A stretch of DNA of 64,000 bases from an uncultured delta proteobacterium (GTDB lineage: Bacteria > Myxococcota_A > Polyangia > Polyangiales > Polyangiaceae): NCBI GenBank assembly GCA_963763745.1, contig CAVXQJ010000016.1:385029-449028 (forward strand), written 5' to 3'. This document shows, in pieces, positions 1 to 64,000 of this stretch. The translations under genes were made by a program, and so were the position numbers. The notes beneath the pieces are model-generated. The model ran no database searches. It was given only the letters and a program-made list of their open reading frames with translations, and was not told the origin of the DNA. Numbering within the stretch: the first letter of the stretch is position 1; each line of letters begins with the position of its first letter.

Positions 1-485
1 GTCACGTTGAATTTCTTCGCGACGTTCTCCGCCGTGATGCCCATCGGCGTGTACACGTCGGGGCACTCTCTCATCGCGCGGGCCGATGCGCTGAGCTTGT
101 TGCCCGTCATCGGGACCATCGTCATCGACTCGACGCCGCCCGCGACGACGATCTCGTTCGACCCGAATGCGATCGCACCAGCCGCGAGCGCGATCGCTTG
201 AAGACCGCTCGAGCAAAACCGATTGATCGTCATCGCGCTCGTCTCGATGGGCAATCCCGCGAGGAGGCCCGCGACGCGCGCGACGTTCAAACCTTGTTCG
301 CCTTCCGGCATCGCGCAGCCGAGGACCAAGTCCTCGATCATCTCGGGCTTCACCTTCGCGTTTCGCGCGAGGAGCGCGGCGATCACTTCGCCTGCGAGAT
401 CGTCCGGCCGCTTCTGCGCGAGCGACCCTTTGTGAGCGCGACCCACCGCGGAACGAACCGCATCGACGATGACGACCTTCTTCAT
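1..485 (-). CDS. acetyl-CoA acetyltransferase / 3-ketoacyl-CoA thiolase (N-terminal part; the 3' end lies beyond the window start)
   Basis: Reverse-strand translation from the ATG at 485-483 reads MKKVVIVDAVRSAVGRAHKGSLAQKRPDDLAGEVIAA...NRFCSSGLQAIALAAGAI...VESMTMVPM, which carries the thiolase active-site Cys motif (NRFCSSGLQA). It is missing from the ORF track because there is no stop inside the window. Confidence 0.85.
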   Translation of the reverse strand, partial: MKKVVIVDAVRSAVGRAHKGSLAQKRPDDLAGEVIAALLARNAKVKPEMIEDLVLGCAMPEGEQGLNVARVAGLLAGLPIETSAMTINRFCSSGLQAIALAAGAIAFGSNEIVVAGGVESMTMVPMTGNKLSASARAMRECPDVYTPMGITAENVAKKFNV

Positions 486-563
486 GCACGCCAACGTAGC
501 GCGGCGAGCTCACGCGGGCTACCCATCGGGCGCCTCGCGGGAGCTCGCCGCATCTCGATCACA

Positions 564-920
564 TCACTGGCAGGCGGTCGCGTTCGACGTGCAGCACGTC
601 GTGTACGCGGTGAGCTGCGTGGCGCAGTTCGCCGTGATGTTGTTCGTCGTCGCGGTCGTGTCGGTCGTGTTGTCCGACTTGCACGCTTGCTGACCCGAGG
701 CGCAGGACGCGAAATCCTTGTACTGCGAGCCGCACGCCGCCGCTTCGATCTTGTTGCAGAGATCGATCGATTGCTGCGTCGGAGCCGGGTCGGCCGAGCA
801 CTTGCCTTTGTCGCCGCATCCGCCGCCGCTCGAGCAGGCGGGTGCCGACGCGAGGCCGACGACACCGACGGCGCCGAGAACGAGGGAGAAAGCGACTGTC
901 TTGAACGGTTTGATCATCAT
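564..920 (-). CDS. small secreted cysteine-rich protein (signal peptide; CSADPAPTQ motif; ends TACQ)
   Basis: 118-aa ORF with a hydrophobic N-terminus and about 16 Cys. It is a paralog of the ORF at 999..1331. Confidence 0.55.
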   Translation of the reverse strand: MMIKPFKTVAFSLVLGAVGVVGLASAPACSSGGGCGDKGKCSADPAPTQQSIDLCNKIEAAACGSQYKDFASCASGQQACKSDNTTDTTATTNNITANCATQLTAYTTCCTSNATACQ

Positions 921-998
921 GTGAAAGAACCCCTTTTCGGTACCGCCGAGGGACGGCGTGCCGCACCCTACACGATTCGCTCCGCGTCGCGCAGAACT

Positions 999-1331
999 TT
1001 ACTGACACGCGGTCGGGTTCGCGTCGCAGCACGAGCCGAACTCGGAGACTTGCGTTCCGCAATTCGTCGCGATGGCCAACTCCGTCGCGGCTTCGTCGGT
1101 CGTGTTGTCGGCGGCGCACTTCTGCGCGCTCTTCTGGCACGCCAAGACGTCCATGTACTGCGAGCCGCACGCGCCGCTGCTCAACTTGTTGCACTCGTCG
1201 CTGGCGCTCTGCGTCGGCGCGGGATCGGCGGAGCACTTGTCGCTCGCGCCGCACGTCGCGCCGCTGCTGCACGCACCCACGAAGACAAGCACCGACGCGA
1301 TCGCGAGGATGAAGAAGGCGACTCTCGACAT
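999..1331 (-). CDS. small cysteine-rich lipoprotein (lipobox FVGAC), paralog of 564..920
   Basis: 110-aa ORF. It shares the CSADPAPTQ motif and C-terminal ACQ with its neighbour; tandem duplication. Confidence 0.55.
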   Translation of the reverse strand: MSRVAFFILAIASVLVFVGACSSGATCGASDKCSADPAPTQSASDECNKLSSGACGSQYMDVLACQKSAQKCAADNTTDEAATELAIATNCGTQVSEFGSCCDANPTACQ

Positions 1332-1334
1332 CTA

Positions 1335-3671
1335 GTTACGCAGCGGCTTGTTGTTCATCAGCATGTACTGCATGCGCTCTTGGCTCTTCGGCTCGCCGCA
1401 GAGGCTCACGAAGGCTTCGCGCTCGAGCTCCAGCATGTGCGTCCTCGGTGACTTCGTGGCTCGCGCCGCCGCGTCCGCCGCAGAAGACCTCGGCGAGCTT
1501 CACGCGCGATCTTCGCGTCGTGCTCGCTCGCGTAGCCGCCGGAGACGAGCGTCTTCACCATCATCTCGAGCGTCGCGATGCCGCTCTCGCCGGGGAGCAC
1601 GAACGCGCGCGGCGCTGGCGGGTGATAGCCGGTCTCCGCGAGGCCGATGGCGCGCGCCTTCGCTTCCGTCACGATGCGCGCTTGTCGAAGGCGATGCCGT
1701 CGTTGCGGCGGAAGTAGCCGAAGGCTTTTCCTTCTTCCGCGCTCGTCGCGACGCGCGCGAGCGCGATGTTCTTGAAGACCTGCGTGACGTACTCGTACGT
1801 GTTCACGTTCGCGCCGTCGGGGATGCCCTCGAGCGCGCGCCAGAGCATGTTCATGTTGCCTGCGCCGCCGGGGATGATGCCCGACGCCGACCTCGACGAG
1901 GCCCGCGTACGTCTCCGCCGCGGCGTGTACCGCGTCGCCCGCGAAGCACAGCTCGAGGCCGCCTCCGAGCGTCATCCCGAACGGCGCGACGACCACCGGA
2001 ACGCGCGCGTATTTCAGCCGCTGCGTCGCGCCTTGGTAACTTTTACCATGGTACGAATCTGCTCCCAGTTGCCCTGGGAAGCCGCCATGACGACGAGGAA
2101 CAAGTTCGCGCCGACGCAGAAGTGCTCGCCCTTGTTCGCGACGACGATCGCGCGGAAATCCTTTTCGGCGCGCGCGGCCGCGTCGTGGAGCATTTGGATC
2201 ACGTCGGGGTCGATGCTGTTCGCCTTCGTCTTGAACGTGACGCCGAGGACGCCGTCGCCGAGATCCCACGCTTCGGCGCCGTCGTTCGAGAGCACGGGCG
2301 CATTTCCTTTTTTCAAAATGTCGAACGTCGCGTTGCGCGGATCGATCGCACGCTTCACGTATTTGTTCGCGACGAGGTCGAACACCTCATCGCCTTTGTA
2401 GAAGCTCGTCGCGCCGCTCGCGCGCATCTTCTCGATCGACGGCGGGATCGAGATGCCGTCCTTCTTCATGCGGTCGAGCGTCTCGACGAAACCGAGCGCG
2501 TCCCACGTCTCGAACGGGCCGAGCTCCCAGTTGTATCCCCACTTCATCGCGTCATCGATCGCGACGACATCGCCCGCGATCTCAGGGATGCGACGCGCGG
2601 CATACGCGAGCGAGCGCGACGTGACCTTCCACGCAAACGCGCCGGCCTTGCCGGGATCCGGTGACGAGCTTCTTCACGCGCGCGCGCACATCCTCGATTT
2701 TTCCGATCGCCTTCGACGATTCTTTGATCGACGCATCGCCCCCCTTGCCGCGGTACTCGAGCCTGCGCGGGTCGAACGTCTGGATGTCTTTGCCTTGCTT
2801 CTTGTAGAAGCCGCCCTTCGTTTTGTTTCCGAGGAGCTTCTTGTCGGCCATCGCGCGGATGAAATCCGGGACCTTGAAGACGTCGCGCTCTTCGTCTTGC
2901 TCGAGCGCGGCGTAGCAGTTGTCTGCGACGTGGATGAACGTGTCGAGGCCGACGAGATCCGCGGTGCGGAAGCTCGCGCTCTTTGGGTGGCCCATCGGCT
3001 CGCCGGTGATCGCGTCGACGTCTTCGGGCTCGAGACCCGATGCGAGCATCTCGTGGATGCCGAGCATCATCGCGTGCGTGCCGATGCGGTTGCCGACGAA
3101 GTTCGGCGTGTCTTTGCCGAAGACGATGCCTTTCCCGAGCACGTCCTCGCCGAATTTCTTCGATGGCCGCGAGCGTCTCGGGTGCGGTCTCGGGACCGGC
3201 GACGAGCTCGAGCAGCTTCATGTAACGAACCGGGTTGAAGAAGTGCATCACGAGGAAGCGCTTTTTGAAGTCGTCCGAGCGTCCCTGCATCATGTCGTGG
3301 ATGCGAAGGCCGCTCGTGTTCGACGCGACGACGGCGTGCGCGGGGAGCGTCTTCTCGAGCTTCTCGAAGAGCGCGCGCTTCGGCTCGATCTTCTCGATGA
3401 TGGCCTCGATGACGAGATCGCAGTCGGAGAGCTTCGCGAGATCGCGATCGATGTTGCCCGTGGAGACGAGCAGCGCGCGCTCCTTCGAGAAGAACGCCGC
3501 GGGCCGCGCCTTCACCGCTTTTTCGAGCCCGCCCTTCGCGAAGTCTTCCATGTCGAGCATGACGACCTCGAGCCCCGCGTTCGCCATGTGCGCCGCGATC
3601 CCGCTGCCCATCACGCCCGCCCCGACCACGCCGACTTTACGCACCACGAGCTTGCTCATGGCCGTGGGCAT
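1335..3671 (-). pseudogene. fadB-like fatty-acid oxidation protein (N-terminal 3-hydroxyacyl-CoA dehydrogenase, C-terminal enoyl-CoA hydratase), broken by at least 5 frameshifts
   Basis: Segments recognisable in three reverse frames. 3671-3140: the NAD-binding domain (VGVVGAGVMGSGIA...FFNPVRYMKLLELV). 3142-2650: the HADH C-terminal domain (GKGIVFGKDTPNFVGNRI). 2547-2050, 2030-1873 and 1854-1669: the enoyl-CoA hydratase domain (KGEHFCVGANL; VVVAPFGMTLGGGLELCFAGD; MNMLWRALEG). 1690-1500: the hydratase C-terminus. Frame changes lie near 3140, 2650, 2550, 2040, 1870, 1690 and 1500. Confidence 0.55.
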
Positions 3672-3680
3672 ACTGGATAG

Positions 3681-4013
3681 TTGGGCATGCGCAAGCTTCT
3701 TGTGATCGCCCTTTGCGCGCTCGCGATCGCAACCGCGTGCGGAGGGTCGTCGAGCCTCGACGTGCGCGATTACGATCGATCCTGCAAGAACGCGAACGAC
3801 TGCGTCCTCGTCGCGACGGACGCGTGTTGCGGGTGCTTGACGTCGGCGATCAACGCCGGCGCGCAAGCGCAGTACGCCGCGGATTTGGCGAACGCGAAAA
3901 AAAATTGCAGTGCCACGCCGTGTTCGGGATTTCAATGCGTGACGACGACGCCCGGTTGTCTCGGCGGCGTGTGCATCGCGAACGACGCGATCGTCGACGC
4001 TAGCGACCAGTGA
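3681..4013 (+). CDS. small cysteine-rich lipoprotein (lipobox IATAC)
   Basis: 110-aa ORF with a signal peptide and 12 Cys. Its 3' end overlaps the convergent gene 4000..4686 by 14 nt. Confidence 0.5.
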   Translation: MGMRKLLVIALCALAIATACGGSSSLDVRDYDRSCKNANDCVLVATDACCGCLTSAINAGAQAQYAADLANAKKNCSATPCSGFQCVTTTPGCLGGVCIANDAIVDASDQ

Positions 4014-4686
4014 GACGAAGGCACGCGCGTGCCGCGGGGCCATAGGTGCTCTCGAGCGGCACGCGCGAGAACAGGCTCGCTGCCAGATCGATCTCGCGCG
4101 ATCGCAAGTATGCGCGACCGACGAGATACGAGACCTCCCAATACACCTCGCGCTGCGCCGGGTTGTTGAACATGAGGATGTCTTCTTCGTCGTACGAGTC
4201 GAAGTCGGCGAAGTCGACGAGCTCGGGATGATCGAGCGCGATCTTCGTGAGCCACAGCACCGTCTCGCGGTGTTTGAGGTGGTTTCGATCGCGCGCGATC
4301 GCGCGGAACGCCGCGTAGCTGTCTTGGAATCGATTCATGCGATAGAGCGCCGCGCCGACGTGATACGCGGCGAGCTGTTTGTTGCCTTCGTCATCGCCGC
4401 TCTCGCCGCTCGCGACGCGCTCGAGCTGGACGAGCGCCTCTTGCCAGCGCTCCGCGTCGTAGAGGCGCTTCGCGCGCGCGGCTTCTTCGGTCATTTGTCC
4501 TGGCGTCGGCGGTGCGAGCGATGCGCGCGCGATGGGCGGGATTTGCGGCCCGAGCGCGCACTGCCCGATGGTGGGCGCGGGCGCCGTCGTCGTCGGCAAC
4601 GACTGCGGCGTCGCGAGCGTGACCGTCTGCGCGTCGGATCCGCCGCACGCGCAAAACGCGATCGCGAAAAGCGCGCTCCGTTTCAT
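4000..4686 (-). CDS. TPR-like lipoprotein (lipobox AFCAC)
   Basis: 228-aa C-terminal part of the long track ORF 4000..6963. It starts with MKRSALFAIAFCACGG and has helical repeat character (AAYHVGAALYRMNRFQDSYAAF). Its start overlaps the P450 stop (ATGA). Confidence 0.6.
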   Translation of the reverse strand: MKRSALFAIAFCACGGSDAQTVTLATPQSLPTTTAPAPTIGQCALGPQIPPIARASLAPPTPGQMTEEAARAKRLYDAERWQEALVQLERVASGESGDDEGNKQLAAYHVGAALYRMNRFQDSYAAFRAIARDRNHLKHRETVLWLTKIALDHPELVDFADFDSYDEEDILMFNNPAQREVYWEVSYLVGRAYLRSREIDLAASLFSRVPLESTYGPAARACLRLTGR

Positions 4687-6026
4687 GCCGCGCGCGTCGC
4701 GCGTCGCGGAAGCCTCGACGTCACGATCACCGGGAGCCCGTTCGACGGCGTCAGCGTGATGCTGCGCCGCGCGACCTTCACGTCGGTGCGCGCGAGGTGC
4801 ATCTCGACGCGCGGGAGGAGCGTCGCGAGCATCATCTTCATCTCGTAGATCGCGAACGCCGCGCCGACGCACTTGCGAAGGCCACCGCCGAACGGCAAAA
4901 ACTCCCATGCCGCCGGCTTGAACGTGCGCCACCTTCGCGGGTTGAACTCGCTCGCGCGCGGATAGATCGACTCGCGTCGATGAACGAGGTGAATCATCGG
5001 ACCGACGACGGAGCCCTTCTTCAAGTCGTAGCCACCGATGCGCATTGGTTGTTGGAGGACGCGCGCGACCATCGGGATGACGGGTTGCAATCGCAGCGTC
5101 TCCTTCACGACGTCGTCGAGGAGCTCGAGCTTCGCGATCTTCGCGGGGTCTTCTTCCGCCGTCGCGATTTCGTCGCGCAGCTCGCCGAGGAGCTTGCGGT
5201 TCGGGAGGACCCAGCGGAGCGCCCACGCGAGCGACGTCGCGGTCGTCTCGTGCCCGGCGACGAGGAGCGTGAGGAGCTCGTCGTGGATTTCGTCTTCGCC
5301 GAGCGGCTCGCCGCTCTCGTCTTTCGCGTCGAGCATCATCGCGAGGACGTCGTTGCGCTTGCCGCGTTGCGCGGCGCGCGCGCGGCGGATCTCGCCGCGA
5401 ACGAGCTCGCTCGCGCGGTCGCGCAAACGAACCCAGCGGCCCCACGGGCTGAGCGGTCCGAGATCCTTCTGCATGAACGGAAACAAAAGCCCGGGCCACG
5501 CGCTCGCATCGAGGCTCTTCGCGAGGACGTCCGAGAGCTCGGCGAAGCGCGGACCTTCTTCGACGCCGAACACCGTGCGCACGATGACTTCCATCGTGAG
5601 CGCTTGCATCGGCGTGTGCGCGCGGAACGTGCGACCCACGGGCAAGCGATCGACCGCGTCGTGCGCGAGATCGATCATCGTCTTCCCGTACGCCAGCATG
5701 CGCTCGCCGTGAAACGCGGGGAGCATCATCTTCCGGTGACGGATGTGCGGCGCGCCGTCGAGCAAGAGGAGGGAGTTCGATCCCAAGAACGGTTTCAAGA
5801 CGATGTTCGCTTCGCCCGCGTGCCCTTCGTCGGGGCCGAGCGCGAAGACCTCTTTGATGATCGCCGGATCGGACACCGCGACGACGCCGTCTTCGATCAT
5901 CGGCCAGCGCACGGTGAAGACGTCGCCGTATTCGCGTTGCGACTTCTCGAGGAACTCGAACGGCGTTCGAATCCATCGCCACATGAGGAGCATCGGGTGA
6001 ATTTCGGGGCCGGGCGGGTGGGCCAT
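4683..6026 (-). CDS. cytochrome P450 monooxygenase
   Basis: Contains the heme-binding loop FGGGLRKCVGAAFA, AGHETT, ETLRL, and an N-terminal PPGP motif (start chosen at MAHPPGPE, ATG rc at 6026; alternative upstream ATG at 6077). Confidence 0.85.
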   Translation of the reverse strand: MAHPPGPEIHPMLLMWRWIRTPFEFLEKSQREYGDVFTVRWPMIEDGVVAVSDPAIIKEVFALGPDEGHAGEANIVLKPFLGSNSLLLLDGAPHIRHRKMMLPAFHGERMLAYGKTMIDLAHDAVDRLPVGRTFRAHTPMQALTMEVIVRTVFGVEEGPRFAELSDVLAKSLDASAWPGLLFPFMQKDLGPLSPWGRWVRLRDRASELVRGEIRRARAAQRGKRNDVLAMMLDAKDESGEPLGEDEIHDELLTLLVAGHETTATSLAWALRWVLPNRKLLGELRDEIATAEEDPAKIAKLELLDDVVKETLRLQPVIPMVARVLQQPMRIGGYDLKKGSVVGPMIHLVHRRESIYPRASEFNPRRWRTFKPAAWEFLPFGGGLRKCVGAAFAIYEMKMMLATLLPRVEMHLARTDVKVARRSITLTPSNGLPVIVTSRLPRRATRAA

Positions 6027-6063
6027 GGGTTTCGGTCCAAAGTGTACAATGCGGGACGTGCGG

Positions 6064-6810
6064 ATGTTCCTGAACATCGACGCGGGCGAGCTCGAAGACG
6101 AGCCCGAAGAGCTCTACTCGCTCGCGCACGTGGTGAACGTCGCGTGCGGCGGGCACGCGGGCGACGACGCGTCGATGCGGCGGGTGATTGCATTCTGCAA
6201 CCAATCGAGCGTGCTGGCGGCACGCTCGATGACGCTTGCTGGGAAGTGCGGCGGAGCCGCACGTTCCCAACTCGGAACGCGCGTGGGCGCGCATCCGTCG
6301 TTTCCGGACCGCGCGGGCTTCGGGCGCGTGGCGATGACGATGCCGGACGATGAGCTCCTCGCGAGCGTCGCGGAGCAGTGTCACGCGCTCGCGTCGTGTG
6401 CGCGCGCGGAGGGCGACGCGCCGCTCGCGTTCGTGAAGCTCCACGGCGCGCTCTATCACGCGGCGAATGGCGATGCGTCCGTCGCGCGAGCCGCGCTGCG
6501 CGGCGCGATCGAAGCGCTCGGCTGGGAGATCACCGTGATCGGTCCTCCAGTGGGCGAGACGATCGCATGCGCGCGCGATCTCGGGCTCGCGTACGCGCGC
6601 GAAGGGTTCGCCGATCGCGGCGTGCGCGCGGACGGCTCGCTCGTCCCGCGCGGCGAGCCCGGCGCGATGATCGACGAGCCCGAGCGCGCCGTCCGACGCG
6701 CGAAAGAAATCGCGCTCGCGAAGAACGCGGACACGATCTGCGTGCACGGTGACGGAAAGAACGCGCTCGCAGTCGCGCGCGCCGTGCGGGCGATGCTCGA
6801 TGCGCTTTGA
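6064..6810 (+). CDS. pxpA: 5-oxoprolinase subunit A (LamB/YcsF family)
   Basis: MFLNIDAGE...CGGHAGD...GAHPSFPDRAGFGR...ADRGVRADGSLVPRGEPGAMI...CVHGDG matches the LamB/YcsF signature. Carries an extra in-frame insert of about 23 aa. Confidence 0.8.
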   Translation: MFLNIDAGELEDEPEELYSLAHVVNVACGGHAGDDASMRRVIAFCNQSSVLAARSMTLAGKCGGAARSQLGTRVGAHPSFPDRAGFGRVAMTMPDDELLASVAEQCHALASCARAEGDAPLAFVKLHGALYHAANGDASVARAALRGAIEALGWEITVIGPPVGETIACARDLGLAYAREGFADRGVRADGSLVPRGEPGAMIDEPERAVRRAKEIALAKNADTICVHGDGKNALAVARAVRAMLDAL

Positions 6811-7399
6811 GCGACTCGGCGACGGCGCGCTCAGAGTCGCGCGCCCGGCGGGCGTGAGCGGCGCGGCGCTCGTCGACGTGGCGCGCGCGTGGCCCGGCGT
6901 CGCCGACGTGATCCTCACGGAGGCCTGGCTCGCCGTGATCTTCGAAGACGACGCACTCGCCACGATCGACGACGCGCGAATCGACGCCCTCCAATCGCTC
7001 GAACGCGAAGAGAGCGCCCAAGCGCGAACGATCGAAATCCCCGCACGCTACGACGGCGTCGATCTCGCGGAGGTCGCGCGCGCGTGCGGCATCACGAAGG
7101 AGCGCGTCGCCGAGCTCCATTCGCGTGCAGAATACACGGTTCTCTTCCTGGGTTTTCAGCCCGGATTCGCGTACCTCGGCGGGCTCCCGCGCGAGCTCGA
7201 GGTTCCGCGCCTCGCCGTGCCACGCGCGCGCGTCCCGAAGAATTCCATCGCGATCGCCGGTCGCTACGCCGGCGTCTATCCGTTCGAGAGCCCCGGTGGA
7301 TGGCGCATCCTCGGCACCGCGGAAGAGACGACGCTCTTCGATCTCGAACGCGGCGCGCTCCTCCGCGCGGGCGACCACGTGAGGTTCGTTCGGCGATGA
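6800..7399 (+). CDS. pxpB: 5-oxoprolinase subunit B (allophanate hydrolase subunit 1 / KipI-like)
   Basis: Reads ...TVLFLGFQPGFAYLGGLP...IAIAGRYAGVYPFESPGGWRILG. Its ATG overlaps the pxpA stop. Confidence 0.8.
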   Translation: MRFERLGDGALRVARPAGVSGAALVDVARAWPGVADVILTEAWLAVIFEDDALATIDDARIDALQSLEREESAQARTIEIPARYDGVDLAEVARACGITKERVAELHSRAEYTVLFLGFQPGFAYLGGLPRELEVPRLAVPRARVPKNSIAIAGRYAGVYPFESPGGWRILGTAEETTLFDLERGALLRAGDHVRFVRR

Positions 7400-8160
7400 C
7401 CTTACTCGTTCGCAAAGTGCTCGGGCTCGCGACGATTCAAGATCTCGGACGCGTCGGGTTCGCGTCGCAAGCCGTGCCGCGCGGAGGCGCGCTCGTTCGT
7501 TCGCTCGCGCGCCGCGCGAACGCCGCCGTCGGCAACGACGAAGGCGCGGCGTGCGTCGAGATCTTCGGGAAGCTCGTCGCGACGGCGGAGCGCGACGTGC
7601 GCGTCGCGAGCGAAGATGGAATCGTTCGCGACGTGCGCGCTGGCGAGGACATCGTCGTCGATGCGGTCTCGGCGCTCCGCGTTCGTTATCTCGCGATCGC
7701 CGGAGGCATCGATGCGCCGCTCGTCTTGGGAAGTCGTTCGTCGTTTCTAGGCGCGAAGCTCAGCGCGGGCGATCGCATCGCGTCGGTCTCGCGCGAGCGC
7801 GGCGTCACGCGCTCGCGAGACGCGTTCGACGCGGCAGGTCCCGTGCGAATCGTGCTCGGCCCCGATCACCCCGAAGCCGGGAAAGCGCTGAGGCGAACGA
7901 CGTGGCGCATCGCGCCCTCGAGCGATCGCACCGGCACGCGCCTCGAAGGATCTCGAATCGCCATGGCGATGCCCGCGTCGCTCCCGTCGTCGCCGATGGT
8001 GTGCGGCGCGATCCAACTTCCACCGTCGGGGTTGCCGATCGTGATCGGGCCCGACGGTCCGACGACGGGTGGCTATGCGATCGTCGGAGTGATCGTGCGC
8101 GGCGATCTCGATCGCTTTCATGCGCGACCGCTCGGCGCGCCCATCTCGTTCGCGCTATGA
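7396..8160 (+). CDS. pxpC: 5-oxoprolinase subunit C (allophanate hydrolase subunit 2 / KipA-like)
   Basis: C-terminal 255 aa of track ORF 6889..8160; ATGA overlap with pxpB; contains GGYAIVGVI at the C-terminus. Confidence 0.75.
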   Translation: MTLLVRKVLGLATIQDLGRVGFASQAVPRGGALVRSLARRANAAVGNDEGAACVEIFGKLVATAERDVRVASEDGIVRDVRAGEDIVVDAVSALRVRYLAIAGGIDAPLVLGSRSSFLGAKLSAGDRIASVSRERGVTRSRDAFDAAGPVRIVLGPDHPEAGKALRRTTWRIAPSSDRTGTRLEGSRIAMAMPASLPSSPMVCGAIQLPPSGLPIVIGPDGPTTGGYAIVGVIVRGDLDRFHARPLGAPISFAL

Positions 8161-8167
8161 TTCGAGC

Positions 8168-8647
8168 ATGCGGCATCTCGTCCTCGCGTTCGCGCTCCTC
8201 GCGTGCACGAGCGACAAGCCCCCGCCCATCGGCGATCCGGATGGCTCGCTCTCGCAGTTCGACGACGATGCGTACGCGCCGCCCGTGTTCGTCGACGCGG
8301 GCGCCGATGCGGGCGTGACGGAGATCCTCGACTTCGAAGGGACGTGCTCGTCGGGTTTCGTCCCCGTGTGGCACTTCTTCGATTTTCAAACGCACACGCC
8401 GATGAACTCGGCGCTCGTCATGACGGTCGCGACCGCCGACACGCAAGCCGCGCTCGCGCAGACGACGAACGTCCCGCTCGCGACCGTGACCGGTCCCGAC
8501 ATCACGTCGTGGACCGGCGTGGACGTCGCGACCAAGGTCACGTCGAAGCTCTTCTTGCGCGTGTCGATCGCGTTCCAGCCGGCGACCGACGGAACGTCAC
8601 CCGTGCTCGTGCACTATCGCCAAGAGTACGACTGCGTCGTTCAGTAA
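8168..8647 (+). CDS. lipoprotein, hypothetical (lipobox LLAC)
   Basis: MRHLVLAFALLACTSDK...; 159 aa; no recognised domain. Confidence 0.5.
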   Translation: MRHLVLAFALLACTSDKPPPIGDPDGSLSQFDDDAYAPPVFVDAGADAGVTEILDFEGTCSSGFVPVWHFFDFQTHTPMNSALVMTVATADTQAALAQTTNVPLATVTGPDITSWTGVDVATKVTSKLFLRVSIAFQPATDGTSPVLVHYRQEYDCVVQ

Positions 8648-9270
8648 CACATCGTCGCGCCCGGGTCGGTGCACTTCGAGACGACGCACGTTTGCAGGGA
8701 ATCGGAGCAGTTTTGTTGTTGCACACTGCAACCAATTTCGTAGTCGGTGAAGTCGCATTGCGCTTTGCACGCGACGACCGACGCGACGTCGTATCCGCTG
8801 CACTGGCCGAGGCCGTAGTTTCCGCCGGTCGCGCAGCATTGGTAGCCCGCGTTGCCTTGCGACGCGCAGTTGTCCGTGTTCGAGCAGGTCATGGGCACGT
8901 CGTACATGCCGGCGCACGAGTTCAAGCTCGTCACGCATTCGAACGGCTTCGTCGTGCTGGCCATGTGCCAGCAGCACGTTTCGTTTTGCGCGCTGCACGA
9001 GAGCTGCGAGCCGCACTGAATCTTCGAGTCCTGCGGGCCGACGTGCACGTCGGGCTTCGAGGCATCGACGATGGGCGAGTCCGTCGACGCGTCGAGCGGA
9101 TTGGCGGCATCGTCGGGTGCCGTGGCGTCTTGCGTGGGCGCGGCGTCGGCTTGCATGCTCGCGTCGTCTTGCGGGTTTCCGCCCGAGTCTCCGAGCAATC
9201 CACTGCCGTCGGTGCCGCTGCACGCGACGAGCGCGAGCGCGGTCGCAGTCGTGATCCAAAAGCGATTCAT
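8641..9270 (-). CDS. cysteine-rich lipoprotein (lipobox LVACSG)
   Basis: MNRFWITTATALALVACSG followed by a Cys-rich C-terminal domain (about 24 Cys). Confidence 0.6.
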   Translation of the reverse strand: MNRFWITTATALALVACSGTDGSGLLGDSGGNPQDDASMQADAAPTQDATAPDDAANPLDASTDSPIVDASKPDVHVGPQDSKIQCGSQLSCSAQNETCCWHMASTTKPFECVTSLNSCAGMYDVPMTCSNTDNCASQGNAGYQCCATGGNYGLGQCSGYDVASVVACKAQCDFTDYEIGCSVQQQNCSDSLQTCVVSKCTDPGATMCY

Positions 9271-9316
9271 CAAAGTCCTCCCGTGGAGTTTGGTTTCCCG
9301 GTCGCGTTCACGTAGG

Positions 9317-9332
9317 TGCATGGCGGGTGCCA
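9317..9332 (-). promoter_or_regulatory. candidate sigma-54 (-24/-12) promoter upstream of lipoprotein gene 8641..9270
   Basis: The reverse strand reads TGGCACccgccaTGCA. The GG and GC dinucleotides have the canonical 10-nt spacing of TGGCAC-N5-TTGCW. It lies about 50 nt upstream of the ATG. Confidence 0.3.
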
Positions 9333-9374
9333 GCGTTCAAACACTACGGCGCTGCCGGCAAATACTTCCCCACG

Positions 9375-9935
9375 TTAGTTTTTTGACGCGCGAGCCGGGT
9401 GTTTGGCGTGCGGAATCAGCACGCGCAGCACCTTGTCGATGCTCGCGTCGGTGATCGCGAGCGGCGTGCGATCGAGAAATCCGTCCTTCTCGGCGCGCTG
9501 AATCAGTCTGAGCGTTTCTGAAAAGTACCCGGCGACGTCGAGCAACCCGATCGGCTTGTCGTGCAAACCGATTTGCTTCCACGTGAGCACCTCGAAGAGC
9601 TCGTCGAACGTGCCGAGGCCGCCGGGGAGCGCGAGGAACGCGTCGCTCTTGTCGACCATGAGCGCTTTGCGCTCGTGCATCGTCTTGACGACGTGAAGCT
9701 CGGAGAGCGCCGTGTGCGCGACCTCGCGATCGAAGACGCCGACCGGGATGACGCCGATCGCTTCGCCTTCGCCTTCGAGCACCGCGTTCGCGAGCGCACC
9801 CATCACGCCCACGTTCGCTCCCCCATACACGAGCCCGATGTGGCGCTCCGCGAGCGCTTTGCCGAGGTCGTGCGCCGCGTGGGCGAACTCGGGACGCGAG
9901 CCGATCTTCGAACCGCAAAAGACGCAGAGCCTCAT
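9375..9935 (-). CDS. LOG family protein (cytokinin riboside 5'-monophosphate phosphoribohydrolase-like, TIGR00730)
   Basis: Contains MRLCVFCGS...VYGGANVGVMGALA...PGGLGTFDELFEVLTWKQIGLH (GGGxGxMG and PGGxGTxxE motifs). Confidence 0.8.
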   Translation of the reverse strand: MRLCVFCGSKIGSRPEFAHAAHDLGKALAERHIGLVYGGANVGVMGALANAVLEGEGEAIGVIPVGVFDREVAHTALSELHVVKTMHERKALMVDKSDAFLALPGGLGTFDELFEVLTWKQIGLHDKPIGLLDVAGYFSETLRLIQRAEKDGFLDRTPLAITDASIDKVLRVLIPHAKHPARASKN

Positions 9936-9960
9936 CGCGGACGCGCTATAGCATGGCGCC

Positions 9961-11922
9961 GTGAGCGGGCTCATCCAACGCGCGCCAAAGACGCAGGCGG
10001 AGGTGGACGAGAATCGCCCGCTCGAGACCGCGCCCGAGCAAGTCCTCGAGATGGACGAGCCCACGTGGTACGCGCGCGTCTACCGCGGCGACGGCGCTCC
10101 GCAGCTCACGCTCCGCGCGCTCGCGATGGGTTCGGTGCTCGGATTCTTTCTCGCGTTCACGAATCTCTACATCGGCCTCAAGACGGGGTGGCACCTCGGC
10201 GTCGCGATCACGGCGTCGATCCTCTCGTTCTCGATTTGGAGCGCGATGCACCGCGCGCGCATCGTGAAGACGCCGATGTCGATCCTCGAGAACAACTGCA
10301 TGCAATCGACGGCGTCGAGCGCGGGCTACTCGACGGGCTCGACGCTCGTCTCCGCGTTCCCCGCGATGCTTCTTTTGACGGGCGTGCATCCGCCGGTGTG
10401 GGTCATCGCGACGTGGGTGTTCTTCAGCGCCGTGCTCGGCGTGACGCTCGCGATCCCGATGAAGCGCAACATGATCAACCAGGAGCGCTTGAAGTTTCCG
10501 TCGGGCGTCGCCGCCGCAGTCACGCTGCAGAGCCTCTACAGCCGTGGACAAGAAGCGCTGCTCAAAGGGCGCGCGCTCTTCGCGTCGGCGGGCATCGCGG
10601 CGCTGGTTCCGATCGTGAAAGATCTCGGCGTGCGCGTCGTGATGCTCCCGAAGCGTCATCGCGAGGCGCTCGTTCCGTCCGCGAGCAAGATCTTCGACTG
10701 GCTTCCCGGCGTGAGCGTCGCGGGAAAACGCATCGCGCTCTCCGACTTCAACGTGAAGCTCGATCACAGCATCGTGCTCGTCGCCGCGGGCGCGATCATC
10801 GGTCTCCGCGCGACGATCTCGATGATGCTCGGCGCGATCGCGCTCGTGTGGTTCGTCGCGCCCGTCGCGCTCACTGCGGAGTGGACGAACACGGTGGGCA
10901 CGGTGGTCACCGCGGCGACGAAGCCGGCGAGCGCGTGGAAAGAAATCGGAGTGTGGGTCGGCGCGCCGATGATGGTCACCGCGGGCCTCTTCGGTTTCGC
11001 GCGTCAGTGGCGGACGATCGGACGCGCCGTGCATGGGCTCTTCGCGAAGAAAGCTCGAACGAACGACGACGATCTCGTCGCGAAGACCGAAGTGCCGACT
11101 TCGTGGTTCGCGATCGGCGCGGGATTCGCCGGTCTCGGCCTCGTCGGGCTCGCGTGGCGCGCGTTCTCGATCCCACCCTATTTCGGCGTGCTCGCCGTGC
11201 TGATGACTTTCTTCCTCGCGCTCGTCGCGTGTCGCGCGACGGGCGAGACCGACGTGACGCCGACGGGCGCGATGGGAAAAATCATGCAGCTCACGTACGG
11301 CGTCCTCATGCCGCAGAGCACGACGGCGAACTTGATGACGGCCGCGGTCACGTCGGGCTCCGCATCCGCGAGCGCGGATCTGCTCAACGATTTGAAGAGC
11401 GGGTATCTGCTCGGCGCGAACCCGCGGCGTCAGTTCGTCGCGCAAGCCGCGGGCATCGTCACGGGAACGATCGCGACCGTCATCGGATATTTCGCGCTCG
11501 TGCCCGACGCATCCGCGCTCACGGGAAAAGCGGGCGCCGACCCCGCGTTCGCTGCGCCCGCCGCGCAGCAGTGGAAAGCGGTCGCGGAAGTGTTTCGCGT
11601 CGGCATCGCCAACATGCACCCGATGGCGCGCCACGCGATCGCCGCGGGCATCGCGCTCGGTCTCGTTCTCTCCGTGATCGAAGCGCTCCTTCCGAAGTGG
11701 AAGAAGTGGCTCCCGTCGCCGACGGGCATCGGCCTCGGCTTCATTTTGCCGTTCTACTATCCGCTCGCGATGTTCCTCGGCGCGGCCATCGCGGCGCTCG
11801 CGGCCAAGCTCGCGAAGGCGCGCGCGGAGCGCTACACGGTTCCGATCAGCTCCGGTCTCATCGCGGGCGAGAGCATCGTCGGCGTGATCGTCGCCATCTT
11901 GAACAACTTCGTTTTGAAGTGA
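9961..11922 (+). CDS. OPT-family oligopeptide transporter
   Basis: 653 aa, polytopic. N-terminal region then TMs (LGFFLAFTNLYIGLKTGW...); OPT-like topology over the full length. GTG start at 9961 (alternative ATG at 10051). Confidence 0.8.
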   Translation: MSGLIQRAPKTQAEVDENRPLETAPEQVLEMDEPTWYARVYRGDGAPQLTLRALAMGSVLGFFLAFTNLYIGLKTGWHLGVAITASILSFSIWSAMHRARIVKTPMSILENNCMQSTASSAGYSTGSTLVSAFPAMLLLTGVHPPVWVIATWVFFSAVLGVTLAIPMKRNMINQERLKFPSGVAAAVTLQSLYSRGQEALLKGRALFASAGIAALVPIVKDLGVRVVMLPKRHREALVPSASKIFDWLPGVSVAGKRIALSDFNVKLDHSIVLVAAGAIIGLRATISMMLGAIALVWFVAPVALTAEWTNTVGTVVTAATKPASAWKEIGVWVGAPMMVTAGLFGFARQWRTIGRAVHGLFAKKARTNDDDLVAKTEVPTSWFAIGAGFAGLGLVGLAWRAFSIPPYFGVLAVLMTFFLALVACRATGETDVTPTGAMGKIMQLTYGVLMPQSTTANLMTAAVTSGSASASADLLNDLKSGYLLGANPRRQFVAQAAGIVTGTIATVIGYFALVPDASALTGKAGADPAFAAPAAQQWKAVAEVFRVGIANMHPMARHAIAAGIALGLVLSVIEALLPKWKKWLPSPTGIGLGFILPFYYPLAMFLGAAIAALAAKLAKARAERYTVPISSGLIAGESIVGVIVAILNNFVLK

Positions 11923-12258
11923 TCACGCGCGCTGGCGAAAAACGAAATACGCCGCGCCCGCCATGCACATCGCCGCCCACAAGTAGTCGAGCTTGATCTT
12001 CTCTTTCATGTAGAGCATCGCGAACGGCACGAAGACGCTGAGCGTGATGATCTCTTGCATGATCTTCAGTTGGCCCAGCGTGAAGCGCCCGTAGCCGAGG
12101 CGATTGGCGGGGACCTGCAGCGCGTACTCGAAGAGGGCGATGCTCCAGCTCGCGAGCACCGCCAGCCACCACGGCGAATCGCGCAGCGTGCGCAAGTGGC
12201 CGTACCACGCGTAGGTCATGAAGACGTTCGAGAGAACGAGAAGGGCGACGGTGGACAC
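11923..12258 (-). CDS. small DMT-superfamily membrane protein (DUF486-like)
   Basis: 111 aa with 4 TM segments; abuts the OPT gene end. Confidence 0.55.
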   Translation of the reverse strand: MSTVALLVLSNVFMTYAWYGHLRTLRDSPWWLAVLASWSIALFEYALQVPANRLGYGRFTLGQLKIMQEIITLSVFVPFAMLYMKEKIKLDYLWAAMCMAGAAYFVFRQRA

Positions 12259-12279
12259 GCGCCGAATGTACCGCGGTTG

Positions 12280-13371
12280 CTATTCGTCCGTATCGACCGA
12301 GGGTCGCGGCGTCGCGTACGGAACGGCGATGATGTGCAAGCCGGTGCCGTCGAACTTGTAGTTGCGTCCGTTGTCGAGGAGCACGCTCGTCTCGTCGCTC
12401 GGGTCGCCAATGAGCGCGAAGACGAAGTTCTGCCTGACGTCGTAGAACGTGATCGGGTCCACGTTCGGATTCGACACGAACGCGATCGAGTCGAGCGTCT
12501 GAGCGAACTGATCGAATGGTTGCTGCCCGCTCTCCGCGACGAAGCTCACGCTGGCTCCGTCGTAGCTGCTCGGGCTCGAGAGGTTCGAGATGAGCGCGGG
12601 CTTCGCGGCCGTGTTTGGCGTGAGCGGGTCCATGAGCGCTTGGCTCGCGGTCCCTTTCATGTAGAACGAGCCGACCGTCAACCCGCTCTGCCAACCCGCG
12701 AGGTTGACGACGGTTCCCCAAAGATCGCCTTCAGCGCCGGCGAACGCGTTGTCCTCGAAGCCGACGGGCGCGAGCTTCACGTGGCCGCTGTTCGTGTCGT
12801 CGACGAGCCCGAGCAGCGTGACGTCGTTCGTGAGCGGAGCCTGAAACGCGGCATGCGCGCGACACGGGAACGTGCTGTCGCACGTGATGCTCTTGCAGTC
12901 GTTGCCGGCGCGTGACGGCGCCCACGCGGAGTCGTTGGCGAGGTCGGACGCATTGAACACGTTGACCGTGATGGTGCCCGACGTGTTGAACGATCCGAGA
13001 TCGAGCCCGCGCCCGCGCTCGACGCCGACGTAATTCGTGAACGGCATGACGTGATCGTCGGGGATTGCGTACGGCGTGAGCGGCGTCGTGCCGTTGAACA
13101 AGCACACGCGTACGTCTTGAAATTGGAGCTCGGTGCCGGTCGTGAGCTCGTAGGTCGAGGTGCCAATTCCGTTGATGAGGACGAGCGCGGGCTGTGTTGG
13201 CGTCGTTGGTGTCGCCTTTTCGTCCGCGCGGTTCGCGTCCATGTCGGCTGGCATCGAGTCGCCCGCGCCGAAGTTGCCATCTGGTGGTCCGTTCGAGGTC
13301 CCTGGGGCTCCGCACGCCAGGCCCACGCCGACGGAAACGAACGCCAAGACCAAGCCCCACTTAAGTCTCAA
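12280..13371 (-). CDS. lipoprotein, hypothetical (lipobox GLAC)
   Basis: 363 aa; signal MRLKWGLVLAFVSVGVGLACGA; no recognised domain. Confidence 0.55.
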   Translation of the reverse strand: MRLKWGLVLAFVSVGVGLACGAPGTSNGPPDGNFGAGDSMPADMDANRADEKATPTTPTQPALVLINGIGTSTYELTTGTELQFQDVRVCLFNGTTPLTPYAIPDDHVMPFTNYVGVERGRGLDLGSFNTSGTITVNVFNASDLANDSAWAPSRAGNDCKSITCDSTFPCRAHAAFQAPLTNDVTLLGLVDDTNSGHVKLAPVGFEDNAFAGAEGDLWGTVVNLAGWQSGLTVGSFYMKGTASQALMDPLTPNTAAKPALISNLSSPSSYDGASVSFVAESGQQPFDQFAQTLDSIAFVSNPNVDPITFYDVRQNFVFALIGDPSDETSVLLDNGRNYKFDGTGLHIIAVPYATPRPSVDTDE

Positions 13372-13427
13372 AGTGCGATCAGCGTAGCACGCGATCTCTC
13401 GTCTTGCCTGTCGGCTCCGTCTTTTGC

Positions 13428-14816
13428 ATGCTTCCGATTGGAGTGGGCACGACCAACGAACCCGAGGGCGGAGATCTCGTCACCGCGAAAATCAGGCTGG
13501 TGAAGCCCCTCGGCGCGGGCGGGATGGGGAGCGTGTGGCTCGCGGACCACGAAGCGCTCCACACGCAGGTCGTCGTCAAGTTCATCGCGGCCGATCTCGC
13601 GAAGAACAAAGACGCTCTCGCGCGGTTCGAACGCGAAGCGGCGGCCGCGTCGCAGGTGAAGAGCCCACACGTCGTGCAGGTCCTCGATCACGGGCTCACC
13701 GAAGACGGCGTGCCGTTCATCGTCATGGAGCTGCTCGAAGGTCGCGATTTGGCGGCGCACCTCGAAAAATTCGGGCGCCTCCGCGTCGAGGACGTCGGCG
13801 AGATCGTCGCGCAGCTTTGTCGAGCGCTCGCGCGCGCGCACGAGCGCGGCATCGTTCACCGCGACATCAAACCGCACAACATCTTCTTGTGCGACGCGGG
13901 CAGCGGCGAGCTCTTCGTGAAGCTCCTCGACTTCGGCATCGCGAAGGGCGCGGCGGTCGAGAAGCTCGACGAGAGCACGAAGACGGGCACGCTCGTCGGC
14001 TCGCCGTATTACATGTCGCCCGAGCAGCTCGTCGGCGCGAAGGACATCGACTTTCGCACCGACCTCTGGTCCGTCGGCGTCGTCGCGTTCGAGGCGATGA
14101 CCGGGACGCGCGCGTTCGACGGCGAGACGGTCGGCGCGCTCGCGCTGCGCATTCACAACGATCCATTGCCGCTCCCGAGCCAACGCTGCGACTCGCTGAA
14201 TCCCGCGGTGGATCGCTGGTTCGAGCGCGCGTGCTCGCGCGCCGTGAGCGAGCGCTTTCAATCCGCGAAGGAAATGGCGGACGCGCTCCTCGCGGCGATC
14301 ACGGGCGATCCCTCGCGCGAGTCGATGACGTCGTCGGGCTCGGCGCTCGCGCGCTCGCAGGGGTCGATGGCGCTCGCGAACACCGCGGTCGATCAGAGCT
14401 CGCCGCACCTCGTCGACTCGAACGCGCTCTCCTTCGCCGGCGTCGAGCGATCGCCTGTGCGATCGCGCAAGCCGCGTGGCGCGCTGATGATCGCGACGGT
14501 CATCGCGGCGGGCGCGCTCGCGTATGGCATCGTGAAGCTGACGAAGACGGATCACGGCACGCAACAACCGGCTGCGTCGCTCGTCGTTCCGGCCGCGCCT
14601 TCGGTTTCGATCGCGACCGCCGAGCCCACGACGAGCGTGATGCTCGCGCCACCGCCGATTCCGACGCCGTCCACGCCGACCGCGAGCACCTCGTCGCGCG
14701 TGATCCTGGTTCACACCGCGGCGCACGTTGCGTCCGCGGCGCCTTCGGCGACCGTGACCGCGTCGTCCACTCCACCGCCAGCGCACACGACGCGAAACGA
14801 AGATGACATCAAGTAA
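13428..14816 (+). CDS. serine/threonine protein kinase with a C-terminal transmembrane segment
   Basis: LGAGGMGSVWLA...VVVK...HRDIKPHNIF...DFGIAK...SPYYMSPEQ subdomains. TM at ALMIATVIAAGALAYGIV, then a Pro/Ser/Thr-rich tail. Track ORF begins at TTG 13404; ATG 13428 chosen. Confidence 0.85.
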   Translation: MLPIGVGTTNEPEGGDLVTAKIRLVKPLGAGGMGSVWLADHEALHTQVVVKFIAADLAKNKDALARFEREAAAASQVKSPHVVQVLDHGLTEDGVPFIVMELLEGRDLAAHLEKFGRLRVEDVGEIVAQLCRALARAHERGIVHRDIKPHNIFLCDAGSGELFVKLLDFGIAKGAAVEKLDESTKTGTLVGSPYYMSPEQLVGAKDIDFRTDLWSVGVVAFEAMTGTRAFDGETVGALALRIHNDPLPLPSQRCDSLNPAVDRWFERACSRAVSERFQSAKEMADALLAAITGDPSRESMTSSGSALARSQGSMALANTAVDQSSPHLVDSNALSFAGVERSPVRSRKPRGALMIATVIAAGALAYGIVKLTKTDHGTQQPAASLVVPAAPSVSIATAEPTTSVMLAPPPIPTPSTPTASTSSRVILVHTAAHVASAAPSATVTASSTPPPAHTTRNEDDIK

Positions 14817-15771
14817 GCGCCGGCTCGTTCGCTCGCTCGTCGCGATCTCGATGCTCGCCGCGTCGCAGTCGTTCGCAGCGAATCCGAGCGCGCAGGACTT
14901 CGCGACGGCGCGCGAGCTCTACAAGCAGGGCAAAGAGCTGCGCGCGGCGGGCGATTTGCGCGGTGCGCTCGAGAAGCTCAAGGCCGCGCATGCGCTCGGT
15001 CACACGCCCATCACCGGCATCGAGCTCGCGCGCACGGAAGTGCAGCTCGGCTTGCTCGTCGAAGCGCGCGAGGTGTGCATCGGCATCGCGCGGTTGCCGG
15101 TCGAGTCGGACGAGACGGGCCGCTCCGCGGAAGCGCGCACGGATGCCGCGAAGCTCGCCGAGGATCTGCGCCCGCGCCTCGCGTCGCTTCGCATTCACGT
15201 CACGTCCGCATCCGCGGCGATCGTCGCGGTGGACGGCGAGGTCGTTCCAAACGTCGCGCTCGACTCCGCGCGCATGGTGAATCCCGGGCATCACGTCGTC
15301 ACCGCGCACACGGAGGGCGGCGCCGAAGTCTCGAGCAGCGTCGATCTCACAGAGGGACAAGCGCGCGGCGTCGATCTCGCGCCGCCCGCCGCGCCGGTCG
15401 TCGCCCTGCCGCCCACGAACGAGGGTCGCAAGTCGAGCGGAGTCGGCGGTCTCACAATCGCGGGCATCGCGATCGCGAGCGGAGGCCTCGTCGTCGGAAC
15501 CATCGGCGGCATCGTCGCGATGACGAGCCCCGTCCTCACAAACTCGTCGACGTGCCCGAACTACCAATGCCCGAGCACGCAGTGGCAAGCGCTGAACGAC
15601 GCGCGCTCCGCCGCGCTCGCGTCGACCATCGGCTTCAGCATCGCGGGCGCGGGCATCGTGATTCTCATCGTCGGCCTCGTGACGCACACGTCGCCGAAGG
15701 AGTCGATGCGTGGATTGCGCATCGTTCCCGATCTCGCATTCGATCACGTGGGGGTGAGCGGTGCGTTCTAG
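14803..15771 (+). CDS. secreted/membrane protein co-transcribed with the kinase (signal peptide, TPR-like N-terminus, two C-terminal TM helices)
   Basis: 322 aa; overlaps the kinase 3' end by 14 nt. Confidence 0.5.
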   Translation: MTSSKRRLVRSLVAISMLAASQSFAANPSAQDFATARELYKQGKELRAAGDLRGALEKLKAAHALGHTPITGIELARTEVQLGLLVEAREVCIGIARLPVESDETGRSAEARTDAAKLAEDLRPRLASLRIHVTSASAAIVAVDGEVVPNVALDSARMVNPGHHVVTAHTEGGAEVSSSVDLTEGQARGVDLAPPAAPVVALPPTNEGRKSSGVGGLTIAGIAIASGGLVVGTIGGIVAMTSPVLTNSSTCPNYQCPSTQWQALNDARSAALASTIGFSIAGAGIVILIVGLVTHTSPKESMRGLRIVPDLAFDHVGVSGAF

Positions 15772-15778
15772 AAACGGC

Positions 15779-16420
15779 ATGCTCGCCGCACTCGTCATCG
15801 TGCCGCTCGCGGTCGCCGCGTGCGACGTGCTCATCGGCCTCAACAAATATTGCAGCACCGATTGCGACGCCGCGGTGATCGACGGCGGACCCGACGTGCA
15901 AACCGACTCGCCCATCAGCGACGCGCCGCCCGACATCGACATCCCCGACGTCGTCGACGAAGCGACGAGCTGGGCGCGCTGGCGCATGGAAAATCCGGTG
16001 CAAGAAGTCGAGGCCGGCGCGCCCGTCCTCAGCCAAGCGCAGTTCGTCGCGTTGACGGACGCCGGAACGAACGAAATTTTCGACACGGTGACGAAGCTCC
16101 ATTGGAGCACACAGGCCGGACAAGCCGCGTCCGTCGACGCCGCCGCGAAGTTCTGCGCGACGCAGCTCCAACCATCGAACACGTGGCGCTTGCCGACGCG
16201 CATCGAAGCGATCTCGCTGATCGACACGACGCAGCAGCAGAGTCCATTCATCGCGCAGCCGTTCGTTCAAGGTCTGAAGGCGGAGCTCTTCTTGTGGACG
16301 GCGTCTTACTTGCGCCCAATCAATTCGCAGCTCGGGCTCGAGTTCTGGTTCATTCAGCTCAACACGGGCGACGTGACGACGTCGGGTCCGGGAACGGCGG
16401 GTGTGATTTGCGTTCGGTGA
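15779..16420 (+). CDS. DUF1566-domain lipoprotein (Lcl C-terminal-like domain; lipobox AVAAC)
   Basis: LHWSTQAG...NTWRLPTRIEAISL...GVICVR matches the DUF1566 pattern (WRLPT...EL...RCV). Confidence 0.65.
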   Translation: MLAALVIVPLAVAACDVLIGLNKYCSTDCDAAVIDGGPDVQTDSPISDAPPDIDIPDVVDEATSWARWRMENPVQEVEAGAPVLSQAQFVALTDAGTNEIFDTVTKLHWSTQAGQAASVDAAAKFCATQLQPSNTWRLPTRIEAISLIDTTQQQSPFIAQPFVQGLKAELFLWTASYLRPINSQLGLEFWFIQLNTGDVTTSGPGTAGVICVR

Positions 16421-16872
16421 TTCGGTTGGCCACGCTCGCTTCGGTGATCGTCTTCGTCGCGGGCGCGAGCGCGGACGCTCCGACGGATCAGTACGCGCCG
16501 TTCGGCACGCTCGCGTCGACCATCACGGACAACTTCACGCACCTCGCGTGGGAGCGCACGTTCGCCGGCCCGGTCGACTCCGTTTCGGTTCACGCCGACT
16601 CGGGATGCGGCTCGCCCCAGCGCCTGCCGACGGTGCGCGAGCTTCTCACGCTCGTCGACGAGAGCCCGCATTACGATTGGGATCCCGACGCCGGCGCGGC
16701 GACGGCGCGCTACATCGATCCGAACGCGTTCCCCGGAACGCCGACGGGCCCGTTTTGGACCGCGAGCCCCGTCGCGACGAGCAAGGGGAGCTTCATGGCC
16801 GTCGACTTCGGCTCGGGCGAAACGGTGTCGAACGCAACGACCGCGTACGTTCGCTGCGTTCAGGACAATTGA
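16417..16872 (+). CDS. DUF1566-domain secreted protein, tandem paralog (GTG start overlapping the upstream stop as GTGA)
   Basis: VIRLATLASVIVFVAGASA signal; LAWERT...PQRLPTVRELLTL...AYVRCVQDN. Confidence 0.55.
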   Translation: MIRLATLASVIVFVAGASADAPTDQYAPFGTLASTITDNFTHLAWERTFAGPVDSVSVHADSGCGSPQRLPTVRELLTLVDESPHYDWDPDAGAATARYIDPNAFPGTPTGPFWTASPVATSKGSFMAVDFGSGETVSNATTAYVRCVQDN

Positions 16873-16876
16873 GCGG

Positions 16877-17713
16877 TTACTGACACGAAGAGCCGAGGCA
16901 CGCTGCGATCTGGCTCGAGCACTGCTGCTGGATGCAGTTGAAGTCGCCGCCGCATCCGCCGATGGCCGCGGTGATGGCGCAGTTGACGGCTTGGTCCGCG
17001 AAGTACTGCGCGTTCGCGCAACCGTCGGACAAGCAGTTCGCGACGCACGACAAACTGAACGTCGGCGGTTGCGTGTTGAGGTCGACGCATTTCAGCGCGC
17101 ACGTGAGCGTCTCGAAGCACGTGTACTGCGTCACGCACTGTCCGCAGTCCGCGGGGCAGTTCGTGCACGTCTCGTACGGCGCTTCGCACTTCTTGTTGCC
17201 GCATACCGAGCAGAGGCCGCAGTCGCCCGGACACGAGATGCAGTTCTCCGTGCCGGTGCAGAGACCGTCGCCGCAGCCGGGGCACTTGCCGCAGTCGTCG
17301 GGGCAGTTGTTGCAGCTCTCGTTGCTCTGACACGTGCCGTCGCCGCACGCGGCGCACTTGCCGCAGTCCTCGGGACAGATGGTGCAGTTCTCGATGTTCG
17401 TCTGACAGATGCCGTCGCCGCACGTCGGGCACTTGCCGCAGTCTTGCGGGCAACTGAGGCACGACTCGCTCGAGTCGCACGTGTTGTCGCCGCACGTCTT
17501 GCAAAAGCCGCAATCCTCGGGGCAGTTCGAGCACGTCTCGTTGCTGCCGCACGTGTTGTCGCCGCACGTGATCGGCGGGGGCGTGACGCCGTCGGGCAAC
17601 CCACCATCAGGGACGACGACTTGATTCGGGTCCGTCAAATCAGCGCGCGAGCCGCACGCCGAAATGGTGGCGACCACGATGGCCACGAAAGGAAGAAGAC
17701 GGCGGAGCAACAT
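16877..17713 (-). CDS. lipoprotein made of six tandem about 24-aa Cys-rich repeats (CGDGxC-x5-C-x2-CPxDCGxC), resembling the Myxococcus cysteine-rich repeat (TIGR02232 flavour)
   Basis: MLLRRLLPFVAIVVATISACGS then TCGDNTCGSNETCSNCPEDCGFCK / TCGDNTCDSSESCLSCPQDCGKC / PTCGDGICQTNIENCTICPEDCGKC / AACGDGTCQSNESCNNCPDDCGKC / PGCGDGLCTGTENCISCPGDCGLC / SVCGNKKCEAPYETCTNCPADCGQC, plus a Cys-rich C-terminal module. Confidence 0.7.
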   Translation of the reverse strand: MLLRRLLPFVAIVVATISACGSRADLTDPNQVVVPDGGLPDGVTPPPITCGDNTCGSNETCSNCPEDCGFCKTCGDNTCDSSESCLSCPQDCGKCPTCGDGICQTNIENCTICPEDCGKCAACGDGTCQSNESCNNCPDDCGKCPGCGDGLCTGTENCISCPGDCGLCSVCGNKKCEAPYETCTNCPADCGQCVTQYTCFETLTCALKCVDLNTQPPTFSLSCVANCLSDGCANAQYFADQAVNCAITAAIGGCGGDFNCIQQQCSSQIAACLGSSCQ

Positions 17714-17757
17714 GGCGCGAAGCCTACCACACGCCTTTGTGAATGGCTCAAAACGAG

Positions 17758-18576
17758 TCAATGGCTCAAGACGAATGCCAGGGCGTTTCGCATCACCTCG
17801 TCGATGTTTGCAGAATACAAGTGTGAGGTCGCGGGCATCACGAACATTTCCGCGGGGTAACCCGTCGCCTTGAGCGCTTCGACGCTCTTCTCCTCGCCCG
17901 GGCGCTCGGTCCCGAGCTCGCCCGCTATCATCGCGACGGCGCGCACCTTCGACGTGTCGAGGTACGGTTTCTTGATCGTCACGTCGGCCTCGATGAGGAT
18001 CAAATACGGCCAGCGCCCGGGGTGGTAGCCGACGATCTCGATCGCCGCCCACCCGCCGCGCGAGTAACCGACGAGCACGGAGCCGTCGCGCGAGATGCCG
18101 CCATCGACTTTGTTTTGCGCGACCGTGATGCCGCGCTCGAGATCTTGCTCCATCAGAACGAATGACTCGTCCCACATCGGCGGCCCGATCGGCGAGGTGC
18201 AGTGCTCGTTGCCCGTCGGACAAACCATGAAGCCGCGCTCGACCCCCGCATCAAGCCACGTGCCGCACGCATAAGACGGCGCGCCGCATTGTCCGTGAAG
18301 CGTCGCGACGAGACGGTGCTCGTCCATGAGTCGCGGGAGCGCGTACCAAACGTTTCGGCCGGGAAGCATCACGGCCTCGTTCGGTCCGATCGACTCGCGC
18401 TGCGGAGGCGGCGGCGGGGGCGGGGGCGGAGACTGAGACAGAGTCGGGGACGGAGACTGAGACAGAGACGGAGACTGAGACTGAGACTGAGACGGAGACG
18501 GCGTTGGGGTCGGCGCAATCGACGCTGTCCGACAGGCAGCGAGGACGCTGGTGATCATCAAGGCGTGACGCACCAA
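17758..18576 (-). CDS. lipoprotein with an SQSPSP/poly-Pro linker and an alpha/beta-hydrolase (esterase-like, GYSRGG) domain
   Basis: Lipobox VLAAC, then PTPTPSPSQSQSQSPSLSQSPSPTLSQSPPPPPPPPP, then GxSxG-like GYSRGGWAA. Confidence 0.6.
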   Translation of the reverse strand: MVRHALMITSVLAACRTASIAPTPTPSPSQSQSQSPSLSQSPSPTLSQSPPPPPPPPPQRESIGPNEAVMLPGRNVWYALPRLMDEHRLVATLHGQCGAPSYACGTWLDAGVERGFMVCPTGNEHCTSPIGPPMWDESFVLMEQDLERGITVAQNKVDGGISRDGSVLVGYSRGGWAAIEIVGYHPGRWPYLILIEADVTIKKPYLDTSKVRAVAMIAGELGTERPGEEKSVEALKATGYPAEMFVMPATSHLYSANIDEVMRNALAFVLSH

Positions 18577-18611
18577 AAGCGATTTATCATACGCACCATG
18601 GGAGGGTGCGC

Positions 18612-19112
18612 GTGAAGCTCGAGCCGATCATCGAGATGCCATGCATGCTGACCGGACTGTGGAAGCGGTTCGCCGTTCACGTGTTCGAAGGCAAGGTCAC
18701 CGTCGCGGACATGGAAGATCTCGAGAAGCGCAGCGCCGTGTGGCACTCGAAGATCGCGGGCAAGATGGTCGAGATGGTCGTCATCCTTCCGAGCGACGCG
18801 AAGATGACGAGCGAAGAGCGCGCGAAGATGACGCAGATCATCCGCCGCTGGGAGCACACGCGACTCGCCTCGGCGACGGTGATCCTCGCGCAAGGCCTCG
18901 TCGGCGCGATGCACCGGAGCGTGCTCACGGGCATGCAGATGATCGTCCCCGCGCCGCACCCCGTGAAAGTCTTCGGCGCGACGAACGACGCGGTCGCGTG
19001 GCTCGCGCCTCACGTGCGCGAGCTGTGCGGCGCGGAGGCAGCGCCCGAAGCGTTGTCTGCAGCCGTGGACGATCTCATTGCGCGCTTCGGCGCGCGCCCC
19101 TCGAAGGCGTGA
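18612..19112 (+). CDS. hypothetical protein
   Basis: 167-aa ORF. GGAGGG Shine-Dalgarno 6 nt upstream of GTG 18612 (track start is GTG 18606). No recognised domain. Confidence 0.45.
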   Translation: MKLEPIIEMPCMLTGLWKRFAVHVFEGKVTVADMEDLEKRSAVWHSKIAGKMVEMVVILPSDAKMTSEERAKMTQIIRRWEHTRLASATVILAQGLVGAMHRSVLTGMQMIVPAPHPVKVFGATNDAVAWLAPHVRELCGAEAAPEALSAAVDDLIARFGARPSKA

Positions 19113-19122
19113 CGCATGTTCC

Positions 19123-19144
19123 GACGCGGCGAAATGCGTCGGCT
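19123..19144 (+). terminator. stem-loop just after the 18612..19112 stop
   Basis: ccgacgc-ggcgaaat-gcgtcgg is a 7-bp GC-rich stem with an 8-nt loop and no T-tract (common in high-GC genomes). Confidence 0.3.
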
Positions 19145-19265
19145 GTCATCGGCGCGAGTGCGGCACACGAACATACAACCGCTCACGAGAGTGCGTTCTT
19201 AGCGCGCTTTGCGCTTCACAACGGAGTCTGCACAGATAACCTGTTCTCATTAGAGGGAGGTTCGC

Positions 19266-21401
19266 ATGCGCTACCAACGATTGCTCGCGTGGGCATTTTT
19301 GGGGGGGGGGGCGTTCGTAGCTTGTAATCCGAGCGAAGCGCCGAGCAATCCAGACGGCACTGCGACGTTCGATATCGAGCTCGTCGATGATCAGCTTCAG
19401 ACGGTTGCGTTCGGCCACAACATTCTGTCGACCGAGCACGATCAGCTCTTCCTCGGTGGTCCAAACGGCGAGCTTGTGCTCACTCCCTTCATCGGTCTCG
19501 CTCCGGAGTTCTTCTTCAATCCGGTTGGCGTCACCGCACGATTCCGGTCACCTTTTGCAAATACGCAGGTGATCCCCGGTCTCGACATCAACAACTGCCC
19601 GACCACGCCCGGCGCGGATGGTTGCAGCTACGTGTCGGATGCGGAGCTCGAGCTCTTCACGCGAGATCCGAGCGAGCTTTACAACACGCTCCTGAACGAC
19701 TCGCCGACTGGCCTCGATTTTCTGACCGACATTTCGACTCCTCGGATGTTTCCGACCGGCGAGGCAACGACGCTCATCAACCCATCGCCATTCGCCTTGC
19801 CCGACGTCGTCGTGATGGATGTCACCGCGCCGCCCATCACGCAAGGCTTCTTCAAAGGCTTCCACGCATATCACAACCAGCCTTCGCTCGCCCCGGTCGT
19901 ATCGACGTCGTTTTGGTTACCGGACAACACCGCAGATCCAAACAACCTACTCGGCCCGGCGCCCGCGACGAACCTCTGGGGATCGCCGGCGAGCTTGCCG
20001 CTCGGCCTTGGGAGCATCAAGGGCGTGCGGTTGGTGCAACATGCTCCGTGCGAGTTCGAGACTCCATTGCAAGGTCAGCTCGACAACGTCAAAGAGCAAC
20101 TGGTGAACGTTCTCAATGGCTGCAATCAAACGGTCAGCAGCTCTGGCGGATCAGCCACGGTCAACAATCTCGCAATTCGGTCGTTCAATTCGATTCCCGC
20201 GATCACGCGTGTGCCGTCAGCAGCGGGTTTTGGCACATTTCAAACGCAGTACGGACTACTGGTCCACGGAGACATGGAGCTCAGCGCGGCGATCTCGATC
20301 TTTGGGGTGCCCGTCGCGACCGCCCCGTGCGAGGTCGATTTTCTTTACGAGTACCGCCCAACGATCGTGAATGGCCTCATTCAAGTAGTATCCGTTCCGC
20401 ACTATTTCAACCTTTCCGGAGGTGGGCAGGGCAGCGTCAACGACATCAGGAACGTCTGTCACTACATTGATGTCGCGTTGCGCGGAGATGCCAATGGCAA
20501 TGGGCTCGGCGGATTTCCACCCGTCCTGACGAATGTCGTCACTGGCACGATCACGAGCGCGCTGAGCGCGGCGCAGTTTCTCGACACGGCGACGCTCGCG
20601 GGGGCGATTGGCCTCCCGACGGCCGCTGTGAAGTGTCACGCAGCGGGTGTCGGCGGTGCTGGAAGTTGCAAGGCCGTTGCCACGGCGCTATCCGCGCCGA
20701 CTGGTCTGGTCGTCAACGGAGCAACAAAGATGGGGTTGACCCTGAGTCAGCAAGACCTTCAGCTGCTCACAGACACCCTCAACCTCGGTGCGGCGACTCC
20801 AGACGGTACCGGAAATTGGAGCTGCAACACCGGAAATGACGACTGCACACTCAAGCTGCCGGTCGATGCCATCATCGGTCAACCGGACGTAATTGGTGTG
20901 CAGCCGTTCGAGAGTTTTACGGAATTCGACAATCCGTCGTTACTGCTATTTTTCCTTCTTGTTAGTTTTGACTCACCCGTATTTCCCGTAAGCAGGGTGT
21001 GCAATCGGATCCCCGTCACGCTGCCGGCGCATGAGAACTCGTATGAGCGCCTCTATGCGACGTCGAACATTCGAAACCTCACGTGCGCGAGCCACGATCC
21101 AGCGCTGCTCATCACCCCTTGCTCCAAGAATAGTGATTGCAGTGGGCAAGCGAGTGTATGTGTCGGCGGTAATTGCGACGTCCCTTTCACGACTACGTGC
21201 GCATCGACCGCGGACTGTATGCCGTGGGAAGCGTGCATTCAGAACACCGGAAAACTGCGTTGCATGCCGATTGGCCCGTGTAATCCGGCGGATCCTTTTG
21301 CGCCAACCACGTGCCCGACCACCTTCGACGCCAATAACAAGCAAGTCCAGACTTATTGCTTCAACATCGTCAACGTTGGTGCGCAATGCCGGCGACCGTG
21401 A
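19266..21401 (+). CDS. large secreted lipoprotein (711 aa; lipobox FVAC) with a Cys-rich C-terminal region
   Basis: Strong SD (GAGGGAGG) 8 nt upstream of the ATG. The signal-peptide codons run through a T5G11 homopolymer. Confidence 0.6.
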   Translation: MRYQRLLAWAFLGGGAFVACNPSEAPSNPDGTATFDIELVDDQLQTVAFGHNILSTEHDQLFLGGPNGELVLTPFIGLAPEFFFNPVGVTARFRSPFANTQVIPGLDINNCPTTPGADGCSYVSDAELELFTRDPSELYNTLLNDSPTGLDFLTDISTPRMFPTGEATTLINPSPFALPDVVVMDVTAPPITQGFFKGFHAYHNQPSLAPVVSTSFWLPDNTADPNNLLGPAPATNLWGSPASLPLGLGSIKGVRLVQHAPCEFETPLQGQLDNVKEQLVNVLNGCNQTVSSSGGSATVNNLAIRSFNSIPAITRVPSAAGFGTFQTQYGLLVHGDMELSAAISIFGVPVATAPCEVDFLYEYRPTIVNGLIQVVSVPHYFNLSGGGQGSVNDIRNVCHYIDVALRGDANGNGLGGFPPVLTNVVTGTITSALSAAQFLDTATLAGAIGLPTAAVKCHAAGVGGAGSCKAVATALSAPTGLVVNGATKMGLTLSQQDLQLLTDTLNLGAATPDGTGNWSCNTGNDDCTLKLPVDAIIGQPDVIGVQPFESFTEFDNPSLLLFFLLVSFDSPVFPVSRVCNRIPVTLPAHENSYERLYATSNIRNLTCASHDPALLITPCSKNSDCSGQASVCVGGNCDVPFTTTCASTADCMPWEACIQNTGKLRCMPIGPCNPADPFAPTTCPTTFDANNKQVQTYCFNIVNVGAQCRRP
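19296..19311 (+). repeat. T5G11 homopolymeric tract inside the signal-peptide coding region of 19266..21401
   Basis: tttttggggggggggg encodes F-L-G-G-G-A. Tracts of 9 or more G/C are classic slipped-strand phase-variation substrates. Confidence 0.6.
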
Positions 21402-22153
21402 CACGCGTGCTCGTGGTATGTCTCGCTGTGGGGTGCGGCGGAACCCTAACCAGCGGGGACAGCGACTCGGGCGACGGCGCCGCTTCGCAGGATGGTTTGT
21501 CGAACGGCGATAGCGGCGATGGCGGGTGGACAGTTTGCACCTCGCCTTCAGGACAACAAATTTGCGATGGCCCGCACGCGTGCTCTCCCGCGGGCTGTGA
21601 GTGCCCCAAACTCGGCAAGGAGTCGCCGTCCGCAGTTCACGTTTGCATAAATAGCACCGGCTATTTGAACTCCACACTCTGCCCTTACGTCGATGACGGA
21701 TTCATCTGCGTAGCTCCCTACGACACGTCCCCTGATTTCTTTGGGGGCGCCGAGTACGATATGGGAGTCCTCTTCGCCGAAAACGGCGCCGTCGATCGTG
21801 CTCGCTACGCCGACTATGGCCTTTGGACCGGAGACCCACTACCAAACCCAGGGAGCTGCCCAACGCTGACGAGCGTTCAAATCTGCGGTGGCAACTGCGG
21901 CGGCTGCAATGGGAACTTCGTGTGCCACGGTCGCTCGCCGCTGCATCCTTATGGGTTTTGCTTGCCAAACAGCGGCAACGACGCGTGCAACATCGCAAAG
22001 AACGTCCCGTGCAGCGGAGCAGGAAATAAGTGCTTTGCGTACACCGTTCAGCCGAGCGCTCAAGACTTGGCGAACGCCAATTCGATATGTTTGCCTGTCG
22101 ACATGTGCCAGGACCTTGCCGCAAATCTTCCTGGCGGTGCCGTCTGCCAATGA
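21386..22153 (+). CDS. cysteine-rich lipoprotein (lipobox LAVGCGG)
   Basis: MPATVTRVLVVCLAVGCGG; about 28 Cys; paralog of the next gene. Confidence 0.6.
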   Translation: MPATVTRVLVVCLAVGCGGTLTSGDSDSGDGAASQDGLSNGDSGDGGWTVCTSPSGQQICDGPHACSPAGCECPKLGKESPSAVHVCINSTGYLNSTLCPYVDDGFICVAPYDTSPDFFGGAEYDMGVLFAENGAVDRARYADYGLWTGDPLPNPGSCPTLTSVQICGGNCGGCNGNFVCHGRSPLHPYGFCLPNSGNDACNIAKNVPCSGAGNKCFAYTVQPSAQDLANANSICLPVDMCQDLAANLPGGAVCQ

Positions 22154-23012
22154 GCCGCGCAGCCATCGTGCTCGTGGGGCTGCTGGTTGCTTGTGGGGGC
22201 CGCAGCGAGCTTTTGGGATATGACACGTCCCCAACCGGCGCGACCGATGGTGGTTTCGACTCGACGAGTGACGGCGCGCCGCTCGATCTCTGCGATCCAG
22301 ATGGCATCCGCGTTTGTGGGGATGGTTGTCCCGAGCTCATCACACCCGACTCGAGCACCGTCGACGTCGACGCGAGCGATGTCTGTCCAGGTTATGGCTG
22401 CGTGCGCGCGGAGGACATCCGTGACTTCACGCCGCAAACAGCGGGCGTGTGTTGGGCCGACGCACAGTCGATCGCGAAATTCGCGTGCGGCACATGCAAC
22501 GACGGCGAGGTGTGCGTCCAGCGCTCTGCCAACGATCTTGTGTGCGTTCCCGAAGACGTATGCCGCGCGCTCTGGACGCTTGGGGTGACGGACGTTTGTC
22601 GATACGCCGACTTTCGTCCTTACGACGGCCGAGCGGTTCCAACGCCGACGACCTGTCCACTCGTTGCGGGTTCGACGGGGCCGCAGCGTGTGTGTGCAGG
22701 CGCGTGTCCCGCCTGTCCCCAAGGCGAACGGTGCGTGGGCCGTTCGCCAGATCATCCCTTCGGGCTATGTCGTGACGATTTCGTCAGCGGGAGCGATCCG
22801 CAGCCGAGCGATTTCAAACGTGCAAAGTGTGTCTCGCGAGCACTCCGGCAGGAACGTATGCGTGTGCGGTGTTCGACACTGCAGCAGCAGATGTCTCGCT
22901 CGCACGTGCAGGTGGGTTGTGTATGCCTCGCAAAGATTGTTTGCAGATCGGTGCCATCTTGCCCGGTGGGCTGTCTTGCTACGACGCCTCGGGAAATCGA
23001 ATCGGCCCGTGA
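22150..23012 (+). CDS. cysteine-rich lipoprotein paralog (lipobox LLVACGG) with a 1-nt frameshift near 22820
   Basis: MSRAAIVLVGLLVACGG... aligns to the 21386 paralog up to ...GSDPQPSDFKRAK. The conserved C-terminus (CLASTPAGTYACAVFD...LPGGLSCY) continues in frame 0 as track ORF 22827..23012. ATGA overlap with the upstream gene. Confidence 0.5.
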
Positions 23013-23018
23013 GGTACA

Positions 23019-23679
23019 TCAGTGCTTCACGAGCGACGTGATGTGCTTTTCGAAGTGCGGGAACTCTTTCTTCGCAGCTGCGATCGCTTGCTTCGCGCTC
23101 TTCTTTGCCTTGGGCGCGTGCTTCGTCGCGAACGCGGTGAACGCGTCGTGCGGTTTGCTCGTCTCGCCGCCGTACGAGATCGCTTCGAGCGGACCTGCGC
23201 CATCGGCGAGCACCCAGAGATAATCGGCGAAGTCCTTCGCGACGACGCCGAGCTCGCCCTCCGATCCAAAAAAGACGATGGGCTGCTCGAGCAGTTCGCC
23301 ATCCTTCGTGATCCAGAACGCTGCGTAGCCGCCGGTGCCGTCTTGTCCGAACACGCGATACTCGTGCCCGGTCAGCTCTTGGTTGCCGGTCCACGCGCGA
23401 ATCCACGACGTGTTCTCGTCGGGCGCCATGAACTCTTCGTAGGGCTCGAAGTTCATCCCGTTGCCGTCGTCGTAGTCGAACGAGTGCGTGTGGAGCTCCG
23501 CGAGCACCGAAGGAAACGCGCGCGCGAACCCTTTCGGCGCCGCAGCTTTGACGGCCGCCTTCTTTGCAGGTTTGGCGACCTTCTTCTTTTTCTTCGGCGC
23601 CGCGTGCTTCGTCGTCGTCGTCTTCTTCTTCGCGGTGATCTTCTTCTTCTTCGTTCTTCTTCTTCGTCTTCTTCTTCAT
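23019..23679 (-). CDS. SUKH-1 (SMI1/KNR4) family protein, possibly with a K/A/P-rich N-terminal tail
   Basis: Core ORF 23019..23507: ...HEYRVFGQDGTGGYAAFWITKDGELLEQPIVFFGSEGELGVVAKDFADYLWVL (SMI1/KNR4 signature). Upstream in the same frame: TKKKKITAKKKTTTTKHAAPKKKKKVAKPAKKAAVKAAAPKG with no canonical start. An ATG at 23679 lies one frame off, so a 1-nt indel is implied. Confidence 0.5.
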
Positions 23680-23688
23680 GTGCTCGGT

Positions 23689-24306
23689 TTAGAGCGTGAG
23701 CACACCCGCGCGCAAGAACGCGAAGAGCGAATCGACGATGTCATCCTCCGAGTCGTCCCACCCGCGCACGACGACTTGGTTCATCACTTCCTTCAGCGCG
23801 CCGATGATGAAGATCGCCTGAAGACGCGCTTCGCCTTGGACGACGATGCCGAGCTCCTGCCCATCGACGAGGCTCTCCTCGAGGAGCGATCGGACTTGCT
23901 CGAAGAACGAATGAATCTTCCGATCGAACGCGGGGTCCACGCCGTGCGCGTCGGAGAGGAGCATCTTGGTCGTGAGCTTGTCCTCGAGGAGAAGATGAAC
24001 GATGCGCCGGATGTTCGAGCGCACTTGATCGGTCACGTCGCTCGCCACGTCGACGCGCTGAATCGCCATGCCGAAGCGCACGAGGAGCCGGTCGACGATC
24101 TCCTCGAAGATGGCGCGCTTGTCCTCGAAGTAGAGATAGAAGGTGCCGCGCGCGACGCCCGCCGCGTTGACGATGTCCTCGATTTTCGCGGCGTGATAGC
24201 CGTGCTTCGCGAAGACGTCGCGCGCCGCTTGGAGGATTTCCTGCCGCCGAGTGGCTTTGGCGCTCTCGAGGGTCTGCTGACGCTTGCGTTCGGCGGGCTG
24301 GGTCAC
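23689..24306 (-). CDS. TetR-family transcriptional regulator
   Basis: HTH ...RRQEILQAARDVFAKHGYHAAKIEDIVNAAGVARGTFYLYFEDKRAIF. GTG start at 24306 proposed; track ORF runs to the ATG at 24438 through a repeat-derived low-complexity peptide. Confidence 0.75.
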   Translation of the reverse strand: MTQPAERKRQQTLESAKATRRQEILQAARDVFAKHGYHAAKIEDIVNAAGVARGTFYLYFEDKRAIFEEIVDRLLVRFGMAIQRVDVASDVTDQVRSNIRRIVHLLLEDKLTTKMLLSDAHGVDPAFDRKIHSFFEQVRSLLEESLVDGQELGIVVQGEARLQAIFIIGALKEVMNQVVVRGWDDSEDDIVDSLFAFLRAGVLTL

Positions 24307-24310
24307 GAGG

Positions 24311-24431
24311 GCTTTGGGGGTTGGGCTTTGGGCTTTGGGGAAGAAGAAGACGAGAGGAGTGTAGCTGAACCCGCGAAAGATCCCGTCTTCTCTCCTGCCA
24401 AAGCCCGAAGCCCAAAGCCCAAACCCCACTT
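24311..24431. repeat. large inverted repeat built from tandem heptamers (GGGCTTT x4 ... 57-nt spacer ... CCAAAGC x4) in the divergent TetR/activase promoter region
   Basis: Left arm 24311-24340 gctttgggggttgggctttgggctttgggg; right arm 24398-24430 ccaaagcccgaagcccaaagcccaaaccccac (reverse complement of the left arm). Confidence 0.6.
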
Positions 24432-24509
24432 TACCCATTGCTCATCCGTGCAGCCACACGTAGCCTCCTCTCGACTGACACGTCAGTCAGTCGTCAGGGA
24501 GGTCTCGGA

Positions 24510-27500
24510 ATGGCTCAAGATCGGCCGCTCGCCATCGGAATGGACGTCGGGTCCACCACCGTCAAAGCCGTCGTCGTCGACCCCGAGACGAAGAAAATAT
24601 TGTGGAGCGACTACCAGCGCCACCACACGAAACAGCCCGAAAAAGTGGTCGAGCTGCTCGAAGCGATCTTCGCGGCGCTCCCGGACGTGCCCGTCGAGCG
24701 CTTCCGCATGTTCATGACCGGCTCCGGCGCGGCTCCGCTTTGCGAGCCGACGGGCGGGAAGTTCGTTCAAGAAGTGAACGCGGTGACGCTCGCCGTCGAG
24801 AACATGCACCCCGACGTCGGCTCCGTGATCGAGCTCGGCGGACAAGACGCGAAGATCATCATCTTCAAGTCGTCCGGCAAAAAGAAGCTCACGGTCATCC
24901 GCCACGACGGCGAGGTGCAGCACGACGACGAACAAGAAGACGACGGTGGCAAGACCGCCATCGCGTCGATGAACGACAAGTGCGCTTCCGGAACGGGCGC
25001 CACGATCGACAAGTGCTTCGTCAAAGTGAACGCGCCGCCCGAGATGGTGCTCTCGCTCGATTTCGATCCGACGAAGCTCCACCACGTCGCCGCGAAATGC
25101 GGCGTGTTCGCCGAGACCGACATCGTCAACTTGATCAAGAGCGGCATCCCCGCGCAAGAAGTCCTCTGCTCGCTCGCTGACGCCATCGTCATGCAGAACC
25201 TCAGCGTGCTCACGCGCGGCAACACGCTGAAGCACAAGGTGCTCCTGCTCGGCGGGCCGAACACGTACCTGAAATTCCTCCAGCAGTGCTGGCGCCTTCG
25301 CATTCCGCAAACGTGGCAAGAGCGCGGCCACGATTATCCGAAGGACATCCCGATCGAGGAGCTCATCTTCGTTCCGGAGAACAGCCACCTCTACGCCGCG
25401 TACGGCGCCGTCATGTACGGCCTCCACGAAGACGCGAGCGTCGGTTGGGTGAAATCGCTCGACGGCCTCAAGGACTACATCACGAACGGCCGTAAAGCTC
25501 GCCTCGGCGAGACGGCAGGTCCCCCGCTGTCCCGCACCGAAAAAGAGCTCCAAGATTTCCGCGAGCTCTACGCGATTCCCAAGTTCGAATCCGCGACGTT
25601 CGAAAAGGGCGAGGTCGTCCGCGGCGTGATCGGTTTGGACGGCGGGTCCACTTCGTCCAAAGCGGTTTTGGTCGATTACGAATCAGGAAAAATCCTCGCG
25701 AAGGGTTATCAGCTCTCGAAGGGCAATCCGATTCAAGACTCGAAGGAGCTCTTGGCGCAGCTCGAGAAGTTCGTGCACGACCAAGGCGCGACGCTCGAGG
25801 TCAAAGGCTTCGGCGCAACGGGCTACGCCGCCGACGTGCTCGAAGAGTGCGTGAAGAGCGACGTGAACATCGTCGAGACGGTCGCGCACATGATGAGCGC
25901 GGTGCACTTCTTCGGCGACGTCGACGTCATCTGCGACATCGGCGGACAAGACATCAAAGTCCTCTTCATGAAGAACGGGGACATCCAGAATTTCCGATTG
26001 TCGAACTCGTGCTCCGCGGGCAACGGCACACTCCTTCAAGCGACGGCCGATCAATTCGGCGTCAAAGTGCACGATTTCGCCGAGGTCGCGTTCAAAGCGG
26101 AGCTCGCGCCGAAGTTCTCTTACGGATGCGCCGTCTTCCTCGACACCGACCGCGTGAATTTCCAAAAAGAGGGATTCAGCAAAGAGGAGATGCTCGCGGG
26201 CCTCGCGCAAGTTCTCCCGAAGAACGTCTGGCAATACGTCGTTCAGATCCCGCGCATGGCGTCGCTCGGGCGCAAATTCGTTTTGCAGGGCGGCACGCAA
26301 TACAACCTCGCGGCCGTCAAAGCCCAAGTCGATTACATCAAAGAGCGCGTGCCCAACGCCGAAGTGTTCGTTCACCCGCACACCGGCGAAGCGGGCGCGA
26401 TCGGCGCGGCGATGGAAACGCTCCGCGTCGTCAAACGCAAAGGCCAGAGCTCGTTCATCGGCATTCGCGCCGCGATCGATCTCGAATACACGACGAAGAA
26501 CGACGACGAGACGGTCTGCCACTTCTGTCCGAACGAGTGCAAGCGCACGTTCATCGACACGCGCCGCCCCGACGGCTCCACCTCGCGCTACATCGCGGGG
26601 TTCTCGTGCGAGAAGGGCACCGTCGAATCCAAAGAAGCGATGCTCTCGCTCGTCGCCGAGCGGAAGAAGATCGCGCAGCAATATCCGAACATGGTCTCGT
26701 ACGAGGCCCTCAAGGCATTCTCGCACTTCTACAAATTCATCCCGATGCCCGAAGACGGCGCGCCCATCGACGACGTCGAGGTGCGCAAAGGAATCTTCGG
26801 CGTACGCCGCGTGCCGATCAAGCGCCCGTTCAAGCGCTCGTCCAAAGAAGCGTGGGAGAAGCGCCGCAGCATTCGCATCGGCATCCCGCGCGTCTTGAAT
26901 TTGTATTCGACGGGTCCGTTCTTCCGCACGTACTTCGAAGCGCTCGGCATGCAGAAGCAGAACGTCGTCTTCTCGGACGAGACGACGGAAGAATTGTGGC
27001 TCGCCGGCGGCAAATACGGATCGATCGACCCGTGCTTCCCGAGCAAGGTCGCGCAAGCGCACGTTCACAACTTGCTCTTCGCGCAACACACCGAGAAGAA
27101 GCCGCTCAAGTACATCTTCTTCCCGATCCTCACGCACGTTCCGAACTTCGTCGCCGACACGATGGACAACACCGCGTGTCCGATCGTCGCGGGCGCACCG
27201 GACGTGATGAAGGCCGCGTTCACCAAAGAGGTCGACTTCTTCGCGTCGCGCGGCATCGAATATCTCGATCCCGCGATCTCCTTCTCGGAGCTCTCGCTCA
27301 CGGCGCGTCGCCTCTTCGACACGTTCAAGGCTCGATTGGGCATCACCGAGGACGAAAACGATCACGCCGTCGCTGAAGCGATCAAAGCGCTCGATTTCTT
27401 CGACAAGGACGTCCAAGAAAAAGGTCGCGCGATCCTCGAGACCGTCGAAGCGGAAGACCGCGTCGCGATTCTCATGATCGGCCGCCCGTATCACTCGGAC

Positions 27501-28220
27501 CCTGGGTTGAACCATGGCATCCCCGAGGAGTTCCAAGTCCTCGGTTATCCCATCTTGAGCATTCGCTCGATCCCGAAGGATCGCGAATACCTCGATCGCT
27601 ATTACAAAGAGGAGCTCGACGCAGGCACCATCAAGACGCCACTCGAGCTCAATCACGTTTGGCCGGAGAACTATTCTGCGAACAGCGCGCAGAAGGTTTG
27701 GGCCGTCGGGTTCGCGGCGCACCATCCGAACGTCGTCTTGCTCGACCTCTCGAGCTTCAAGTGCGGTCACGACGCGCCGACATATGGCCTCGTCGATTCG
27801 ATCGTGTCGGCGAGCAAAACGCCTTACGCCGCTCTCCACGACATCGACGCGAACAAACCGAGCGGCTCGATCAAGATCCGCGTGAGGACATACGTCCACG
27901 CGCTGAAGCTCCACGAAGAGCGTTTGTCGGATCACTCGAAGCGAAAGCGCGATCTCGAGCACGCGATCGACAAGAAGCGACTCGAGCTCCTCGAAATGCG
28001 CAAAGACCAGCTCGCCGCGCGGCGCGTCCAAGACGCGGCGATCGTCGCGCAAATCGAAGCGCTGCGCGTGAAGGTCGCGGCGTACGAAGCGCCGCCCGCT
28101 CCGCCGCCGGAGCCACCGAAGGGACTCATGCAACTAGGCAAGAAGAGCAAGGACGGCACGATCGTACGCGTGGCCGCTCCGCAAAATGACGTGATGGAAT
28201 TCGCACAGGAAGGCGAGTGA
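24510..28220 (+). CDS. acyl-CoA dehydratase activase-related protein: two BadF/BadG/BcrA/BcrD (HgdC-like) ATPase domains fused to a DUF2229 domain, plus a C-terminal coiled coil
   Basis: MDVGSTTVKAVVVD... and GLDGGSTSSKAVLVD... ASKHA activase cores; middle/C region of DUF2229 type; GGGAGG SD 8 nt upstream of ATG 24510. Confidence 0.85.
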   Translation: MAQDRPLAIGMDVGSTTVKAVVVDPETKKILWSDYQRHHTKQPEKVVELLEAIFAALPDVPVERFRMFMTGSGAAPLCEPTGGKFVQEVNAVTLAVENMHPDVGSVIELGGQDAKIIIFKSSGKKKLTVIRHDGEVQHDDEQEDDGGKTAIASMNDKCASGTGATIDKCFVKVNAPPEMVLSLDFDPTKLHHVAAKCGVFAETDIVNLIKSGIPAQEVLCSLADAIVMQNLSVLTRGNTLKHKVLLLGGPNTYLKFLQQCWRLRIPQTWQERGHDYPKDIPIEELIFVPENSHLYAAYGAVMYGLHEDASVGWVKSLDGLKDYITNGRKARLGETAGPPLSRTEKELQDFRELYAIPKFESATFEKGEVVRGVIGLDGGSTSSKAVLVDYESGKILAKGYQLSKGNPIQDSKELLAQLEKFVHDQGATLEVKGFGATGYAADVLEECVKSDVNIVETVAHMMSAVHFFGDVDVICDIGGQDIKVLFMKNGDIQNFRLSNSCSAGNGTLLQATADQFGVKVHDFAEVAFKAELAPKFSYGCAVFLDTDRVNFQKEGFSKEEMLAGLAQVLPKNVWQYVVQIPRMASLGRKFVLQGGTQYNLAAVKAQVDYIKERVPNAEVFVHPHTGEAGAIGAAMETLRVVKRKGQSSFIGIRAAIDLEYTTKNDDETVCHFCPNECKRTFIDTRRPDGSTSRYIAGFSCEKGTVESKEAMLSLVAERKKIAQQYPNMVSYEALKAFSHFYKFIPMPEDGAPIDDVEVRKGIFGVRRVPIKRPFKRSSKEAWEKRRSIRIGIPRVLNLYSTGPFFRTYFEALGMQKQNVVFSDETTEELWLAGGKYGSIDPCFPSKVAQAHVHNLLFAQHTEKKPLKYIFFPILTHVPNFVADTMDNTACPIVAGAPDVMKAAFTKEVDFFASRGIEYLDPAISFSELSLTARRLFDTFKARLGITEDENDHAVAEAIKALDFFDKDVQEKGRAILETVEAEDRVAILMIGRPYHSDPGLNHGIPEEFQVLGYPILSIRSIPKDREYLDRYYKEELDAGTIKTPLELNHVWPENYSANSAQKVWAVGFAAHHPNVVLLDLSSFKCGHDAPTYGLVDSIVSASKTPYAALHDIDANKPSGSIKIRVRTYVHALKLHEERLSDHSKRKRDLEHAIDKKRLELLEMRKDQLAARRVQDAAIVAQIEALRVKVAAYEAPPAPPPEPPKGLMQLGKKSKDGTIVRVAAPQNDVMEFAQEGE

Positions 28221-28225
28221 ACGCG

Positions 28226-36596: not shown

Positions 36597-38939
36597 GTGT
36601 GGGTGATTCCCCGCGTCCTCTCCGATCCGCCGTGGCGGGTCAGGACTCATCTCGTCGCGCGACCAAGCCTGGTCGCGCGAGGAACGTCGACGTGTGACAC
36701 GAAGCTCGTGTGGGAAGACGGTGAGCGCGCGCGCTTCGCGGGAAAGGCCACGAAGCTCGCGAATCCTCTGGCGGAGGAGAAGCTCTTCGAACGATTGCTC
36801 GACGAGCTCGACAAGAAGACGCCGCTGAAGACCGACGACGTCGCGCGGCTCGGCGACGAAAAGCTCGCCGAGCTTGCGGAAGAGCTGGGCCCGACGAACG
36901 TGCACGTGCAGACGATGAAGCTCGTGCTCGCGCGGCTCGGCGACTCGATCGCTTCGCACGCCGTGACGATCGTGCGAGCCGCGCCGCGCGAGCGTCTCTT
37001 GTTCGAAGCAGCGATGCCGATTCGATTGCCCGACCTCGCGCGCAACGCAGCGGCGATTTTCTTCGAGCGCGAGCTGCCCAAGGAGACGTACGCGCTCTCC
37101 GAGGCGGAGCAGTGGATGCTTCGTCACGCGCACGCGGCCGCGTGCGGGCTCGCGGGTGCCTCGTCGGACGCCGCGCGCGCGGGGCTCGCGTTCATGGCGG
37201 CGTTTGGAAAATTGGACGACATGCGAGGCGCGCTCGCGGACGACGCGATCGCTTCGCTCGAGCCGTTCGCGGCGCTCGCACCGCTCGCGGCGCGCGACGA
37301 CAAAAGGCTCGCTGTCGTCCTCGCCGCGCGCGGCGCGGATGCACGTGCCGTCGCGCTCCTCGAGAAGGATCCCGAAGCCGCCGCGTGGGTCGCGCGCGTT
37401 CGCGAGGGCGAAGCGAAGAAGCAGCTCGACGCGGTGCCCGAGGCCGTCGCGCCGCTCCCCGCGTTCTTCGATCCATCGGCGCTCCCTCGACCGACGCTCA
37501 GAGGCGGCACCGCGCTCCCCGACGACGCCGTGCGCGCGCTCGGCGAGATGCTTCGATTCTCTCCGCTGAAAAATCCGTACGTCGGCGTCGCGCAAGTGCA
37601 GGAGGCGTGTGACGCGGAATCGCTCGATGCGTTCGTGCTCGCCCTCTTCGAGCGATGGCGCGAGGCGGGCGAAGACCCGCGCGACGTGTGGGCGCTCGAG
37701 GCGTGCGGAAAAATCGGCGGCGACGCGTCGGCGCGCGAGATGGCAACACGCGTTCGCTCGTGGGCGCGCGGCGCGGATCCACCGCGTTATGGCTGGGATC
37801 ACGACGCGCATCGGCAAGTGCTCGTCGCGCCGGGGAGCCGCGGTTATGCGTACGCGCGCGCGGGCGCGTCCGTGCTCGCCTCGATCGCGGAGCACGGAAC
37901 GGGCGACGCGCGCGAGGTCGCGCGGCTCGCCATCGAGGACATCGCGAAGACGGGCGTGCAAGCGTGGCTGCGCAAGGTCGCGCACGAGCTCCTCGGCGAT
38001 GCGGACGTGAAGCACGACGAGATTGACGCGCCCGTTCCCACAGTCGGCCTCGACGACGACGGATCCGCGACGCTCGAATTGAGCGTGCCGAAGGCAGGCT
38101 CCATGACTCGATCGTATCGCGTGAAGTTCACCGAGGACCTCACGCCGTATCTCACCGACGAGCACGACAAACGCATCGAGTCGCTCCCCAAGCAACGCAA
38201 AGACGACGACGCGAAGAAATACGCCACGGCGAAAGACCGCTGGACCACGATCGTGAAGGACTCGAAGATCGTCGCGCGATTCCAGACTGCGCTGCTGCAA
38301 TCGATGATGGTGAGCCAGCGCACGTTCACGAGCGCGCAGTTCCTCGAGCGATTCGTGAAGCACCCGCTGCTCCGGCACCTCGGTCGTCGCGTCGTGTGGA
38401 GCGCGAGCCCGGGCGACGTGTCGCTGGCGTTTCGCGTCGCCGAGGACGGCTCGTTCGCCGACGTGCACGACGCCGCGTTCGCGCTCGGACATCACGCCGT
38501 CACCGTCGCGCATCCCGTCTTGATGGATCGCGACACGCTCGCCGCGTGGCGAACGCGCTTCCACGATTACATGCTCATGCAGCCGTTCCCCCAGCTCGAG
38601 CGCGAGATCTTCGTGTGCTCGGCGAAAGAAATCGGCGAGCACGACATCCCGGACATCGCGGGTCGCAAGACGTCGCGCGGGCGACTCTTCCAGCTCCGCA
38701 ATTGGCGCCTCCGCTACGACGAAGACGAGAACGCGAGCGAGTACGTGCACGAGCTCTCGTCGGGCGCGAACGCGCGCATCCTCGTCGAGCCACCCGTGAC
38801 GAACGACGCCAAAGACGGCGAGGTCTTCACGATCACGCGCGCCATGTGCACACACACGCTCGATCGATTGTCGAGAATCGACTACTCGGAGCTCAGGCGC
38901 GACATCGAACGCGCGTCCGTGTCGAAGACCTCAGGATGA
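36597..38939 (+). CDS. DUF4132-domain protein
   Basis: C-terminal region ...ARFQTALLQSMMVSQRTFTSAQFLERFVKHPLLRHLGRRVVWSA...FRVAEDGSFADVHDAAFALGHHAVTVAHPVLMD... is typical of DUF4132. The true start may be downstream of the track start. Confidence 0.65.
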   Translation: MWVIPRVLSDPPWRVRTHLVARPSLVARGTSTCDTKLVWEDGERARFAGKATKLANPLAEEKLFERLLDELDKKTPLKTDDVARLGDEKLAELAEELGPTNVHVQTMKLVLARLGDSIASHAVTIVRAAPRERLLFEAAMPIRLPDLARNAAAIFFERELPKETYALSEAEQWMLRHAHAAACGLAGASSDAARAGLAFMAAFGKLDDMRGALADDAIASLEPFAALAPLAARDDKRLAVVLAARGADARAVALLEKDPEAAAWVARVREGEAKKQLDAVPEAVAPLPAFFDPSALPRPTLRGGTALPDDAVRALGEMLRFSPLKNPYVGVAQVQEACDAESLDAFVLALFERWREAGEDPRDVWALEACGKIGGDASAREMATRVRSWARGADPPRYGWDHDAHRQVLVAPGSRGYAYARAGASVLASIAEHGTGDAREVARLAIEDIAKTGVQAWLRKVAHELLGDADVKHDEIDAPVPTVGLDDDGSATLELSVPKAGSMTRSYRVKFTEDLTPYLTDEHDKRIESLPKQRKDDDAKKYATAKDRWTTIVKDSKIVARFQTALLQSMMVSQRTFTSAQFLERFVKHPLLRHLGRRVVWSASPGDVSLAFRVAEDGSFADVHDAAFALGHHAVTVAHPVLMDRDTLAAWRTRFHDYMLMQPFPQLEREIFVCSAKEIGEHDIPDIAGRKTSRGRLFQLRNWRLRYDEDENASEYVHELSSGANARILVEPPVTNDAKDGEVFTITRAMCTHTLDRLSRIDYSELRRDIERASVSKTSG
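36648..36677. repeat. inverse-orientation copies of the CTTGGTCGCGCGAYGAGAY motif
   Basis: catctcgtcgcgcgaccaag-cctggtcgcgcgagg; reverse complement of the first unit is cttggtcgcgcgacgagatg. Confidence 0.6.
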
Positions 38940-40285
38940 ACGAAGATCTCCGCAAGATTCCCGACGAAGTGCGTGCACTCTGCAAGCAACTGAAGTCGCA
39001 CGGCTTCCAGGCGTACATCGTCGGTGGGTGCGTGCGCGATCTCTTGCTCGGCAAGAGCCCGTCGGATTGGGACGTCACGACGGACGCGAAGCCCGAGGAC
39101 GTGAAGAAGATTTTTCCGCGCGTCATCCCGACGGGCATCCAGCACGGAACGGTCACCGTGCTGATGAAGCACACGCCCTACGAGGTGACGACGTTCCGCG
39201 GCGAAGGCGCGTACTCGGACGGTCGCCGCCCCGACTCGGTCGAGTTCGTGAGCGACATCACCGCGGACCTCGCGCGCCGCGACTTCACCGTGAACGCGAT
39301 CGCGCTCGACCCGGACGACGGGCGCATCGTCGACCCATTCGAAGGCGAGAAAGACATCGCGCGCCGTGTGATCCGCGCGGTGGGCGTGCCGCTCGATCGA
39401 TTCCGCGAAGACGGCCTGCGCGTTCTCCGCGCGGCGCGCTTCACGGCGACGCTCGACTTCTCGCTCGACCCCGTGACCGAGAGCGCGATCGAGCCGAGCC
39501 TCGACGTCTTCAAGAAAGTCTCGCAAGAGCGCGTGCGCGACGAATGGGTCAAATCGATGAAGGCGAAGAAACCGTCGCGCGCATTCGACGTGATGCGCAC
39601 CACGGGGATTCTCGCGATCACGTGCCCCGAGATGCTCGAGGGCGTCGACATGGAACAGAACAAGTGGCACGCGTTCGACGTGTGGCGCCACGGCATGGAG
39701 TGCCTCGATGCGTGCGTCGGCGATCCCATCTTGCGCATCTCCGCGCTGCTCCACGACGTGGGCAAGCCGCGCTCGCGCGCGTTCAGCGAGAAGACGAAAG
39801 ACTGGACGTTCTACGATCACGAGCGCATCGGCGCCGAGATGGCCGACCCGATCTGCCAGCGCTTGCGATTTTCGAACGAAGAGCGCGAGCGCATCGTGCA
39901 CCTCGTTCGCAATCACTTGTTCCACTACACGGACGAATGGAACGACACGACAGTGCGCCGCTTCATCAAGCGCATCGGCAAAGAACGCCTCGAAGATCTC
40001 TACGCGCTGAACGAAGCGGACGTCCGCGCGAAGGGCAAGAAGGACATCCCCGACTTGTCCGCGCTCGCCGCCCTGAAGGCGCACGTCGAGCGCGTCATCG
40101 CACAGGGCGCCGCGCTCTCGACGCGCGACCTCGCGATCGGCGGACGCGATCTGATGAAGGAGCTCGCCGTGCCGCAGGGCCCGACGATCGGAAAAATCCT
40201 GAACGCGCTCCTCGAAGAGGTGATCGCGGATCCCGCGAAGAACGAGCGCGAAACGCTCCTCGCCCTCGCGCGCAAGATGCTCTAA
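38936..40285 (+). CDS. cca: CCA-adding tRNA nucleotidyltransferase (poly(A) polymerase family head plus HD domain)
   Basis: GGCVRDLLLGKSPSDWDVTT...RRDFTVNAIA...HD region LLHDVGKP...; ATGA overlap with the DUF4132 gene. Confidence 0.85.
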   Translation: MNEDLRKIPDEVRALCKQLKSHGFQAYIVGGCVRDLLLGKSPSDWDVTTDAKPEDVKKIFPRVIPTGIQHGTVTVLMKHTPYEVTTFRGEGAYSDGRRPDSVEFVSDITADLARRDFTVNAIALDPDDGRIVDPFEGEKDIARRVIRAVGVPLDRFREDGLRVLRAARFTATLDFSLDPVTESAIEPSLDVFKKVSQERVRDEWVKSMKAKKPSRAFDVMRTTGILAITCPEMLEGVDMEQNKWHAFDVWRHGMECLDACVGDPILRISALLHDVGKPRSRAFSEKTKDWTFYDHERIGAEMADPICQRLRFSNEERERIVHLVRNHLFHYTDEWNDTTVRRFIKRIGKERLEDLYALNEADVRAKGKKDIPDLSALAALKAHVERVIAQGAALSTRDLAIGGRDLMKELAVPQGPTIGKILNALLEEVIADPAKNERETLLALARKML

Positions 40286-40710
40286 ATCGGCCACACGCGA
40301 ACGCCGCGTTCGCGCGAGGCCAATCTGCTGATGTCGTCCGGATCGTGTGTGGCGATGATGGCCGGTGCAACGAGCGCAGCCGTCGCGACGACGAACGCGT
40401 CGACGGCGTTCGCGGAGCTCATCTTCGCAGCCGCGAGGAGAGCGCCGGCGCGTCGTGCGATGCGCGCGTCGAGATCGATGACGCCGATTCCGCGACCGTG
40501 AAGGACGTGCCAGAAAACGCGATCGATGGCCGCGTCGTGCGCGCCGCCGTGGCAGACTTCCGCGATCACCGGTGCGGGCACGCGCACGAGCGCGCTTCGT
40601 TCGTGCGCAACGGCGAGAATCGCGCGCGCGCGGAGCGCTGCGGCGCCGCGCATTCGCGCGTGTGCGATGGCATCGAGCGCCTCGGCGTCGAGGATCAGGA
40701 CTTCGGCCAC
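40282..40710 (-). CDS. vapC: PIN-domain toxin (VapC-like)
   Basis: 142 aa, MAEVLILDAEALDAI..., acidic PIN residues; overlaps the upstream antitoxin gene. Confidence 0.7.
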   Translation of the reverse strand: MAEVLILDAEALDAIAHARMRGAAALRARAILAVAHERSALVRVPAPVIAEVCHGGAHDAAIDRVFWHVLHGRGIGVIDLDARIARRAGALLAAAKMSSANAVDAFVVATAALVAPAIIATHDPDDISRLASRERGVRVWPI

Positions 40711-40925
40711 GCGGCTCGCGCCTCGCGGAGCAAACGCTGTGGCACCGGACCGTGTGCGTCCTCGAGCTCGGTCAGGAGCTCACCGAGCTGCGCGCGCTCG
40801 AGCTCGTGGGCGATGGCGACGGCGACGAACCTCGACACACCACGCGCGCCCACGCGCTTCTGCATCGACCGCGCAAGCTCGCGCGGCAGGCTGACGGAAA
40901 TCTTCTCGGTCGTAGAGTGTCTCAC
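40695..40925 (-). CDS. vapB: ribbon-helix-helix antitoxin (VapB/CopG-like)
   Basis: 76 aa, KISVSLPRELARSMQKRVGARGVSRFVAVAIAHELE; 16-nt overlap with vapC. Confidence 0.6.
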   Translation of the reverse strand: MRHSTTEKISVSLPRELARSMQKRVGARGVSRFVAVAIAHELERAQLGELLTELEDAHGPVPQRLLREARAAWPKS

Positions 40926-40997
40926 GTCGAATTCCTACCACGGTAGGAATCAGGCGACAACCGAGCCAGCCCAAGCCGGTCCAATCCACTCCCAGCC

Positions 40998-42485
40998 TTG
41001 CGGTTTCCCCAAATATGGTACGGTCGCGCCGTGCGCGCGCACTCGACGATTTTTCTCGCCCTCTTCGTCGCGTCTATGTCCGTCACGCACACGGCTTCCG
41101 CGCAGACGACGCCTCCCGCGAAGTCGACGATCAGCGTCGGCGATTTCGAGCTCTCGCCGGAGCTCGAGGTGCGCACGCGCGGCGAGTATCGCCGCAACCC
41201 CGTCGACATGGGCGGCGCGGGGAGCGGGTTCTACACGGAAGATCCGTGGGCGGTGATGGAGCGCGCGCGCGTGGGCCTCGGCGCCGAGCGCGGTCCTTTG
41301 CGCGCGCAGGTCACGTTCCAAGACGCGCGCGTTTGGGGATCGACTCCGGCCACCGCGACGTTCGGCGGCACCGACGCGTTCGCGTCGACGGGCGTGTACG
41401 AAGCCTTCATCGAAATCCACACGACGAACCCCTCGCCGCCCACGTCGACGAACGTCGCCGCGCCGCAACCGCAATACCTCCGCGTCGGTCGCCAAGCGAT
41501 CGTGTGGGACGGCGGTCGCCTTCTCGGCAACGCCGATTTTTCTCCCGTCGCGCGCACGCTCGATGCCGTGCGCGGTCACGTCGGTTGGCGTTCGCTCGAT
41601 TTCGAAGCGTTCGGCGCCATCCTCGACGAAGCGCACCCGATCGGGATCGGCTTCGGCGATCCGACCGGTCCCTACAACGGCGGCGCGCAGCTCTATGGCG
41701 CGCTCGCATCGCTCACGCTCGACCCGCTCTTTCGCGCGCAGGTCTACGGGCTCTTTCGTCCGCACACGTCATCGTCGACGACCGACACGCTCGTCGCATC
41801 GCCGTTCTCCGTGTCGCGCGCGATCGGCGACAACTGGACGGTCGCGCTCGGCATCGGCGGCGACTCGAAGGGATGGAAGTACGGCGTGACGGGCGCACTG
41901 CAGCTCGGTCATGTCGCGCCGTCGATGGACAGGCTCGCGTACGCCGTCGCCGGCGACGTGTCGCGCACGTTCGACGGCATCGTGCTCACGCCCACCGCGA
42001 AGATCGGCGCCGCGTTCGCGAGCGGCAGCGACGGCTCGGCGACGCAATATCACCAATTCGATCCGCTCTATCCCGACGTGCAAGTGAACCACGGGCTCCT
42101 CGGCGCGTTTGCGTGGTCGAACATCGTCGACGTGCACGGCTCGGTGAGCGTCGTGCCCGTCGCGGATCTTCACGTGAAAGCGGAGTATCGCTACGCGCGC
42201 ACCGCGAGCACCTACGGCGACTGGCTCGACACGTATCTCGTGCGCGCCGGCGCGCCCGTCTGCCAACCCAACGTGAATCCGTGCGTCGGCTCACAAGAGC
42301 TCGGTCACGAGGTCGACGTCGTCGTCTCGTATCGCCCGTGGCCCGCGCTCGACGTGGCCGCCGGCTACGCGCTCTTGATCCTCGGCGACGGCGCAAAACA
42401 AATGATGCTCGCGCAAGGCCGCGGCCCAACGGATCTGTCGCACTACGCGTTCTTGCAGCTGACGGTCAACGTGCCGGCAAAATAG
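40998..42485 (+). CDS. outer-membrane beta-barrel protein of the alginate-export (AlgE-like) family
   Basis: Signal peptide, then an aromatic/Gly-rich barrel sequence and a terminal ...FLQLTVNVPAK. Confidence 0.6.
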   Translation: MRFPQIWYGRAVRAHSTIFLALFVASMSVTHTASAQTTPPAKSTISVGDFELSPELEVRTRGEYRRNPVDMGGAGSGFYTEDPWAVMERARVGLGAERGPLRAQVTFQDARVWGSTPATATFGGTDAFASTGVYEAFIEIHTTNPSPPTSTNVAAPQPQYLRVGRQAIVWDGGRLLGNADFSPVARTLDAVRGHVGWRSLDFEAFGAILDEAHPIGIGFGDPTGPYNGGAQLYGALASLTLDPLFRAQVYGLFRPHTSSSTTDTLVASPFSVSRAIGDNWTVALGIGGDSKGWKYGVTGALQLGHVAPSMDRLAYAVAGDVSRTFDGIVLTPTAKIGAAFASGSDGSATQYHQFDPLYPDVQVNHGLLGAFAWSNIVDVHGSVSVVPVADLHVKAEYRYARTASTYGDWLDTYLVRAGAPVCQPNVNPCVGSQELGHEVDVVVSYRPWPALDVAAGYALLILGDGAKQMMLAQGRGPTDLSHYAFLQLTVNVPAK

Positions 42486-42497
42486 CGAGTTCCTCGA

Positions 42498-43781
42498 CTA
42501 ATACCGCTTCACGAAAATGCCCGGGTTGCCGCCCGTGCTGCATGTCGTCGACGACGTCGCTTGGCTCGCCTGCGATTGCGTGAACGACGTCTCGGTGGGC
42601 CCGCTCGGCTCCAAGTAGAGCTGGATGATCGTGGCGGAGTACGTCGTCGTGCACGAGACGAGTTGATTCACCGCGGGCTCCATGTACGACGCACCCGCGA
42701 GGCCGAGGTACGACGCGCCGCCCGTGTTCTCGATGCAGCAGTTCGAGACGGACCACGTGCCGGGGCTGATGTTCGTGAGCCCGCCGTTGCGCGTGTAGAG
42801 GTACGCGAACGCGGAGTCGAACTGCGCCTTGTTCGCGAAGTCGGTCGTGCCGACGAACGTGTAGCCGTTGTACGTCGCCGAGTATTGACCGAAGCCGAAG
42901 TCTTCGTACGTGACGCCGCCGTTCGTCATGTCGCAGTAGACGCCGATGTCGGTCGAATTCGGGTGCGTCGTGTAGACGCCGTCAGTCGCGCTCGGAATTT
43001 GCGTGAGGTACGCCGAGCAGTTCGCGAGCGCAGTCGCCGTGTGCCACGGATCGCTCGCGGTTCCCGATCCGAGGAGCGCCGTTTTGCAAACGCCCGCGAC
43101 GCACGTCTGCGCGTTCAAACACGGATGAAAGCAGCTCCCGCAATCGGCGTTCGAATTCTGCGTGTCGGCGCAGTGCGCGCCCGAGCCGCCGTCGCCGGCG
43201 TCGGTCGTGCCGCCGTCGGGGATGCAGAGCGTTTGTCCGCCCGTGCACGTGGAGGTGCACGCGCCCGACGTGCACGTCTCGAGGTTCGCGATGCACGTCG
43301 TCGTGCAGTTGCCGCAGTGCGCGTTGTCCGTTTGCGTGTTGACGCATGTCGGGCCGCCGTCCGCGCCCGTGCACGACGTTTCGTTCTGCGGGCACGTCTG
43401 TGATCCGCCGGTGCACTTTCCGCTCGTGCACGTTTGCCCGCTCGTGCACGCGTTCCCGCACGAGCCGCAATTCTTCGCGTCGCTCGAGAGCGTCGCGCAC
43501 GTCGCCTTGCCGCCGTCGGGGGCGCAGAGCGTCTCGCCGCCGCTGCAGCTCGTTCCGCATTTTCCCTGCGAGCAGACTTGCGTGCTCGTGCACGCCGTTC
43601 CGCACGAGCCGCAGTTGTCGGGATCGTTCGACGTGTCGACGCACGCGTTGCCGCACATCGTGCTCGTGCAGCCGCTGTCGGCGTTCGAAACGATGCCGCC
43701 CGTCGCGCAACCTTGCGCGATCGCGATGACCGCGATCGCCGACGACGCACCGAACCCCACGGCGAAGCGAAAGCGAAGCAT
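42498..43781 (-). CDS. secreted protein with Cys-rich repeats (NCGSCGNACTSGQTCTSGKC type) and a C-terminal fibrinogen-related-like domain
   Basis: Signal MLRFRFAVGFGASSAIAVIAIAQG; five or more repeats; C-terminal ...LANCSAYLTQIPSATDGVYTTHP...IGVYCDMTNGGVTYEDFGFG resembles fibrinogen C-domain motifs. Confidence 0.6.
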   Translation of the reverse strand: MLRFRFAVGFGASSAIAVIAIAQGCATGGIVSNADSGCTSTMCGNACVDTSNDPDNCGSCGTACTSTQVCSQGKCGTSCSGGETLCAPDGGKATCATLSSDAKNCGSCGNACTSGQTCTSGKCTGGSQTCPQNETSCTGADGGPTCVNTQTDNAHCGNCTTTCIANLETCTSGACTSTCTGGQTLCIPDGGTTDAGDGGSGAHCADTQNSNADCGSCFHPCLNAQTCVAGVCKTALLGSGTASDPWHTATALANCSAYLTQIPSATDGVYTTHPNSTDIGVYCDMTNGGVTYEDFGFGQYSATYNGYTFVGTTDFANKAQFDSAFAYLYTRNGGLTNISPGTWSVSNCCIENTGGASYLGLAGASYMEPAVNQLVSCTTTYSATIIQLYLEPSGPTETSFTQSQASQATSSTTCSTGGNPGIFVKRY

Positions 43782-43797
43782 CGCGTTCAGCGTAGCA

Positions 43798-44415
43798 TCA
43801 AAGGCCGTTCCAGCGACGGTTCGGGCCGACGTCCGCGTGCGTGAAGCGGTCGCCTTCTGACAGGTAGACGCCTACGCCGCCGTCCCAATGGAGGTCCTCG
43901 CGAAGCTCCCGCTCCATCTCTCTCGGGTCGAGACCCGGACCATCGCCGACGACGATGCGAAAATCGACGGCATGGCCGAGCGTGTGTTGCGAGTGCGTCG
44001 CGACGTGGTGGCCTTTCTTGCGAAGGGTCTCGTTGAGCTTTTCGCTCCGGTAGCCGCTGACGATCTCGATGCGCGCGCCGGGATGAAGTCGCGCGAGCGC
44101 GCGCAGCATGTCCAAGAGACGCCGATCGATCGCGTGCGTTTGCCCCGTCACGCGATCCGCGAGGAGCGCGTCGAAGCGCGCCGCAGCGGGCGACGCGTCA
44201 TCGAGCATCACGTGCTCGTTCGTGTGCGTTTGGACGATCGTCGCGAGCAGATCGCGTCCGTCGTCGTCCGCGTTGGCGGCGCTCTTCTTCGAGTCGAGCT
44301 TCATCGTGCGCCCGCGTTGGGAGAGGAAGCTCGCGTCGCTCGCGCTCGTCACGCTCACGCTGGCGCTCGCGAGCGCAGCGGAGAGAACGCACGGGACGAA
44401 ACGCAGCCACACCAC
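43798..44415 (-). CDS. DUF882 / peptidase M15A-like secreted protein (YcbK family)
   Basis: ...HSQHTLGHAVDFRI... Confidence 0.65.
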   Translation of the reverse strand: MVWLRFVPCVLSAALASASVSVTSASDASFLSQRGRTMKLDSKKSAANADDDGRDLLATIVQTHTNEHVMLDDASPAAARFDALLADRVTGQTHAIDRRLLDMLRALARLHPGARIEIVSGYRSEKLNETLRKKGHHVATHSQHTLGHAVDFRIVVGDGPGLDPREMERELREDLHWDGGVGVYLSEGDRFTHADVGPNRRWNGL

Positions 44416-44448
44416 TCAAACAGTGTATCCTCTCGGCGTTCCGTCGCG

Positions 44449-45021
44449 ATGGTCGAAGAAAGCACTCGAGACACCGATCTTCTCGCGCGCATCGCCAAGG
44501 GCGATACGGCTGCGCTCGGTGAGCTCTACGATCGCTACGCGACGCTGCTCTTTCCCGTCGCGCTGCGGATCATGCGCGTGCGCGCCGAGGCCGAGGACGT
44601 GCTGCACGATGCGTTCGTCGTCGTGAGCGAGCGCGCCGCGCAATACGCGCCCGAACGCGGGTCGGTGCCGTCGTGGCTCGTGACGCTCGTGCGCAATTTG
44701 TCGATCGATCGCGCGCGGCGGCGCGAACGGCGCGGCGCGCTTCTTCATCGCGAGGCGGCGGGCGCGCTCTCCGGCGGCGAGTCGCGCTCGCCCGAGGCGC
44801 TCGCGGACGAATCCGCCGAACGCGCGCGCGTGCGTCGCGCGCTCGCCGCGCTCCCCGAAGCGCAACGCGAGACGCTGCTCGTCGCGTTCTTCGAAGGCCT
44901 CACGTATCCGGAGATCGCGGAGCGCGACGGCGTCCCGCTCGGCACGATCAAATCGCGCGCGGCGCGCGCGATGGCCACGCTGCGCGACGCGCTCGATGAA
45001 GAGGAGAAGAAAGACCAATGA
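44449..45021 (+). CDS. ECF-type RNA polymerase sigma factor
   Basis: Region 2 ...LYDRYATLLFPVALRIMRV...AEDVLHDAFV and region 4 ...LPEAQRETLLVAFFEGLTYPEIAERDGVPLGTIKSRAARA. Confidence 0.8.
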   Translation: MVEESTRDTDLLARIAKGDTAALGELYDRYATLLFPVALRIMRVRAEAEDVLHDAFVVVSERAAQYAPERGSVPSWLVTLVRNLSIDRARRRERRGALLHREAAGALSGGESRSPEALADESAERARVRRALAALPEAQRETLLVAFFEGLTYPEIAERDGVPLGTIKSRAARAMATLRDALDEEEKKDQ

Positions 45022-45851
45022 CGAAGACGAAGCGCGGCGCGCTCTCGCGAACGCGTACGAAGGGCCCCGTGCTGTTCTCATCGACGATGACGGGCGACGA
45101 CGTGCGCTGTGTGTGCGCCATCGTCCCCGGCTACGCCGACTACGCCGATCGCTACGACCACGTGCAGCGCGCTTGGGCCGAGCAAGGCGTCGCGTCGATC
45201 GCGATCGATCTCCGCGGTCACGGACACGCCGAAGGCCCGCGCGGCGGGTGTCGCGCGTTCTCCGACTACCACGACGACGTCGACGAGCTCTTCGTGCAAG
45301 TCCGCGAGCTCGCGGGGCCCGTGCCGATTTTTCTCTTCGGTCACAGCTTCGGCGGTCTCGTCGCCGCGTCGTGGGCGCTCGCGAAACCCAGCGATCAAAA
45401 AGGGCTCGTGCTCTCGAATCCGTACATGCGCGTCGCGATGGAGGTCCCCGCGATCAAGCGCGCCGCGGGAAAAATCGTGTCCGCGATTTTGCCGGGCATC
45501 GGCCTCGCGTCGGGCCTTCGCGGCGATCAGATGACGCACGACGAAGAACGCATCAAGGCGTACGACCACGATCCGCTCTCGTTCAAGAAGGCGAACGCGC
45601 GGTGGTTCGTCGAATCCGAAAAGACGCAAGCCGACGTGATGGCGCGCGCGAAGGACATCACGCTGCCGCTCATGACGGTGCTTGGCGGCGCCGACCCCGT
45701 CGTCGCGGGCGGACGCGAGCTCCACGACGCAACGTCGAGCGCCGACAAGACGCTCGACGTGCGCGAAGGATTACTTCACGAGGTCCTCAACGAACCCGAG
45801 TGGCCGAGCATCGCGAAGGCCATCGCCGACTGGATGCTCGACCGCGTCTAG
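45018..45851 (+). CDS. alpha/beta hydrolase (lysophospholipase/monoacylglycerol-lipase-like)
   Basis: GHSFGG nucleophile elbow, HGHAEG; ATGA overlap with the sigma-factor gene. Confidence 0.75.
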   Translation: MTKTKRGALSRTRTKGPVLFSSTMTGDDVRCVCAIVPGYADYADRYDHVQRAWAEQGVASIAIDLRGHGHAEGPRGGCRAFSDYHDDVDELFVQVRELAGPVPIFLFGHSFGGLVAASWALAKPSDQKGLVLSNPYMRVAMEVPAIKRAAGKIVSAILPGIGLASGLRGDQMTHDEERIKAYDHDPLSFKKANARWFVESEKTQADVMARAKDITLPLMTVLGGADPVVAGGRELHDATSSADKTLDVREGLLHEVLNEPEWPSIAKAIADWMLDRV

Positions 45852-45861
45852 TCAGTCACAT

Positions 45862-45885
45862 CGCGCGTGCAAGCCTGCACGCGCG
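45862..45885. terminator. perfect 10-bp palindrome with a 4-nt loop (cgcgcgtgca-agcc-tgcacgcgcg) between convergent genes
   Basis: Seen directly in the sequence; related to the element at 33881..33905. Confidence 0.4.
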
Positions 45886-45898
45886 AGGACGTGCGTGC

Positions 45899-46555
45899 TC
45901 AGATTCCGCCGTCCGACCCGATACACACGCCGAGCCAGATGCCCTTCGTGTTGAGCGGGAAGCAGGTCTTGCCGCCGGAGCAATCCGCGGTGCTGCCGCA
46001 GACTTGACCCTGACCGGCGCCGCACGCGGTGCCTTGCACGCAGCTCGTGCCTTTTTGCTTCGACACGAAGTCGTACGCCGTGCAGCCGAGGTCTTGCTGG
46101 ACTTGCGAACCCGCGTTCTCGCAGCAGACGTTGTTCGCCGGGCAGTCGTTCGTCTCCTGGCATTGGAAGTCCGCGTTGGTCGCCGCGTCTGCGGCGAAGA
46201 CGCAGCCTGCGTCTTGGCACGTCGATGCGCCGCTTCCGGGAACGCAGCAGTGTTGGCCGTTGTCGCACGCCGCGAACACGCCGCCGTCACCCTGGAACGG
46301 GCAGAAGGGGCCTGCGTCCGTCGTGAACGGCGCATTGGACGGAACGGTCTTGCAGTCCGCGCCCGCGTCGGCCGGGGCGTCGTTCTGGATCACGTCCTGG
46401 ACGACTTGGTCTTTCGTGTTCGTGTCACTCGACGTCTGGTCTTTGGTGCCTGAGTCCGTCGTCGTCGAGTCGCTGCTGCAAGCGCTCATGCTCGCGAGCA
46501 TCCCGAGACCCACGATTGCCCCACCACCAAGAATCCAAGCCAACTGCTTCTTCAT
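45899..46555 (-). CDS. cysteine-rich lipoprotein
   Basis: MKKQLAWILGGGAIVGLGMLASMSACSSD...; about 22 Cys. Confidence 0.55.
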   Translation of the reverse strand: MKKQLAWILGGGAIVGLGMLASMSACSSDSTTTDSGTKDQTSSDTNTKDQVVQDVIQNDAPADAGADCKTVPSNAPFTTDAGPFCPFQGDGGVFAACDNGQHCCVPGSGASTCQDAGCVFAADAATNADFQCQETNDCPANNVCCENAGSQVQQDLGCTAYDFVSKQKGTSCVQGTACGAGQGQVCGSTADCSGGKTCFPLNTKGIWLGVCIGSDGGI

Positions 46556-46637
46556 GTTCAATCTCTCCGTAGGACGCGCGGTCTCCCACACGTTCACCCC
46601 TGTCGTCAAGTCGACGCGTGGGGCTCGTGCGTGAATG

Positions 46638-47690
46638 TCACGCCAGGGTCTTGGCGATCACACGAATTCGCTCGAACACCCAGGGCAGGGGAGCGGGGCC
46701 AAAGACGGTCGGGAGATTGAGGCGTTCGCGGCGCGCGAGCTCCCAATCGACGACGCGCCCCCAAAAGAGGACATTGAACGTCGCGAGCGCGAAGCCCGCG
46801 ATGATGTCGATCAGGTAGTGCCACCGCAAAAACATCGTCGCGCCGATGATTTGCGACACGCAAAACGCGAGGATCGGCCACGTGTACCGGAACGGGAAAT
46901 GTTTGCGATGCACGAACGCGAAGATGGCGAAGAACGTCGGCGCGCCCGTGTGGAGGCTCGGGAAGATGTCCTTCAGCGCGCCGGCCGAGTGCACGCCTTG
47001 AAGCACCGCGGGCCACCATACGGGGCCCGAGAGCTCGTGCGAGAAGTGGAGCTCGTGGTACGGGCCGAACCCCGGCACGATGAAATAGAGCACGTGCGTG
47101 ATGCAGAACTGCGCGACGAGCCCCGTGCCGAAGTGACGAAGGAGCTTGCCGTCACCCGCGAGCGAGAGAAACGGAAGCACGTTGAACGCGAGGATCGCGA
47201 AGTAGCCGAGATAGAAAAACGCGAACCACTCCGTCGTCGATTGCGTCACGTACTTGTCCCACGCGACCGACGGCTCGTAGTGAAAGACGCGCATGTCGAA
47301 CGCGTAGATCTGCTGATCGAGCGCGCGCGTGTTGATCGCGGGCAGAATCCACCGGAGCTGGAAGTACGAGAGCACGACCGGCGCGGTGATGCCGATGCGA
47401 TAGAGCGCCGACGCGGCGACGCCGCGCACGACCTCGCCGCGCACGAGCACGAACGCGAGGATGAGCATCGCGAAATCGATGCAGACGTCTTTGAGCGAGC
47501 CCCAGCAGTTCGCGTTGCGCGTCGCGAGCAGCGCGATGACGAGCGTGATGAAATACGTCGTCGCGATCCAGTCGACGACGGCCATGTTGCGCACGACGCG
47601 ACGGACTAGCGTCGGTTCTTCGAGCGTCGCGGCCCGCGCGTTGGGATACGCCGGTTGGAACATCGTTTCGTGTCGAGGGGTGGAAGCCAA
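46638..47690 (-). CDS. PAP2-superfamily integral membrane protein (phosphatidic acid phosphatase type 2 / AUR1-like)
   Basis: 350 aa polytopic; ...FPSLHTGAPTFF... and ...RWHYLIDIIAGFALA motifs. Confidence 0.6.
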   Translation of the reverse strand: MASTPRHETMFQPAYPNARAATLEEPTLVRRVVRNMAVVDWIATTYFITLVIALLATRNANCWGSLKDVCIDFAMLILAFVLVRGEVVRGVAASALYRIGITAPVVLSYFQLRWILPAINTRALDQQIYAFDMRVFHYEPSVAWDKYVTQSTTEWFAFFYLGYFAILAFNVLPFLSLAGDGKLLRHFGTGLVAQFCITHVLYFIVPGFGPYHELHFSHELSGPVWWPAVLQGVHSAGALKDIFPSLHTGAPTFFAIFAFVHRKHFPFRYTWPILAFCVSQIIGATMFLRWHYLIDIIAGFALATFNVLFWGRVVDWELARRERLNLPTVFGPAPLPWVFERIRVIAKTLA

Positions 47691-47783
47691 ATGAGTCCCC
47701 AGTTTCTCGATGTCGTCAACGTTCCGCCATGAGCTTTTTACCGCGAATGAGCGTGCGCGGTGCGAAGCGGCGTGTTCAGTTCG

Positions 47784-49324
47784 TCACTCGTCGTCGCGCG
47801 CTGCGCGGACGCGAACGAGGCCGGGGCCTGCGACGAGCTTCGCTTGGCACGCGAGCCTGCGGTCGGGCGGGCCTTGGCCAAACGCGTCGAGCACTTGGAT
47901 TTCGTCGTCTTCCGCGGGTGCGAGGAGATTTGCCCCCTCGAGAACGACGAGGCGACACGTGCCGCAGCTCGCGCTCCGACACGAAAACGGAATCGGCGCG
48001 TTGTAGGTGTCGCAGAGGTCGACGAGGGCAGCGCCTTGCGGAACGTCCGCCTCCGCTGTTTCCCCCTCGAGCCCGATGAACACGATGCGCGGCATGCGCG
48101 GCTTCTTTACACGCGTTCGAGCAGAGATCGCATGCTCCAAGCGCGGCGCGCCATAAAACGCGCGGTGGTCGTGGAAGTGCGGTCGCGGTTGCGAGGCGCG
48201 CGCGACGACGGAGAAGCCGTGACGCGGCGCGAGCGTGGCGAACGTGGCGTCCGCGCGCACCGCGCGACCGCCGAGCTCCGAGTCCGCGATGACGAACGCG
48301 GCGCGCGCGCGTGCCGCGAGGACGCGGTGCATCGCGCGGAGCGCGGCGCCGAGCTGCGATTCCCACTCTTGCGCGGCGCGCGGGCCGCCGCGTCCGAAAT
48401 CGCGTCGCGCGCCCATTTCGTTTTGTTCGAGCCTGCGCGAATGGAGCCCGAGCCATCGCATGCGAAGGGCGTGGTGCGCGGCGTAGTCGTACGTGCCGAC
48501 GTACGGCGGCGACGTGACGAGCGCGCCCGCTTCGCCGTCGCGCACTTTGACGAGCTCGCGCGCGTCATCGACGAAGACGAGAACGCGCGGACGCGGCGTG
48601 GGCATCTTCTCCGCGAACGCGCGCCGCCGCGCGACGAGCTCCTCCGTTTTTCTCACGAAGAGCTTCGCCGTGTATCCCGCGGCGATTCGCTTCGGCGCGG
48701 ACTCGAGCGACGTGTCCGCTTTTCGGCGGCTCACCTTGGTGAGGATCGCGCTGAGCGCGACGCGCAAATCGTCGCGCACGATTCCGTCCGTTTCGCGCTC
48801 GATCGCGTCGCGCACGCTGTCGAGCTCGAGGAGCACGTGCGGATCGAACGCCTCGACGTCTTCCGCTCCGTACCGTTTGTGCGCGCCCGCCTTCTTCGTG
48901 CGGCGCTCGTCGGCGCGCTCGCGGACTCGAGCGGCAGCCGCGAGGAGCTTCTCGTCGTGCGCCGCGTCGCACGGCGCGAGCTTGCGCGTCGCGAGAAGTA
49001 CCGCGAGCGGATTGAGGTCCGTCCCGATCGCGTCGCGCCGCGCGAGCATCGCCGTCGCGAGCACGGTCCCCGATCCGCAAAACGGATCGACACCTTCGTC
49101 CCCGCGACGCTGGTGAGCTCGACGAGCCGCGCCGCCATGTCGGGGTGCATGCGCGCCGGGTACACGTGGAACCCGTGCACGTGCGCGCGACTCGGATCGC
49201 CATCCTCCTCGCGCGAAGGCGCAACGTCGAGCGCGTGCGCGAGCGCGAGCGACTCTTCCCGCGCCCCGACGCGCGTGACCGCTCCACCGACGTGCGTCAG
49301 CGAGCGCCGCCGCGCCTCGCTCAT
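47784..49324 (-). CDS. UPF0020/COG0116-type SAM-dependent RNA/DNA methyltransferase fused to a C-terminal 2Fe-2S ferredoxin domain; one frameshift near 49085
   Basis: N-terminal 75 aa (from ATG 49324: ...HVHGFHVYPARMHPDMAARLVEL...) sit in one frame. The rest is in track ORF 47784..49064: motif I VLDPFCGSGTVLATA, motif IV LVTSPPYVGTYDY. In-frame C-terminal ferredoxin: PRIVFIGLEGE...FSCRSASCGTCRLVVLEG...RLACQAK. Confidence 0.6.
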
Positions 49325-50013
49325 TTCGCCGTCTCCGTCCCCGACTCCGTCTCTGTCTCCGACTCCGTCCCCGACTCCGCCCCCGTCTCCGTCTCCGTCT
49401 CCGTCTCCGTCTTCGTCACCGTCGCCGCGATTCGCACCGGCTCCGCAACACGCACGTGCCCTTGCACTGCGAGCGCGGCTTCGACGTCCGCCTCCGCGAT
49501 GTGCAGCCCGGCGGCGATCTCCGCAGGCGTTTTGTCCTTCGCGACGAGCGCCTCGATCGCGGATTCGTACGCGCGCTCCACCGCGCCGCGCAGTCGCTTG
49601 CGCTCCGTCGCCGCGCGACGCGACGCGCGCGACGCGAGAAGCGCGAGGACGACGCCCGACGCGATCAGCACGCCTGCGATGACGAAGCTCACCGGCGCGA
49701 GCATGATCGCGAGCAAGAGAAGCCCGCCTGCGGGGACCCCGAGCGCGTACGTCATGAGCTTTTGCATCGCCGCCGTGCGCTGAGCGTTCGACGCTTCGCG
49801 CAGCGCGACGGCGGACTCTTCCGGAAGCGGCGCGCTCTCCGGCATCACGACGCGCGGCGCGCCACATACCGCGCACACCCAGCGGAGATCCGGATCGGGC
49901 AGCGTCTTCGCGAACGCGCCACACGCGGGACAGCGCGCGCTCTCGCCGTATAGCTTCGTGAGGTTCTCCTCGCCGGGCGACGGCGCGAACGCCCCCGGTT
50001 GAGTGGGAAGCAT
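49321..50013 (-). CDS. zinc-ribbon membrane protein with a C-terminal (TE)n repeat tail
   Basis: CPACG...CAVCG ribbon, one TM, C-terminal TKTETETETETGAESGTESETETESGTETAK. Its stop overlaps the methyltransferase ATG (ATGA). Confidence 0.55.
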   Translation of the reverse strand: MLPTQPGAFAPSPGEENLTKLYGESARCPACGAFAKTLPDPDLRWVCAVCGAPRVVMPESAPLPEESAVALREASNAQRTAAMQKLMTYALGVPAGGLLLLAIMLAPVSFVIAGVLIASGVVLALLASRASRRAATERKRLRGAVERAYESAIEALVAKDKTPAEIAAGLHIAEADVEAALAVQGHVRVAEPVRIAATVTKTETETETETGAESGTESETETESGTETAK

Positions 50014-50068
50014 GCACCGGCATTATCACGTGTAAGGTGCCGGCGTGCGAATGCGTTACTTTGATCGA

Positions 50069-50413
50069 ATGATCCGTGCTCGAGCCGTCTCCGCCGCCTT
50101 CGTCTGCGCCTTCGTCGCGGCGTGTGCGTCCGAATCGAGCTCGCAAAAGTCCACGACGCCGGCGAACGGCGGCGAGACGCACCCAGCCGAGTGGTACGAG
50201 ATCGGCAACGCCCGCACGGATTTGCAAAAGAGCGAGCGCGACGTCGACGCGGCGATGTCCGACTGCGAAGCCGCGTGCAAGGCGCTCGCTTCTCTCGAGC
50301 GCGCGGTGAATCACATCTGCGCCGTCGCCGACGCCGAGGAGTGCAACGACGCCCGCATGCGCGCCCTCAACGCGCGCAAAGCCGTGAACGACAAGTGTGG
50401 CGGCTGCAGGTAA
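50069..50413 (+). CDS. small lipoprotein (lipobox VAACAS)
   Basis: MIRARAVSAAFVCAFVAACAS...; 114 aa. Confidence 0.5.
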   Translation: MIRARAVSAAFVCAFVAACASESSSQKSTTPANGGETHPAEWYEIGNARTDLQKSERDVDAAMSDCEAACKALASLERAVNHICAVADAEECNDARMRALNARKAVNDKCGGCR

Positions 50414-51177
50414 ATCCTCGCGTTTCGCGGAGCGAATCGCGATGAGACAAGTCCAGCCTGAGGTAGCGCGAAGCGCGCGGACGAGGGCCAGCGTCGAGGA
50501 GCGAAGCGCCGAGCGCGAGTTCGGGGTGGACGATGGTCGTCCCGCGGGCGGATTGAACGTGAACTTCGCCGGATCGATCGTCTGATTGATCTGCGCGTTC
50601 GAAAATCGAATCGATTGCGATTCTGCTGCCCGTCCAAATCAAAACGCGCAGCACCTGCGACGTCCCCGAGTCGACGTAGAAGAGCACCTTCGTGTACGCG
50701 GGCGTCACGGTCTTCGGCGTGCCGATGAGCACGAACCCGCCTTGGAAATTCATCTCGGGTTTGATCTCGAACGTGAAGTTCGAATCCAAGCTGCCTTGTC
50801 CCGTGAGAAACGAGAGCGCCGCCGGATACTGCGATTGATCGACGGTCTGCTCGTACATCTGTTTGTTCGCGGCTTCGTAGACGCGGAGCTTCGAGCCGTC
50901 GGAGACGATGCGGTTGTCTTTCGGGTCGGTGTATTCCCAGTCCATCTTGCCGGGCTTCGAGAAGATGACGTGACCGTTCGACGTCTTCGTCGTGTTGTAC
51001 GCGCGCGCCATGTACTGCTGCGTGAAGTCGGCGCTGAAGGTCGTCGTGCGGTTGTAGAACCCCTGCACGTTGGCGACCGCCGTCGCGACGTTCGGCGCCG
51101 TTTGATTCTGCGCGCTCGCGTGCGGCGCGACGAGCGACGACCGCGAGGAGCAGGCTTCGGACGAGCTTGCGAATCAT
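50367..51177 (-). CDS. lolA: outer-membrane lipoprotein carrier protein LolA (frameshifted in this sequence)
   Basis: Signal MIRKLVRSLLLAVVA from ATG 51177 in one frame; mature LolA (QGFYNRTTTFSADFTQ...GKMDWEYTDPKDNRIVSDGSKLRVYE...) in a second frame; LDGQQNRNRFDF and FTFNPPAG motifs again in other frames. Coordinates approximate. Confidence 0.55.
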
Positions 51178-51268
51178 GGTCTCACCTGGTTGGACGATGA
51201 TGTTTGTGCACCATTCACCGCGGGTGACGCAACCGCGAAAACGGGGTTCGCGAGATCGATCGATCCCA

Positions 51269-51799
51269 TCATCGTCTCCGCGCGGAAATCATTGTATTCT
51301 GCAAATGAGTCACCGCGAGCGCGAGCGCGTCCGCGGCGTCCGACGCGGGCGGCGAGGGGAGCGAGGATGACGCGGATCATTTGCGCGACCTGCGCTTTGT
51401 CGGCGCGTCCGTTCGCGGCGACCGAGCGCTTCACCCGCGCGGGCGGATACTCGTGAACCTCGAGCTCTGCGCGGCCGCACACGAGCATCGCGACGCCGCG
51501 CGCATGACCGAGCTTCGCGGCGGCCGTCGCGTCCTTGGCGAAGAAGAGCGTCTCCATGCTTGCTGAATGCACGGACGATGCGCGCGATCACGCCGTCGAG
51601 CGCGCGTTCGAGATCACGAGACGGGCGCGAGCGGCATCATCCCCGAGGGCGATCACACCATGCGCAACATGCGCGAGGCGCGTGCCATTCCGCGCAACGA
51701 CACCCCAACCGAATCGGCGCGTGCCGGGATCGATGCCGAGGACGACGACCTCTCGTTCACCTGTCCGGGCCTCCGGCGCCGATGGCCGGCATCAGCCGC
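51269..51799 (-). CDS. ruvC: crossover junction endodeoxyribonuclease RuvC (frameshifted in this sequence)
   Basis: [19 protein letters not shown] near the N-terminus; ...[50 protein letters not shown]; C-terminal [16 protein letters not shown] in another frame, with the stop at 51271-51269. Confidence 0.6.
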
Positions 51800-52542
51800 T
51801 CAGAGTCGCGAGTTCTTCGTCGGAGATGTCGAAGTCGGCGAAGACGTTTTGCACGTCGTCGTGATCGTCGAGCGCTTCGGCGAGGTTCAGCGGCGACTTC
51901 CGCGTCGCGGCCCGTGATCGGCTTCTTGTTTTTCGGGAGGAACGCGATAGACGGCCTTTTTACGGCGATTTTGGCCTCCTCGAGCGCTTCGAGCACCGCG
52001 TTGAGCGACTCGGCCGGCGTCGTCACGTGCCACTCGTCGCCTGTCGGCCGCGTAGTCCTCCGCGCCTGCGCCGACCGCGATTTCCATGAGCTGGTCTTCG
52101 GTCGACGGCGGCCTTCGCGATCGGATGGTGCCCTTGCGATCGAACGCCCAACCCGCGGTCCCTCCGCCGCCGAGCACGCCGTTGTGCTTCTCGAAGATTT
52201 CCGAATCTCGGCGACGGTGCGGTTGCGGTTGTCGGTCATGCCTTCGACGAAGAAGAGCGTGCCGCTCGGGGCCGGTGCCTTCGTAGAGGACTTCTTCGTA
52301 GACGGCGCCTTCGATCTCGCCCGTGCCGCGTTTCACGGCGCGGTTGATCGTGTCGTTCGGCATCGCGTTGCCCTTCGCGTCGCGCGATCGCTTTGCGCAG
52401 GCGCGGGTTGCCCGACGTCGCTGCCGCCCATGCGCGCGGCGACGGTGAGTTCTTTGATGAGCTTCGTGAAGAGCTTGCCGCGCTTGGCGTCAATCGCGCC
52501 CTTCTTGTGCTTGATCGTTGCCCATTTCGAGTGGCCACTCAT
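51800..52542 (-). CDS. yebC: YebC/PmpR-family transcriptional regulator (DUF28), frameshifted in this sequence
   Basis: [32 protein letters not shown] (52542-); [30 protein letters not shown]; [14 protein letters not shown]; C-terminal ...[30 protein letters not shown] ending at TGA 51802-51800. Confidence 0.6.
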
Positions 52543-52545
52543 GAT

Positions 52546-53010
52546 TCACTCCGATGCAGAAGCGCCGACGCGCTTCAAGAGCGCGGTGACTTTCGCCTTC
52601 GCGATGCCTGCGGCCTTGCCGATCGCGTGGAGCACCGACGATTCTTTCTTGTCGATGCCGCCGCTTGCTTGCGCGACGAACGCGGCGAAGAGGAGCCCGG
52701 CTTCGGGCTGACCGAGCTCTTTGAGCTTCGCGCCGACCGCGTCCGCGCGCTTCGCGTCGCCGTCCGCTTTCATGCGCGCCTGGCAGCCTTCGAGGAGCTG
52801 TTCGACTTCCCATTCGATGACCGCGCCCGTCGAGAGGATCTCGATCGCGCGAACGAGCATCGCGCGCTCTTCGTCGTCGACCGTGCCGTCCGCGCTCGCC
52901 GCGAGGAAGCCGGCTTCGGCGGCCGTCGCGAAGACTTCGTTCTGCTTTGGAACGGCGAGATCTTTCTTGATGTCGTTGGCGTGCTTTTCGATGTCGGCGA
53001 AATCGGGCAT
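52546..53010 (-). CDS. TerB-like (tellurite-resistance TerB / DjlA-N-like) domain protein
   Basis: 154 aa from MPDFADIEKHANDIKKD...; amphipathic helical bundle character. Confidence 0.5.
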   Translation of the reverse strand: MPDFADIEKHANDIKKDLAVPKQNEVFATAAEAGFLAASADGTVDDEERAMLVRAIEILSTGAVIEWEVEQLLEGCQARMKADGDAKRADAVGAKLKELGQPEAGLLFAAFVAQASGGIDKKESSVLHAIGKAAGIAKAKVTALLKRVGASASE

Positions 53011-53049
53011 GGGGGAAACGTATACCAGACCGCTGATACAATCAGCTCG

Positions 53050-53990
53050 ATGTCGACGGATTTCGCGTTCGCGGGAACGTTCGTTTTCAAGAGCGCCGCG
53101 GAGCTCGCCGCGTTCGTCCGTGACCAGTCGGAGCTCACGAGCCTTTCGCTCAGCGAGCACGGTTTCGTCGAGCTGCACGCGAACAAGCGAAAGAAAGAAG
53201 CGACGCTCGAGGGGTTCGAAGAGAAATCGATTTATGGGTCGGACGTCGCGCCGCTCGTGCGAAGAGCGCTCGATTCGGTGACGGAAAATTCGGGTCGTGG
53301 CGAGCTCGTCGAGATCGACACGGGCGGTCTCGGCGAACGCTTCTCGGTCGACAAGGGATTGATCTCGACGCACGCGCTCACCGAAGACGATGCGAGGGCG
53401 GAGTGGGCATCGCCGCGCTTCTCGCGTGTGCGAGCGCGCTTGGAACGCTACGTCGAAGCGCTACGCGCGAAGTCGGGGATGCAAGAGGTTCCGGCTGCGA
53501 TCATCGCGACGCCGAAGAACATCCGTGAGGCGCGCCGCGCGCTCCAGCGCGCGCAGCTCAGTTGGGTCGGCGCGACGGATGGCCTCGAAGCCGCGCGACT
53601 CCTCCTCGATCGCGATCCATCCGCGGAAGCAGTCGACATCGTCCTCGACGCGATCGAACGAAAGTGGGCGCACGGCGGACCGCCGATGATGCTCGGCTCC
53701 GACGAAGCCATCATCCGCAGCTTGCTCGTCCATCACGCGCACCCGCACATTGCCGCGCGCGCACGCACGAGGCTCGCGGCGATCGAAGACAGCGGTCGAA
53801 GCGACCGCGCCGCGAAGCGCGTGTGCGAGGGCTTGAGATTTCTCTTCTCGAGACGCGCCGAGCTACTGGAGCTTGACGCGCGTCGACGCGAGGAACGAAT
53901 CGTCCACTTTGCGCGCGCTGTCGACGAACTCGCCGTAGCGCGCGGGCGCGACGGTGCCCGTCGTGACGACGAGACCGAACTCGTCCTCGA
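53050..53990 (+). CDS. hypothetical protein (3' end uncertain)
   Basis: Starts MSTDFAFAGTFVFKSAAELAAFVRDQ... with a good protein-like translation for at least 280 aa. The frame degrades towards 53.9 kb. Confidence 0.4.
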
Positions 53991-56900
53991 TCACGTTTTG
54001 CGACACGGTGATCGCGCGCTTCGCTTCGAGGTTCGACGATTCGAATGTCGGCGGGGCCCGGTGATTTCGACGACGCTCGCCGTCTTCGGGAGCTCGACGC
54101 GCCGGTGCGCGTGGTACTGCACCGCGTGACTGAATCGCGAGCGCGCTCTCGCGCGCGGCTTCGGCCCGCGTACGTCGCCGTGAGCGTCGTCACGAGCGCG
54201 CGCGGGAAGACGTAGTGGATCGGATCGAGCCCCGGAAGGAGCCACGCCTTCGTCTTCGCCTTGCCTTGCTCTGCTCCGTCGGCCTGCGCGTAGCCGGGCA
54301 CGGTGATCTCGGCGCGGAGCGCGATCTGCCAGCTGCCTTCGCTCGACGAGAGCGCGACCTCGTCGACGTTCGCGAACGGCACCCAGCCGAGCGCGACGCC
54401 GCGGAGCGCCTTCTCGCGCTCGAAGCCGACGAGCGTGACGAGCGCCTCGGCGATCTCCTGCGCGGCGCGTCCGCGGAGGAGCACCGTGAGCTCGCCCTTC
54501 GCGTCGCCCTTGTCGTCGAGCGACGAGACGGATGTCGACCTCGTCGCGCTCCTTCTCGACGCGACATCGCCGGCAGCGCTCGATGCGTGCCGTCCGCGAA
54601 GAGAGCCGCGCGGCCGCGGAGCTCGGGCGAGATGCGCCCGGCGGGAGCGGCGGACCCGGCACGTCGGCGTCGATCCACACGTCTTCGTCTTTTCCGTTTT
54701 GCCGACACGTGCGCGATCGCGAGCGGATGCAGGAAGCGGCCGAAGTGCGGGGGAAACGCGGGGTCCGCGCTGAACGGATCGTTCTCCGCGACGACGACGT
54801 CGACCTGGACGCCGAGCTCGCGGAGCGCGCGCGCGATGAGCCACGTGCGGCGCCCTTCGTGCATTGATGAGGATCGTGCGCGCGGTCATCGCTGCGCGCG
54901 TCGGGCCGACGCCGAATCCGAAGTCGGCGATGAGCGCTGCGGCGATGCTTCGCGCACGGTCTCGCCGCGCGCGCGCGACGATCGCGTCGACGAGCTCGCG
55001 CGCTTTGCGTCTGCGTGATTCGCGCGCCGACATGCGCGGCCCACGCGTCACTTCGTCGTCGTGCTCGTCGAGCGCGGCGAGCGTCTCGTGGAGCGCGCGC
55101 GCGACGTGCGCCACGACGTCGTGCCGAGCACGATGCTGACGTCGCGCTCCGGTCTTCGGCGACCCGTCCTCGATGCGACGCGCCGTTGTGATCGACGAGC
55201 GACCACTTGAGCACGCGCGCGCGCGCCGTCGTGCGACTCGGCCGCCTTGCCGAGCATCGGGTGAGCCCAGAGCGACGGCTTGAGCGACGCGGGCAGGCGT
55301 GAGCTCGATGTCGGCGCGCGCGACCGCGGTGCGCTCGGGGAGGAGATCGGGCGTGTCGATGCCGATGTCGCCGGTCTCGGCGGGGATCGCCACACCCTTC
55401 GTAGAGCGCCTCGACGATGTCGCCTTGCTCGAGCTGCGCGAGGTCCGCGTGGCTTTGCGCCGCGTTCGGCGTGCGATCGGGCTCGAGCACGCGTCCGTCC
55501 TTCTTGAAGATGCGGCGGCGGAGGACGCGCATCGTGTCGCGGCCGAGCAAATCGGCGGAACGCGCGCTGCGCGTTCTGCTTCGACGTCGGTCGTGCCGCT
55601 CACGCGGCGCACGTCGAAGACACGTAATGCACGAGCCCCGCGTCGCTCGACGTCGTAGCGCTCGGTGTGCGCCAGGATCGCCGTCGCCGCGTTCGGCGAG
55701 CATCGGCGATGTCGCGATCCTCGGCGGCGAGCCTCTCTCGGCGACGCCGTCGAACTCGCGTCGCGGGATCGTCGCCGAGCGTGCGGAGAAGCGTCGGGAG
55801 CGAGCCTGGGCGCGTCGCGTCGCGCCGTGCGGCGGCCGTGAGTCGCGCGCGCAGCGCGCTCGGATCCTTGGCGAGTGCCTTCGATCGATAGCATCGCGGA
55901 GAGCGTGCGTTCGCCGGGGAGGAGCTCGGCCTCCGCGCGTGCGTGCGCGCGCGAGTCGTCCTTCGCGAGCACGTCGCGCAGCGAGGAACGCCGAGGTACG
56001 CGTGCGGCGCGCCGCGCACGCTCGCGAACGCGCTCGAGCTCGCGTTCGCCGCGCCGACGCTTCCCGATTTCGCGGAGCGCGTCGTAGCAATCGAGCGATC
56101 GCGCGGTGCGCGCCGGCGCGGTCGCGCACTCGAACGCGACGTGCTCGTCCGCCGAGCGCTGAACGCCGCGCGCTCGGCGTCGCGGAGAGAGCGCCGTTCC
56201 CGCGAACGGCCCCTTCGCGCGCTCGAACGCGTCGCGCGCGCGTTCGTAGAGGCCCTCGCGCCCCGCGATCGCCGCTTCGAACGCGTCGAGCAGCGGCGTC
56301 CGGCGGGGCCTTCGCCTTCGCGCGTTGCTCGTCGAGATCCTGAGCGCTTCGATGCGCGCTCGCTCGCGCCGCGTGCGCACGCCGGCGAGCACGCGTGCGC
56401 GAGCGCCGCTTCCCACGCGTCGGCGCACGTCTCGAGCACCCTGCTCGTACGCCGCGCGCGCGCGCTCGGCGCGGTGCGACTGACGTCGAGATCGCGCGCC
56501 GTCTTCGACGGCGCGCGCATACACGAGGAGAAGCTCGGGCGGCGCGTTCGTTCGTCGCGCGTCCTCGAGCGAGGACGCTCCGCGGTGTCGCGCACGTCGC
56601 CCGCGGCGAGCGCGGCCGAGCGCGAGCGCTCGTCGTCTCGTCTTCGCCTTGGGCGACGCCGGCGAGGCGACGCGTGCGCCGTTCGTCGCCGCGGACGTCG
56701 CCGCGATCGCCGGCGTTCGGCGCGTGCAGCGCGAGCGCGTCGCCCTTCGTCGCCGACGCGCCGATCTCGACGTGTCGCCGTCGTCGTCCATGCCGACTCG
56801 CGCGACGAGGCGCACGCGGCCCCTGCCGACGTGAACGCGCGCGAATCGCGTCGACGTCCGTCGGCGCCGAGCTCGTACGGCGCGATCGATCACGAGCGCC

Positions 56901-57700
56901 GCCGACGCGCAGACGTCGCCGCGCGTCGGCTTGGAGCACCACGCCGATGTCTTGCTCGCTCGGCACGTCGACGTCGACGACGACGTCGCGCACGCCGTGC
57001 TGCGCGTTCCGGCGCGGAGATCGACGTGCACGCACGTGCGACCTTCACGATCGACGGGCGCGAGCTTTCGTGCCGAACGGGCCCGGGAGCGCGTACGCCG
57101 CGTCGAGGGGCGCATCGAACTGCGTCGAGCGGCGCCGGCCGTCGCTGCACGCTCGATGATCGCGCGCCCACGTCGACGGGCCGAGGACCGTCGCGTCGCG
57201 CGCGCAACCGCTCGCCGACGCGCCATCTCTCCGCGTCCGTCGCGTCGCCGAGCTGCGCGCGTGCGCTCGGCGAGCGAGCGCGCGATGAGCCCCGCGCCGA
57301 ACGGATCGGTGCCGCGACCGAGCGCTCGTTCGAGAGCGCGGCGAGCACGCGGCTCGAGACGTCGTTTCTGGCGGAATCGATCGAGCGCGCGTGTGCGAGC
57401 CGATGCGTCTCCGAGCGCGGTCGACGCCGCCGTCCGAGATCGCATCGAGCGCGCCGAGGATCGCCGCGACGCGAGGCGCGTCCGCATCGACGCGCAGTCG
57501 CGACCGCGGCGTCGACGCGCTCGCGTAGAGCTCGATCGCCTTCGCCGGATCGCCGTCGCCTCATCTGCGCGCGCGACGCGTCCGCGAACGGCTTCGCGAG
57601 CTCCGCGGCCGCCGTGCTCCGGAGATTTCGCACCCGGCCCGCACGCCGCCGCGAGCACCGATCACCGTCGATGGCAACGAACGCGCTTCATTGCGCACCT
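53990..57700 (-). pseudogene. large DUF3857-family secreted protein gene, heavily frameshifted (coordinates approximate)
   Basis: Protein-like islands in reverse frames: RRIFKKDGRVLEPDRTPNAAQSHADLAQLEQGDIVEALYEG (DUF3857-like), GELTVLLRGRAAQEIAEALVTLVGFEREKALRGVALGWVPFANVDEVALSSSEGSWQIALRAEITVPGY, IADFGFGVGPTRAAMTARTILINARRAPHV, DAFERAKGPFAGTALSP. No single long ORF. Confidence 0.35.

Positions 57701-64000: not shown

Follow-up and report, generated by a model that had tools for sequence, protein, structure and literature searches.

The long inverted repeat that lies between the divergent tetR and activase-type genes in the 64-kb stretch of DNA analysed here (the window) is probably a copy, specific to this lineage, of a simple-sequence hairpin built from G-rich heptamers; it has replaced approximately 30 bp of ancestral sequence and does not appear to be the operator of the TetR regulator. 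Its origin is most likely that of a structural repeat, neutral or selfish, and not that of a regulator site.

The element is set between a TetR-type gene on the minus strand and an activase-type gene on the plus strand, and Pfam confirmed both genes and thus the divergent setting given in the preliminary description. The features of the two genes are as follows:

23689-24306, minus strand: tetR coding sequence, 205 aa, start codon GTG at 24306 (Pfam TetR_N, PF00440, 1.7e-17; N-termini of homologues; GC3 0.85)
24307-24438, minus strand: spurious N-terminal extension of tetR, MGKVGFGLWASGFG...PKAL (no homologue has the extension; codon-position GC)
24510-28220, plus strand: activase-type gene with two BcrAD_BadFG domains and DUF2229, 1236 aa (Pfam; divergent pairing with tetR kept in orthologues)
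24497-24502, plus strand: activase Shine-Dalgarno sequence GGGAGG, 7 nt before the ATG at 24510 (read from the sequence)

At its annotated length the TetR open reading frame (23689-24438) encodes 249 aa, and a protein search with it gave 1248 relatives. The closest of these, from Polyangiaceae MAGs and soil metagenomes, are 83-91 % identical, 203-207 aa long and cover 82 % of the 249-aa query. Their N-termini (VTQPAERKRQ or MAEPAERKRQ) align with the window GTG at 24306, and because the 203-207 aa homologues share that N-terminus, this GTG is taken as the tetR start. An extension resembling MGKVGFGLWASGFG occurs in none of the TetR homologues, and the GC content by codon position is 0.52/0.52/0.66 in the 44 codons of the extension compared to 0.69/0.34/0.85 in the tetR core. 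The earlier proposal that the extension beginning GFGLWASGFG is non-coding was thus borne out, both by the start of the homologues at GTG 24306 and by the third-position GC content (0.66 compared to 0.85); judged from these comparisons, the extension is the hairpin in translation. The 249-aa TetR call should consequently be cut to 205 aa. The tetR gene of the window is intact. Relaxed selection on it was considered and rejected, as it carries two private substitutions at otherwise invariant columns and the other sequences carry 0-4. Exact-sequence look-ups with the TetR and activase proteins of the window matched no record.

The element itself is composed of an outer pair of heptamer arrays and an inner stem and loop:

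24299-24437, no strand assigned: whole imperfect palindrome (inverted-repeat search, MFE, absence from orthologous loci)
24309-24339, plus strand: G-rich arm, GGGCTTT in 4.4 copies, including five tracts of three or more G (Tandem Repeats Finder)
24340-24355, no strand assigned: left half of the inner stem, GAAGAAGAAGACGAGA (inverted-repeat search and fold)
24356-24380, no strand assigned: hairpin loop, GGAGTGTAGCTGAACCCGCGAAAGA (inverted-repeat search and folds)
24381-24397, no strand assigned: right half of the inner stem, TCCCGTCTTCTCTCCTG (inverted-repeat search and fold)
24398-24428, plus strand: C-rich arm, CCAAAGC in 4.4 copies, G-rich on the minus strand, where it has four tracts of three or more G (Tandem Repeats Finder)

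Tandem Repeats Finder delimited the left array as GGGCTTT with period 7 (4.4 copies, 83 % matches, 24309-24339) and the right array as CCAAAGC with period 7 (4.4 copies, 87 % matches, 24398-24428). The units of the left arm, preceded by gag, read GGGCTTT GGGGGTT GGGCTTT GGGCTTT GGGG, and those of the right arm CCAAAGC CCGAAGC CCAAAGC CCAAACC CCA or, in an alternative phasing, CC AAAGCCC GAAGCCC AAAGCCC AAACCCC A. The variant unit is compensated between the arms, GGGGGTT standing opposite AAACCCC. In the preliminary description four GGGCTTT units faced four CCAAAGC units across a 57-nt spacer, with arms of approximately 30 nt. The arrays are real, with about 4.4 units each, but the coordinates were about 2 nt off, only five of the eight units across both arms are perfect and the core separating the arrays measures 58 nt. 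The arm length of ~30 nt holds for the heptamer arrays, but these are the outer portion of a larger imperfect palindrome (24299-24355 and 24381-24437) which was found by inverted-repeat search and has 57-nt arms of 75 % complementarity, a 25-nt loop and a total length of 139 bp. The heptamer portions of the arms are 87-92 % complementary, and the G-rich arm is the 5' one on either strand. With the unit 17-mer and at most three mismatches, six matches were found in the 64-kb window, all within the two arms, compared to 0.10 predicted from shuffles. No second copy of the element and no comparable long inverted repeat was present within the window.

The hairpin potential claimed earlier was confirmed by folding. 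The RNA fold of 24290-24445 had an energy of -79.3 kcal/mol on the plus strand (z -6.0; 0 of 200 shuffles as stable) and -79.2 kcal/mol on the minus strand (z -5.4; again no shuffle as stable), and the predicted fold on each strand is a near-continuous helix of ~50 bp. Cruciform extrusion is presumably unlikely, given the 25-nt loop and the imperfect stem. When the region was searched against Rfam at E values up to 1, only sub-threshold miRNA-precursor models were hit and nothing reached the gathering score; these matches reflect the generic hairpin shape. An intrinsic terminator was rejected, since there are no terminator-like sites in 24200-24600 and the element sits between two gene starts. 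The left arm is a G-quadruplex-type motif on the plus strand, which is the tetR template strand (G4Hunter-style score 1.88; G3+N1-7 x4 motif at 24295-24320), and the right arm scores 1.39 on the minus strand, with a G4 motif at 24411-24436. Both arms keep at least four G-tracts, and together they supply two of the five canonical G4 motifs of the whole 64-kb window.

The window also contains repeats of other kinds. A low-complexity tract rich in TCT and TCTTCGTCG, with arrays of period 3, 9, 13 and 18, is located just past the tetR stop codon (23585-23677), between tetR and a SUKH-like gene at 23019-23507. Further tandem repeats are CCGTCT in 16.5 copies (49329-49427), a 24-mer in 3.4 copies (18421-18501), a 22-mer in 2.1 copies, 96 % identical and containing GACCAGACTTGGTC (34825-34872), and two arrays of a 72-nt repeat (17265-17569), which probably encode Cys-rich protein repeats.

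The loci of the closest TetR homologues (L001, L002, L003/L004, L005 and L125) and one more distant locus (L122) were compared with the window. The same activase gene lies divergent to tetR in all of the closest loci. The activase/tetR intergenic region is 103-133 nt long in L001, L002, L003/L004 and L005, compared to 203 nt in the window, and in alignment A1 the entire heptamer palindrome corresponds to a gap in all four orthologues. In L125 the intergenic region has 181 nt, the additional length being between the operator palindrome described below and the activase start; no element or inverted repeat was found at this locus, nor in the more distant L122. Across nine loci of TetR homologues, 5.6 kb each, there were no GGGCTTT arrays. 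As the element is absent from all compared orthologues, parsimony indicates that it was gained in the lineage of the window, i.e. that it arose or inserted only there. Two further loci differ in other ways. L122, from a 7-Mb genome with a TetR 77 % identical to that of the window, has a 290-nt intergenic region in which an extra palindrome, CTGACGCCGGCGTCAG (L122:2405-2432), stands beside the conserved GACTGACGTGTCAGTC and may be a second operator. On the orthologous long-read contig L123 (1-2500) the activase was called in pieces of 437 and 718 aa, with an 800-nt 'Laminin_G_3' open reading frame called between activase and tetR, likely due to frameshift errors or rearrangement, and this locus was left out of the comparison.

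Approximately 10 nt before the GTG or ATG of tetR, in a zone ~10-35 nt upstream of it, the orthologues L001-L005 and L125 share TAAAAAA(G)CTGGTAnTnTGCA, i.e. an A-tract and a motif, and in none of them is there a Shine-Dalgarno sequence before the tetR start. This arrangement suggests an extended -10 element for a near-leaderless tetR mRNA. The A-tract and CTGGTAnTnTGCA segment is missing in the window, where ~30 bp of ancestral sequence has been replaced by the element. A local alignment of the ancestral 60-nt segment with the 132-nt window segment was at shuffle level. The MAFFT alignment had hinted that the loop could be a relic of the ancestral tetR promoter, an idea which was rejected, because the local alignments did not exceed that level. 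Since ancestral bases were lost and not merely interrupted, the element is not a clean insertion. No direct repeat that could represent a target-site duplication was found at either candidate boundary of the element. Its mode of origin may be either insertion or growth in situ.

On the activase side of the element the intergenic region is conserved, and three regulatory features were assigned there:

24438-24443, plus strand: putative activase -35, TTGCTC, directly abutting the element (TTGC invariant in alignment A1)
24461-24466, plus strand: putative activase -10, TAGCCT, 17 nt after the -35 (T-A-n-C-n-T columns invariant in alignment A1)
24473-24488, no strand assigned: predicted TetR operator, palindrome GACTGAC-AC-GTCAGTC (7+2+7), within the invariant block TGACTGACGTGTCAGTC

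The 17-column block TGACTGACGTGTCAGTC is the sole invariant block in a seven-sequence alignment that includes the window and has a mean column identity of 45 %. It is located just downstream of the putative activase -10, and 9 nt separate it from the GGGAGG Shine-Dalgarno sequence that follows. The palindrome within it has a single copy in the window and is 45 bases from the heptamer repeat. TetR-family operators are palindromes of roughly 15-20 bp. The 16-bp palindrome at 24473-24488 fits this size and the 139-bp heptamer palindrome does not, although the latter resembles such operators in being located in a divergent tetR/target intergenic region. In the orthologous intergenic regions (L001, L002, L003/L004, L005 and L125) the palindrome at 24473-24488 is conserved, whereas the heptamer element is not. 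A consensus promoter scan gave no sigma-70-type site at its threshold in the window and no sites in L001, where the CTGGTAnTnTGCA motif was not called either; the promoter assignments are therefore based purely on conservation. If the hexamers are correctly placed, the layout of block and hexamers is that of a classic TetR operator overlapping the transcription start of its target. It is most probable from the conserved sequence that TetR binds at 24473-24488, across the presumed activase transcription start. For annotation, the operator would be placed at this position and the large palindrome would not be marked as a regulator site.

Hairpins of the same build were found elsewhere. The pattern GGGCTTTGGG-N50-80-CCCAAAGCCC was scanned over one genome per species and matched at least 115 loci, compared to a chance expectation of ~20-30 by our own estimate; the matches listed do not visibly include the source genome of the window. 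Among the 116 matches listed, 56 had at least three units on both arms, 23 had two units and 37 were unrelated hairpins or coding sequence. The preliminary description had asked for other GGGCTTT arrays: there are none elsewhere in the 64-kb window, but at least 56 hairpins of this build in other genomes. The hosts of the 56 hairpins belong to Acidobacteriota, Gemmatimonadota, Myxococcota (Kofleriaceae), Planctomycetota, Alphaproteobacteria and others. Four units is the modal arm (31 of 56 and 34 of 56 for the two arms), and the unit number ranges from 3 to 10 between copies. At least 25 matches came from a single Kofleriaceae MAG, DASXCY01 (SMAG_U5072; loci L010, L016, L019-L021, L026, L028, L034, L036, L047, L049, L052, L069, L074, L077, L078, L080, L099, L105, L106, L109 and L113). 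Most of the heptamer-built copies in DASXCY01 share the inner stem GGCCAGA/TCTGGCC and have very different loops, like a REP-type family within one genome. The inner stem of the window element differs from this Kofleriaceae stem, and no consensus beyond the heptamer was common to the hairpins of different genomes.

Among the matches listed, a gene 3' end faces the hairpin in 37 of 56 cases, and in 27 of 56 the stop codon is -2 to +8 nt from the first unit. The open reading frame context was classified with a GC1 > GC2 filter, which is reliable for a gene 3' end abutting the hairpin and not for 5' ends. Where just one side of a hairpin has a gene 3' end (28 hairpins), the adjacent stop codon was TAG in 17, TGA in 9 and TAA in 2; on these raw counts TAG looks enriched for GC-rich genomes. 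The TAG stop often overlaps the first unit (TAGGCTTTGGGC...), as in L014:6338-6423, L018:4300-4398 and L072:1178-1276 (from loci L006-L120). In the same 28 hairpins there was no sense-strand bias in RNA folding energy with respect to the upstream gene (11 compared to 17, p = 0.10). An Rfam search of 18 class loci gave tRNAs only. Scans of viral contigs with the hairpin pattern gave 0 and 1 matches for the two arm orders, which argues against a phage link. A metagenome scan with the 20-mer that spans the junction of arm and inner stem, GGCTTTGGGGAAGAAGAAGA, found no other hairpin among the 40 matches listed. All 40 (L126-L165) are antisense to a peroxiredoxin-like coding motif, ...FFFPKA..., which is widely conserved; that the spurious TetR extension contains this peptide too (LVFFFPKAQSP) is coincidental. 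A literature search did not find GGGCTTTGGGCTTT in a bacterial context.

The closest described systems are the G-rich heptameric repeats of Xanthomonas (GGGAATC) and Nostoc PCC 7120 (GGGGA(C/T)T) (Rehm et al. 2015, PLoS One, PMC4692102). Each genome contains ~185 arrays, the majority with four units, and 89-93 % of them are intergenic; the arrays lie very near to the upstream stop codon or overlap it. Convergent pairs capable of forming a stem-loop number 70-75 per genome, and only 7-8 % of the arrays are between divergent ORFs (Rehm et al. 2015). The G-rich strand is the non-coding strand upstream of genes and the coding strand downstream of them, and the arrays are not kept at the same loci between related species. 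G4 formation was demonstrated in vitro, but no function or regulatory role was identified, and there was no association of the repeats with IS or transposable elements (Rehm et al. 2015).

The window element has the main features of this class. Its arms are tandem heptamers with G3-4 tracts, well above the two units and 14 bp that delimit the class (period 7, 4.4 copies per arm), each arm has four units, with five G-tracts in the plus-strand arm and four in the minus-strand arm, and the two arrays lie close together and convergent on opposite strands. The element is intergenic near an ORF boundary on both sides, with the G-rich strand non-coding upstream of each gene: one array starts at a distance of 2 nt from the start codon of tetR, with its G-arm on the tetR template strand, and the G-rich strand of the other arm is the template strand of the activase gene. 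The likeness therefore extends to a heptamer built from a tract of three or four G and 3-4 other bases, the preference for four units, the intergenic location, the inverted pairing on opposite strands, the lack of conservation at a locus and the potential for G-quadruplexes, which in the window consists of motif scores only. The differences are in the unit, GGGCTTT, in the host, a member of the Polyangiaceae, and in the position between divergent genes, which is atypical for the class. The relatives of the GGGCTTT type, unlike the Xanthomonas and Nostoc repeats, have hosts in Acidobacteriota, Gemmatimonadota, Kofleriaceae and Planctomycetota. The Xanthomonas and Nostoc repeats have many copies per genome, and the window element is one copy in the 64 kb of its genome that were analysed. 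By analogy, we file the element as another member of these G-rich heptamer repeats, with a different unit and host and in a position atypical for them.

Other known repeats are less similar. Three tandemly repeated heptanucleotides are present in Calothrix PCC 7601, according to earlier work as cited by Rehm et al. (2015), and the TAACTGA repeats of Beggiatoaceae are almost all direct; of 170 sets in the BOGUAY genome, one is inverted (PMC4679880). These share with the window element the tandem intergenic arrays of heptanucleotides, the phylogenetically scattered hosts and the lack of a known spreading mechanism; they differ in being mostly just upstream of start codons and in not being based on G-tracts. 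REP/REPIN, ERIC and Correia-type repeats are short to medium imperfect palindromes, dispersed and often at gene 3' ends, which form RNA hairpins when transcribed and can disrupt or create promoters. They have a fixed consensus (and REPs a RAYT partner), and their arms are not simple-sequence units of variable number.

The element had been proposed to be an oversized operator, i.e. that the heptamer arms form a large repeat-structured site for TetR or another multimeric regulator of both divergent promoters. We consider this very improbable. The element does lie in the divergent control region, and an arm of four units might in principle accommodate a multimer. However, five orthologous intergenic regions are without it, although the TetR proteins are 83-91 % identical and the gene pair is conserved, and its absence where regulator and target are otherwise kept makes the heptamer palindrome a very unlikely operator. 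The invariant 17-bp block offers TetR a canonical conserved palindrome, and across many phyla hairpins of the same type adjoin genes of unrelated kinds, mostly following a stop codon. The dispersal of this build in other genomes, with at least 25 matches in one Kofleriaceae MAG, likewise disfavours the operator. The preliminary description had itself named binding of TetR elsewhere, together with a generic REP/MITE-like repeat, as the outcome that would speak against its proposal, and the comparative evidence points that way. Whether the element was transposed into the promoter as a mobile MITE or REP/REPIN-like element is a separate matter. A lineage-specific segment of ~130 bp with long inverted arms would suit such an origin, as would the multiple copies of related hairpins per genome and the conserved inner stem with variable loop in Kofleriaceae SMAG_U5072. 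Nevertheless, we find transposition unlikely: there is no flanking target-site duplication, the ~30 bp of ancestral sequence is missing and not simply interrupted, and the 40 metagenome matches listed include no further copy with this junction. Simple-sequence arms that vary from 3 to 10 units between copies fit slippage better than cut-and-paste, and the analogous repeats are not associated with IS or transposable elements (PMC4692102).

The remaining alternative is that the structure was recruited in cis to control tetR, as an RNase III site in the 5'-UTR or as a G-quadruplex or hairpin switch. Between the end of the helix and the tetR GTG there are 3 nt, both arms have at least four intact G-tracts, and tetR is intact even though its ancestral upstream motif is gone, all of which could be expected of a recruited structure. 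But the element is conserved in no relative, both of its strands fold equally well, and the class shows no sense-strand bias (11 compared to 17, p = 0.10). Rfam gave no family beyond spurious sub-threshold miRNA-hairpin matches, and no regulatory role could be identified for the analogous repeats (PMC4692102), so that we see little chance of recruitment. If it had occurred, the repressor level, and hence the activase operon, would be responsive to temperature, ions or helicases. The preferred reading of the element is the lineage-specific heptamer hairpin.

The hairpin may have originated as arrays that grew by slippage, one arm being copied from the other. It is flanked by the putative activase -35 and the start codon of tetR and stands in place of ~30 bp. 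With the ancestral A-tract and CTGGTAnTnTGCA lost, tetR would need a substitute promoter, located at the element or within it. If transcription begins upstream of the element, the tetR mRNA would gain a 5' leader of ~130 nt, which would fold into a ~50-bp helix that stops 3 nt short of the GTG, without a Shine-Dalgarno sequence. Such a helix is expected to lower or alter TetR synthesis, or to invite cleavage by RNase III. The A/T tract upstream of the putative activase -35 would also have been lost. We infer such effects on the expression of tetR or the activase gene from the altered layout of the region.

A much bolder view, to which we give a low probability, is that the GGGCTTT-type hairpins of the different phyla belong to a family, not described before, of G4/hairpin elements which propagate themselves and home to ORF boundaries; one copy would then have replaced a near-leaderless tetR promoter, leading to structure-gated repressor synthesis and a rewired activase operon. 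The frequent overlap with TAG stop codons would fit homing to ORF boundaries. Gating by structure would in that case mean unwinding or RNase III processing of the ~50-bp helix, or a G4.

The locus provides a natural experiment, in which the element displaced a conserved promoter motif and relatives without the element allow the expression to be compared. The wider GGGCTTT class and its association with stop codons are a more interesting by-product than the locus itself. Four-unit, G-first heptamer hairpins occur outside Xanthomonas and Nostoc as well, and soil and groundwater members of the Acidobacteriota, Gemmatimonadota, Myxococcota and Planctomycetota carry a dispersed GGGCTTT version, which usually touches a stop codon.
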